DNA of 64,000 nt. Origin: an uncultured bacterium (GTDB lineage Bacteria; Babelota; Babeliae; Babelales; RVW-14). Both the position numbers and the translations under genes were made by a program. Numbering within the stretch: position 1 is the first letter of the stretch; each line of letters opens with the position of its first letter. Shown piece by piece: positions 1 to 64,000 of this stretch. The notes below the pieces were generated by a model. That model was not told where the DNA came from. It worked only from the letters and a program-made list of their open reading frames with translations, and ran no database searches. Location: the NCBI GenBank assembly GCA_903825355.1, contig CAIKAH010000021.1, positions 9,273 to 73,272 of the forward strand. Reading direction: 5' to 3'.

Positions 1-1559
1 TTTTTCCAGGCAGAATCTGTTTGCGACCGGGCTACCCCTCGCTGGAAAAGTCTCTGTTTGGCAGGGTCGCTGTCGCTGACCGAAAGGGTGTCTGGTTCAT
101 GCATGGTATAGCAGTAATCAGCGTACAGAGAAAGCCCATCAACAAATTCTTCTGCTTTGAGGGAGGCGTTCATATACCAGGTGACCCCTGGCTCACGGCG
201 TACACTGCCTGCCGTCCAGGGAATAAGGCCTTGTTGCATATCGCTTGAAGGGAAGCGTCGGTTGGCTTGGGTGTCGGCAGTAGACATAAGCGCGCCGCCA
301 CCAAAGCTAACCCCAATCGTCTCTTTGCCTGCTTTAGGCAGTACTGGGAAATCAAGGCCGATTGAGAAATCAGCGGTAAGGCCAAACGTATTGCTTTGGT
401 TGCTTACCGGGATGGCAAAGGCATTATTGGAATCGAATTTTTCTGAAAGTGGAATCCAGCCGCCAAAAGCAAAGTATGGGATGAGCGTTACCGCTGTGTC
501 ACCAGTTTTGTCTTTGCAAGGCACTGCTCTATGCCAGTACACTTGGATGTGTAAGTCTTCAGGCGAGGTTTTATGAAACATACGCGTGTTGTAATTCAGC
601 TCATCGCCAATATCGCCAATCGAGTCAGCAGAAAAGAGCTGGCCATAGAGGGCAATGGCGTCAGCCTGCGCGACTGGGTTAGTAGTATAAGTAGGGGTAC
701 CTGCGTCAGCGTCAGCAGCCACAACGCTTGAGAATTCTGGGATGCCGCTTGCAACTAAATCTTTTTGTAGCCGATAGTCGTAGATAAAACTTCGTGGTTT
801 GTTTTTGATGTCGACAGCACCGCCGCGAATTGAAACCCCAACACCGGCCGCTAAATCGATATTCAGTTGTGTACGTACCCCGATTTTTTCATAACTAGTA
901 GGCATTGAAACGTTGCCAAAAATAGGTTCAAGGTCTTCAAATCGATTAGCAAATGTTATATCGCCTTCTATGCCTCCTTGGTATGGAGTTGTAGCGTCGC
1001 GGGTACCAATGCGGTAGGGAGAGACGGCAGTGCCATAAACAGGATCTGGGGGGGTAGTTAGGCCGCCTGCTCCTGTTGTAGGTGGATTGACTACGCCTGG
1101 CGTTACCCCGGGCATTCCAGGGCCTGCAGTACCATTAAGGGGAATCCTTCCCCAATCGGTCGAGTTAACAGAGGTTATGCTACCAACTGCACGTTGAGCG
1201 GCATGCATATTTTTGTAATTTGCATCATTGAATGTTTTGGGTGCTAAGGATGGGTTAGCACCTGCAGCTACTGCGTCGAAAAAGAGGCCAAAAAAGTTCC
1301 ATGCACCAAGGCGGTCGCCACCTGGAACTTTGGTTCCTGCTGCGTTGCGAGAGGTGCTAGCATGTTGGTAAAAAGGCGAGAGGTGAAATTTAAACTCAAT
1401 ACCGCTGCGTCCTTTGTACACTTTGTCCAGGCCAAAATGGTTGTAGATGGGCTGAGAATCAACCGGATTGTCGAGCGGAATAGCATCGAGAGCTGGCAGC
1501 AGTGCCAGGATGCCAATACTACATAAGAGGCGGCAAAAAAACGCCTTAATAAAAGTCAT
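1..1559 (-). CDS. putative outer-membrane beta-barrel/porin-like protein precursor (C-terminus lies beyond window start)
   Basis: Absent from the ORF track because no stop lies inside the window. Hand translation of the minus strand shows ATG at 1559 (AAGGAG 8 nt upstream) opening a frame with no stop down to base 3 (>=519 codons). The N-terminus MTFIKAFFCRLLCSIGILALLPALDA is a Sec signal peptide. The body is Gly/Thr/Asn/aromatic-rich with a Gly-Pro-Thr loop (GPGMPGVTPGVVNPPTTGAGGLTTPPDP). Family not identified. Confidence 0.6.
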   Translation of the reverse strand, partial: MTFIKAFFCRLLCSIGILALLPALDAIPLDNPVDSQPIYNHFGLDKVYKGRSGIEFKFHLSPFYQHASTSRNAAGTKVPGGDRLGAWNFFGLFFDAVAAGANPSLAPKTFNDANYKNMHAAQRAVGSITSVNSTDWGRIPLNGTAGPGMPGVTPGVVNPPTTGAGGLTTPPDPVYGTAVSPYRIGTRDATTPYQGGIEGDITFANRFEDLEPIFGNVSMPTSYEKIGVRTQLNIDLAAGVGVSIRGGAVDIKNKPRSFIYDYRLQKDLVASGIPEFSSVVAADADAGTPTYTTNPVAQADAIALYGQLFSADSIGDIGDELNYNTRMFHKTSPEDLHIQVYWHRAVPCKDKTGDTAVTLIPYFAFGGWIPLSEKFDSNNAFAIPVSNQSNTFGLTADFSIGLDFPVLPKAGKETIGVSFGGGALMSTADTQANRRFPSSDMQQGLIPWTAGSVRREPGVTWYMNASLKAEEFVDGLSLYADYCYTMHEPDTLSVSDSDPAKQRLFQRGVARSQTDSAWK

Positions 1560-1674
1560 GTACAAATCTCCTTAATTCATGCAATAAAAATACAAATGTG
1601 TTATACCACTCTGCAATTAAGCTGGTCAAGAAACCCGCGTATTGTAAAAACTCATTAAAACTAATACGGTAATT

Positions 1675-3048
1675 ATGCTAAAAACATCGCTCTTTATTTT
1701 TCGTCGGGATTTACGCCTTGCTGACAATACCGGATTGATTGCTGCGCTTGAGCAGTCAGCGCAGGTTATTCCTTGTTTTATCTTCGACCCTCTGCAAGTT
1801 TCAGATAACAATAAATACAAAAGTGCTAATGCTCTGCAATTTATGCTTGAATCATTAGATGATTTAGCTGAACAATTAGCTGCTCGGGGCGGTAAATTGC
1901 ATCTATTTTATGGTGAGCCGGCAGATGTCCTCGGTATGCTAATTAAAGAAGAAAAAGTGGATGCTGTATTTGTGAATCATGATTATACGCCCTATAGCAT
2001 TAAGCGTGATAAAACATTAGCTAGCGTTTGCAAAAAAAATGATGTTGCTTTTAACGCTTATCATGATGCCTTGCTCAATAAGCCAGAAGCAGCACTTAAG
2101 CATGATGGTACACCGTACAGTGTGTTTACGCCATACTTTAAAAATGCACTAACTATTCCTGTTGCAGCTTCACGCCTCAATAAGCATGCTAACTATAAAA
2201 CGCTGACACATGAACGCACAGCTGCTAAAGATATTTTGCCTGATCGGAATGAAAACATTTTTGTGCAAGGCGGGCGCTCGCAGGGTAAAAAAATTCTAGC
2301 TCGGCTTGATGCTTATAAAAAATATGAACATGAGCGTGACTTTCCTGCGCTTGAAGCAACAACCGGTCTTTCTGCTCATCTTAAATTTGGTACGTGTTCT
2401 GTGCGTGAAATCTATGAAGCAGTTATTCAGAAATTAGGAAGAGCTCATCCGCTTATTCGGCAGTTGTATTGGCGAGATTTTTTCACTCATGTTGCATTTA
2501 ATAATCAACATGTTTTTGGTCATGCTTTTAATCAGCAATATGAATATATTCAATGGGATAATGATGTACATAAATTTAATCGTTGGTGTACGGGGAGCAC
2601 TGGATTTCCGATTGTTGATGCAGGTATGCGGCAATTGAATGCGACTGGTTGGATGCATAACCGTGTTCGTATGATTGTTGCCTCTTTTTTGGTAAAAGAT
2701 TTATTGATTGATTGGCGTTGGGGAGAGCAGTATTTTGCTACTAAATTGGTTGATTATGACCCTGCAGTGAACAATGGCAATTGGCAGTGGGCTGCTTCAA
2801 CAGGGTGTGACGCACAGCCCTATTTTCGCATTTTTAACCCATGGCTGCAGCAAAAAAAATTTGATCCTGATTGCAAATATATTAAGCATTGGATACCAGA
2901 ATTAGCACATGTTTTGCCTACTCATATTCATGAATGGGTCAAAATATCAGCGCTGTCTAATAGTCCGTATCCAAGGCCAATAGTTGATCATTCCTTGGTA
3001 AGTAAACAAGCAATTTGTTTGTTTAAAGGTCTTGCTAAGCATGCTTGA
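1675..3048 (+). CDS. phrB: deoxyribodipyrimidine photolyase (class I CPD photolyase/cryptochrome family)
   Basis: 457-aa ORF. N-terminal FRRDLRLADN motif. C-terminal FAD-binding block TGFPIVDAGMRQLNATGWMHNRVRMIVASFLVKDL..DWRWGEQYF..DYDPAVNNGNWQWAASTGCDAQPYFRIFNP. Confidence 0.92.
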   Translation: MLKTSLFIFRRDLRLADNTGLIAALEQSAQVIPCFIFDPLQVSDNNKYKSANALQFMLESLDDLAEQLAARGGKLHLFYGEPADVLGMLIKEEKVDAVFVNHDYTPYSIKRDKTLASVCKKNDVAFNAYHDALLNKPEAALKHDGTPYSVFTPYFKNALTIPVAASRLNKHANYKTLTHERTAAKDILPDRNENIFVQGGRSQGKKILARLDAYKKYEHERDFPALEATTGLSAHLKFGTCSVREIYEAVIQKLGRAHPLIRQLYWRDFFTHVAFNNQHVFGHAFNQQYEYIQWDNDVHKFNRWCTGSTGFPIVDAGMRQLNATGWMHNRVRMIVASFLVKDLLIDWRWGEQYFATKLVDYDPAVNNGNWQWAASTGCDAQPYFRIFNPWLQQKKFDPDCKYIKHWIPELAHVLPTHIHEWVKISALSNSPYPRPIVDHSLVSKQAICLFKGLAKHA

Positions 3049-3165
3049 GCTATCTCGGTCGCTATATTTTTTCGGTGGTTTCAGTTACTATGCACAGGCA
3101 CATTGAAAAATGTTCTATTTAATTGGTGTGAATAAATAAAAATGCAGCAAGAAAGAGCATACATT

Positions 3166-3588
3166 ATGAATAAAAGTATTATACGTCTTTGTTTGGTGTT
3201 TTTATGCATGACAAATATGCATGCAGCAGTGCGTGATATTAATATCACGCTTAGAAACCACTTGGAAACAAGCAAAGCATCAATTAGCCTACTAGTAATG
3301 CCTGTAGATTCTACAGAAGTCGGGTCATTTATTGATCCATTGTTTAGCCTTGTTTTGAAAAAAAAAGTTGTTGATGTAGCCGAAGATCAACGCACCATAT
3401 CTCTTGTTGAGGGACAGCAAGTAGTTGCTATTTTCACTCTTTATTACACAGGCCAGAATGGTCGTCGCTGTGATAAACAAGTTCTTGTCTCTGATTTGTC
3501 CGATGATCAACTTGCAGGGATTGAAGTTGATATTCAACTTGCTGTTGTTGGTGAGGTTGAAATGAGTGTTGAACGGATTATGGATTAG
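3166..3588 (+). CDS. secreted hypothetical protein, tandem family A member 1
   Basis: ORF 3142..3588; the internal ATG at 3166 gives MNKSIIRLCLVFLCMTNMHA-AV, a signal peptide. The mature N-terminus DINITLRNHLE...ISLLV shares the h-x-h-h-x-N strand motif with the next four ORFs. Confidence 0.6.
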   Translation: MNKSIIRLCLVFLCMTNMHAAVRDINITLRNHLETSKASISLLVMPVDSTEVGSFIDPLFSLVLKKKVVDVAEDQRTISLVEGQQVVAIFTLYYTGQNGRRCDKQVLVSDLSDDQLAGIEVDIQLAVVGEVEMSVERIMD

Positions 3589-3716
3589 GGTGAAACGCTA
3601 GTTTCTTGTTTTTGTCTCTGCGGCCGAGCGTTTTTTCGTCTTTTCACAAGCATTGAATTTTTATTTTTGCTTACTTACTGTATCTAGATATAAAAATAGC
3701 CTAAAAAGGAGAAGCG

Positions 3717-4520
3717 ATGAAAAATCGTACAATCTATGCTGTGGTGGCGTTATTGCTGATGAATGTAACTGCTCAAGCTGCTGCCCCTGGTTCAAAGACG
3801 GTATGGTTGCTGCTTGCCAATAGAACAAATTATTCTATTAATTTTTCGCAGGGGAGGGGCACAGCGCAAGCAGAACGAGCGTTATTTAAGCTTGCGCCAG
3901 GTGATGCGCATTGTTTGGTTATTGAAGATGTGCAAGCATGTTCTCCTAACTTTGATTTGCGTGCTTCGCTGGAAGACGCTTGGAGTCAAGATGGTGGTAG
4001 GCGAGGGTTATTATTAGAAATGCCCAAGGAAGGGTTTTCTGCTGTAATGGGGCTTGTTTTTTGTAATGAAAAAAGCTCTGTTTCGCTGCAGGCTGGATAT
4101 ATTATCCAACACTATTTGTTTGATGCCTCCATGTGTGCGGCACTACTCGCTAAGCATAATTCTTTAGCATTGCTTCCTTCGCCACAAGATTATGGGTTTG
4201 ATGAAGAAGTGATTGATAATAAAGCTGATGGTCGTATCAATAATCACTTGATGGCTATTTTCTTAGGAATGGAATCTTGTTTTGCTTATGACAAAGAAAC
4301 TGCAGCTTCGTATTTGGTTGCAATGCCTGTAATGGAGGCTTTGCGAGTACCTTCTCTGCCAAGGCTTGCTTCTGCAGCATCTCATAAATCTCTGCCTTCG
4401 TCGCCCGCATCGTTAAGTGCGAAAATCCTCGATACAGAAGGATATGAATATATTGCTTATGATGATACTGATTGGTGTGACGTAAATACCGACAGCGATT
4501 TTTTCACAAAAGATGTGTAG
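3717..4520 (+). CDS. secreted hypothetical protein, family A member 2
   Basis: 267 aa with GGAG-type RBS (aaaggagaagcg ATG). Signal peptide MKNRTIYAVVALLLMNVTAQA-AA. Mature start TVWLLLANRTNYSINF. Acidic C-terminus. Confidence 0.65.
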   Translation: MKNRTIYAVVALLLMNVTAQAAAPGSKTVWLLLANRTNYSINFSQGRGTAQAERALFKLAPGDAHCLVIEDVQACSPNFDLRASLEDAWSQDGGRRGLLLEMPKEGFSAVMGLVFCNEKSSVSLQAGYIIQHYLFDASMCAALLAKHNSLALLPSPQDYGFDEEVIDNKADGRINNHLMAIFLGMESCFAYDKETAASYLVAMPVMEALRVPSLPRLASAASHKSLPSSPASLSAKILDTEGYEYIAYDDTDWCDVNTDSDFFTKDV

Positions 4521-4564
4521 TTTTTGTTGAGTTTTTCCTTTTTCTCAACTTGGAACAGGTTTAA

Positions 4565-4696
4565 TAGTCGCTCCTGGTGAGCTTGTCGAACCACGCCCCG
4601 GCGGGGTGGCAGAGCGACACAAAAAGATTTTAGGTCCCGCTTTTCCACGTCCTGCGGACGCGTCCTTCGACGAGCTCAGGAAGAGCGGGAAGAGTC
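4565..4696. repeat. palindromic intergenic repeat element, copy A (full length, MITE/REP-like)
   Basis: Left arm TAGTCGCTCCTGGTGAGCTTGTCGAA (4565-4590) is an imperfect inverted copy of right arm TTCGACGAGCTCAGGAAGAGCGGGAAGAGTC (4666-4696). Internal GC-rich hairpins are CCCCGGCGGGG and CGTCCTGCGGACG. Related copies lie at 6851-6902 and 35733-35790. Confidence 0.7.
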
Positions 4697-4751
4697 AAAG
4701 CAATTGAAAAAGCTTATAAATTTTTGAAAACTCAACGGAGCCTAATGCACT

Positions 4752-5192
4752 ATGCATAAGTTATCTATGGTTAGTTTTATTTTATTATTGATTGGCGGGT
4801 GTTTTTCTCTTCAAGCACAGCGTGTTGAGATTGGTATTCGAAATTGTTTTGATACGGACATCTATGTAACTTATCGGAGCGGTCCTCTATCAGACCGATT
4901 ATGTGTGAAGCGAATTGCGCCTCACCGCAAACAGCTTATTCACTTAAGGCTGCTTGATGATGAGCCTCTCCCCGATGCTTTATGTGCATTATTGATTGAT
5001 TTTAAAATTTCTTCTGGCAGCCTAAGCTGGTTTCTTACAGAAGAGGTGAAGTCATTGATTCAACGTTCCGCTGATGGTTGGAATGGGTTTGCATTCTATG
5101 TTTCGCCTGCGCATGATGTGGGTATAAGTGTTAATTGCATTAGATACCCTGCGCCTGTAAAGAAAAAGCGTGTACGGTTTGCTACGGTATAA
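4752..5192 (+). CDS. secreted hypothetical protein (possible lipoprotein), family A member 3
   Basis: 146 aa. N-terminus MHKLSMVSFILLLIGGCFSLQA is a signal peptide with a possible LIGG-C lipobox. Mature start RVEIGIRNCFDTDIYVTY. Confidence 0.6.
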   Translation: MHKLSMVSFILLLIGGCFSLQAQRVEIGIRNCFDTDIYVTYRSGPLSDRLCVKRIAPHRKQLIHLRLLDDEPLPDALCALLIDFKISSGSLSWFLTEEVKSLIQRSADGWNGFAFYVSPAHDVGISVNCIRYPAPVKKKRVRFATV

Positions 5193-5289
5193 TGCGGTTC
5201 GTGAGTTAGTAATAGAAGAGAAGTTTGAAATAATCAAAAAATAAGTTTCACCACCGTTATGGATAATAAATAAGGACAATATAATCAAC

Positions 5290-5943
5290 ATGAAGAGCAT
5301 AAAGAACTATTTTGCTGTATTACTACTTTGCTTGCTCAGTACTTTCGATAGTCTCTCGCCAGCAGTTTTGCATGATGCTTCTTGTTTGGTTGTAAATTGG
5401 AGCAATGAAAAAGTTGATTTAGAATCAGAGGGATATGCTCTTGACGCAAATGAATGCTCTTTCGTGTATCCGGTTACAGATAGTACGGATTTTTGTGTGA
5501 GAGCAGTTATAGGCGACCAAAATATACATATGCTTGTACCATTAGCTAGCTCTGGTGTTGTTACGGTTGTTTTTGCTTATGATGATACAAGCAAGGTGCG
5601 AGCTTATTACCACAAAAAGATATCATTTGAAGATTTTGTGGCTGCTATGGTAGCACAAGAAGAGAGGCGCTATGGTCCACCAACCGAAAGAGGGGTAGAT
5701 GGGATTGCTTTAATGACGATGATTGCTAAGCGCTCTGGATTAGAATCTTTCTTTGCGGGGAAATGCGTTTGTGATCAAATTATTAAATCAGGAGCTGATT
5801 CTCTTTTGTCTGTTATTAAAGAAAATTTTGTAATTATTGAGGGTAAGTTTGTATTTAGGCCATTGGATGTTGGCACGGGCCGTCAGCGGTGCTTTCAGCT
5901 ACATGAAACAGCAGTTTATCCTCTAGATGCTGCTATTGAATAA
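5290..5943 (+). CDS. secreted hypothetical protein, family A member 4
   Basis: 217 aa. Signal peptide MKSIKNYFAVLLLCLLSTFDSLS. Mature start ASCLVVNWSNEKVDLE. Confidence 0.6.
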   Translation: MKSIKNYFAVLLLCLLSTFDSLSPAVLHDASCLVVNWSNEKVDLESEGYALDANECSFVYPVTDSTDFCVRAVIGDQNIHMLVPLASSGVVTVVFAYDDTSKVRAYYHKKISFEDFVAAMVAQEERRYGPPTERGVDGIALMTMIAKRSGLESFFAGKCVCDQIIKSGADSLLSVIKENFVIIEGKFVFRPLDVGTGRQRCFQLHETAVYPLDAAIE

Positions 5944-6069
5944 GTAATCTCTATTCTGCGTATATATTTTTGGCATATGCTAAAATCTTATGTAAATCGT
6001 TATAGACAAAGAGCTAAAAAATAATAGCCTGTAACGAGGTAGTAAGATTATTTAGGAGAAAGGATTTAC

Positions 6070-6822
6070 ATGTTCTTACAAAGAAAATATGTGGCAGCAG
6101 GAGTTGCTCTCGTGTTGATGAGCATAAGCTATCTGAGAGCAGCGGAGGCTGTCAATATGCCCAAGTTGTGCGTATTGTTTTTTAATCACCAAGCCGGTAC
6201 GGTGACGGTAAAAAATTTAAGTTCGGCAACAGCAGTCTTAGGGGAAAGTGTTTTGGCTTGGAGGAATGAGCCACTGGCACTTACTCGGGCAGCTGCATTT
6301 GAGCAGCTCTTTTATTGTGGAGAGCAAATAATAGCATTTTGCTTGCAGGGCCTTAAAGGAAGAGCTAAAGGGGAAAAAGCGCTTTATGCTTATCGTTTAA
6401 CACCAGCCGATACAAAGCTCTTTGTTACCATTAAAGAGTCAGGTGAGGTTGAGGCTACGGTAAATGGGGCTGAGAAAGGTGAATACGTAATGTTGCCGAA
6501 TATGCATTCAGCAGAAGAGTGGCCTTTTCGTACTCCTTCTGTTGTGCGGAATGATGAAGCTCTTATTTCTAGAGAAGATTGGCTAGAAATGGATGAGATT
6601 GGTGGGGGGGCAGCGTCTTCAAGAGAGGAGGGTGCTGAGACAGGCGAACGGGGTGATGTTCCTGTGTCGGCGGAGCAAGCAGTTGCTGAAGAAAGCCGAC
6701 CTGATTTGACGGTTGCGAGCAGTGATACAAGCAATACGGTTGTAGTTGCTTCTGGAGAAACAGTGGTGGTACCACCGGTACAGTCAAAAGGGTGGTGGGC
6801 TTGGCTACTGCCCAATAAATAA
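6070..6822 (+). CDS. secreted hypothetical protein, family A member 5, with acidic low-complexity C-terminal half
   Basis: 250 aa with RBS aggagaaagg upstream. Signal peptide MFLQRKYVAAGVALVLMSISYLRA-AE. Mature start KLCVLFFNHQAGTVTVKN. The C-terminal half is E/G/S/V-rich. Confidence 0.65.
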   Translation: MFLQRKYVAAGVALVLMSISYLRAAEAVNMPKLCVLFFNHQAGTVTVKNLSSATAVLGESVLAWRNEPLALTRAAAFEQLFYCGEQIIAFCLQGLKGRAKGEKALYAYRLTPADTKLFVTIKESGEVEATVNGAEKGEYVMLPNMHSAEEWPFRTPSVVRNDEALISREDWLEMDEIGGGAASSREEGAETGERGDVPVSAEQAVAEESRPDLTVASSDTSNTVVVASGETVVVPPVQSKGWWAWLLPNK

Positions 6823-6850
6823 ATTTTTTTTACCTAGGTATTGAACTTAG

Positions 6851-6902
6851 TAGTCGCTCACCCTGAGCTTGTTGCAGGGCTCCCCGTGAGGGGTGGAAGA
6901 GC
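6851..6902. repeat. palindromic intergenic repeat element, copy B (half copy)
   Basis: TAGTCGCTCACCCTGAGCTTGTTGCAGGGCTCCCCGTGAGGGGTGGAAGAGC aligns with the left half of copy A (TAGTCGCTC..TGAGCTTGT...CCCCG..GGGGTGG.AGAGC). Confidence 0.65.
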
Positions 6903-6911
6903 TAATTTTTT

Positions 6912-6937
6912 AAGGGCGGCTAAGCCGCCCTTTTTTA
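6912..6937 (+). terminator. rho-independent terminator after family A array
   Basis: GGGCGGC-TAA-GCCGCCC stem-loop followed by TTTTTT. Confidence 0.8.
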
Positions 6938-6989
6938 TTGCATGAGTATCACGTGGTCGACTCGCCAAAAGCTTGCGACTAATACCACT

Positions 6990-7017
6990 TTTAAAGCATT
7001 GTTAAATACGGTATAAT
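6990..7017 (+). promoter_or_regulatory. candidate sigma70-type promoter for mnmG
   Basis: TTTAAA, a 16-nt spacer, then TATAAT (7012-7017), about 50 nt upstream of the mnmG ATG. Sequence match only. Confidence 0.3.
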
Positions 7018-7065
7018 CTGTACGGGGTTAGCATTTCAAACCAAATCGATTGTACCGTAGAAACC

Positions 7066-8931
7066 ATGAATACCACCTTTGATGTCATTGTCGTTGGCGG
7101 CGGGCACGCCGGAATAGAGGCTGCATATGCAGCAGCTCGTATGGGGAGCAAAACCTTACTACTTACGCTTGATGAGCAAAAAGTCGCTTCCATGCCATGC
7201 AACCCATCTGTGGGAGGCCTAGGCAAAGGGCACATGGTCTTTGAAGTGGCGGCGTTTGGCGGGCTAATGCCACGTTTGTGTTCTAAAACATACCTGCAGG
7301 CACGTATGCTCAATACGAGCAAGGGCCCCGCTGTGCAGGGCTTAAGGCTACAAATTGACAAATACGCTTATAACAAGCTAGCAGTAGAAATGCTGCAGCA
7401 AACACCTAACTTGACGGTTTTTTCTGCCATGACGATGGCGGTGTTATGGCGCGAAAAAGAGGGCAAGCGCTCTATCACCGGAGTAAAGACTGCTGACGGC
7501 ACAATCTATTATGCTCCAGCAGTAGTCATTACAACCGGTACGTTTATGCGTGGACTTGTGCATGTTGGTCGCACCCGTTATCGTGCTGGTCGTCGTGGTG
7601 AAGATGCTGTATATGGCCTTTCAGATACCATAGCCGAGGCAATGCAAGTACCGCTCGGCCGCTTGAAAACCGGCACGCCACCAAGGCTCATTCGTGAAAG
7701 CCTGGACTTTACGCAATTTGAGCGGCAAGAAAGCGAGCCATTGCACTTTTTATATGAATTTGATGAGCACGTAGTTGAAGAAAAAATACCCTGCTACATT
7801 GCCTATACCAATGAAAAAACACATGAGATTATCAGTAGTAATCTCCATCTTTCAGCACTCTATAGTGGCAATATTAAAGGGACTGGCCCACGCTACTGCC
7901 CTTCAATTGAAGATAAAGTAGGCCGCTATCCAGATCGGCCATCGCACCACGTGTTCATTGAACCAGAAGGCGCTGACAGTAATGAAATTTATCCTGCTGG
8001 ACTTTCCACCTCGTTGCCGCTTGAGGTGCAATTAGCCTATATTCGCTCAATCAAGGGCATGGAAAATGCTGAAATCGCTAAATGTGGCTATGCAATTGAG
8101 TATGATTTCATACAACCAACCAACCTGAGCCATACGCTTGAAGCAAAAACCGTTGAAGGATTATTTCTTGCTGGCCAAATCAATGGTACCACGGGCTATG
8201 AAGAAGCTGCAGGGCAAGGAATGCTTGCCGGTATTAACGCTGCATTGCGCGCTGCAGCTAAGCCACCCTTTATCTTAAGTAGGCAAGAAAGTTACATAGG
8301 TGTTATGGTTGACGACCTTGTTACGCTGGGAGCAGATGAACCATATCGCATGTTTACTTCGCGTGCTGAGCGTCGTTTGATCTTGCGTCAAGATAACGTT
8401 TTTCTCCGTTTAATGCCGCATGCACGTGATCTAGGGTTGATTGACGATGAGCAATGGCAAAAATTTCTAGATGAAAAAGCGGTTATTCAAGCAAGCGTAG
8501 GTTATACCCAAGGGCATGGCAACCAGACTGAGCTTTTTAAAGCGCTGCATTGTGTAGTGTTTGGCGCAGGCGAGCAACAAGCTGCTCGGGCGCTGCTAGA
8601 GCCTCGTCTTGCAGCTGATGGGTTGCCTGTTAAAGCGCTTTCAAGTAGAGCATTATTAAGTGTGCATGCCGAAGTAAAATATGCTGGCTATTTGCATAAA
8701 GAGCAAATGGAGACCGAAAAAGCAGCGCGTTATCAGCAACTTGTGATTCCAGCAAGCTTTGATTATGCACAGCTTCCGGGGCTGAGTAATGAACTTGCAC
8801 AAAAATTACGCCACTATGGGCCTAAAAATATTGCGCAGGCACAACTAATTCCGGGTATGACTCCTGCTGCCATATCTATTCTTATTTTTCAGTTGCGAAT
8901 GCAGATGGATTCTACTCCCTGCGAATTCTAA
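7066..8931 (+). CDS. mnmG: tRNA uridine 5-carboxymethylaminomethyl modification enzyme MnmG (GidA)
   Basis: 621 aa. N-terminal FAD fold FDVIVVGGGHAGIEAAYAAARMG. Family blocks PCNPSVGG..KG, GPRYCPSIEDK, GTTGYEEAAGQG. Confidence 0.95.
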   Translation: MNTTFDVIVVGGGHAGIEAAYAAARMGSKTLLLTLDEQKVASMPCNPSVGGLGKGHMVFEVAAFGGLMPRLCSKTYLQARMLNTSKGPAVQGLRLQIDKYAYNKLAVEMLQQTPNLTVFSAMTMAVLWREKEGKRSITGVKTADGTIYYAPAVVITTGTFMRGLVHVGRTRYRAGRRGEDAVYGLSDTIAEAMQVPLGRLKTGTPPRLIRESLDFTQFERQESEPLHFLYEFDEHVVEEKIPCYIAYTNEKTHEIISSNLHLSALYSGNIKGTGPRYCPSIEDKVGRYPDRPSHHVFIEPEGADSNEIYPAGLSTSLPLEVQLAYIRSIKGMENAEIAKCGYAIEYDFIQPTNLSHTLEAKTVEGLFLAGQINGTTGYEEAAGQGMLAGINAALRAAAKPPFILSRQESYIGVMVDDLVTLGADEPYRMFTSRAERRLILRQDNVFLRLMPHARDLGLIDDEQWQKFLDEKAVIQASVGYTQGHGNQTELFKALHCVVFGAGEQQAARALLEPRLAADGLPVKALSSRALLSVHAEVKYAGYLHKEQMETEKAARYQQLVIPASFDYAQLPGLSNELAQKLRHYGPKNIAQAQLIPGMTPAAISILIFQLRMQMDSTPCEF

Positions 8932-8952
8932 TATTACTTCTGATAGTTAAAT

Positions 8953-17826: not shown

Positions 17827-18171
17827 ATGATTAAACTCAAGCATCATACAAGTTTGACACCAGAACGATGGTTCAAGTTCTCTCTTATGGAACAGTTAGC
17901 GAATGCTGGTGCGGATGTAAGCCGCTCTTTTAGGCATCGTCGTGAAGGGCGAATGGAAGACAGTGAAGCTGCATTTGAGCGGGCAATGGAGCTGTTTTAT
18001 CTAACCGTTGAAGATCCAAAAAATAAAAAACGACGCAAAGAAATTTTGCGAGCGAGAGCGTGTTACGCTGATTTGTACGCTGGAATCAATGAGTTTAATT
18101 TCACTGAAGAGTGGTTTGATGGCTACTTTATGGATTTTAATTATCTGGCGGCTATTCAGCGAGGGCGATAG
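17827..18171 (+). CDS. small conserved-looking helical hypothetical protein
   Basis: 114-aa ORF (ERWFKFSLMEQLANAGADVSRSF...ERAMELFYLTVEDPKNKKRRKEILRAR). No signal peptide. Function unknown. Confidence 0.5.
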   Translation: MIKLKHHTSLTPERWFKFSLMEQLANAGADVSRSFRHRREGRMEDSEAAFERAMELFYLTVEDPKNKKRRKEILRARACYADLYAGINEFNFTEEWFDGYFMDFNYLAAIQRGR

Positions 18172-18180
18172 ATAATTAAC

Positions 18181-19539
18181 TTATAAGTAATTTTCTAAAA
18201 AGACCAAAATAGCTTTTCGCGCGTTTGCGGCTGCATGAGCATTAATTGCAGCAGAGCCGCCGCTAGTGATCCATCCCACACCAGGCCACCACTCTGGATA
18301 ATCACTTGATGGATTATAAGCAGCAGTTGGCACAAAATGTCCAGCTCCTGGGTAGTAAAGATGAGTGCGGCTTATGGTAGATCCTTTTGTATCAAGCCGA
18401 TTCATGATGAGCTTGCCAAAAGATGCTGATGGCCATCGATGGTCATCCTCTGCTGATGTAACGAGCAATGGACATTGGATATTTTCTACAGGAATTTCCG
18501 CTTGCGCATGCTCGTCGGGAAACTGTGTCATATCAAATAAGTAGAATTGAGCACAGTTATTGGGTCGCTCGAATGAACTTTTAAATATGTGGAGCTTCCC
18601 CTCTCTTCCCGCCTGCAAGTATTCTTCATGTGTGGAGCAAGGAGCGACTGGCGGTATCCCCGCAGGGCTATTGTTTAAAAGCCATGGGGCTGCGCTTTTA
18701 TTCCAAGGGCAAGGCTGTATGTAACAACTGGGAACACAAGCAATGATCGCCTGCATGGTATCTGGAAACAATGATCCTAGCAATAAAGCAAGCTCACCAC
18801 CTTTAGAGCTGCCGTGTAGAGCTATGCGGTCTGCTTGCACATAGGGTTGTTTTTTGAACCACTCAATGCCACGTAAAATGCTTGTAAGTTCAATATTTTC
18901 TTGGTAGCGAGGTAATCCATCAGCACCAAAATAGCCAAGGGCAAATGCAGTAAATCCATGAGAAGCATACCAGCGAGCTATACGTTCATAGAGGCCGCCG
19001 CCTGCGCCACCTAAGACTACAATTCCTGGTCGGGGGCCCATTGTCTTGTCAAAAAACAACGTGCCAATCAAACTGTCTTCGCGGATCTCTTTTCGTTCTA
19101 CTGTCGGCAACATTGGCAATCTAACGATTGTTGCTGCAGCAATATACTCTTCACCACAGGTTGCCTTGAGTGTAATGGGCATGGGGCTATCGCCCATTTT
19201 AAATGGTGGGGCCATTTTTTCTGTTGGTAACATAGACCAAAACAAGCCCATGCTTTCGACGCCTTCATATGATCCTTCTAGCGGCGCTTGTGTGGTGAGA
19301 TCTACTTTGCCAGTATCATTTGTTTCAAAAACAGCATGCGATGACCATTCTTGATCATGCATATCTTTGCATGTTGCGTGCACCTTTATTAGTTCTTTTG
19401 GTGGCATGCCTGAAATGGTGATTGTTATTGGTTCATCGAGCAGCGTTTCTGTCTGGCTAATGCTGATGAAGGGAGAAGCAATAAGCATTGTACTAAATGG
19501 GAAGATGGCAATAAATATGCGCCTGAAGCATAGTATCAT
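18181..19539 (-). CDS. BAAT/acyl-CoA thioesterase (ACOT)-family alpha/beta hydrolase with N-terminal signal sequence
   Basis: 452 aa. C-terminal half aligns by eye to the animal ACOT/BAAT C-domain: GGAGGGLYE, nucleophile elbow GSSKGGELAL, QCPLLVTSAEDDHRWPS, YYPGAGHFV, GGSAAINAHAAANARKAILVFL. N-terminus MILCFRRIFIAIFPFSTMLIASPF is hydrophobic. Confidence 0.8.
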   Translation of the reverse strand: MILCFRRIFIAIFPFSTMLIASPFISISQTETLLDEPITITISGMPPKELIKVHATCKDMHDQEWSSHAVFETNDTGKVDLTTQAPLEGSYEGVESMGLFWSMLPTEKMAPPFKMGDSPMPITLKATCGEEYIAAATIVRLPMLPTVERKEIREDSLIGTLFFDKTMGPRPGIVVLGGAGGGLYERIARWYASHGFTAFALGYFGADGLPRYQENIELTSILRGIEWFKKQPYVQADRIALHGSSKGGELALLLGSLFPDTMQAIIACVPSCYIQPCPWNKSAAPWLLNNSPAGIPPVAPCSTHEEYLQAGREGKLHIFKSSFERPNNCAQFYLFDMTQFPDEHAQAEIPVENIQCPLLVTSAEDDHRWPSASFGKLIMNRLDTKGSTISRTHLYYPGAGHFVPTAAYNPSSDYPEWWPGVGWITSGGSAAINAHAAANARKAILVFLENYL

Positions 19540-19554
19540 TTTTATCCCATCTTA

Positions 19555-20355
19555 TTATTCAGCTTTGGTAGCAATAGTATAAATTGCTGTTTTTATATCA
19601 TGTAGGCCATCCGGTTGCAGTAAGGAGGCCATACGTGTGTGAAGAGCCTGGTTGAGCCTAGTTAATTGTATGGGTGAAAGTTGTTCTAAACGGCTTCTTG
19701 TAAAATGTGACCAAAGACTAGTTAGCCAAGCATCAATCGACGGATACACATAATCGATCTGATCGTGTATTGTTTTAATGTTGTTAAAGCCAGCTGTGGT
19801 AAGCTGTTTAATAAGTTCCTCATATGTGAGGTGCGGTAGAGGGTGGGTATCTTGGTGCAGTTTATTGTATTCTTCAGTAAAGATTGTTTGACAAGGATGA
19901 TAGGTATTCCAGGTAGAGAAGGCAACATAGCCTCCTGGCTTGAGCACACGCATATATTCGGCTAAAGCTTTTGCTAGGTTAGGGAAGAAGAATATGCCAA
20001 ACCCACAAAAAATAGCATCAAATGAATTATCTGCAAACACTACTTGTTCTGCATCCATGCATAAGAATTGTGCATTGGGAATAAGCTCTGCAAGCTCCTT
20101 AGTGGTCTCTGTAACCATATTTTGACTGATATCAATGCCTACCATTTTGCCATAAGAACCAATGCGGCTAGCTACATGTTTTAGTACTGCTCCGCGTCCA
20201 GTTGCTATATCAAGAACGTGCGCTTCCTTGCTCAAGGGAATTTGGGCAACGAGTTGCTTGGCAAAGTAATCAAAAAATCGTACTTGCTGTCCGTAAGTTG
20301 CTGCTCCACGGTCGAAGACGTCACGAATGTGGTTTTTTAGCATATATTTTTCCAA
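19555..20355 (-). CDS. class I SAM-dependent methyltransferase
   Basis: 266 aa. SAM-binding motif I VLDIATGRGAV, then DAIFCGFGIFFF and LKPGGYVAFSTW. Confidence 0.85.
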   Translation of the reverse strand: MEKYMLKNHIRDVFDRGAATYGQQVRFFDYFAKQLVAQIPLSKEAHVLDIATGRGAVLKHVASRIGSYGKMVGIDISQNMVTETTKELAELIPNAQFLCMDAEQVVFADNSFDAIFCGFGIFFFPNLAKALAEYMRVLKPGGYVAFSTWNTYHPCQTIFTEEYNKLHQDTHPLPHLTYEELIKQLTTAGFNNIKTIHDQIDYVYPSIDAWLTSLWSHFTRSRLEQLSPIQLTRLNQALHTRMASLLQPDGLHDIKTAIYTIATKAE

Positions 20356-20357
20356 AT

Positions 20358-20391
20358 AAAAAGCCCCCGGTGAATATATCGGGGGCTTTTA
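20358..20391 (-). terminator. rho-independent terminator downstream of gyrB
   Basis: AGCCCCCG-gtgaatatat-CGGGGGCT with A/T runs on both sides. Confidence 0.75.
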
Positions 20392-20406
20392 AATTAACTA
20401 ACGAGG

Positions 20407-22884
<2,478 letters not shown>

Positions 22885-22995
22885 TCAAAAAAACTTTCAC
22901 ACGCTGGGGCATTTATTGTACTCTATCGAGCAAAGATTTGCGACAACCATGTGAAACATTAAGTATAGCAGAGCTCATACTTAGGATCAAAATAG

Positions 22996-23490
22996 ATGAA
23001 TAAAGATGCGATGCGAGAGCAAAAAGAATTTTTTATGGGGAAAGCCCTTAAGCAGGCTGTTGTCGCTTTGAAATACGATGAAGTGCCAATTGGATCTGTG
23101 GTTGTGTCAAAAGAAGGTACGATTATCGGACGGGGTTATAATCGGATGGAGACGGCACAATGTCAGCTGGCGCATGCTGAAGCCCGTGCTATTGCCCAAG
23201 CATGCAAAAAAATTGGGGGTTGGCGATTGAATGGATGCACAATATATGTTACCCTTGAGCCCTGTTTGATGTGCATAGGGCTTATACAACTTTCGCGAGT
23301 TGATGCTATTGTGTATGGCGCCCCATCACCGCTCTTTGGCAGTATAATAAATGGTTTGACGCTTCCAACATATGCTAAGCAATTAAGAATAGAATGTGGC
23401 ATTAGAGAGCAGGAATGCGTAGCTCTTCTGCAATCTTTTTTTAAAACAGTACGAAAAAAGAGAAAGGATCGTAGTGAAAGACAGAGCTAA
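22996..23490 (+). CDS. tadA: tRNA-specific adenosine deaminase TadA
   Basis: 164 aa. CDA zinc motifs HAEARAI and TLEPCLMCIG. The true start may be the ATG 39 nt downstream (MGKALKQA). Confidence 0.9.
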   Translation: MNKDAMREQKEFFMGKALKQAVVALKYDEVPIGSVVVSKEGTIIGRGYNRMETAQCQLAHAEARAIAQACKKIGGWRLNGCTIYVTLEPCLMCIGLIQLSRVDAIVYGAPSPLFGSIINGLTLPTYAKQLRIECGIREQECVALLQSFFKTVRKKRKDRSERQS

Positions 23491-23821
23491 GTTTGTCGCA
23501 CAGATACGAGAAACACTCATCAACCGTAAGCAAGAAATGGATGAGGCGCTTTCCAAGCAGTCTCATGAGAAGTTAACTGATGGCGTTGTGCAAGATAGTG
23601 CAGATGAAGCACTTTCATTGAGTATGGAAAAATTGCAAAATTCACTGCAACAAACTGAAATTGATGAACTCCATTTAATGGAAGAAGCCCTTGTGCGTAT
23701 AGATGCTGGTGAATACGGCATTTGCTTAGATTGTAATGAACCTATTGCGGAAAGACGGTTAGAGCATTTCCCTTTTGCTGCTCGCTGTATTGTTTGCCAG
23801 GAAGCAGTAGAACAGAAATAA
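23474..23821 (+). CDS. DksA/TraR-family C4 zinc-finger protein
   Basis: 115 aa from a GTG start (AAAGGA upstream), overlapping the tadA 3' end by 17 nt. Coiled-coil N-terminus and CLDCNEPIAERRLEHFPFAARCIVCQ finger. Confidence 0.8.
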   Translation: MKDRAKFVAQIRETLINRKQEMDEALSKQSHEKLTDGVVQDSADEALSLSMEKLQNSLQQTEIDELHLMEEALVRIDAGEYGICLDCNEPIAERRLEHFPFAARCIVCQEAVEQK

Positions 23822-23833
23822 CTATGGTAGCTT

Positions 23834-23908
<75 letters not shown>

Positions 23909-24193
23909 TTCGTTTTTGCTAAAGCTATGACGTGGCAAATTCTAGCTCTTAAACGTGATATTTAAAGACAAAAAGAGAAAAATAATGGCGGGTGGTTGCT
24001 CGTTAGGCGGAAGACTGGCTAGGCTGAAATTTTGTAGTTTCGTCCTGTGCTAGAGGCCTAAAGATCTTTTGTCTACAGGCGGTAGACAGTTTTCTCTAAA
24101 AAATAACTGATAAGCTATGACATGGGCTAGTTCCGACTTTATAAATGCAGTTTGTACATAGACGTATTTTTTTGGCATTTCGACCATGGTTTT

Positions 24194-24222
24194 TTGACAA
24201 AATAAGTTGGCAGGTGTAAGCT
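24194..24222 (+). promoter_or_regulatory. candidate promoter for rpsI
   Basis: TTGACA, a 17-nt spacer, then TAAGCT, about 90 nt upstream of the rpsI ATG. Sequence match only. Confidence 0.3.
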
Positions 24223-24312
24223 TCTAAACACTAAATCAGATCTCTTCTTGAATAACGGGGTTTGGGTAGGTAAAATTTTATCAACTGAATGATTTATCTA
24301 GGTTATAGCGTT

Positions 24313-24717
24313 ATGAACAAAACAGTCGCAACTCACACCCTGCATGGTGTTGGCCGCCGTAAAGCAGCAGTAGCTCGCGTATGGCTTAAGCCTGGAAAAG
24401 GCGCAATCGAAGTCAACGGTAAAAACTTTGCTGAATATTTTGGCACAGATGTAGCGCGCAGTGCTGTAGTATTGCCGTTGCAAGTATGTGGCGTGGAAAG
24501 AACATTTGATGCAATGGTTTATGTTACTGGTGGTGGCGAAACAGGCCAATCCGGAGCAATTAAACTTGGTATTGCTCGCGCGTTATTAAAATCAAACGAA
24601 GCATTCAAAGGTGTTTTGAGACAAAATGACCTTTTGACGGTTGATTCACGCGTTAAAGAGCGTAAAAAATATGGCCAAAAAGGCGCCCGTCGCAAATTCC
24701 AATTTGTTAAACGGTAA
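24313..24717 (+). CDS. rpsI: 30S ribosomal protein S9
   Basis: ORF 24289..24717. ATG at 24313 gives 134 aa: GVGRRKAAVARVWLKPGKG...GGGETGQSGAIKLGIARAL...DSRVKERKKYGQKGARRKFQFVKR. Confidence 0.95.
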   Translation: MNKTVATHTLHGVGRRKAAVARVWLKPGKGAIEVNGKNFAEYFGTDVARSAVVLPLQVCGVERTFDAMVYVTGGGETGQSGAIKLGIARALLKSNEAFKGVLRQNDLLTVDSRVKERKKYGQKGARRKFQFVKR

Positions 24718-24795
24718 TCGAATTTTATTACAGCTCCGCGTTTCGTGGAGCTGTAATTTTTTGTATAGCTCTTTTGTTTTGAAAACGAGTAGCAG

Positions 24796-26703
24796 ATGTG
24801 CGGCATAGTCGCTTATACTGGTAAAAATCTTTGTAAAGACCTTGTTTTTGAAGGCTTATCTCGCCTTGAGTATCGGGGCTATGATTCAGCTGGTTTTGTT
24901 TGTATTGATAAACATCATGGCCAGTTTAATTTTGACAAAGAAGCAGGCGGTTCTTCGCCGATTCAGCGCTTAGCAGAAAAAATTCATTTTGATGGTTATA
25001 CGGGCATGGCACATACCCGGTGGGCGACTCATGGTCTTGTTGATACAGTGAATGCTCATCCCCATTTTAATTGCAATAAAGCAGTTGCTGTCGTACACAA
25101 TGGCATTATTGAAGGACATGAAGTGCTCCGAGAGCAGTTGCTGGCAAGGGGGCATCATGTTATTTCAACGACTGATTCTGAACTTGCTGCCCATTTGTTT
25201 AATGACGAGATTGAGCAGCGTAGTGATCTAAAAGAAGCCGTTATGGCATTTGTGTCACAAATTCGTGGTGCTTTTGCTTTTGTTTTTATGCTCACACAGT
25301 ATCCAGATACATTGGTAGTTGTTCGTCACCGTTCAGCAATGGTGATTGGTGTTGGGGAAGATGAAGCGTTTGTGGCATCAGATTTTATTGCTTTTGCTGA
25401 CAAAACTAATAATGTGGTATTTCTACCGGATGATAGCTTTGCGTTTGTTCGTCGTGATAGCATCGAGTTATACGATTTTTCTGGCAGAATTGTTCCTTAT
25501 TTTGTTCAATCGCTTGATCAAAAATACATAGAAATTGATAAAGGCGTTTTCGAGCATTTTATGCTCAAAGAAATTTATGAACAAAAAAGGGCAATTAGTC
25601 GTACGATTGGTTTTTGTAAAATGCTAGGCAGTCCTGGCATAGATACATTTCCCCATCATTACGAACACTGGTCAGTAGCTACTGAATATAATGACTCTAT
25701 TTGGCGACAACTTGGTCTATCAATTGAGCAAATTAAGTCATTGCGATACATTAACTTGGTGAGCGCAGGTACCTCGTGGCACGCAGCGTGTATAGCACAA
25801 TTTTTCTTTGAGATGATTTGCAAAATCCCAACTCGAGTTTTTCTCGCTTCAGAGTTTAGATACATGTCGTTTTTCCCTCAGGAAGACAGTGTGTATATTA
25901 TGGTTTCTCAATCAGGAGAGACGGCTGATACGCTAGAAGCGTTACGATTAATTAATTCCTATAACGTTCCTACGATTGCTATTACAAATGTTGCTTCTAG
26001 TAGTATTGTACGTGAAGCAGGTGGTTTTTTACCAATGCAGGCGGGGCCAGAGATTTCGGTTGCTTCAACCAAAGCATTTTCTACTCAACTTGCAACCTTG
26101 TTTTGGATTGCTAACCGTATAGCGCTTGAACGTGGTACTATTACGCTGGAAGAGATGTACATTGCTGAAGAACAATTGTGCGTGGCGGCTGAAGTGCTTG
26201 AATCAACTATAGAAATGTACAAGTTTAGAATTATTCAAGATTTAGCGCCTAAGTACATGCATTATAGCCATTTCATCTTTTTGGGGCGCCATATTAGCTA
26301 TCCTTTTGCGATGGAAGCATCGCTAAAGCTTAAAGAAATATCATACATTTTTGCCCAGTGCTATCCAGCTGGCGAGTTGAAGCATGGACCCATTGCGCTG
26401 GTTGATGAAAATACCCCCGTCGTTATTTTTTCAGTGCTTGATGAGTTGCTTTATCATAAATTACTTGCCAACGCTAGCGAGGTAAAGGCACGCAATGGGC
26501 ACCTCGTTGTTTTTGCTTTTGAAGGACAAGACGAGCTTATTGGCATTGCTGATACTGCATTCGTCATACCTCCCGTAGCGCCTTTGCTTGGTCCTCTCGC
26601 CATGACAGGGCTGATGCAGTTTTTCATTTATCATATTACCAGACAGCTTGGGATGCCGATTGATAAGCCAAGGAACTTGGCAAAATCGGTTACTGTCGAG
26701 TAA
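24796..26703 (+). CDS. glmS: glutamine--fructose-6-phosphate aminotransferase
   Basis: 635 aa. N-terminal MCGIVAY nucleophile, two SIS domains (SQSGETADT), C-terminal AKSVTVE. Confidence 0.97.
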   Translation: MCGIVAYTGKNLCKDLVFEGLSRLEYRGYDSAGFVCIDKHHGQFNFDKEAGGSSPIQRLAEKIHFDGYTGMAHTRWATHGLVDTVNAHPHFNCNKAVAVVHNGIIEGHEVLREQLLARGHHVISTTDSELAAHLFNDEIEQRSDLKEAVMAFVSQIRGAFAFVFMLTQYPDTLVVVRHRSAMVIGVGEDEAFVASDFIAFADKTNNVVFLPDDSFAFVRRDSIELYDFSGRIVPYFVQSLDQKYIEIDKGVFEHFMLKEIYEQKRAISRTIGFCKMLGSPGIDTFPHHYEHWSVATEYNDSIWRQLGLSIEQIKSLRYINLVSAGTSWHAACIAQFFFEMICKIPTRVFLASEFRYMSFFPQEDSVYIMVSQSGETADTLEALRLINSYNVPTIAITNVASSSIVREAGGFLPMQAGPEISVASTKAFSTQLATLFWIANRIALERGTITLEEMYIAEEQLCVAAEVLESTIEMYKFRIIQDLAPKYMHYSHFIFLGRHISYPFAMEASLKLKEISYIFAQCYPAGELKHGPIALVDENTPVVIFSVLDELLYHKLLANASEVKARNGHLVVFAFEGQDELIGIADTAFVIPPVAPLLGPLAMTGLMQFFIYHITRQLGMPIDKPRNLAKSVTVE

Positions 26704-26747
26704 GATCACCTATTGTTCTAGATATATTTTTTTATTAAGGGACTTTT

Positions 26748-28148
26748 ATGCTTAACTTAGCGTTGTACGCTGCTTATGCAACGTATTTATCTATTATAGC
26801 CATTATTGGATTTATTGCTTACAAACACAATCAGCGTGCTGGTGGTGATTATATTTTAGGAGCCCGTTCACTTAATTATGTGGTGACCGCATTAGCAACC
26901 CATGCCAGTGACATGAGCGCCTGGCTCTTCATGAGTATGCCTGCCGCAATTTATAGCAAAGGGCTTATTGGTGGATGGATAGCAATAGGGCTAACAGTAT
27001 TCATGTTGCTTAACTGGATGTTTGTTGCTCCTCGTCTACGTACAATGACTGAATATCATGGATCAACAACATTGTCATCATTCTTTGCCAAGCGATTTAA
27101 TGATACAGCCGGTATGTTGCGAATGGTGAGTACGGTTTGTGCATTACTCTTTTTAACTTGTTATATTGCGGCAAATTTAGCGGCTCTTGGGCATTTGTTT
27201 GAATCAGTGTTTAGCTTGCCTTATAGCTTGGGCATTACGTTGGGCTCGTTAGTGGTGTTTTATATTCTCTTTGGTGGCTATACTTCGATTGCCTGGATTG
27301 ATTGCTTTCAAGGAGCATTTTTGCTCGGAGCAATTATCATTGTACCTGTAGTGGCAATTATTTCTCTTGGTGGTTGGCATGTAGTAAAAACAGCAGCCAT
27401 AACCAAAGATGTATTTAATTTTTTTCCAAACACATGGCATTCATGGATTCAATGTTTTTTTCTAGCAGTTGGTTGGGGGCTTGGTTATTTTGGTCAGCCG
27501 CATATCATTACTAAATTTATGGGAATTGATGATGCAAAAAATATAAAAAAGGCTCAATACGTTGGTATTACATGGCAATCTATTACGTTGGCTGCAGCGG
27601 TACTGATTGGCCTTACTGGTATTGCTTTTTTTCCAGAGGGGATAGCTAATACTGAGTTTATTTTTATAGAAATGACTAAAGCGCTTTTTCACCCATTTCT
27701 TACCGGGTTGATGCTTTGTGCTATTGTTGCCTCCTCTATTAACGTGATTGGTGCTCAGGTGCTGGCATTAGCATCGGTAATTACTGAAGATATTGTAAAA
27801 TATGTTTTTGAAACACGAACTAATCATGCCTCTATGATTGCCCGCTTGAGTGTGTTGGGGATGTGCGTTGTTGCAGCTACAGTGGCTTATTTCAACCAGC
27901 ACCGTGCTATTTATGATTTGGTGTTTTATGCTTGGGGTGGATTAGGTTGCTCATTTGGTCCATTAGTACTGGTTGCTTTACATACTAAGTTACAAAATAT
28001 TAAAGCAGCAATTGCTAGCGTTGTAGTAGGTGCATTAGTTGGTTGTCTATGGCCATTGTTTAATGCCTGCGTTCCTGCAGTGATTGTCGGTTTTCCAGTG
28101 AGCTTAGCGATTTTGTGGTTAGGGTCTCAGGTAGATAAAAAAGCGTAA
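26748..28148 (+). CDS. sodium:solute symporter family (SSF) transporter, PutP/PanF-like
   Basis: 466 aa and polytopic (about 12-13 hydrophobic segments). SSF-like blocks YILGARSLN, GGYTSIAWIDCFQG, GYFGQPHIITKFM. Substrate not assignable. Confidence 0.8.
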   Translation: MLNLALYAAYATYLSIIAIIGFIAYKHNQRAGGDYILGARSLNYVVTALATHASDMSAWLFMSMPAAIYSKGLIGGWIAIGLTVFMLLNWMFVAPRLRTMTEYHGSTTLSSFFAKRFNDTAGMLRMVSTVCALLFLTCYIAANLAALGHLFESVFSLPYSLGITLGSLVVFYILFGGYTSIAWIDCFQGAFLLGAIIIVPVVAIISLGGWHVVKTAAITKDVFNFFPNTWHSWIQCFFLAVGWGLGYFGQPHIITKFMGIDDAKNIKKAQYVGITWQSITLAAAVLIGLTGIAFFPEGIANTEFIFIEMTKALFHPFLTGLMLCAIVASSINVIGAQVLALASVITEDIVKYVFETRTNHASMIARLSVLGMCVVAATVAYFNQHRAIYDLVFYAWGGLGCSFGPLVLVALHTKLQNIKAAIASVVVGALVGCLWPLFNACVPAVIVGFPVSLAILWLGSQVDKKA

Positions 28149-28152
28149 AAAT

Positions 28153-28173
28153 ATAGGGGCCTATGGCCCCTAT
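28153..28173. terminator. hairpin terminator between convergent genes
   Basis: ATAGGGGCC-tat-GGCCCCTAT perfect 9-bp stem. U-tract is weak. Confidence 0.55.
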
Positions 28174-28182
28174 TCGGTTTAG

Positions 28183-28800
28183 CTATCTTGCTGAAAGAGG
28201 ATAAGAATCTTCTTCTAGCCGATAATATTTTATAATGGCATCATCTAGCTGCTGTATGAAAAGTTTATTATGTCCAGCAGTTGCAAGGCGTTTGATTAAA
28301 AAAATACGATTCTGCATGTTGTAAATGCTGTGTAGATCGCCTGTAATATGAGGATATAATTGTGCTATTTTTACTAGATAACAGGTTGTTAGTTCATGAT
28401 CAAATATCCTCACCAGGTCTCTTGGTGTTAGTTCTTTGTTGGCTAATAAAGTAACTAAATTTGAGTTGTCGAGGAAATCTTTGTATCGGGCTGGAACAGT
28501 ACTTTTGATTTTATCTGCTGTTAAGGTAATTGTTGCTGGTTTTTCTGACATTCTCGGTATTATTTTATCCTCTTGATGACTAGTTAATGAATGCCAGTGA
28601 ACCTTAGGAGGACATTTTTCTTTTTCTGATGGTTCTGCTGTTCTATGGGTAGAGAAGAGCCCTGTTGATAATACAGCACCGCTAATAGTTGCTGACAATG
28701 GTAACATGCGCCGCAGGGCGGCGGTTGCACAGACCAATTCGCCAGTTAGAATCAGAAATATAATGGCTAGTCTTGGAATAAAAAAGCGTGAGTTAATCAT
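28183..28800 (-). CDS. secreted hypothetical protein, family C member
   Basis: 205 aa. N-terminal hydrophobic signal/anchor MINSRFFIPRLAIIFLILTGELVCATA. Module ITLTADKIKSTVP...LLANKELTPRDLVRIFDHELTTCY. Confidence 0.6.
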   Translation of the reverse strand: MINSRFFIPRLAIIFLILTGELVCATAALRRMLPLSATISGAVLSTGLFSTHRTAEPSEKEKCPPKVHWHSLTSHQEDKIIPRMSEKPATITLTADKIKSTVPARYKDFLDNSNLVTLLANKELTPRDLVRIFDHELTTCYLVKIAQLYPHITGDLHSIYNMQNRIFLIKRLATAGHNKLFIQQLDDAIIKYYRLEEDSYPLSAR

Positions 28801-28817
28801 GAAAAATCCTTGTTTGG

Positions 28818-29669
28818 TTAAGGTTTACCTTCAAAAAAACCAATCATAGCTGCAGCCGCTTCTTCTTGCATTGTCGGGTGACTAGCCAATAGGGCATGAA
28901 CCATTGCTCTTTGCCCTGCATTAGTGAATTCTTTTGGGGTTGAAAATGGTATATAAATACTTACTGCTGTTGCTCTGTGCTGCTCGGAAAGTTTGAGCTT
29001 CCAATTGGAGACAGCATCAAAAACAGCCCAAATTATTTCAGTAGCTTCTTTTTCTTTTTCAGCTAACGCTTCTAATAAGCCAGATGCGGTAATAAAAGAA
29101 AGATCAGGAATAGCTTCTGCTATCTGCTCTTTAGTGAGCGTAATAGTTGTTAGTTGGTTTGCTGGATAGACGCGTTCCAAAATAGTATCAATTTCTTCTG
29201 CAATAGGAGTATTTGCAGCAAGGGCTTTACACAACTGCATTCTATCTATTGCTGATAGTTTATATTTTTCTTTTCCTTCACGGACAAGTTGTGTGAGTGC
29301 AAGGTTATATTTTGCAACAAATTCTAGAGCAGACAGCCCTGTTCCACGGGCATTTTTTGCAGTGCTGGTAAGCTTTCGCATGAATATGGAGTGGTGCAGA
29401 GCAGTTAAATCATCACCCGAAATAACGTCTTTTACTGCTTCTCGCGATAAGTAGATAGTAGGTGTAGAGGTGGCCGAGCGATCAGGTGTAGTTGCTCTGA
29501 AAAGTTCTGGCCTTTGTAGTAGTGTTGTAGAGGCTCTACTATTAAATCTCTGCATGGCGTGAGGAATAACTCTAGAGAATCTTCTTGTGGACATTCCTTG
29601 TAAAGTGATTGGTATGAGCAAGCTTAGTATTAAAATAAATGGTCTAGAGCTTACACTGTCGAGTATCAT
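28818..29669 (-). CDS. secreted hypothetical protein, family C member (two modules)
   Basis: 283 aa. Signal MILDSVSSRPFILILSLLIPITLQG. Modules IYLSREAVKDVISGDDL... and ITLTKEQIAEAIPDLSF... resemble ITLTADKIKSTVP of the neighbouring gene. Confidence 0.6.
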   Translation of the reverse strand: MILDSVSSRPFILILSLLIPITLQGMSTRRFSRVIPHAMQRFNSRASTTLLQRPELFRATTPDRSATSTPTIYLSREAVKDVISGDDLTALHHSIFMRKLTSTAKNARGTGLSALEFVAKYNLALTQLVREGKEKYKLSAIDRMQLCKALAANTPIAEEIDTILERVYPANQLTTITLTKEQIAEAIPDLSFITASGLLEALAEKEKEATEIIWAVFDAVSNWKLKLSEQHRATAVSIYIPFSTPKEFTNAGQRAMVHALLASHPTMQEEAAAAMIGFFEGKP

Positions 29670-29824
29670 GAGTATCCTTTGTGGATTAATAATTTGTACT
29701 TACGCCCATAATGCTACTAAAACTTTATAAAACGTCATCTAGTTTCTGAAGAATAATAAAAATCCCCAAGGTACGAGTGATTTTATTGCTCATGTCTTGG
29801 GGGTTTTTATTTGTTAAAGAAGGT

Positions 29825-30325
29825 TTAGGTTGTCTTGAGAGTTTCGGCTTTTGTTTGATAAACAGCAATAAGCTTGTGATAGGTTTCAGAGTAGGGCTTC
29901 TCATTGAGCATTCTCATTAAGAGGGCTAGTTCAAAATTAGTGCCATAGGCATAATCAGCAAAAGTAGTACGAAAAGATTGCCATCTGTCGGACAATACAA
30001 GGTCATCAGCGATGGCTTTTTTATAATTTTCAATTGCTATACGTAAGCGACGTGCTAACTCAATGCTGTTTGTTCCATTCACTAATAAAGAAGTAATGAT
30101 GTTACTTTTTTCGATAAACATAAAATGATCAGGAATAAGGGCATTACAAGCTCGAACAATGGCATCGGCATCCAGCATACTAACATCTGCATCCTGCATT
30201 AGCGCAATACTCATTTGTTGATGTTCTTCCCCTGAAAGCTGATCTTTTGAACGACGACGCCTAGCGGCATCAATGATTTGGATTGTGCTCAAGCATAGGA
30301 TGCTAAAAAGTATAAGTTTCGCCAT
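29825..30325 (-). CDS. secreted hypothetical protein (helical), possible family C relative
   Basis: 166 aa. Signal MAKLILFSILCLSTIQIIDA-AR. A downstream hairpin CCCCAAG...CTTGGGG with T-run lies at 29760-29812. Confidence 0.55.
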   Translation of the reverse strand: MAKLILFSILCLSTIQIIDAARRRRSKDQLSGEEHQQMSIALMQDADVSMLDADAIVRACNALIPDHFMFIEKSNIITSLLVNGTNSIELARRLRIAIENYKKAIADDLVLSDRWQSFRTTFADYAYGTNFELALLMRMLNEKPYSETYHKLIAVYQTKAETLKTT

Positions 30326-30609
30326 GCATTGCTCCTTTATGTGTAAGAGTTTATGTTTATGCGCTCATGCTACAAAAATTTTTAATCGATTGCACGATAA
30401 TTTTTTATTACAAGAGAGGGTTGCTGTTCTCTTGTAATAAGCGATCTAGAGGGGCTTTTTAGTGGGGTATGGCAATGACTATGTTGAGCACAATCGATTG
30501 TGCGATTGCATCAAAGAAATAGACCATTTTTTTAGATCAAAAAATGGTTAAAAATTATTTTTTGGCCATGGGGTGGGGTAGAGGAGTAATGTTTACATCA
30601 TGTATGGAG

Positions 30610-30900
30610 TTAGTTATTTCCTAGAATAATACTCTTAAGTGCAGAGATATATTGATTTAGCATATTGTGTCCAGTTGGCGTTAATTTGTAGAAAGTGCGT
30701 GGCTTATTATCTACAAAGCTTTTGTCTGCAAGCACATAGCCGTGTTCGATTAGTTCGCGCATATGTGTTGTCATATGCCCATCAGAAATATTAAGCTCCT
30801 GCTTGATGCTGTTGTAGTCACATGTGTCGCGTACAGCAAGGAGCGCGACAATTCTAGTACGGATTGGTTGGTGCAAAATACGATTTAATTCCTGAGGCAT
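30610..30900 (-). CDS. small winged-helix transcriptional regulator (ArsR/PadR-like wHTH)
   Basis: 96 aa. LHQPIRTRIVALLAVRD.CDYNSIKQELNISDGHMTTHMRELIEHGYV...KPRTFYKLTPTG is a typical wHTH layout. Confidence 0.75.
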   Translation of the reverse strand: MPQELNRILHQPIRTRIVALLAVRDTCDYNSIKQELNISDGHMTTHMRELIEHGYVLADKSFVDNKPRTFYKLTPTGHNMLNQYISALKSIILGNN

Positions 30901-30920
30901 AATTATGCTCCTACTTGGCC

Positions 30921-31634
30921 CTAGTTAATTGAATCAGGTACTACCTTTTTGTTAAGTATAATACCTATGCTGATGAACGAAAGGCCCTGGTACACAACCA
31001 AGAACATCCATAAGTGTGGGATGTGTAGTGTTGATAGCCAAACCCCGATAATACCCGCTGCGATTAAATTATAAGCATTGTAGCGTACAACAGCTGTTGT
31101 GAATTGACCGAAAAAGAGAAATAGGGTGCCAATCAGTAGTAGTATAATTGGCGAGATGAGTGCACTATAGCCAGCAAAAGCCATAACGCCTCCTGTGGCT
31201 ACCGCAATAAAGGGAAACGGCTTACCGATGTCATCAAATATTTTTTCTAGGAATGGATTTTTGCCCGTCTTGGTTGAAAAGTGACGTCCGATTAGCGCGA
31301 AGCTGGTCCAGTAAAAGAGGGTTCGCTGGATGAAGATAACAATCTGACACATGTTGGTGTTAACTAACTGTGTGATAATTGGATCGACTGAGAGGCTAAA
31401 AAGGAGCTCGAATAGGGGAATTAGTGTAATGCCCATGCCGGTAGCAATCAACAATGGCCCTGATAAAGCCGTTCTAAGATTGCGTTCGAGTACAGAAAAA
31501 ATGGTGTTTATCTGAGCTAGTGCAGTAACCCGGTCTTCTGGCCTATTATTCATTAGGGGGCCCTTTCTTAAAAGTAGAATATTGCTTAAAAATAGTACTA
31601 TTAAAACAATAGTTAATAATGTTTTATCTGTCAA
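30921..31634 (-). CDS. polytopic inner-membrane protein of unknown function (operon partner of wHTH regulator)
   Basis: 237 aa with about 6 hydrophobic helices. Lies 20 nt upstream of and co-oriented with 30610..30900. Confidence 0.6.
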   Translation of the reverse strand: MTDKTLLTIVLIVLFLSNILLLRKGPLMNNRPEDRVTALAQINTIFSVLERNLRTALSGPLLIATGMGITLIPLFELLFSLSVDPIITQLVNTNMCQIVIFIQRTLFYWTSFALIGRHFSTKTGKNPFLEKIFDDIGKPFPFIAVATGGVMAFAGYSALISPIILLLIGTLFLFFGQFTTAVVRYNAYNLIAAGIIGVWLSTLHIPHLWMFLVVYQGLSFISIGIILNKKVVPDSIN

Positions 31635-31780
31635 GCGTTCACCTCGAGAGGTTTTTTATACAAATTTGTATGAGATAAAAGCTACATTTGGTGGCACTAA
31701 TTAAGCGTTTGATGTGGGATTTGGTTGTTTTTGGTTAGAAAAGCCCCTAGCTCAACTAATTAATTGATCAAAATAAACGC

Positions 31781-31811
31781 TTGACCCTCTCGTTGCGTCA
31801 GGCCGTATGTT
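31781..31811 (+). promoter_or_regulatory. MerR-type promoter candidate with 19-bp spacer
   Basis: TTGACC (31781-86), a 19-nt spacer CTCTCGTTGCGTCAGGCCG, then TATGTT (31806-11). TGAC...GTCA dyad inside the spacer. Immediately upstream of the MerR-family gene. Confidence 0.45.
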
Positions 31812-32625
31812 CTATTTCAGTAAGGTCAATAAAGCCTCAAGTAAACGAAAGGTGGTTCCTGTGGCATATACTGTCAAAGAGTTAGCCCAAATTTCTGGTG
31901 TCAGCGTGCGCACGCTACATTTTTATGATGAAATAGGGCTGCTTAAGCCAGCTTGGTGTGGTGATAATGGCTATCGCTATTACGAGGAAGAACAGCTTCT
32001 TTTGCTGCAGCAAATTCTGTTTTACCGTGAGCTTGGCTTTGAGCTGAAACAGATTCAAGATCTTTTACGACAAAGTGATTTTGATAAAGTGGAGGCCCTT
32101 AAGTCGCATAAAAAGCTATTGCTACAGAACAAAAAACGCATGCTTGAGTTGCTTCAGACCGTTGATAAAACCATTGATAAACTAACACGAAGGGTAACTA
32201 TGCAAGATAAAGAATTGTTTGCTGGATTTGATAATAAACAACAGAAACATTACGATCAGCACGTTATTGATCGTTATGGAAGCGATGCAAAACAGGCTAT
32301 TGCACAGCGAAATACCACCATGAGCAAGTTAACGCCTGCAGAGCTTGCGCAATACAACAAAGCATATGATGATCTGATGCAGGAAATTATGCAGGTTTTT
32401 AAGAAAGGCCTAGCTACTTCTTCACCAGCGGTGCAGGAGTTGGTGCGTAAGCACTATGAATGGGAAAAACTTTTCTGGCTGCCAGATTGTGATTCGTATA
32501 AAGCGCAAGCAAAAATGACTGTAGAGTATCCTTATTTGCGGGAATATTTTGAAAACTTGCAAGTAGGGTTGGCGCAGTTTTTGGCAGAAGCTATGGTGCT
32601 TTTTGCAGATCACGAATTGAAGTAG
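31807..32625 (+). CDS. MerR-family transcriptional regulator with TipAS-like C-terminal domain
   Basis: ORF of 272 aa. HTH block YTVKELAQISGVSVRTLHFYDEIGLLKP..GYRYYEEEQLLLLQQILFYRELGF. The true start is probably the in-frame GTG at 31852 or 31861, because the candidate -10 overlaps the ATG at 31807. Confidence 0.85.
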   Translation: MFYFSKVNKASSKRKVVPVAYTVKELAQISGVSVRTLHFYDEIGLLKPAWCGDNGYRYYEEEQLLLLQQILFYRELGFELKQIQDLLRQSDFDKVEALKSHKKLLLQNKKRMLELLQTVDKTIDKLTRRVTMQDKELFAGFDNKQQKHYDQHVIDRYGSDAKQAIAQRNTTMSKLTPAELAQYNKAYDDLMQEIMQVFKKGLATSSPAVQELVRKHYEWEKLFWLPDCDSYKAQAKMTVEYPYLREYFENLQVGLAQFLAEAMVLFADHELK

Positions 32626-32632
32626 TGGATTG

Positions 32633-32658
32633 AGAGGGGTGTTTTGGACACCCCTTTG
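32633..32658 (+). terminator. hairpin terminator after MerR-family gene
   Basis: AGGGGTGT-tttgg-ACACCCCT followed by TTTG. Confidence 0.5.
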
Positions 32659-33072
32659 AAGCTATTTCCCAAATTTGCTGCTTCACCGAACTAATTTTGA
32701 TTGCTATTATCCTCAAAAATTAGTTATTAGAAAGGGCCTACAATGCGTATCAGATGTTGTGACTGTGAGCGAATTATGTATTTAGGGGAATATTTGGCGT
32801 AAGTTGGAATGTATGTTCTTGACGGGGTGGCCGAGCTTGCCAAGACAGTAATTCTTAAAGCATTCGAATGTCATTTTCTAGCACAGACGCGGAGCTGGAT
32901 GGATACCAATATGGCTGTTTATGCAAATGTTAAATTTAAAATAGAATGTCTTGATTGTAAGAAAACCGGGTGTTGGGAGCCATATCCGGAAGAGACAGAA
33001 AAAGAAAAACTGGACGTTAAAAAAATAAAAAATCAGGTAACATTGTAGGTTGATTTAGGGTAGGGGGGATTT

Positions 33073-33513
33073 GTGAAGACTTTCAAAGCTATTGCATTCA
33101 TTATATTGGCTGTCAGCGGTATTACGCAAGCTGCGGTTGATCCTGTTGCTCAGTGTGCACAGATAGGAAATGCATTTAGTACGTTTGCGAAATTATTAGA
33201 GTTAACGCAGCGTGCTGAACAAAATCAAGTTGTAGAGCCGGCCATTGTTCAATGCGCTGGCTGCAAAGAGCCAGTAGTGCGTTTTGGAGAACTTCCTGTG
33301 CTACTGCTGTGTAAGGCTTATGCTGTGATTGAAAAAGCTGATAATGGTTTGAATGCGTTGATAACAATGCAGCCATTGCTTGAGCGGTATGTAGCGCTTG
33401 CAGAAACAGGAACAAACCAAGAAAAGCAAGTTTTTGCGCTTGATGTTTGCAGGGAAATGGCCTATGTGTGTGATAGGTGTCAGAGTAGTTTATTAGAGCC
33501 TATTCCAGCTTAG
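33073..33513 (+). CDS. secreted Cys-containing helical hypothetical protein
   Basis: 146 aa from a GTG start after a G-rich RBS. Signal MKTFKAIAFIILAVSGITQA-AV. Eight Cys, including CAGC and CDRC pairs. Confidence 0.55.
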   Translation: MKTFKAIAFIILAVSGITQAAVDPVAQCAQIGNAFSTFAKLLELTQRAEQNQVVEPAIVQCAGCKEPVVRFGELPVLLLCKAYAVIEKADNGLNALITMQPLLERYVALAETGTNQEKQVFALDVCREMAYVCDRCQSSLLEPIPA

Positions 33514-33643
33514 TGCTGCTTCCTTGGCGCCTATACTGGTGCCTATATTTTTTACCCGAAAAGTCTTCCATCAACAAAGGGTTTTATCGAGTTTAACAGC
33601 AATTTATTGATTTTTAACTCATTCAACTTGCGTGAGTCTAGCA

Positions 33644-34279
33644 CTATTTTCCATGACCATATTTTTTTCTCCATTCATCTGTGTGGAAAAAAACGAGCCA
33701 TCCTGCTTCTGCTTCTGCATAGGCTGCAGGGTGTTCATGTAACAATTGTTTAAGAAATGCAAGTTTTTCTTCCAGTGAAAAGGGGGGCAAGTAACGTCCG
33801 CCTCTGCCGTCTGGTCCTTCAGGGTTTTGCCACTCCAAATTATAAATATTGCAATAAGTATCCAGAGAAATATCTAGATAGCGCATAAGCGTAAGGGGGG
33901 TAAGTTCCACATTGTTTGTAATCAAGCTTCTAAAGGAAGTTTTTCTTAAAAAGTCTTCAGAAAAAGTTGCTTCGATAATTTCTTCAGATAATGCAAATGA
34001 GTGGCAGCTAGAAACAGGTTTGACCACAATGGCTGGACAGGCTGGCTTGATTGTAATCTTTTTTTTAGCAGTGCGCGCTTGTTTGGCGTGTTCTGCATAT
34101 TGTGCAGCAAGCGTTCTATTTTGGCTGCAATCAACTTCTTCGTTGAGATAGCCTGCCGCCCAAACGGTTGCTGGGCTAAGGACATATTTTGAGACTAGTG
34201 ATGTTAGTCGTTTTCCACTAGCTGCAAGTGACATAGCGCTGCATAAGGCAAACACTACCATGAGTTGGAAAAATGGCAT
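33644..34279 (-). CDS. secreted hypothetical protein, family C member (distal copy)
   Basis: 211 aa. Signal MPFFQLMVVFALCSAMSLA-AS. FALSEEIIEATFSEDFL...LITNNVELTPLTLMRYLDISLDTYC parallels ITLTADKIK...LLANKELTPRDLVRIFDHELTTCY of 28183..28800. Confidence 0.6.
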   Translation of the reverse strand: MPFFQLMVVFALCSAMSLAASGKRLTSLVSKYVLSPATVWAAGYLNEEVDCSQNRTLAAQYAEHAKQARTAKKKITIKPACPAIVVKPVSSCHSFALSEEIIEATFSEDFLRKTSFRSLITNNVELTPLTLMRYLDISLDTYCNIYNLEWQNPEGPDGRGGRYLPPFSLEEKLAFLKQLLHEHPAAYAEAEAGWLVFFHTDEWRKKYGHGK

Positions 34280-34367
34280 AAGATTCCCCCACCTGTAAAA
34301 ATACCCTAATGACGTTCCCCAGGATTATTCTACCGCATTCAGAACAGTGTTTGCATTAGATACATAT

Positions 34368-35723
34368 TTAATCTTCGGGAAATAGATTTAAAAGCTCATA
34401 AATGTTTTTGAAAGCAGTCAGTTGACAGATGGTTTTGACCTGTTGCTGTTGCGAAACAAAAACGCGGTCCAGTCCAAATTTTTCTACTTCTTTTATGCAC
34501 ATGCCAATATGGTTAATAGCTTTTAATTGGCCGGTAAGGCTGAGCTCGCCAATAGCTACCGACCGAGCGGGGAGTGATTTCTGGAAATAGCTTGAAAGCA
34601 GTGCAATCGCAATTCCTAAGTCGGCAGAAGATTCTTTAATTTTGAAACCACCACTAACTTTGAAAAATATATCATGGGCGCTGAAGCGGATGTGTAGATA
34701 TTTTTCTAAAATGGCGGCAATAAGCACAATGCGCTTAGGGTCTATGCCAGTAACCACGCGCTGAGGCATGCCAAATTTTGATTCAACAACCAAGGCTTGG
34801 ACTTCCAGCAGCAACGGTCGGGTGCCTTCTAAACTACATACTAGTGCAGAGCCAGCTGCGCTTGAAACCTCGCTGAGCAGTTGTTGGTTGATATTCGTAA
34901 TTTCAACTAGCCCTTCTTCCTGCATTTGAAAAAAGCCAACCTCGTTGATTGCTCCAAAGCGATTTTTGACAGAACGTAAAATACGAGTATGCCAGCGATC
35001 TTCGGCTTGCAAATAAAATGCAGCGTCCACCATGTGCTCAAGCACCTTCGGGCCAGCCATTTCGCCCTCTTTGGTAATATGACCGGTAATAAGGACGGCA
35101 ATATTATTTTCTTTGGCAAAGCGCATCAGGTGAAATGCGGCTTCTCTAAGTTGGGCAATAGTGCCAGGGATAGCGCTTGATTGTAGTGATAAATGACAAT
35201 TTTGGATAGAGTCAAGGATAAGCATGGCTGGTTTTGCATGCGCTGCTGTAGCCAGAATAGTTTCCAGATTTGCTTCGTCAGAAAAACGTAGTCGACTACT
35301 AGCAACGCCAAGCCGCCGGGCACGTCCTTTGACCTGTTCTAACGACTCTTCAGAGGAAAAATAGAGTACATCAACATGCTTAGCGATAGTATTTGCAACT
35401 TGTAGTAAAAGTGTTGATTTACCAATGCCGGGGTCTCCGGTCAAAATAATAAATGAGCCAGGGAGTATTCCTCCACCAAGCACCCGATCCCACTCTTTGA
35501 TGGCAGAAAGCATGCGTTCTTGCTTGGTAGTTTGAATTTCTTCAAGCGTCATCAATCGTGCAACGCTACCTCGTGCTACGCTCACTTTGCCAGTGGTGAT
35601 GGCAGGGGAGGGGCTGTAATCAGAAAAGCTATTCCATTCTTGGCACCCAGGACAGCAGCCAGCCCATTTCGCGCTTTGGTAAGAGCAATTAGTACACGAA
35701 AATGCTATTTTGGATTTTGACAT
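34368..35723 (-). CDS. radA: DNA repair protein RadA (Sms)
   Basis: 451 aa. N-terminal zinc finger CTNCSYQSAKWAGCCPGCQEWNS, Walker A GDPGIGKST, KNRFG motif, Lon-like C-terminal domain. Confidence 0.95.
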   Translation of the reverse strand: MSKSKIAFSCTNCSYQSAKWAGCCPGCQEWNSFSDYSPSPAITTGKVSVARGSVARLMTLEEIQTTKQERMLSAIKEWDRVLGGGILPGSFIILTGDPGIGKSTLLLQVANTIAKHVDVLYFSSEESLEQVKGRARRLGVASSRLRFSDEANLETILATAAHAKPAMLILDSIQNCHLSLQSSAIPGTIAQLREAAFHLMRFAKENNIAVLITGHITKEGEMAGPKVLEHMVDAAFYLQAEDRWHTRILRSVKNRFGAINEVGFFQMQEEGLVEITNINQQLLSEVSSAAGSALVCSLEGTRPLLLEVQALVVESKFGMPQRVVTGIDPKRIVLIAAILEKYLHIRFSAHDIFFKVSGGFKIKESSADLGIAIALLSSYFQKSLPARSVAIGELSLTGQLKAINHIGMCIKEVEKFGLDRVFVSQQQQVKTICQLTAFKNIYELLNLFPED

Positions 35724-35732
35724 GCGGCCCTT

Positions 35733-35790
35733 CCCCGCTCTCTCACCCTTACTCGCGATTTATTGTTTGATAAGCTGAGGAGGAGCGGGC
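35733..35790. repeat. palindromic intergenic repeat element, copy C (compact hairpin form)
   Basis: CCCCGCTCTCTCACCCTTACTCGCGA / tttattgt / TTGATAAGCTGAGGAGGAGCGGGC. The right arm resembles the right arm of copy A (TTCGACGAGCTCAGGAAGAGCGGG), and the left arm resembles copy B (CGCTCACCCTGAGCTTG). Lies between the tdk stop and the radA start. Confidence 0.55.
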
Positions 35791-35795
35791 TCACT

Positions 35796-36437
35796 TTACA
35801 ATAATTGTTGTTCGGTTGATGGCGTAGGTGTAGGAATACGCGCGTGAGCAGATTCAACACCTGGTTTGCGAATTTTAAAACAGGTGCGACAACGTGCTTC
35901 ATATAGTTCCGATGCTCCAACAAGAACGATTGGATCGTCATAAGCAGCAGGTTGTCCATTTACTAATCGCTGCGTATGATGAGCTTCGTTGCCACAGATG
36001 ACACAAATTGCTTTGAGCTTATTAACATCATCAGCAATAGTTAGTAAGTGCGGCAGTATACCAAAGGGTTCTCCACGAAAATCAAGATCTAAGCCCGCAA
36101 CAATAACGCGCTTTCCTTGTTCAACAAGGTGTTCAATAGTCCGAATCATATGTGCACCAAAAAAGTGAATTTCATCGATGCCAATGATATCGCTTGTCTG
36201 AGCGAGGTCGAGAATCTTATCCCCGCCTGATGCCGTATCATTAATGATGAATGCAAACCGCTCTTTTCCTTCGTGCGAGACAATACAGGTAGGTGCTTTG
36301 TTGTACCGTAAATCGATGTGATGTTTAATAGTTAATACACGTTGCTTGGCATATTCTGCACGGCGTAATCGGCGCATCAGTTCTTCAGTTTTACCTGAGA
36401 ACATAGAGCCACAAATAACTTCAAGACGACCCTTCAT
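35796..36437 (-). CDS. tdk: thymidine kinase
   Basis: ORF 35796..36455; ATG at 36437 gives MKGRLEVICGSMFSGKTEEL (P-loop). Also IGIDEIHFF and zinc-ribbon cysteines CVICGNEAHHTQR...ARCRTC. The C-terminal ~20 aa run into repeat copy C. Confidence 0.93.
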   Translation of the reverse strand: MKGRLEVICGSMFSGKTEELMRRLRRAEYAKQRVLTIKHHIDLRYNKAPTCIVSHEGKERFAFIINDTASGGDKILDLAQTSDIIGIDEIHFFGAHMIRTIEHLVEQGKRVIVAGLDLDFRGEPFGILPHLLTIADDVNKLKAICVICGNEAHHTQRLVNGQPAAYDDPIVLVGASELYEARCRTCFKIRKPGVESAHARIPTPTPSTEQQLL

Positions 36438-36525
36438 GCGCGTTCCTTTGGGCAATAAAAAACTGCTGTTTATGTTTGCCGCAAGTATAGCAAGCTTTTA
36501 CGTGCGGCCAAACAAAAACATTTCA

Positions 36526-39246
36526 TTAGCCAGCGCGGAACCAGCTTAAGGGGTTTTTAAAATAGGCAGTCCATGACTGGTCTTGTGGGGTTGTTGGAGG
36601 AGCTGAAGCCCTACCAGTGCTTATTGATTCTTGTTGAGGCGTATTATCATGAGCAGCTGCAGGAGTTGCGGGTAATGCATGAGCCGGTTCTGCTGGGGTG
36701 CTTTGTGCAAATAGTGGTGAAGATGCTACAGGAGGTGGGGTGGCAATCGCGACTGTAGAAAATTGCGATTTGGATGGTGTTACTACTGCTGGTGCCGGAG
36801 CTGGTGCGGCTACATGTTTTACAGAAGATGATTTATTGTCAGTGGTTGATGGTTTTGTGGTAGTTGATGGTTGTGTTTTAGATCGTGTTACTCGAGCAGT
36901 TGGCACCGGTGCTGGGGCTTCTGGATTATGTGTGTGATCTGTTTGTGCGGTGCTTTTTCTACCTCTCCTGGTGCCGCCTCTTCCTGCTGGTTGAGCCGGT
37001 GACTGCAAAATTGGAGAAGCTGCTGGGAGTTCTTCTGTAGGGGTTATAGTTGAAGCCTTTGTTTTTGCTGGCTTCGTAGCAAGAGGCGTTATGTCGGGAT
37101 CTGGTACTATGACCGGAACAATAACAGGTGCCGGCGCTGGGGCTGGGGCATTTGTTACAGGTGGCATTCTTACTGACACTGCTTGTGTCGCTGGCGCTGG
37201 GACATTAGCAGTGACCCTTGCATCAAGGGTCATGTCTTCAGCGATCGCTACTTCTGCCGCAGGCGCAGGTTCTCCTGCGAATGCTTTATAGATTCTTTTT
37301 CCGATTTCTACCGGAACAGTTACAGGAGCCATGATTACTCCTGCTCCTGCTCCTGTAACTAAGTCACTAGCTGCATTTCGTGTTGATTGCCTTAGTTGCT
37401 CTTGTGCACCAGTAATAGCCGGTACTAATTTGTTTACGCTATCAAGGACCGGCTGGGCCTCTTTGACAAGTGCTTTTCCTAATCCAGCAGCGTTGTTTTC
37501 TACACCACCAATAAAATCTTCGCCTAAGCGTTCAAGGATAGTCGTTTGTTCTGGGGTGCGAGTAGGGATGCTGGCGCGCAATATAGGATGTGTAAGTTCT
37601 TTTTGTAGAACTCCTACCAATTCGCCACCAATTTGACCACCAAGCTCTTTTGCTGCTGTAGTTTCATCAGCATTTGGTCGAGGAAGATCAGCCTTAGTCT
37701 TAGGCTTAGTAAGCTCTTTTTGTATGCCATCGCCCAGGCCACTGCCGAGGGTATCGCCGAGCTGTTTACCCAGTGTTGTTTCGCCAGCTTTAAGTCCTGC
37801 TCTACTATCAGGAATAGGCGTTGTGAGCTCCTTGCTGAGTCCTGTTGCGACACCACCACCAAGCCCTGCGCCAAGAATACTTGCGCGGGTTGCCATGCCA
37901 TCTGGGCTTTGAGGGGCAGGAGCCGGTAGGGGGACGCGTTCATTATTTATGGTATCAATGGCGTTTGGTAATGCTTTGTTCAGTGCTTCAGTAACAGCAG
38001 CAACCACTGCTGCTTGTAGACTATCAGCATTTTCTCGCATTACTTTATTAACTGCTTCAGAGGCTCCAGCTCCAACAACAGTACCAAGGTTTTGCCCACG
38101 AGTGGCCATGCCATCTGGCACTGCTGGTGTCACCGGTACTGGTACACGTTCAGTAGTAACACGATCAAATGCTGCGGTCATTGATTCGGCTACTGTTTGT
38201 TTGACTGCTTCTTGCAGCGCCTGTTTATTTGCTTGGAACTCTTTAGTTACCTCTTTAACTACGCCTGCACCTGCTTCGGCTGCTGTTTGCTTGAATGCTT
38301 CTTGTACCGCTTCTTTATTTGCTTGTATTTCTTCGGTAAACCCTTGGGCAACCCCTTTGCCTGCTTCTTTAGCCGCTTTTCCGATTCCTTCCCCGAGGCT
38401 GGCGATACCGTCATTGAGCTTTTTTTTAATTGGTTGGACCACGTACTTATTAAGGGGCTCGCGCAGCCAATAAACAATAACGCATATAGCGCCAACAATA
38501 AGCGCTTTAATCATGATTTCTTTGAGCCGGTTTGGTTGAATAATTGGTTGGCGGGTTTCATAGACAGCAAGCAGTGTAATGAAGTCTTTAATGATGAGGT
38601 CATCAATTTTTTGCTCACCAAGTTCACGATTGACCGCTAAATATTCATGCTTGAGCTTGTTCATATGCCAAATCATAGTCTCTTTGCGACTATTGAAGTT
38701 CGGGTCCCCATCATTTACCATTGCAAGAACAATATATGTTTTGCTGACTAAAGTTCTAAAGGGAGCTACTGCCCCGGTGGGGGTTGCAATTTTAAAACTA
38801 TATAAACTGTCTAGGCAATCAATCATGCGGACAGATTGTTCATGGCGTAGATCATTTTCTGCCAGTAGCCGATGCATTTTAAAAACAAAAAACTTATTAA
38901 ATCGTTGCAGTAATAGTTTTGCGCTAGCATCATTTTTTGTGCAGAGTAGATCAATAAGATCAAGGAGCATTTTTGCTTGGGTTTGGATATTGGTGTCTTT
39001 GCCGCTCCATCCTGAATTGTTTAAATTAATATCACCAAGCACAAAAGGAATATCAAAATAGCGATTAGCCATCAATTGATAGCAGTATTCTTTTGCGCGT
39101 TCTTCAGCTGTCTCTAGAGCCATAGAAAGTGGTTTGCTAAAATCAGCCCTATTCGTAAGATCGTTGGTACGGCTGTAGGTAAGTGTATTATTAAAAGATA
39201 AAGAAGCAATAACTACAAAATACAGGATGCTTGATATAAAACTCAT
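36526..39246 (-). CDS. large membrane-anchored repeat protein with Pro/Ala/Thr-rich disordered C-terminus
   Basis: 906 aa. N-terminal signal/anchor MSFISSILYFVVIASLSF, a ~220-aa unique domain, a TM helix (ALIVGAICVIVYWL, aa ~248-261), three classes of internal repeats (aa ~300-586), and a P/A/T/S-rich tail (aa ~655-890). The many plus-strand ORFs here are antisense shadows. Confidence 0.75.
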   Translation of the reverse strand: MSFISSILYFVVIASLSFNNTLTYSRTNDLTNRADFSKPLSMALETAEERAKEYCYQLMANRYFDIPFVLGDINLNNSGWSGKDTNIQTQAKMLLDLIDLLCTKNDASAKLLLQRFNKFFVFKMHRLLAENDLRHEQSVRMIDCLDSLYSFKIATPTGAVAPFRTLVSKTYIVLAMVNDGDPNFNSRKETMIWHMNKLKHEYLAVNRELGEQKIDDLIIKDFITLLAVYETRQPIIQPNRLKEIMIKALIVGAICVIVYWLREPLNKYVVQPIKKKLNDGIASLGEGIGKAAKEAGKGVAQGFTEEIQANKEAVQEAFKQTAAEAGAGVVKEVTKEFQANKQALQEAVKQTVAESMTAAFDRVTTERVPVPVTPAVPDGMATRGQNLGTVVGAGASEAVNKVMRENADSLQAAVVAAVTEALNKALPNAIDTINNERVPLPAPAPQSPDGMATRASILGAGLGGGVATGLSKELTTPIPDSRAGLKAGETTLGKQLGDTLGSGLGDGIQKELTKPKTKADLPRPNADETTAAKELGGQIGGELVGVLQKELTHPILRASIPTRTPEQTTILERLGEDFIGGVENNAAGLGKALVKEAQPVLDSVNKLVPAITGAQEQLRQSTRNAASDLVTGAGAGVIMAPVTVPVEIGKRIYKAFAGEPAPAAEVAIAEDMTLDARVTANVPAPATQAVSVRMPPVTNAPAPAPAPVIVPVIVPDPDITPLATKPAKTKASTITPTEELPAASPILQSPAQPAGRGGTRRGRKSTAQTDHTHNPEAPAPVPTARVTRSKTQPSTTTKPSTTDNKSSSVKHVAAPAPAPAVVTPSKSQFSTVAIATPPPVASSPLFAQSTPAEPAHALPATPAAAHDNTPQQESISTGRASAPPTTPQDQSWTAYFKNPLSWFRAG
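37489..38340 (-). repeat. in-frame tandem repeats inside the 906-aa gene
   Basis: Three classes: (1) 2 x ~30 aa (FTEEIQANKEAVQEAFKQTAAE / TKEFQANKQALQEAVKQTVAE); (2) 2 x ERVPxP..PDGMATR..LG motif spaced exactly 70 aa (210 bp) apart (GCCATGCCATCTGG at ~37894 and ~38104); (3) 3 x ~39 aa starting KELT(T/K/H)P. Confidence 0.8.
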
Positions 39247-39397
39247 AGCAAAACCTCTCTAAGCATGATGATGGTACGTTAATCCCTAGCGATAATCTAG
39301 GGGCTTTGAAGTTAAGCTAACACTTTCCTATTGTCAATATTGCCTCTCTAATCGTGTTATTGCTGCATTTACGCACAGTCTTTATTTCAGTTTGAGA

Positions 39398-40159
39398 CTA
39401 ATTGTTGCGGCAGTGAAGTTCAGCTTTTGCCAAATCGGCAGGTGTGTCGATGCCAAAAACTTCATACTGTGTTTCATGAACGGTTATAGAAATGCCATAA
39501 TCAAGCAGCTTGAGCATTTCAAGTTTTTCTAGATCCTCAAGTTTGCATTTTCCTAAGGTAGCCATTTTTTGGAGTGATTCTTTGGTGAAAGCGTAGAGGC
39601 CTACGTGTTTATAATAAATTGATTGCAAGACAAGTTCTTCTAGATTGCTGTTGTCGCGGACGCAGGGGATGGGGGAGCGGGAAAAATACAGCGCTTGGCC
39701 TTGTTGATTAGTAATCACTTTTGCGCAGGTGTGAGAGGTAATATCAGCTTTGTCGGTGATACGTTTTTTTAGTGTCCATACACTTTGGGCAGGATTATCG
39801 ATACTTTGCAGTAATTCCTGAATCATAGAAGGCTGAATAAATGGCTCATCTCCTTGCCAGTTAACTACTATATCGGCATCAATTTTTTTGTTTGTTATAA
39901 GCTCTACCAAACGTTCAGTTCCTGACTGGCACGTTACTGCTGTAAGTACGGCTTTCCCTCCAAAGCTTTCAATGCAATCAATAAGTCGCTGGTCATCAAC
40001 AGCAAATAGAACATCATCAAAGAGTGATACCTTAGTTGCTGCATTCCACACCCAGAAAAGAAGAGGCTTGCCTGCAAGGGTTGCAAGCATTTTTTCAGGA
40101 AAACGAAATGATGCTAAGCGCGCTGGAATAACGCAAACAATTCTTTTATGCTTAAACAT
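39398..40159 (-). CDS. kdsB: 3-deoxy-manno-octulosonate cytidylyltransferase (CMP-KDO synthetase)
   Basis: ORF 39398..40291; ATG at 40159 gives MFKHKRIVCVIPARLASFRFPEKML..LAGKPLL, the canonical KdsB N-terminus. Also VNWQGDEPF and GIDTPADL. Confidence 0.92.
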   Translation of the reverse strand: MFKHKRIVCVIPARLASFRFPEKMLATLAGKPLLFWVWNAATKVSLFDDVLFAVDDQRLIDCIESFGGKAVLTAVTCQSGTERLVELITNKKIDADIVVNWQGDEPFIQPSMIQELLQSIDNPAQSVWTLKKRITDKADITSHTCAKVITNQQGQALYFSRSPIPCVRDNSNLEELVLQSIYYKHVGLYAFTKESLQKMATLGKCKLEDLEKLEMLKLLDYGISITVHETQYEVFGIDTPADLAKAELHCRNN

Positions 40160-40276
40160 ACAAAGGCTCTTTCTAGAACAATATTTTGTGTGCAAAAATA
40201 ATTTAGCTAATCTTTGATTTAGTGATATGATGCGCAGTCTACTACAATTTTTTATTTTTTTATAAGGGTTTGGGCG

Positions 40277-41614
40277 ATGATAGGACAGCATTTATTGGTA
40301 AAAAAATCAGGACCGTTGCATGGCACAGCACATTTATATGGTGCGAAAAATGCTATTTTGGTGATTATGACCGCGTTAATTTTAACGGAGGGAAAGTCAA
40401 TTCTTGATAATGTGCCAAATAATGCTGATGTCCGTTTGATGATTATATTACTTGAGCAGTTAGGGGCTGCCGTTTCTTTTGATACTAAAGCAAAATGCCT
40501 GACAGTAGACACTACTCATATTAATAAATCAGAAGTTCATCCTGAAATTATGAACAAAATTCGAGCTTCAATTTTGGTTATGGGGCCTCTTCTTGCTCGC
40601 TTTGGCACAGCTAGCGTTGCTATGCCTGGAGGTGATTTAATTGGTATGAGGCCAATTAATTATCATCTGGAAGGATTTAAAAAGCTTGGTGTGGAGGTAC
40701 AGCTCCAGCCTCCTTTTGTTTCGGCTCGCGTAATCGCTCGTGCATTACCTTCTCATACTCGTATTGTGCTTGATTACCCAAGTGTAGGAGCAACGGAAAA
40801 TATTATGATGCTTGCAGTATTAAGCAATACAGAGACTACTATTGTCAATGCGGCTCTTGAGCCAGAAGTTTATGATTTGATCGATGTACTCAAGAAAATG
40901 GGTGCTAATATTAGTATCGCCCCAGCAATGATTATTATTAGGGGGGTGTCGAAATTACTGCCGATAGTACATTCCATTATTCCTGATAGATTGGAGGCAG
41001 GGACCTTGCTCTTAGCCGCTGCTATTACAGGTGGTTCAATTACTATCCCTAATGCACGTGCTGATCATCTAGATATTTTTATAGAAAAGTTGCGTGCTAT
41101 GGGGCATTGTGTAACTACTGGCTTTGAATCTCCTACATTTTCACCAGTTGGTATTAGCTTACAAGCAACTAAAACGCCAGTTGCTATTTCAATTAAAACA
41201 GCACCATACCCAGGCTTCCCTACTGATTTGCAACCATTGATTATGGCTGCTCTTTGTACTGCCCAAGGTATTAGTACGGTAGAAGAGACAGTTTATGAAA
41301 ATAGAATGATGCATGCTAAAGAATTAAGCAAAATGGGTGCTCAGATTACTGTTGAAGGAGCGACCGCAACTATTCGTGGGGTGGATACATTGTATGGGAG
41401 TAATGTCATTGCAGCAGATTTGCGCGCTTCCTGCACCTTAGTTCTGGCGGGATTTCTTGCTGAGGGAGAGACAAAAATTTCTGGTGTTAATCATTGGCTG
41501 CGCGGATATGATGGACTTGATGAAAAATTGAATAATATGGGTGCTTCTATTATGTTAGCTGATGATTCATTTATCGGCCAGGACGACCAGAAACACACTC
41601 AGATATCTCTTTAG
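40277..41614 (+). CDS. murA: UDP-N-acetylglucosamine 1-carboxyvinyltransferase MurA (active-site Asp variant)
   Basis: 445 aa. Blocks GAKNA.L, IRASILVMGPLLARFG, MPGGDLIGMRPIN (Asp120 at the E. coli Cys115 position), PDRLEAGT, YPGFPTDLQ, ENRMMHAKEL.KMGA, DLRAS..LVLAG. Confidence 0.93.
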   Translation: MIGQHLLVKKSGPLHGTAHLYGAKNAILVIMTALILTEGKSILDNVPNNADVRLMIILLEQLGAAVSFDTKAKCLTVDTTHINKSEVHPEIMNKIRASILVMGPLLARFGTASVAMPGGDLIGMRPINYHLEGFKKLGVEVQLQPPFVSARVIARALPSHTRIVLDYPSVGATENIMMLAVLSNTETTIVNAALEPEVYDLIDVLKKMGANISIAPAMIIIRGVSKLLPIVHSIIPDRLEAGTLLLAAAITGGSITIPNARADHLDIFIEKLRAMGHCVTTGFESPTFSPVGISLQATKTPVAISIKTAPYPGFPTDLQPLIMAALCTAQGISTVEETVYENRMMHAKELSKMGAQITVEGATATIRGVDTLYGSNVIAADLRASCTLVLAGFLAEGETKISGVNHWLRGYDGLDEKLNNMGASIMLADDSFIGQDDQKHTQISL

Positions 41615-42449
41615 TTATAAGAGCTTGACGCATTTTATTGAATTGCATGATGAGCGGTTCGAGGTATTTTTCAGCATTATTAGTTGAATTATCCATAGCC
41701 AAAAAGCGAGCCGCCTGTTCTGCCCGCATGGCGCCAAATAGAATTTGCATTATAGTGCTATGTAAATAGCGCATAGCAAGGCGATCAAGCACCATTTCTT
41801 TTTCTTGTTCCCAAATGAGCTCGGGTTCAGTATCAGGATCAAAGGTATTATCGAAGTCGTTTTTGAGCATAGTTACGGATAAAGGGAGCACGGTTTTTTT
41901 GATGGGGCGCTGACTAAAGAATGATCGTGCTTCATTAGAAAAAAATGATACAGAAGTATAGCGGGCATCACTAAATAAAATTTTAGCAATTAGTTCTTCG
42001 GTAAGCGCAAATAAATTACTAGAGTTTACTTCTTGATACACCGAGACAATAGAGGTTAATTTGCGTCCTTTAATGTAGGTAATTGCTTTGCTACCTATAG
42101 CTATAAAAGAGGGTTTTTGGTGCGGTTCCAAGAAAAGTGACTGCTCAAAATATTTAAATAAATTGCTATTTAAGCTACCGCAGAGACCTTTTGAGGTTGA
42201 AACAATTACAAATAATGGACGCTGATCAAGTAAGTCATGTGGTAAAAAAGTTTCGTTAGCCCAGTCTTTGGCGTAGAGCAGTAAATGCCCAAAAAGGGTG
42301 CTTAAGTGAGTGCTATACAAATTCAGTGGCTGATAATTTTTTTCGAGTTTATTGTAAAAAGACATGGAAATGAGCCGTACAGCATGTGTAATCTTTTTGG
42401 TAGTCTGGATAGATTTTATTTTTTGGCGCAAATGAGCAAGTTGCGACAC
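41571..42449 (-). CDS. atpG: F1F0 ATP synthase gamma subunit (stand-alone)
   Basis: 292 aa. N-terminus LRQKIKSIQTTKKITHAVRLISMS, VSTSKGLCGSLNSNLF, and C-terminus AEQAARFLAMDNSTNNA...FNKMRQALITKEISECVSG align with E. coli AtpG. Confidence 0.9.
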   Translation of the reverse strand: MSQLAHLRQKIKSIQTTKKITHAVRLISMSFYNKLEKNYQPLNLYSTHLSTLFGHLLLYAKDWANETFLPHDLLDQRPLFVIVSTSKGLCGSLNSNLFKYFEQSLFLEPHQKPSFIAIGSKAITYIKGRKLTSIVSVYQEVNSSNLFALTEELIAKILFSDARYTSVSFFSNEARSFFSQRPIKKTVLPLSVTMLKNDFDNTFDPDTEPELIWEQEKEMVLDRLAMRYLHSTIMQILFGAMRAEQAARFLAMDNSTNNAEKYLEPLIMQFNKMRQALITKEISECVSGRPGR

Positions 42450-42551
42450 GATGCTCCTTTAGAATGCTAGGTGTTGCTAGTACAGCTTCTTATTAGTCAT
42501 ACTGGTAAAGTAATAGAAACGCAGCGTTTTTACAACCTTAAAGAGTATTTT

Positions 42552-43178
42552 ATGATAATTCTTATTGATGGATACAATCTTCTCAATCATATTTTCCCAG
42601 GGAAGAAAAACGCCCTCGATAAGCATAGACAGGTGCTCATAAAGCAGTTGGGAATTTACAAACGTCACAAAACAGAAATTAAAGAGATGATGCTTGTTTT
42701 TGATGGGGGTAGTAGTACGCATGCTCACCGAATAGTAAAAGAGGGGGTAGTGATTATTGAGGCAGGGATTAAAAGCAGCGCGGATGATTGGATTATACAA
42801 TTTGCTGAGCGCAATAAAGGAAAAGAAATATTGCTTATAACGTTGGATCGACGGCTGCGGGAAGCTGTTGAACCATTCGGTGCAGACTGGCTCAGTGTGT
42901 TTGACTTTTATAATCTTATGCAGTCAGTAATTATAAATGCGATGGGCGAGCGTGTTGCTTCTTCCGTAGCAGGGGATATAACAGTGTATCAGCGTGAAGC
43001 AGATGATGAGGATGAGGTTCTTATTAATAAGCAAACTCTGAATTTGCTTATGGAGCAAGCAAGCGTTACGATACGTGATAAAATAGAAGATAAAAACAGT
43101 GCTTCTCGTAGAGGCAAGAGCTATACCCCTTCAAAGATGGAAAAACAGATTGCTGCAAAAATTAAAAAACTAGGATAA
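42552..43178 (+). CDS. NYN/YacP-like (Rae1-type) predicted ribonuclease
   Basis: ORF 42471..43178; ATG at 42552 gives MIILIDGYNLLNHIF. Also VFDGG and ITLDRRLREAV, as in YacP/DUF901 NYN-domain proteins (family name from memory). Confidence 0.7.
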   Translation: MIILIDGYNLLNHIFPGKKNALDKHRQVLIKQLGIYKRHKTEIKEMMLVFDGGSSTHAHRIVKEGVVIIEAGIKSSADDWIIQFAERNKGKEILLITLDRRLREAVEPFGADWLSVFDFYNLMQSVIINAMGERVASSVAGDITVYQREADDEDEVLINKQTLNLLMEQASVTIRDKIEDKNSASRRGKSYTPSKMEKQIAAKIKKLG

Positions 43179-43184
43179 TTAGGA

Positions 43185-43625
43185 ATGCATTTATCATACA
43201 GTATTAATCAGTTATCAGCTGTGGTGCGAGATAAGGTGCTGCCTTTGTTGGATGCCTATAGTGTTATAACGCTAACAGGCTCTGTCGGTGCTGGTAAAAC
43301 GACTCTGGTTAAAGAACTTTTGTCTCAAGCAGGGGTAGTAGGACTTGTAACAAGCCCTACCTTTTCCTATGTAAATAGCTATCAAATACCCTCTGGTAAG
43401 CGCATTCATCATTTTGATTTGTACAGAATTGATTCAATCGAAAGTTTTTTAATGAATGGGTTTGATGAATATCTACAGGACGAAACAAGTCTGTGCATTA
43501 TTGAATGGCCAGAAGTAATTGCGTCACTGGTGACTGGCGAGGGACTTAAAAGCAGGACATGCCACATAAGGTTGCAGCACGATGCAAGTGATTATATTGT
43601 GCGCCACCTTTATATAACTATTTAA
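43185..43625 (+). CDS. tsaE: tRNA t6A37 biosynthesis ATPase TsaE (YjeE)
   Basis: 146 aa. P-loop LTGSVGAGKTTLVKELL, SPTFSYVNSY, HFDLYRI, IIEWPE. Confidence 0.9.
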   Translation: MHLSYSINQLSAVVRDKVLPLLDAYSVITLTGSVGAGKTTLVKELLSQAGVVGLVTSPTFSYVNSYQIPSGKRIHHFDLYRIDSIESFLMNGFDEYLQDETSLCIIEWPEVIASLVTGEGLKSRTCHIRLQHDASDYIVRHLYITI

Positions 43626-43649
43626 TACGAATTGAATGAAAATGATAAA

Positions 43650-43697
43650 AGCTACCACAGCTAGCAGCATTTTTTTGCCTCTGTAGCTACTTTTTTT
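43650..43697 (+). terminator. hairpin terminator after tsaE
   Basis: AGCTACCACAG ... CTGTAGCT stem followed by ACTTTTTTT. Confidence 0.5.
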
Positions 43698-43800
43698 AAA
43701 AAAAATGCATTTTATTTATCTTTTCTGTTAAAAACCATTGAAATCTTTGTTAAAAGATCTATCCTTATCTGTACTTGCAATTATTCAAGGAATTAAGTGC

Positions 43801-43885
43801 GGGGAGATTCCCGAGCGGTCAAAGGGGACGGACTGTAAATCCGTTGGCTCAGCCTTCACAGGTTCGAATCCTGTTCTCCCCACCA
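43801..43885 (+). tRNA. tRNA-Tyr (GUA), long variable arm, CCA encoded
   Basis: Acceptor GGGGAGA/TCTCCCC, D arm CCCGAGCGGTCAAAGGGG, anticodon arm ACGGA-CTGTAAA-TCCGT, long variable arm, T arm ACAGG-TTCGAAT-CCTGT, then ACCA. Very close to the E. coli tRNA-Tyr layout. Confidence 0.92.
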
Positions 43886-44066
43886 GCTTTTGCAGATACT
43901 CCTAGCGAGAATGCCGTAAGGCGTAAAGCAAAAGTTGTTCGCTGTGGCTATAAAAGGGTAGTTCCTTTTTGTTTAAAAGCTAATGAATAAGAAGCGAGGA
44001 GGCAATCAGCTCTCTGGTAGCGTTAAGCTTAGGAAAGTGTGTAGCCGTAGACATGCACGACTTTTA

Positions 44067-44142
44067 GCGGGAATAGCTCAATTGGTAGAGCGTCAGCCTT
44101 CCAAGCTGAAGGTTGCGGGTTCGAGACCCGTTTCCCGCTCCA
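44067..44142 (+). tRNA. tRNA-Gly (UCC), CCA encoded
   Basis: Acceptor GCGGGAA/TTCCCGC, anticodon arm TCAGC-CTTCCAA-GCTGA, T arm GCGGG-TTCGAGA-CCCGT. Confidence 0.92.
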
Positions 44143-44148
44143 TTGGAT

Positions 44149-44224
44149 GCTGGCATAGCTCAGTTGGTAGAGCAGCTGATTTGTAATCAGCAGGTCGCGG
44201 GTTCAAGTCCTGTTGCCAGCTCCA
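44149..44224 (+). tRNA. tRNA-Thr (UGU), CCA encoded
   Basis: Acceptor GCTGGCA/TGCCAGC, anticodon arm GCTGA-TTTGTAA-TCAGC, T loop TTCAAGT. Confidence 0.9.
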
Positions 44225-44235
44225 TTAAAATCTTC

Positions 44236-44276
44236 TATACTAGGCTCGCATAGCATTAGTATAGAGCCTGCTTTTT
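44236..44276 (+). terminator. hairpin + T-run after tRNA-Thr(UGU)
   Basis: AGGCTC ... GAGCCT stem followed by GCTTTTT. Confidence 0.45.
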
Positions 44277-44367
44277 GGGATAAACCTAATCTCAAATATC
44301 TTAGCAGTCATGCTTTTGTGCAATTTACGACTCATACTTTATTGAACTTAAAAATTGAAAAGTAGGC

Positions 44368-44443
44368 GCCCACGTAGCTCAGTCGGTAGAGCACCACCTT
44401 GGTAAGGTGGAGGTCACCGGTTCAAACCCGGTCGCGGGCTCCA
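44368..44443 (+). tRNA. tRNA-Thr (GGU), CCA encoded, A5:C68 acceptor mismatch
   Basis: Acceptor GCCCACG/CGCGGGC (one A:C mismatch), D arm GCTC-AGTCGGTA-GAGC, anticodon arm CCACC-TTGGTAA-GGTGG, T arm ACCGG-TTCAAAC-CCGGT. Confidence 0.85.
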
Positions 44444-44471
44444 TAAAAGCGAATGTTGCGAAAGTTACACA

Positions 44472-44630
44472 ATGGCAAAAAACAGAATTATAGTTCATCT
44501 CGAGTGCGAAGGTTGCGGGCTTAGGAACTACAGTAAGCGTGTTTCTAAGAAGCGTGATTTTGGCAAGCTAAACTTAAGCAAGTATTGCGCGAAATGCCGT
44601 AAGCACTCAGCACATAAAGAAACTAAATAA
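44472..44630 (+). CDS. rpmG: 50S ribosomal protein L33
   Basis: Below the ORF-track size cutoff. Hand-translated 52 aa: MAKNRIIVHLECEGCGLRNYSKRVSKKRDFGKLNLSKYCAKCRKHSAHKETK, with the CxxC...CxxC zinc form of L33. Confidence 0.9.
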   Translation: MAKNRIIVHLECEGCGLRNYSKRVSKKRDFGKLNLSKYCAKCRKHSAHKETK

Positions 44631-44639
44631 TAAATAAGT

Positions 44640-44716
44640 GGGTCAGTAGCTCGAACTGGTAGAGCGGCGGACTCCAAATCCGCGGGTTGGGGGTTCGAAT
44701 CCCTCCTGGCCTGCCA
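44640..44716 (+). tRNA. tRNA-Trp (CCA), CCA end encoded
   Basis: Acceptor GGGTCAG/CTGGCCT (two G:U pairs), anticodon arm CGGAC-TCCAAAT... read as loop CTCCAAA, T arm GGGGG-TTCGAAT-CCCTC. Canonical position before secE. Confidence 0.88.
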
Positions 44717-44748
44717 CTTTTTATTATTTGTTCGTGGGGATGTTCGTA

Positions 44749-44931
44749 ATGAATAAATTAGTTTCCTTTTTCGTCGAAGTAAAAACAGAGCTTACCAAGG
44801 TTAGTTGGCCAAGTCGTGAAGAGCTAGTTGGTTCAACAGTGATAGTTTGTATCTTGGTGGCAGTTTTTGCGGTAATTTTGAGCGGCATGGATGCCGGATT
44901 CAGTGCTTTTATAAAGAGCCTGGGTCAGTAA
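44749..44931 (+). CDS. secE: preprotein translocase subunit SecE
   Basis: ORF 44728..44931; ATG at 44749 gives 60 aa: MNKLVSFFVEVKTELTKVSWPSREELVGSTVIVCILVAVFAVIL (single TM). Synteny with nusG. Confidence 0.9.
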   Translation: MNKLVSFFVEVKTELTKVSWPSREELVGSTVIVCILVAVFAVILSGMDAGFSAFIKSLGQ

Positions 44932-44963
44932 ATTGATCTTAAAATAGATAATGTGGTTGCACA

Positions 44964-45485
44964 ATGAAACGTTGGTACGTGTTACAAGTTTATACAGGTT
45001 TTGAAGATATCGTTAAGACCGATATTGAAAAACGGGCACAAGAAGAAAACTTACAAGATTTACTTGGGCAAGTGTTGATTCCAGCGGGTGAAATGACCTC
45101 CCTTTTTTCTGTTGAAAGCAAAAATAAAAAAGAGAAGATTTTCCCTGGGTATTTGCTTGTGCAGATGGATATGAGTGGTGACATGTATCGCATGGTTGCT
45201 TCTACACCGCGCGTAACACGTTTTCTTGGCGGCGAAAATCCTGTACCGCTTTCTGAAAAAGAAGTTGACCGTATCTTTGCTCAGATATCTGGCAAGTTGG
45301 TTGTTCCACATGAAAAAACAGCCTTTGTTCTTGGTAGCGAAGTTCACATTGCTAGCGGACCATTCTCCGGGTTTGTTGGTGTTATTGATAAAGTTGATGA
45401 TGAGCGAGAAAAAGTTACTGTTATGGTAAGTATTTTTGGTCGGCATACACCGGTTGAATTGGGTTTTGATCAAGTTAAAAAGTAA
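44964..45485 (+). CDS. nusG: transcription termination/antitermination factor NusG
   Basis: 173 aa. WYVLQVYTGFE NGN start, FPGYLLV, and C-terminal KOW (G.FSGFVGVIDKVDDEREKVTVMVSIFGR.TPVEL). Confidence 0.95.
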   Translation: MKRWYVLQVYTGFEDIVKTDIEKRAQEENLQDLLGQVLIPAGEMTSLFSVESKNKKEKIFPGYLLVQMDMSGDMYRMVASTPRVTRFLGGENPVPLSEKEVDRIFAQISGKLVVPHEKTAFVLGSEVHIASGPFSGFVGVIDKVDDEREKVTVMVSIFGRHTPVELGFDQVKK

Positions 45486-45513
45486 TTGTTAATGTCTTAA
45501 AGGTAGGCAGACC

Positions 45514-45939
45514 ATGTCAAAGAAAATAAAAGCAAAAGTTAAACTTCAGTTACAAGGCAGTGCAGCTAATCCAGCCCCACCAGTTGGTTCTATGCTTGGT
45601 CAACATCAAGTAAATTTGATGGATTTTTGCAAGAAATTTAATGCTGCAACAGCTAGTCGTAAGGGCGAAACGGTGCCAGTTTTGGTAACTGTTTATTCGG
45701 ATAAATCATTTGATTTTGTCCTTAAAACGCCTCCAGTGTCTGAGCTAATCCGGAAAAAAGCTAATGTTCAAAAGGGTTCAAAAACCCCAGGCAAAGTCTC
45801 TGCCGGTAATGTTTCATGGAAGGTTATCGAAGAGATTGCAAAAATCAAGATGCCTGATTTGAATGCAATCGATCTTGACGGAGCTAAAAAAATTGTCGCA
45901 GGAAGTGCTCGTAGCATGGGCCTGTCCGTTATTGATTAA
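45514..45939 (+). CDS. rplK: 50S ribosomal protein L11
   Basis: 141 aa. KLQLQGSAANPAPPVGSMLGQHQVNLMDFCKKFN, DKSFDFVLKTPP. Confidence 0.97.
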   Translation: MSKKIKAKVKLQLQGSAANPAPPVGSMLGQHQVNLMDFCKKFNAATASRKGETVPVLVTVYSDKSFDFVLKTPPVSELIRKKANVQKGSKTPGKVSAGNVSWKVIEEIAKIKMPDLNAIDLDGAKKIVAGSARSMGLSVID

Positions 45940-45971
45940 TGTTTCTACTACCACGTTGAACTGGAAGTGCT

Positions 45972-46670
45972 ATGAGTAAGCAAGGTAAAAAATATACAAA
46001 AATTAGAGAAAAATTGGCAACTGCCAATATCACTAACTGGAAAAGCGCTCTTGAATTTGTGTGCAAAAACAAGCCGGCGAAGTTTGATGAATCTGTTGAT
46101 GTTGACGTAGTGCTTGGCATTGACGCAGCAAAGGGTGAGCAAACTGTTCGTGGCTCTGTTCTGCTGCCACATGGGACTGGTAAAAAAATGCGTGTTGTTG
46201 TATTTGCCAAAGGCGAGTACGAGGAACAAGCTAAAAAAGCTGGTGCTGATCATGTTGGGGTTGAAGAGCTTATTGAAAAGATTGAAGGCGGTTGGGCTGA
46301 TTTTGATGCTGCGGTTGCTACCCCAGACTTGATGGGTGCTGTAGGCCGTGTTGCTAAATTTCTTGGGCCTCGTGGTCTTTTGCCAAATAAAAAAGTTGGC
46401 ACCGTTACTTTTGATGTAGCAGGCATTGTTTCTGATCTTAAAAAAGGTCGAGTTTCATTTAGAAACGATAAGACAGGTGTTTTGCATGCACCATTTGGTA
46501 AGGTTTCTTTTGGTTCAGATAAATTGATTGAAAATTTGTCTTCTCTTGTAAAAGCAGTTAAATCAAGTAAGCCAGCTACGTCTAAGGGCAAGTTTATTAG
46601 AAAGATAACCATTTCGTCCACAATGGGTGTTGGTGTTTCTATCAATCCTGATGAAGTTGTAGCAGAATAG
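45972..46670 (+). CDS. rplA: 50S ribosomal protein L1
   Basis: 232 aa. FDESVDVDVVLGIDAAKGEQTVRGSVLLPHGTGK, GPRGLLPNKKVGTVT, GRVSFRNDKTGVLHAPFGKVSF. Confidence 0.97.
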   Translation: MSKQGKKYTKIREKLATANITNWKSALEFVCKNKPAKFDESVDVDVVLGIDAAKGEQTVRGSVLLPHGTGKKMRVVVFAKGEYEEQAKKAGADHVGVEELIEKIEGGWADFDAAVATPDLMGAVGRVAKFLGPRGLLPNKKVGTVTFDVAGIVSDLKKGRVSFRNDKTGVLHAPFGKVSFGSDKLIENLSSLVKAVKSSKPATSKGKFIRKITISSTMGVGVSINPDEVVAE

Positions 46671-46688
46671 TCGGGACGGGATTTTATA

Positions 46689-47213
46689 ATGAATAAACAA
46701 ACAAAAATTGCACTTGTAGCTGATTTAAAAGGTTTAATGAGTACGGCTCAAGCTACTTTTTTGATCAACTATAAAGGTCTTGATGTAGCAGCATTACAAG
46801 GCTTGCGCAAGGAAGTGCGCAACGGTGGCGGTTCGATTAAAGTCACCAAGGCTTCATTAATGCGTATAGCTGCTCAAGATATTCCTGGCTCAGATAGTTT
46901 TGCAGAAAACTTTAAAGAACAGGTCGGGCTTGTTTTCGCTAATAATGACGTGTCAGCTGTTGCAAAACAGTTGGTTAATTTTTCTAAGACTCATGCAACA
47001 CTTAAAGTGGTTGCTGGTTTTTATGAAGCACGCTTATTGAGTTCAGCAGAATTACAGTTTCTTGCTACGTTGCCTACCAAGGATGTTCTTGTTGGTCAAC
47101 TTGCAGCTACACTTCAAGCGCCAATTAGTGGTTTTGCGCGTGTGCTTCATGCGCATATTGCAAAACTTGCTTACGTGCTTAAAGCTGTGGAAGAAAAACA
47201 GCAAAACTCGTAG
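46689..47213 (+). CDS. rplJ: 50S ribosomal protein L10
   Basis: 174 aa. Position between rplA and rplL. L10-like N-terminus (K..IVADLKGL....QATFLINYKGLDVAALQGLRKEVR). Confidence 0.93.
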   Translation: MNKQTKIALVADLKGLMSTAQATFLINYKGLDVAALQGLRKEVRNGGGSIKVTKASLMRIAAQDIPGSDSFAENFKEQVGLVFANNDVSAVAKQLVNFSKTHATLKVVAGFYEARLLSSAELQFLATLPTKDVLVGQLAATLQAPISGFARVLHAHIAKLAYVLKAVEEKQQNS

Positions 47214-47342
47214 TAAAGTAGCATATTTTATGATACAGTGTGCGTGGTCTTTCCAAAAAAGTTTGGGATTTGATGCAGAGATTGCGTGCATTATTTAGTT
47301 AAACGGTATATAGCGGTTGTAGGTTTTTAAGGAGTCTGTCCT

Positions 47343-47720
47343 ATGTCATCAAGAATTGAAATACTTGACGCAATTAAGAAAATGAATGTAATGGAGCTTG
47401 CTGAGCTTATTAAAGATATCGAAACAGAATTCGGTGTCTCAGCGGCTGCTCCTGTTGCTGCTGTAGCAGCTATGCCTGCTGCTGGTGCAGCGGCACCTGC
47501 TGAAGAAAAGCTTGAGTATAAAGTTACACTCAAAGACGCTGGTGCGAACAAGATTAACGTTATCAAGGCTCTTCGTTCAGTAACTACTCTTTCTCTTGGC
47601 GATGCTAAAAATGGTGCAGAAAATGTTCCATTTGTTATTGCAGAAGCAGCATCTAAGGATGACGCTCACAAGATTAAAAAGGCACTTGAAGAAGTCGGCG
47701 CAAAAGTTGAGCTTTCTTAA
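47343..47720 (+). CDS. rplL: 50S ribosomal protein L7/L12
   Basis: 125 aa. ILDAIKKMNVMELAELIKDIETEFGVSAAAP, Ala-rich hinge, KINVIKALRSVTTLSLGDAK, C-terminus KIKKALEEVGAKVEL. Confidence 0.97.
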   Translation: MSSRIEILDAIKKMNVMELAELIKDIETEFGVSAAAPVAAVAAMPAAGAAAPAEEKLEYKVTLKDAGANKINVIKALRSVTTLSLGDAKNGAENVPFVIAEAASKDDAHKIKKALEEVGAKVELS

Positions 47721-47766
47721 TTTTGCATCTTTTTAAAATTAGTGACTGATGTCACAAATTTTTTAC

Positions 47767-47808
47767 GGATACCGCTCTAATGGCTATTGGAGCGGTATCC
47801 ATTTTGTT
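47767..47808 (+). terminator. rplL-rpoB intergenic hairpin (attenuator-type terminator)
   Basis: 11-bp stem GGATACCGCTC / GAGCGGTATCC followed by ATTTTGTTTC. Same position as the known partial terminator in the E. coli rplJL-rpoBC operon. Confidence 0.7.
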
Positions 47809-47854
47809 TCTTAAAAAATAAATATCAATGCGTTTTGGCTACAGGAGCGGTTGA

Positions 47855-50800
47855 ATGTCTGGATTTGGTAGAGGTAAGGGTATCTTAAGGAAATCGTTTG
47901 GCAAAATTAAAGAGGTTGTTTCGCTACCTAATCTGATTGAAGTACAATCAAAGTCATTCAATGATTTTGTACAACTTGACTGTATTCCATCAGAGCGAAA
48001 ACATATCGGACTTGAAAAAGTTTTGCGTGATACATTTCCCGTCGAGCAAAATGAGCGTATTTCGCTAGAATATGTAAGCTACGAACTAGGAGATTGGGCT
48101 TGTATCTGCGGTCAAGTCACCGGCATTATCAATCGTTATAAATGGACATGTACAGCATGTAAAAAGAGCGGTACTAATAAGCTAGCTGGAAGCAAGACTT
48201 GTCCATCATGTAAAAAAGATACTGCACAGTATGCTCATTGCAAAAAATGCTTCTCTCGTGTGTCGATCAAAGTTCCTGCTATTGTTGACGAGTGTCGTTA
48301 TAGTGGTAAAACATTTTCTTTACCGCTTAAAGTAAAGATGCAGTTGATTAGTTGGGATATAGATCAAAACACCAATCAAAAAATTATTCGTGATATTAAA
48401 GAGCAAGATGTGTTTTTCTGCGATCTTCCAGTGATGGTAGATCTTTATGAAGATCATGATGGAGTGTATCATCTTGGCAGCCAAGGCACATTCCTTATTA
48501 ATGGGGTTGATCGTGTAGTGGTAAGCCAGATCCACCGGGCTCCAGGCGTAATGTTTACCCTTAGTAAAAAATCTAAAGACTATCGTGGGCAGCCATATCA
48601 TGTTGCTCGTCTTATTCCAAGTCGTGGATCATGGCTTGATTTCGAGTTTGACCATAATGATTTAGTTTATGTACGCATTGATAAAAAGAAAAAGATTTTA
48701 GCTACCACCTTCTTGCAGGCAATTGGTATTGAGAAGAATAAGATTCTTTCAACTTTCTATAACTTCGATACTATCGAAGTTAGAAATGGCAACTTTTATC
48801 GTAAGCTTGATAGTGCCCTTATAGGGCAACGTCTTGAGGCTGGAGCTTTACCAAAAGAATTTGAAGGTAAATTTGCAGTTGGACAGCGTCTCACTAAGAC
48901 TCAGATTGAAAAGTTGCAAAAAGAAGGTCTTGACCGGTTGATAGTTCGTAAAAATAGTTTGATGAGCCGTATCATAGCGCAAGATGTTATTGCGCCTAAA
49001 ACAGGCGAAGTTATTGCTGCTTTGGGTACCGAACTTACCGAAGAACTTATTGAGATCATCGCTTCGGTGGGTACTATTTCACTTAAAATTATCCAGTCTT
49101 CTGGTTATGTGATCCAGCCGACTTTAGCACTTACGTTTGCTCAAGACCAGACAAACTCTCCTGAAGAAGCGCTGAAGGAAGTCTATACAAAGCTGAAACC
49201 TGGAGACATTCCTTCAGTAAAAGTTATGGAAGAGTATGTTGCTAATTTATTCTACAATCCGCGCTTTTATGATTTAACCGTCGTGGGTCGTATTCGTACT
49301 AACCGTAAGCTTGGACTGGAGATTGATGAAAGCATTACTTGCTTAACAAAAGAAGATATTATTGCAACCTTCAAATACTTGATTGGGCTTAAAGAGCGCG
49401 GTGAAGGGGAGTTGGATGATATTGACCATTTAGGTAATCGCTGTGTTCGTCTCGTAGGCGAATTGTTACAAAGTCAACTATATATTGGGTTTGCGCGTAT
49501 TGAGCGAATTGTTAAAGAACGGTTTAGGTTGCAAGAGAACTATGCATCATTAATGCCGTATGATTTCTTGAATGTAAAACCTTTGGCTGCAGTATTACGT
49601 GAGTTTTTTGGTACGGGGCAACTTTCCCAGTTTATGGACCAAACTAACCCTCTTGCCGAAATGGCACACAAGAGAAGACTATCTGCTCTTGGGCCCGGCG
49701 GTATTACACGTGAACGTGCCACGTTTGAAGTTCGTGACGTGCATACTTCTCACTACGGACGCATATGTCCAATTGAGACTCCGGAAGGTCAAAACATTGG
49801 ATTGATTTCTTCGCTCTCAACCTATGCTCGAGCAAATGCTCTTGGATTTATTGAAACTCCGTATCGCCCAGTTAAAGATGGCGTGGTTGCTGATAGTGTT
49901 CAATATATGGATGCATTTCAAGAAATTGGTGAACGTATTGCTCAAGCAAGCATTAAGGTTTCTCCTACAAATAAAATTGAAAATGATCGTGTTCTTGTAA
50001 GAAAAGATGGTGATTATATTTTAGAATCGCCAGAAAACATTTCTTATGTAGATGCTTCACCAAAGCAAATTTTCTCTGTACCAACAGCACTAATTCCATT
50101 CCTAGAGCATGACGATGCAAACCGTGCGCTTATGGGATCTAACATGCAACGGCAAGCTGTTCCTCTTATCAATTGCCAAGCTCCACTTGTTGGTACTGGT
50201 ATTGAATGTGAGCTAGGCTCTCTTGAAGGCGCTGTTGTTAATGCTCGTACGGAAGGGGTTGTTGAATACGTTTCTTCTGAAAAAATCATTGTACGCTTAC
50301 ACCCTGATGTAATAGGTGAAGCAGAATGGCTTTCCCGTCCGATTGACATTTATTATCTAAAGAAATTTGCTCGGTCCAGCCATAATACTTGGATTCACTT
50401 TAATCCTATCGTAGAAGTTGGCGATATTGTTAAAAAGGGTGACATTATCGCAACTGGTGCAGCAACGCAAAATGGTGAGCTAGCTCTTGGTAGTAACGTG
50501 TTAGTGGCATTCATGCCATGGCAAGGTTATAACTATGAAGACGCTATTGTTGTTAGTAAGCGTCTTGTCGGAGATGAAGTCTTTTCATCAGTGCACGTTG
50601 AAGAGTTTATTGTTGAGGCTCGTGAAACAAAGTTAGGTGCTGAAGAAATTACGCGTGATATTCCAAATGTGCCTGAGAAAGATCTGGCAGCTCTTGATGA
50701 GGATGGTATTGTTAAGATTGGTACTCGCATCAAGCCTGGTGATATTCTCGTTGGTAAAGTAACGCTCAAAGGAGATGTGCAAGTATCCCCTGAAGAAAAG

Positions 50801-52186
50801 TTGTTACGGGCTATTTTTGGTGAAAAGTCTCGTGAAGTACGTGATACTTCATTGCGAGTGCCGCCAGGAGTAGATGCTACCGTTGTTGATGTTAAAGTAT
50901 TTTCTCGCAGCGGGATTCGCAAGGATAAACGCTATAAAGAGATTGTCGTAAAAGAAACGCAAAAAATAGAAGAAAATTTTGCTTATCATTTACATATTCT
51001 TGAAAAAGGCATCAAGGCTAATGTTGTTTCACTTCTTACTGGAAAAACTAGCAAATCTACTACAGTTAAAGAATTGCTAGTTAAAGGTGTTTTTACAGAG
51101 GAACGCTTAGAGTTGGTGGAACTTGATCGCTTATTGACTATTACTACTGGCGACAAAGAAGTTGATAACAAAATTAAGACTTATAGCGATATCTTAACCA
51201 ATCAAATTCACGTATTGACTGCACTCAAAGAAGATCGTATTAATCAACTTCGTAAAGGTGATGATTTGCCTTCTGGTGTGATTAAGATGATTAAGGTATA
51301 CGTTGCTACTAAGCGTCGTCTATCTGTCGGGGATAAGATGGCAGGCCGCCATGGAAACAAAGGTGTGGTTTCGCGTATTGTGAACGTAGAAGATATGCCA
51401 TACATGGCTGATGGTACTTCAGTTGATATTGTTCTTAATCCGCTTGGTGTACCTGGTCGTATGAACGTAGGGCAGATTCTTGAAACAATGTTGGGAATGG
51501 CTGGCAAGGTAGCCGCAGATAAATTTGCTACACAATTAGCAGACATGTCCCATCAGGAAGTTAAGACAAAATTGTCTCACTATTACGGTACCGAAATTAT
51601 TAATGACATTGAAAAACAGTATGGTAAAGAAGAGATACTTAATCTTGCTCGTAAAACAGTTGCTCAAGGAGTAGCATTTAAAACACCAGTATTTGATGGT
51701 GCTGATTATGAAAAAGAGATACAGCCTTTCCTTACTGAACAAGGTTTGCCTGCTAATGGAACATACCCATTATTTGATGGTCGTACTGGTGAGTTATTTG
51801 ATCAACCAGTGACTGTTGGTTATATCTACATAATGAAGCTTAATCACTTGGCAGATGATAAACTCCATGCTCGTTCTGTTGGTCCCTACTCGCTTATTAC
51901 GCAGCAACCGTTGGGTGGTAAAGCACAATTTGGTGGGCAACGTCTGGGAGAAATGGAAGTATGGGCCCTTTATGCATATGGCGCAGCACATACTTTACAA
52001 GAAATGCTTACTATTAAGTCAGATGATGTTAATGGGCGTATTAAGGCCTATGAGGCGATTGTACGTGGTGAAGAGGTGCCAGAAGCTGGTATTCCAGAGT
52101 CCTTCAACGTATTAGTAAAAGAGCTACAGAGCTTAGGGTTACAAGTGGATTTGTTCAAGACAAGTAAGGAGCACGTTGGTGAATAA
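47855..52186 (+). CDS. rpoB: DNA-directed RNA polymerase beta subunit with N-terminal Cys-rich insertion
   Basis: 1443 aa. Canonical blocks present (INGVDRVVVSQIHRAPGV, GSWLDFEFD, RLSALGPGGITRERA.FEVRDVH.SHYGRICPIETPEGQNIGLI, NMQRQAVPL, GYNYEDAI, GDKMAGRHGNKGVVS, GGKAQFGGQRLGEMEVWAL). An extra ~63 aa with 8 Cys lies at aa 81-143. Confidence 0.98.
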   Translation: MSGFGRGKGILRKSFGKIKEVVSLPNLIEVQSKSFNDFVQLDCIPSERKHIGLEKVLRDTFPVEQNERISLEYVSYELGDWACICGQVTGIINRYKWTCTACKKSGTNKLAGSKTCPSCKKDTAQYAHCKKCFSRVSIKVPAIVDECRYSGKTFSLPLKVKMQLISWDIDQNTNQKIIRDIKEQDVFFCDLPVMVDLYEDHDGVYHLGSQGTFLINGVDRVVVSQIHRAPGVMFTLSKKSKDYRGQPYHVARLIPSRGSWLDFEFDHNDLVYVRIDKKKKILATTFLQAIGIEKNKILSTFYNFDTIEVRNGNFYRKLDSALIGQRLEAGALPKEFEGKFAVGQRLTKTQIEKLQKEGLDRLIVRKNSLMSRIIAQDVIAPKTGEVIAALGTELTEELIEIIASVGTISLKIIQSSGYVIQPTLALTFAQDQTNSPEEALKEVYTKLKPGDIPSVKVMEEYVANLFYNPRFYDLTVVGRIRTNRKLGLEIDESITCLTKEDIIATFKYLIGLKERGEGELDDIDHLGNRCVRLVGELLQSQLYIGFARIERIVKERFRLQENYASLMPYDFLNVKPLAAVLREFFGTGQLSQFMDQTNPLAEMAHKRRLSALGPGGITRERATFEVRDVHTSHYGRICPIETPEGQNIGLISSLSTYARANALGFIETPYRPVKDGVVADSVQYMDAFQEIGERIAQASIKVSPTNKIENDRVLVRKDGDYILESPENISYVDASPKQIFSVPTALIPFLEHDDANRALMGSNMQRQAVPLINCQAPLVGTGIECELGSLEGAVVNARTEGVVEYVSSEKIIVRLHPDVIGEAEWLSRPIDIYYLKKFARSSHNTWIHFNPIVEVGDIVKKGDIIATGAATQNGELALGSNVLVAFMPWQGYNYEDAIVVSKRLVGDEVFSSVHVEEFIVEARETKLGAEEITRDIPNVPEKDLAALDEDGIVKIGTRIKPGDILVGKVTLKGDVQVSPEEKLLRAIFGEKSREVRDTSLRVPPGVDATVVDVKVFSRSGIRKDKRYKEIVVKETQKIEENFAYHLHILEKGIKANVVSLLTGKTSKSTTVKELLVKGVFTEERLELVELDRLLTITTGDKEVDNKIKTYSDILTNQIHVLTALKEDRINQLRKGDDLPSGVIKMIKVYVATKRRLSVGDKMAGRHGNKGVVSRIVNVEDMPYMADGTSVDIVLNPLGVPGRMNVGQILETMLGMAGKVAADKFATQLADMSHQEVKTKLSHYYGTEIINDIEKQYGKEEILNLARKTVAQGVAFKTPVFDGADYEKEIQPFLTEQGLPANGTYPLFDGRTGELFDQPVTVGYIYIMKLNHLADDKLHARSVGPYSLITQQPLGGKAQFGGQRLGEMEVWALYAYGAAHTLQEMLTIKSDDVNGRIKAYEAIVRGEEVPEAGIPESFNVLVKELQSLGLQVDLFKTSKEHVGE

Positions 52187-52190
52187 CAAG

Positions 52191-55100
52191 ATGCTTGAAA
52201 GATTTCGTGAGTATATTAGCGGAACTCAGTTTAATGCGTTTCGTCTTGGTATTGCTTCACCGGATAAAATCCGCTCGTTGTCTTATGGCGAAGTAAAAAA
52301 AATAGAAACAATAAACTACCGCACCCTTAAGCCTGAGCGCGACGGTCTATTTTGCGCACGCATTTTTGGTCCTGTTAAAGACTGGGAATGTAACTGTGGC
52401 AAGTATAAGCGTATGAAGCATCGTGGTGTTACGTGTGAAAAATGCGGTGTTGAAGTAATTCAAGCGCGTGTTCGTCGTGAGCGCATGGGGCATATTAATT
52501 TGGTTTCTTCGGTGTGCCATATTTGGTTCCTGAAGGGAATTCCAAGTTATTTAAGCTTGATTATGAATATGACTGTACGTGATCTTGAGCGAGTGATTTA
52601 CTTTGATAGTTATATTGTAATTCATCAAGGAAATTCTCCTTTTGCACAAAAGACTCTTATTTCGAGTCAAGAGTATGATAGCTACGTGCACGCTAATCCA
52701 GAAGATACTCTCTTTAAGGCTGGCATGGGCGCAGAAGCAATTCGCGTTTTATTAGGTTTAATAGATCTTGCCTTTGAAGTAAGAAAAATTGAAGAAGAAT
52801 ACACTCAAACAACATCGGTAGCTGTTAAGCATCGGATTGCTAAACGCTATAAAGTTCTTGCTGGCATGGCACAAGCTGGGATTCGTCCTGAATGGATTAT
52901 TCTCGATGTATTGCCGGTGTTGCCGCCCGATCTGCGACCATTGGTACCGCTTGAAGGAGGGCGTTTTGCTAGTTCCGATCTTAATGATCTTTATCGTCGT
53001 GTGCTTAACCGAAACATCCGTCTTAAGCGGTTGATCGAACTTGAAGCCCCTGATGTCATCATTAAAAATGAAAAGCGCATGCTTCAAGAGTCTGTTGATG
53101 CATTAATTGATAATGGACGTCGTGGACAGCCAGTACGTGGGACTAACAAGCGTCCATTGAAATCATTGAGTGAAATGCTTCGTGGTAAGCAGGGTCGTTT
53201 TCGTCAAAACTTGCTTGGTAAGCGTGTTGACTACTCAGGTCGTTCAGTCATTGTAGTGGATCCAGAATTGAAAATGAATCAATGTGGATTACCTAAGATG
53301 ATGGCCCTTGAATTGTTTAAGCCATATGTTTATGTAGAGCTGCAACAGCGTGAACTTGCGCCAAACCTTCGCGTAGCAAAACGCATGGTTGAGGATATGA
53401 CCCCAGAAGTTTGGGAAGCTCTTGAAGAGGTAGTACGCGGGCGGCCGGTGCTATTGAACCGTGCACCTACTTTGCACCGCTTGAGTATTCAGGCGTTCTT
53501 TCCTCTGTTGGTAGAAGGTAAAGCTATTAAAATTCATCCTTTGGTTTGCTCTGCTTTTAACGCAGACTTTGATGGTGACCAAATGGCTGTGCACGTGTTG
53601 CTTAGTAAGACAGCACGTACCGAAGCTATACGTTTAATGCTTTCTACTCGGAATATTTTGACGCCAGCAAATGGTCGTCCTCTATCAGTGCCATCACAAG
53701 ATATGGTACTAGGATTGTATTATTTGACTAAGGGGCGCAAAAATGTACAGGGCGAAGGATTAGTGTTTAGCAACATTGAAGAAGTAATGTATGCATATCA
53801 GCACAAGCAAGTTAATGCACAAGCCCCAATTAAACTTCGTTTAGCTGATGGAAAACTAGTAGATACCACTGTTGGTCGTGTCGTATTGTATGAATCACTT
53901 CCCTCTGGAAGCAATTTTAACTGGATTAATAAAGCAGTTAAGAAAAAAGATTTATCGAATATGGTTGGCAAGGTTTATAAAGCCTTTGGTGCTGACGCTA
54001 CTGTAGATGCATTAGATAAAATCAAAAAGCTTGGTTTTTCTTATGCAACTACCGGTGGTATATCATTGTCGATGGATAATTTAGTTATTCCAGCAACTAA
54101 GCAAGAAGTTATTCGTAAAGCAACTGCAGAAGTAAATAAAGCTGAACAACTTTATTTAGATGGGGCCATTACCAATGGTGAACGTTATAGTAAAGTTATT
54201 CAAATTTGGTTTCGTGCAACTGAAGAACTTACCAACGACATGGTGCATCTGCTTGAAAATGATGATCGAAAAATTGCAGCAAACCAGAGCAAAGATAATG
54301 AGCCGTTTAATCCTGTCTTTATGATGTTGGATTCTGGGGCGCGTGGATCTCGTCAGCAAATTCGTCAGCTTGCTGCTATGAGAGGTCTGATGTCCAATCC
54401 ATCAGGTGAGGTTATGGAAACGCCTGTTCTAGCAAACTTTAAAGAAGGGCTAAGTGTTTTTGAGTACTTTGTTTCTACGCACGGAGCTCGTAAGGGGCTT
54501 GCAGATACTGCATTGAAAACAGCAGACTCAGGATATTTAACTCGTCGCTTAGTTGACGTAGCACAGGATGTGGTAATTACTACTCTTAACTGTCAAACAT
54601 TTGGTTCTGTCACGATTATGGACTTGAAAGAGTATGGAGAGATTATTCAGCCGTTAGCAGACCGTGTGTACGGACGCATTACAGCTGAGCCTATAGTTGA
54701 TCCTGTTTCAGGGAAGGTAATAGCAGAGCGAGATGTTATTATTACTGATGTGCTTATTGACCAAATTCGTGATTCAGCAGTATCCGCTATTGCAGTACGC
54801 TCTGTGTTAACCTGTCAGGCTAAGCGTGGGGTATGTGCTCAATGCTATGGCATGGATTTATCTACCTTGTCATTGGTTGATATAGGAACAGCTGTTGGTG
54901 TTATTGCTGCACAATCTATTGGTGAACCTGGAACTCAGCTTACTATGAGAACCTTCCACGTAGGGGGTACTGCAAGTGGTTTGGGTGAAGCAAGTACGTT
55001 TAAATCACGGTTTAGTGGTAAGGTTTCTTTCCGTAATGTTCATACAGTCAAGAATCGTTTGGGTGAAACGGTTATTATGAATCGTAAATCTAAGATTGTG

Positions 55101-64000: not shown

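Follow-up and report, generated by a model that had tools for sequence, protein, structure and literature searches.

What is the cysteine-rich segment that interrupts the RNA polymerase beta subunit at this locus, and what might it do there? The window, a stretch of 64,000 nucleotides from an uncultured bacterium of the Babelales (contig CAIKAH010000021.1), encodes RpoB at positions 47855..52186, on the forward strand like all features described below. The ORF list, the translation, and Pfam and PDB matches identify its product of 1443 aa as the beta subunit: it contains Rpb2 domains 1, 2, 3, 45, 6, and 7, PDB beta chains match it at E-values down to 2e-53, and the gene order nusG-rplKAJL-rpoB-rpoC is the usual context. 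Translation of positions 48095..48283 in the rpoB frame gave WACICGQVTGIINRYKWTCTACKKSGTNKLAGSKTCPSCKKDTAQYAHCKKCFSRVSIKVPAI, residues 81-143 in the beta1/protrusion domain, preceded by YVSYELGD and followed by VDECRYSG. The eight Cys codons (48101-03, 48107-09, 48149-51, 48158-60, 48200-02, 48209-11, 48239-41, and 48248-50) produce the spacing CxC-x13-CxxC-x13-CxxC-x9-CxxC. Half of the 16 cysteines of RpoB fall within these 63 residues; at the Cys frequency of the rest of the protein (0.58%), the chance of finding at least eight there is about 4e-9. When 53 distinct PDB beta chains were compared, no tabulated best match stretch started before aa 139; in the three alignments inspected, the N-terminal match stopped at query aa 78-81 and the solved chains had approximately 3-6 residues opposite aa 81-143. 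None of the 53 has a counterpart of the insert. Both the approximately 63 extra residues between conserved blocks and the cysteine spacing, as claimed in an earlier sequence-only reading of the window, were thus reproduced from the DNA. The insertion point lies between the strand at 69-78 and the helix at 144-150 of the beta1 sheet.

That 63 additional residues turn up abruptly within a conserved gene might point to a chimeric assembly, to an intein, or to an insertion of a mobile or selfish kind, and nothing else favors such an artefact. The insert was present in 80/80 genomes of related species (Dependentiae/Babeliales), whose loci come from independent assemblies and include the complete chromosomes CP074345 (Vermiphilus pyriformis) and AP025250. 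It is in frame, the GC content shows no break across it, and its model packs confidently on beta1. All eight cysteines are invariant in 81/81 Dependentiae sequences, as are the non-Cys residues R94, Y95, W97, Y126, and R135, among genomes that diverge by up to ~45% in this region. Relative to the closest relative, the only usable pair because more distant ones were saturated (dS >1 or undefined), dN/dS was ~0.02, the same as in the flanks, and the insert codons are under purifying selection. At the protein level the insert evolves at 3-5 times the rate of its flanks (dN 0.18-0.34 versus 0.04-0.09). Inteins are at least ~130 aa long, adopt the Hint fold, begin with Cys or Ser, and end in His-Asn followed by Cys, Ser, or Thr, whereas this segment is far too short, begins with Trp, ends in Ala-Ile before Val, shows no terminal His-Asn or Hint-type pattern, and has no Hint-domain Pfam match. 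Neither of the reservations in the sequence-only reading, that the insert could be chimeric or its cysteines not conserved among relatives, survived this comparison; an artefact is refuted, with negligible probability. The segment is a genuine, translated, and selectively maintained accessory domain of RpoB.

Its fold was assessed from sequence, conservation, models, Pfam profiles, and homology. The segment has four Cys knuckles, of the CxC or CxxC type, spaced much as in a zinc ribbon. AlphaFold modelled the insert in the context of RpoB with a pLDDT of ~93, packed confidently on beta1, and the isolated insert with moderate confidence (pLDDT 68). In the isolated model, strands or bridges occur at 97-99, 105-106, and 124-126 and may represent a ribbon of three strands surrounding the inner knuckles. 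Against Pfam, the window insert scored 20.9 bits with Zn_ribbon_6 (PF07191; E = 3.6e-4, gathering cutoff 25) and 11.2 bits with DZR (PF12773; cutoff 27.3), and it exceeded no Pfam cutoff. Foldseek neighbours of the isolated model were mostly zinc-ribbon or rubredoxin-type modules, among them Rpb12/RpoP (the top neighbour), the MCM zinc finger, the LapB rubredoxin domain, Nop10, and eL40, none of them significant (best E = 0.75). A homologous eight-Cys insert occupies the same site in RpoB of Vicinamibacterales (Acidobacteriota); hhalign matched the Dependentiae and Vicinamibacterales inserts across 60 columns at 96.8% probability (E = 2.3e-10), and every cysteine was in register. The acidobacterial inserts exceed the Pfam cutoff for DZR (32.8 and 28.3 bits), with a match to Auto_anti-p27 at 31.4 bits (cutoff 24.1) as well. 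Collectively, the cysteine pattern and the models identify the insert as a cysteine-rich module of predicted double zinc-ribbon type, with the metal assumed to be zinc. The proposal of a zinc-ribbon-like module with two knuckle pairs therefore held up in the invariance of the cysteines, the DZR match of the homologs, and the confident structure prediction in context.

Variation among relatives indicated how the four knuckles are organized. Knuckle 1 (C83-x-C85, within WxCxCG; 48101..48109) and knuckle 4 (C129-x-x-C132; 48239..48250) would form the two halves of an outer zinc site, and knuckle 2 (C99-x-x-C102; 48149..48160) and knuckle 3 (C116-x-x-C119; 48200..48211) those of an inner zinc ribbon; each is invariant at 81/81 genome loci. 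Among 67 Dependentiae-type fragments, 54 have all eight cysteines. In another 11, all metagenomic, three or more of the inner cysteines are gone and all four outer ones are kept, while the reverse pattern, outer cysteines lost and inner ones kept, was not seen in any of the 67. In these 11 variants knuckles 2 and 3 were lost together, with C99 alone left in four and knuckle 3 substituted or deleted; the minimal form, P0108, has 45 aa and still retains knuckle 4. The loss must have occurred more than once, since the closest relatives of one variant, P0020 (77-78% identity), are of the full type. Because the inner cysteines can be lost while the outer ones are kept and the opposite was never seen, we infer with good support two nested metal sites, an outer clasp that is obligatory (C83, C85, C129, and C132) and an inner ribbon that is dispensable (C99, C102, C116, and C119). 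At the base of the insert, the clasp would join its two ends, with the ribbon lying distally, where it can be lost. The same pattern would argue against knuckles 1 and 2 chelating one zinc.

An obligatory clasp at the base and a distal ribbon that can decay would also suit a structural staple, an insert in a permissive loop that is kept for beta1 stability or RNA polymerase assembly and has no ligand of its own. The faster protein-level evolution of the insert compared with its flanks is in keeping with this idea, as is the loop itself, which is short in all solved polymerases and so evidently under no functional constraint there. A staple would not readily account for the five invariant non-Cys residues in genomes that differ so much in this region, for the high net charge maintained in an otherwise acidic protein (+11 for the insert in the window and a mean of +8.2 across 81 Dependentiae sequences, compared to -18 for the rest of RpoB), or for the retention of the module in three very different protein lineages. 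We consider it unlikely that the insert is only a staple.

The module proved to be less restricted to one lineage than the sequence-only reading had supposed, as it occurs in RpoB of two phyla and, at the same site, in a paralog family of Streptomyces. Besides the cysteines, only the scaffold residues W81, G86, L88, G90, and V136 are shared across groups, and the Vicinamibacterales insert is nearly neutral (mean charge +1.5). Common RpoB descent of Dependentiae and Vicinamibacterales was rejected as an explanation for the shared insert: the RpoB flanks of Vicinamibacterales are 42% and 47% identical to those of the window, no closer than those of insert-less RpoBs from other bacteria (34-46% and 42-47%). 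The insert may have been inherited vertically with losses, transferred laterally, or acquired in parallel. Searched exhaustively with the HMM, a set of 1.84 billion representatives yielded 16 matches, comprising RpoB fragments, Streptomyces paralogs, and two repeat proteins (P0064 and P0068) with short partial matches; no free-standing small zinc-ribbon relative was among them.

A second, smaller insertion of about 13 aa, LYEDHDGVYHLGS (aa 197-209; 48443..48481), appears as a gap versus all PDB chains and is predicted to form a beta-hairpin, with model strands at 197-199 and 205-207. It is found in all Dependentiae sequences and is absent from Vicinamibacterales; among RpoBs it is confined to Dependentiae. 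The Streptomyces paralogs bear an L.E...G...G segment similar to it.

The position of the larger insert offers a clue to its function. The beta1 sheet with the insertion point also bears I181-K182-E183 (48395..48403), which aligned to DIKEQ of solved beta chains and is the equivalent of the E. coli beta IKE 117-119 strand, presumably the docking strand for the RID domains of Mfd and CarD. K182 is invariant, and E183 and Q184 are conserved in at least 90% of sequences. The best explanation overall, to which we assign a probability of roughly 0.45, is a maintained zinc-ribbon domain with nested sites that presents a lineage-tuned, upstream-facing surface most likely touching nucleic acid. The scaffold would hold this surface on the outside of the protrusion, facing upstream, a weaker inference from topology and solved structures, within the same sheet whose edge strand would dock Mfd and CarD. 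In Dependentiae the surface is predicted to be polycationic and to include the invariant R94, Y95, W97, Y126, and R135, and for this reason we consider nucleic acid contact most likely. In open and elongation complexes, the DNA contacted would be that of the upstream duplex or the fork. CarD on the protrusion contacts DNA at -13 to -15 (bioRxiv 10.64898/2026.02.09.704077). The module could be a cis-acting counterpart of the trans-acting CarD or RbpA linker, stabilising the grip of the polymerase on AT-rich DNA. Contact with upstream DNA or a partner would be the likeliest role of the module.

Surface charge qualifies this proposal. The positive charge of the Dependentiae form fits a candidate docking role for a regulator or nucleic acid, while the near-neutral acidobacterial form shows that charge is not universal. 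Since that form is near neutral and, apart from the cysteines, shares scaffold residues alone, DNA contact cannot be what the module has been conserved for across groups. Lysines are most abundant in the inner ribbon, yet this part is lost in some Dependentiae, which counts against DNA contact.

As a rival reading, the zinc scaffold could bind a protein rather than nucleic acid, as a docking platform for sigma, for an Mfd/CarD/PcrA-type Tudor-domain factor, or for a lineage-specific regulator, with its surface retuned in each lineage. Between phyla the scaffold alone is conserved and the charge shifts from +8 to +1.5; the insert lies within the sheet bearing the conserved Mfd/CarD docking strand; and in the Streptomyces paralogs the module is retained alongside apparent sigma- and factor-docking elements (flap-tip helix, beta' clamp helices, and zinc-binding domain). 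The small zinc ribbons of archaeal and eukaryotic polymerases (Rpb12, Rpb9, TFIIB, and Elf1) are mostly protein-protein adaptors, and Rpb12 was the top Foldseek neighbour, although not a significant one. For a surface that binds protein, a net charge of +11 in 63 residues would nevertheless be extreme, save with a very acidic partner, and we regard the docking platform as possible but doubtful. Eight thiolates could also constitute a redox or metal switch, a sensor based on zinc-thiolate or on iron (rubredoxin-like or Fe-S) that changes how the polymerase behaves when oxidative stress or metal limitation sets in within a protist host. The close cysteines in CxxC knuckles, CxxCG in Vicinamibacterales, would fit a rubredoxin-type iron site as well, and Dependentiae do live within amoebae and other protists (PMC6561590). 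Such a switch is highly improbable, as the insert has no CxxCxxC...C Fe-S signature and free-living soil Vicinamibacterales have it too.

The Streptomyces homologs are fused beta/beta'-N-terminal proteins that are apparently catalytically dead. Their gene always lies 3' of a STAND/NACHT NTPase gene, and the eight cysteines of the module are invariant among them. By our reading of the alignment they also appear to keep the flap-tip helix, the beta' zinc-binding domain (ZBD), and clamp-helix segments, and this content suggests that the module may belong to the upstream, factor-binding face of the polymerase. A tblastn search against plasmids matched ordinary rpoB-rpoC junctions alone (29% identity), giving no sign of plasmid origin; a scan of viral contigs found no paralog, and PADLOC contains no model for it. 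It is conceivable, if quite improbable, that RNA polymerase has in this module a second zinc-binding domain, located on beta opposite the beta' ZBD with the exiting upstream DNA between the two, such that both embrace the duplex or the sigma/factor face, and that Streptomyces copied this face into a dead mimic, the bait of a two-gene STAND/NLR-like immune system triggered by a phage protein that seizes the host polymerase. Under this decoy scenario, the place of the module on the upstream factor-binding face would explain why it was copied alongside the flap-tip helix, the clamp helices, and the beta' ZBD. The dead beta/beta' fusions and their STAND NTPases may represent an undescribed conflict system.

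Even in an enzyme studied as intensively as RNA polymerase, a conserved zinc ribbon of the beta protrusion would add a new element of structure, on what is probably the face where Mfd and CarD act and upstream DNA passes. To our knowledge, almost no biochemical experiments exist for the phylum Dependentiae, whose members are obligate intracellular parasites, and Vicinamibacterales recur in metagenome-assembled genomes; the insert provides a testable handle on transcription in both. As a clean rare-genomic-change marker with three states (full eight-Cys, clasp-only, and absent), it could also help to place lineages.

Comparison with known zinc modules begins with the partner subunit. RpoC, encoded at 52176..56306 and identified by its translation and Rpb1 domains 1-5, has an N-terminal ZBD (C72, C74, C87, and C90; 52389-52445) that shares with the insert a D-W-x-C-x-C-G start followed by CxxC, and both would be zinc modules on the upstream side. 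Local pairwise matches with a beta' ZBD reached only E = 0.013 and 2e-4, the latter a single alignment with the Vicinamibacterales insert, which has the identical spacing CxCG-x11-CxxCG and 42% identity over 31 aa. Profile comparison did not support homology between insert and ZBD, which is no more than a lead: hhalign gave 27.5% over 14 columns only, and RpoC was absent from the matches of the insert HMM listed for the window (E up to ~13). In the ZBD the CxC and the next CxxC share one zinc, whereas knuckles 1 and 2 of the insert apparently do not. With DZR, Zn_ribbon_6, and Rpb12/RpoP the insert has in common four Cys knuckles in ~60 residues and short beta strands; it differs from DZR and Zn_ribbon_6 in that its first knuckle is CxC rather than CxxC and in being internal to a larger protein instead of free. 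CarD, which from the beta protrusion reaches DNA just upstream of the -10 element, is a working analogy only. RbpA touches the same DNA through a basic linker, and some RbpA proteins bind zinc. Neither has a sequence or fold relationship to the module, which is part of beta and whose DNA contact is only proposed.

Among described insertions in beta, a 2024 survey of beta/beta' (PMC11515920) lists five sites, in the N-terminal half of uD2, the C-terminal half of uD2, uD3, uD5, and uD4, and makes no mention of zinc, cysteine, or Dependentiae-specific inserts. The site at aa 80, N-terminal to the lobe, is none of these five, with beta-i1 to i3 of Lane and Darst (2010) outside the comparison. We found no description of the insert in the literature compared, to which the Lane and Darst catalogue did not belong, and within those bounds the earlier suggestion that it is not a described beta insertion stands. 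At 63 aa it is shorter than beta-i4 (119 residues) and beta-i9 (99 residues; PMC2939025). A BEAN fold (CATH 3.90.105.10) was rejected on the basis of the Cys-knuckle features, Pfam matches to Zn-ribbon alone, and Foldseek neighbours that are mainly small zinc-binding modules; the insert is instead a Cys-rich, presumably metal-dependent zinc ribbon, in contrast to the BEAN/BBM2 folds of known insertions. It resembles the known lineage-specific insertions (beta-i4, i9, i11, and i12 of Lane and Darst, SI1/SI2; BEAN/BBM2) in being an extra, clade-restricted surface domain between conserved beta segments, carried by Dependentiae and Vicinamibacterales and missing from the 53 PDB chains. As SI1 of E. 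coli is a handle for DksA/TraR, the insert is, by analogy, probably likewise a handle for a regulator.

The rpoB gene of the window (47855-52186, + strand) is a 1443-aa ORF with nusG-rplK-rplA-rplJ-rplL upstream and rpoC downstream. Translation of 48095-48283 in the rpoB frame gave WACICGQVTGIINRYKWTCTACKKSGTNKLAGSKTCPSCKKDTAQYAHCKKCFSRVSIKVPAI, RpoB residues 81-143, identical in sequence and position to the 63-residue insert proposed by the sequence-only reading. To place the insert relative to solved structures, the N-terminal 292 residues of RpoB were compared with every PDB chain, which matched 53 distinct beta sequences, each over one or two stretches. The three printed alignments have an N-terminal stretch that stops at query residue 78-81, and in them the solved beta chains had approximately 3-6 residues opposite the 63 of the window, while none of the tabulated best stretches against PDB beta chains started before query residue 139. 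Eight of the 16 RpoB cysteines fall within the insert, with a chance probability of ~4e-9 given the Cys frequency of the rest of the protein. No change in base composition was detected across the insert. A second insertion of ~13 residues, LYEDHDGVYHLGS (window 48443-48481, RpoB residues 197-209), lies between LPVMVD and GTFLING. This segment is Dependentiae-specific and modelled as a beta-hairpin, and was not found in Vicinamibacterales RpoB or in any PDB chain.

When 5.8 billion proteins were searched using the insert plus flanking sequence, insert-bearing RpoB fragments with 55-88% identity were recovered, the named ones from Candidatus Dependentiae. We also scanned one genome per species (GTDB) and found at least 140 relatives, of which 80 were retained. 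These were labelled Dependentiae, Babeliales or TM6, or had no label beyond a generic or 'uncultured Pseudomonadota' MAG one, and included Vermiphilus pyriformis and Dependentiae bacterium Noda2021, both as complete chromosomes. The presence of the insert in all 80 species genomes, complete chromosomes among them, removes the concern that it is an assembly chimera. Conservation of the eight cysteines, which the sequence-only reading had proposed as a check, was complete (81/81, the window plus 80 loci). G90, R94, W97, Y126 and R135 were also invariant in all 81, and W81, G86 and Y95 (80/81 each), L110 (79/81) and V136 (78/81) nearly so. Compared to the closest genome, TM6 bacterium UASB124, the insert had a dN/dS of ~0.02, the same as its flanks; compared to more distant genomes, where dS is saturated, insert dN was 3-5x flank dN. 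These data assign the window to a Dependentiae bacterium and show that the insert is translated and kept by purifying selection.

Searching with P0020, a Dependentiae fragment, as the seed brought up in addition ~55 RpoB N-terminal fragments with 43-47% identity (P0123-P0179), whose named members belong to the Acidobacteriota order Vicinamibacterales. At the identical site, these carry GNWECKCGKLxGLHHLRKPCxNCGATLIADPYGDxxVLCPRCGxxNxARGDVCDICGxTVxLKLKYDVD, with CxxCG knuckles and the spacing CxC-x12-CxxC-x15-CxxC-x10-CxxC. All eight cysteines were kept in 54 of 55 fragments, the exception being an evident frameshift. Comparison of the two insert profiles with flanks removed gave 96.8% probability (E=2.3e-10) over 60 columns, with every Cys aligned. 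The insert is not confined to Dependentiae. Outside the insert, Vicinamibacterales RpoB was no nearer to the window RpoB than insert-less RpoBs were. The common module may go back to an old ancestor and have been lost in other lineages, or it may have been transferred or captured in parallel.

The window insert gave only sub-threshold zinc-ribbon matches in Pfam (Zn_ribbon_6, E=3.6e-4, 20.9 bits, cutoff 25). Vicinamibacterales inserts scored above the cutoff for DZR, a double zinc ribbon (32.8 and 28.3 bits vs 27.3), and one also exceeded that of Auto_anti-p27, a Zn-ribbon family. The structure prediction suggested earlier for the RpoB N-terminus was made with AlphaFold2 (residues 1-292, 28 aligned sequences). 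Residues 81-140 were modelled at a mean pLDDT of 87-94, above much of the surrounding beta1 (protrusion) domain, with short strands at 80-82, 97-99, 124-126 and 137-139. Modelled alone, the insert reached a pLDDT of 68, with strands or bridges at 97-99, 105-106 and 124-126. A Foldseek search with this isolated model returned nothing significant (best E 0.75); the nearest chains, none significant, were mostly of zinc-ribbon or rubredoxin type (Rpb12/RpoP, the MCM N-terminal zinc finger, the LapB rubredoxin domain, Nop10 and eL40).

Patterns of cysteine loss were counted in 67 Dependentiae-type fragments covering the insert. All eight cysteines were present in 54, while 11 lacked three or all four of the inner cysteines (C99, C102, C116, C119) through substitution or small deletions and kept all four outer ones (C83, C85, C129, C132). 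Loss of the outer set with the inner set kept was not found among the 67. These 'clasp-only' fragments (P0020, P0059, P0097, P0102, P0106, P0107, P0108, P0113, P0121, P0122, P0124) include a minimal form, P0108, in which the entire inner part is deleted and 45 residues are left. The nearest relatives of one variant, P0020, are of the full eight-Cys type, indicating that inner loss recurred. The clasp-only variants form a diverse set, which includes at least one recent loss. They come mostly from short metagenomic contigs, so a sequencing error could also account for any single case; the P0107 cluster includes a 131-kb contig. The simplest reading of this pattern is that the insert probably holds two nested metal sites, an outer clasp closing its base and an optional inner ribbon at its tip. 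The strands and bridges of the isolated model could form a three-stranded ribbon around the inner knuckles, which would fit nested sites. A role of the module in redox or metal sensing is a long shot.

The insert resembles the zinc-binding domain (ZBD) of RpoC, whose cysteines are C72, C74, C87 and C90 (window 52389-52445). Both start D-W-x-C-x-C-G followed by CxxC 12-13 residues on (insert, window 48092-48160), and the Vicinamibacterales spacing is exactly that of beta'. Homology was not supported by profile comparison, which gave only 27%; matches were limited to local pairwise alignments (E=0.013 and 2e-4). The Cys-loss pattern also argues against equating the first two insert knuckles with the ZBD. 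Due to the lack of statistical support at the profile level, the resemblance would reflect convergence or else a partial duplication of great age.

The longest rpoC frame begins with a TTG (window 52176) that lies 11 bases ahead of the stop codon of rpoB; an alternative ATG five codons on (52191) would leave a 4-base gap to rpoB instead. A tRNA-Val(GAC) gene (56314-56389) lies 8 bases past the rpoC stop codon. The longest rpsO frame (56329-56685, with a TTG start) overlaps it at its own 5' end, which means that rpsO must in fact start further downstream. Elsewhere in the window, a 906-aa ORF (36526-39246, - strand) was not matched by any Pfam family at E up to 1e-5; its neighbours are otherwise ordinary housekeeping genes (photolyase, mnmG, sufB, glmS, gyrB, radA and an M49 peptidase).

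Exhaustive searching of 1.84 billion representatives with a profile of the insert alone yielded only 16 matches, including RpoB fragments and seven proteins from one family of ~1220-1280 aa at full length (members P0061, P0065-P0067, P0069-P0076), with the module at approximately residues 166-249. The named members are Streptomyces hypothetical proteins. Loci of the family are L081:10001-13759 (Streptomyces chartreusis, GCA_040677035.1), L082:2880-6719, L083:6001-9777 and L084:2832-6608. These fusion proteins consist of a 120-residue head of unknown nature, a part resembling the RpoB N-terminus, a degenerate C-terminal half of beta and the N-terminal third of beta'. The RpoB-like N-terminus matched residues 33-199 of the window RpoB (30% identity, E=5e-23) better than it matched acidobacterial RpoB. 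Pfam recognition was limited to Rpb1 domain 1 and part of Rpb2 domain 6, and in tblastn residues 386-1159 aligned across ordinary rpoB-rpoC junctions. In an alignment of 11 members (36-43% identity), the eight module cysteines were invariant and the four beta' ZBD cysteines were conserved in at least 90%. By our reading of the alignment, the family appears to keep a flap-tip-like TPEERLLxAIFG, together with stretches corresponding to the beta' lid and clamp helices. No catalytic motif is recognisable in the family: the beta motif GDKxAGRHGNKG has degenerated to GDxLxxxDG, and NADFDGD was not found in these 11 members. A segment similar to the Dependentiae 197-209 insertion occurs in the fused proteins, which points to a Dependentiae-type origin for these paralogs.

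Each of the three members examined, at four loci in three different genomic settings, has a gene for a STAND NTPase of 380-470 aa directly upstream on the same strand. Two of these NTPases pass the Pfam NACHT cutoff or are recorded as NACHT; the PADLOC Avs1b model matches one (E=1.8e-10), and that of the third member has only faint AAA_16 and weak HTH_26 matches. At one locus, the pair sits beside Mrr, pPIWI_RE, helicase and SbcC-like genes. We found no description of the pair in two conflict-system papers, no PADLOC model for the fused protein, and no viral or plasmid relatives of it. The fused protein might serve an immune system as a sensor that acts as a polymerase 'decoy'.

To our knowledge, no metal site has been described in bacterial beta, and no Vicinamibacterales or Dependentiae genomes were available in 2010. 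Inserts beta-i1 to i3 of Lane and Darst (2010) reportedly lie N-terminal of beta-i4; in the literature searched outside that catalogue, no description of the insert was found. A 2024 survey of beta/beta' insertional domains, with sampling that includes Dependentiae and Acidobacteria, lists five beta insertion sites and assigns most beta insertions a BEAN fold (PMC11515920). It mentions neither zinc nor an insertion site in this N-terminal part of beta, in agreement with the initial impression that the insert matched no described one. We rate the insert as a lineage-specific RNAP insertion, new in fold and site and in having a putative metal centre.

PDB alignment and the model place the insertion point in beta1, after strand 69-78 and before helix 144-150. 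The conserved D-IKEQ strand (residues 180-184) lies ~35 residues downstream in the same N-terminal beta1 segment; it is equivalent to E. coli IKE 117-119, the known docking strand for Mfd and CarD. The module has a net charge of +11 in the window (mean +8.2 over 81 genomes) compared to -18 for the rest of RpoB, and in Dependentiae carries invariant Arg and aromatic residues. The Vicinamibacterales module is near neutral (mean +1.5), and the residues common to both groups are scaffold only. Our best reading is that the module would be a rigid scaffold, stapled by metal, that sits on the side of the protrusion facing upstream and has a surface tuned per lineage. On this scaffold, the Dependentiae surface would most likely contact upstream DNA (or RNA). 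Serious rivals to this reading are that the module docks a protein or that its role is purely structural. CarD, from its place on the protrusion, reaches DNA just upstream of the -10 element (bioRxiv 10.64898/2026.02.09.704077). By analogy, the Dependentiae module would most likely act as a built-in version of the trans-acting CarD or RbpA.
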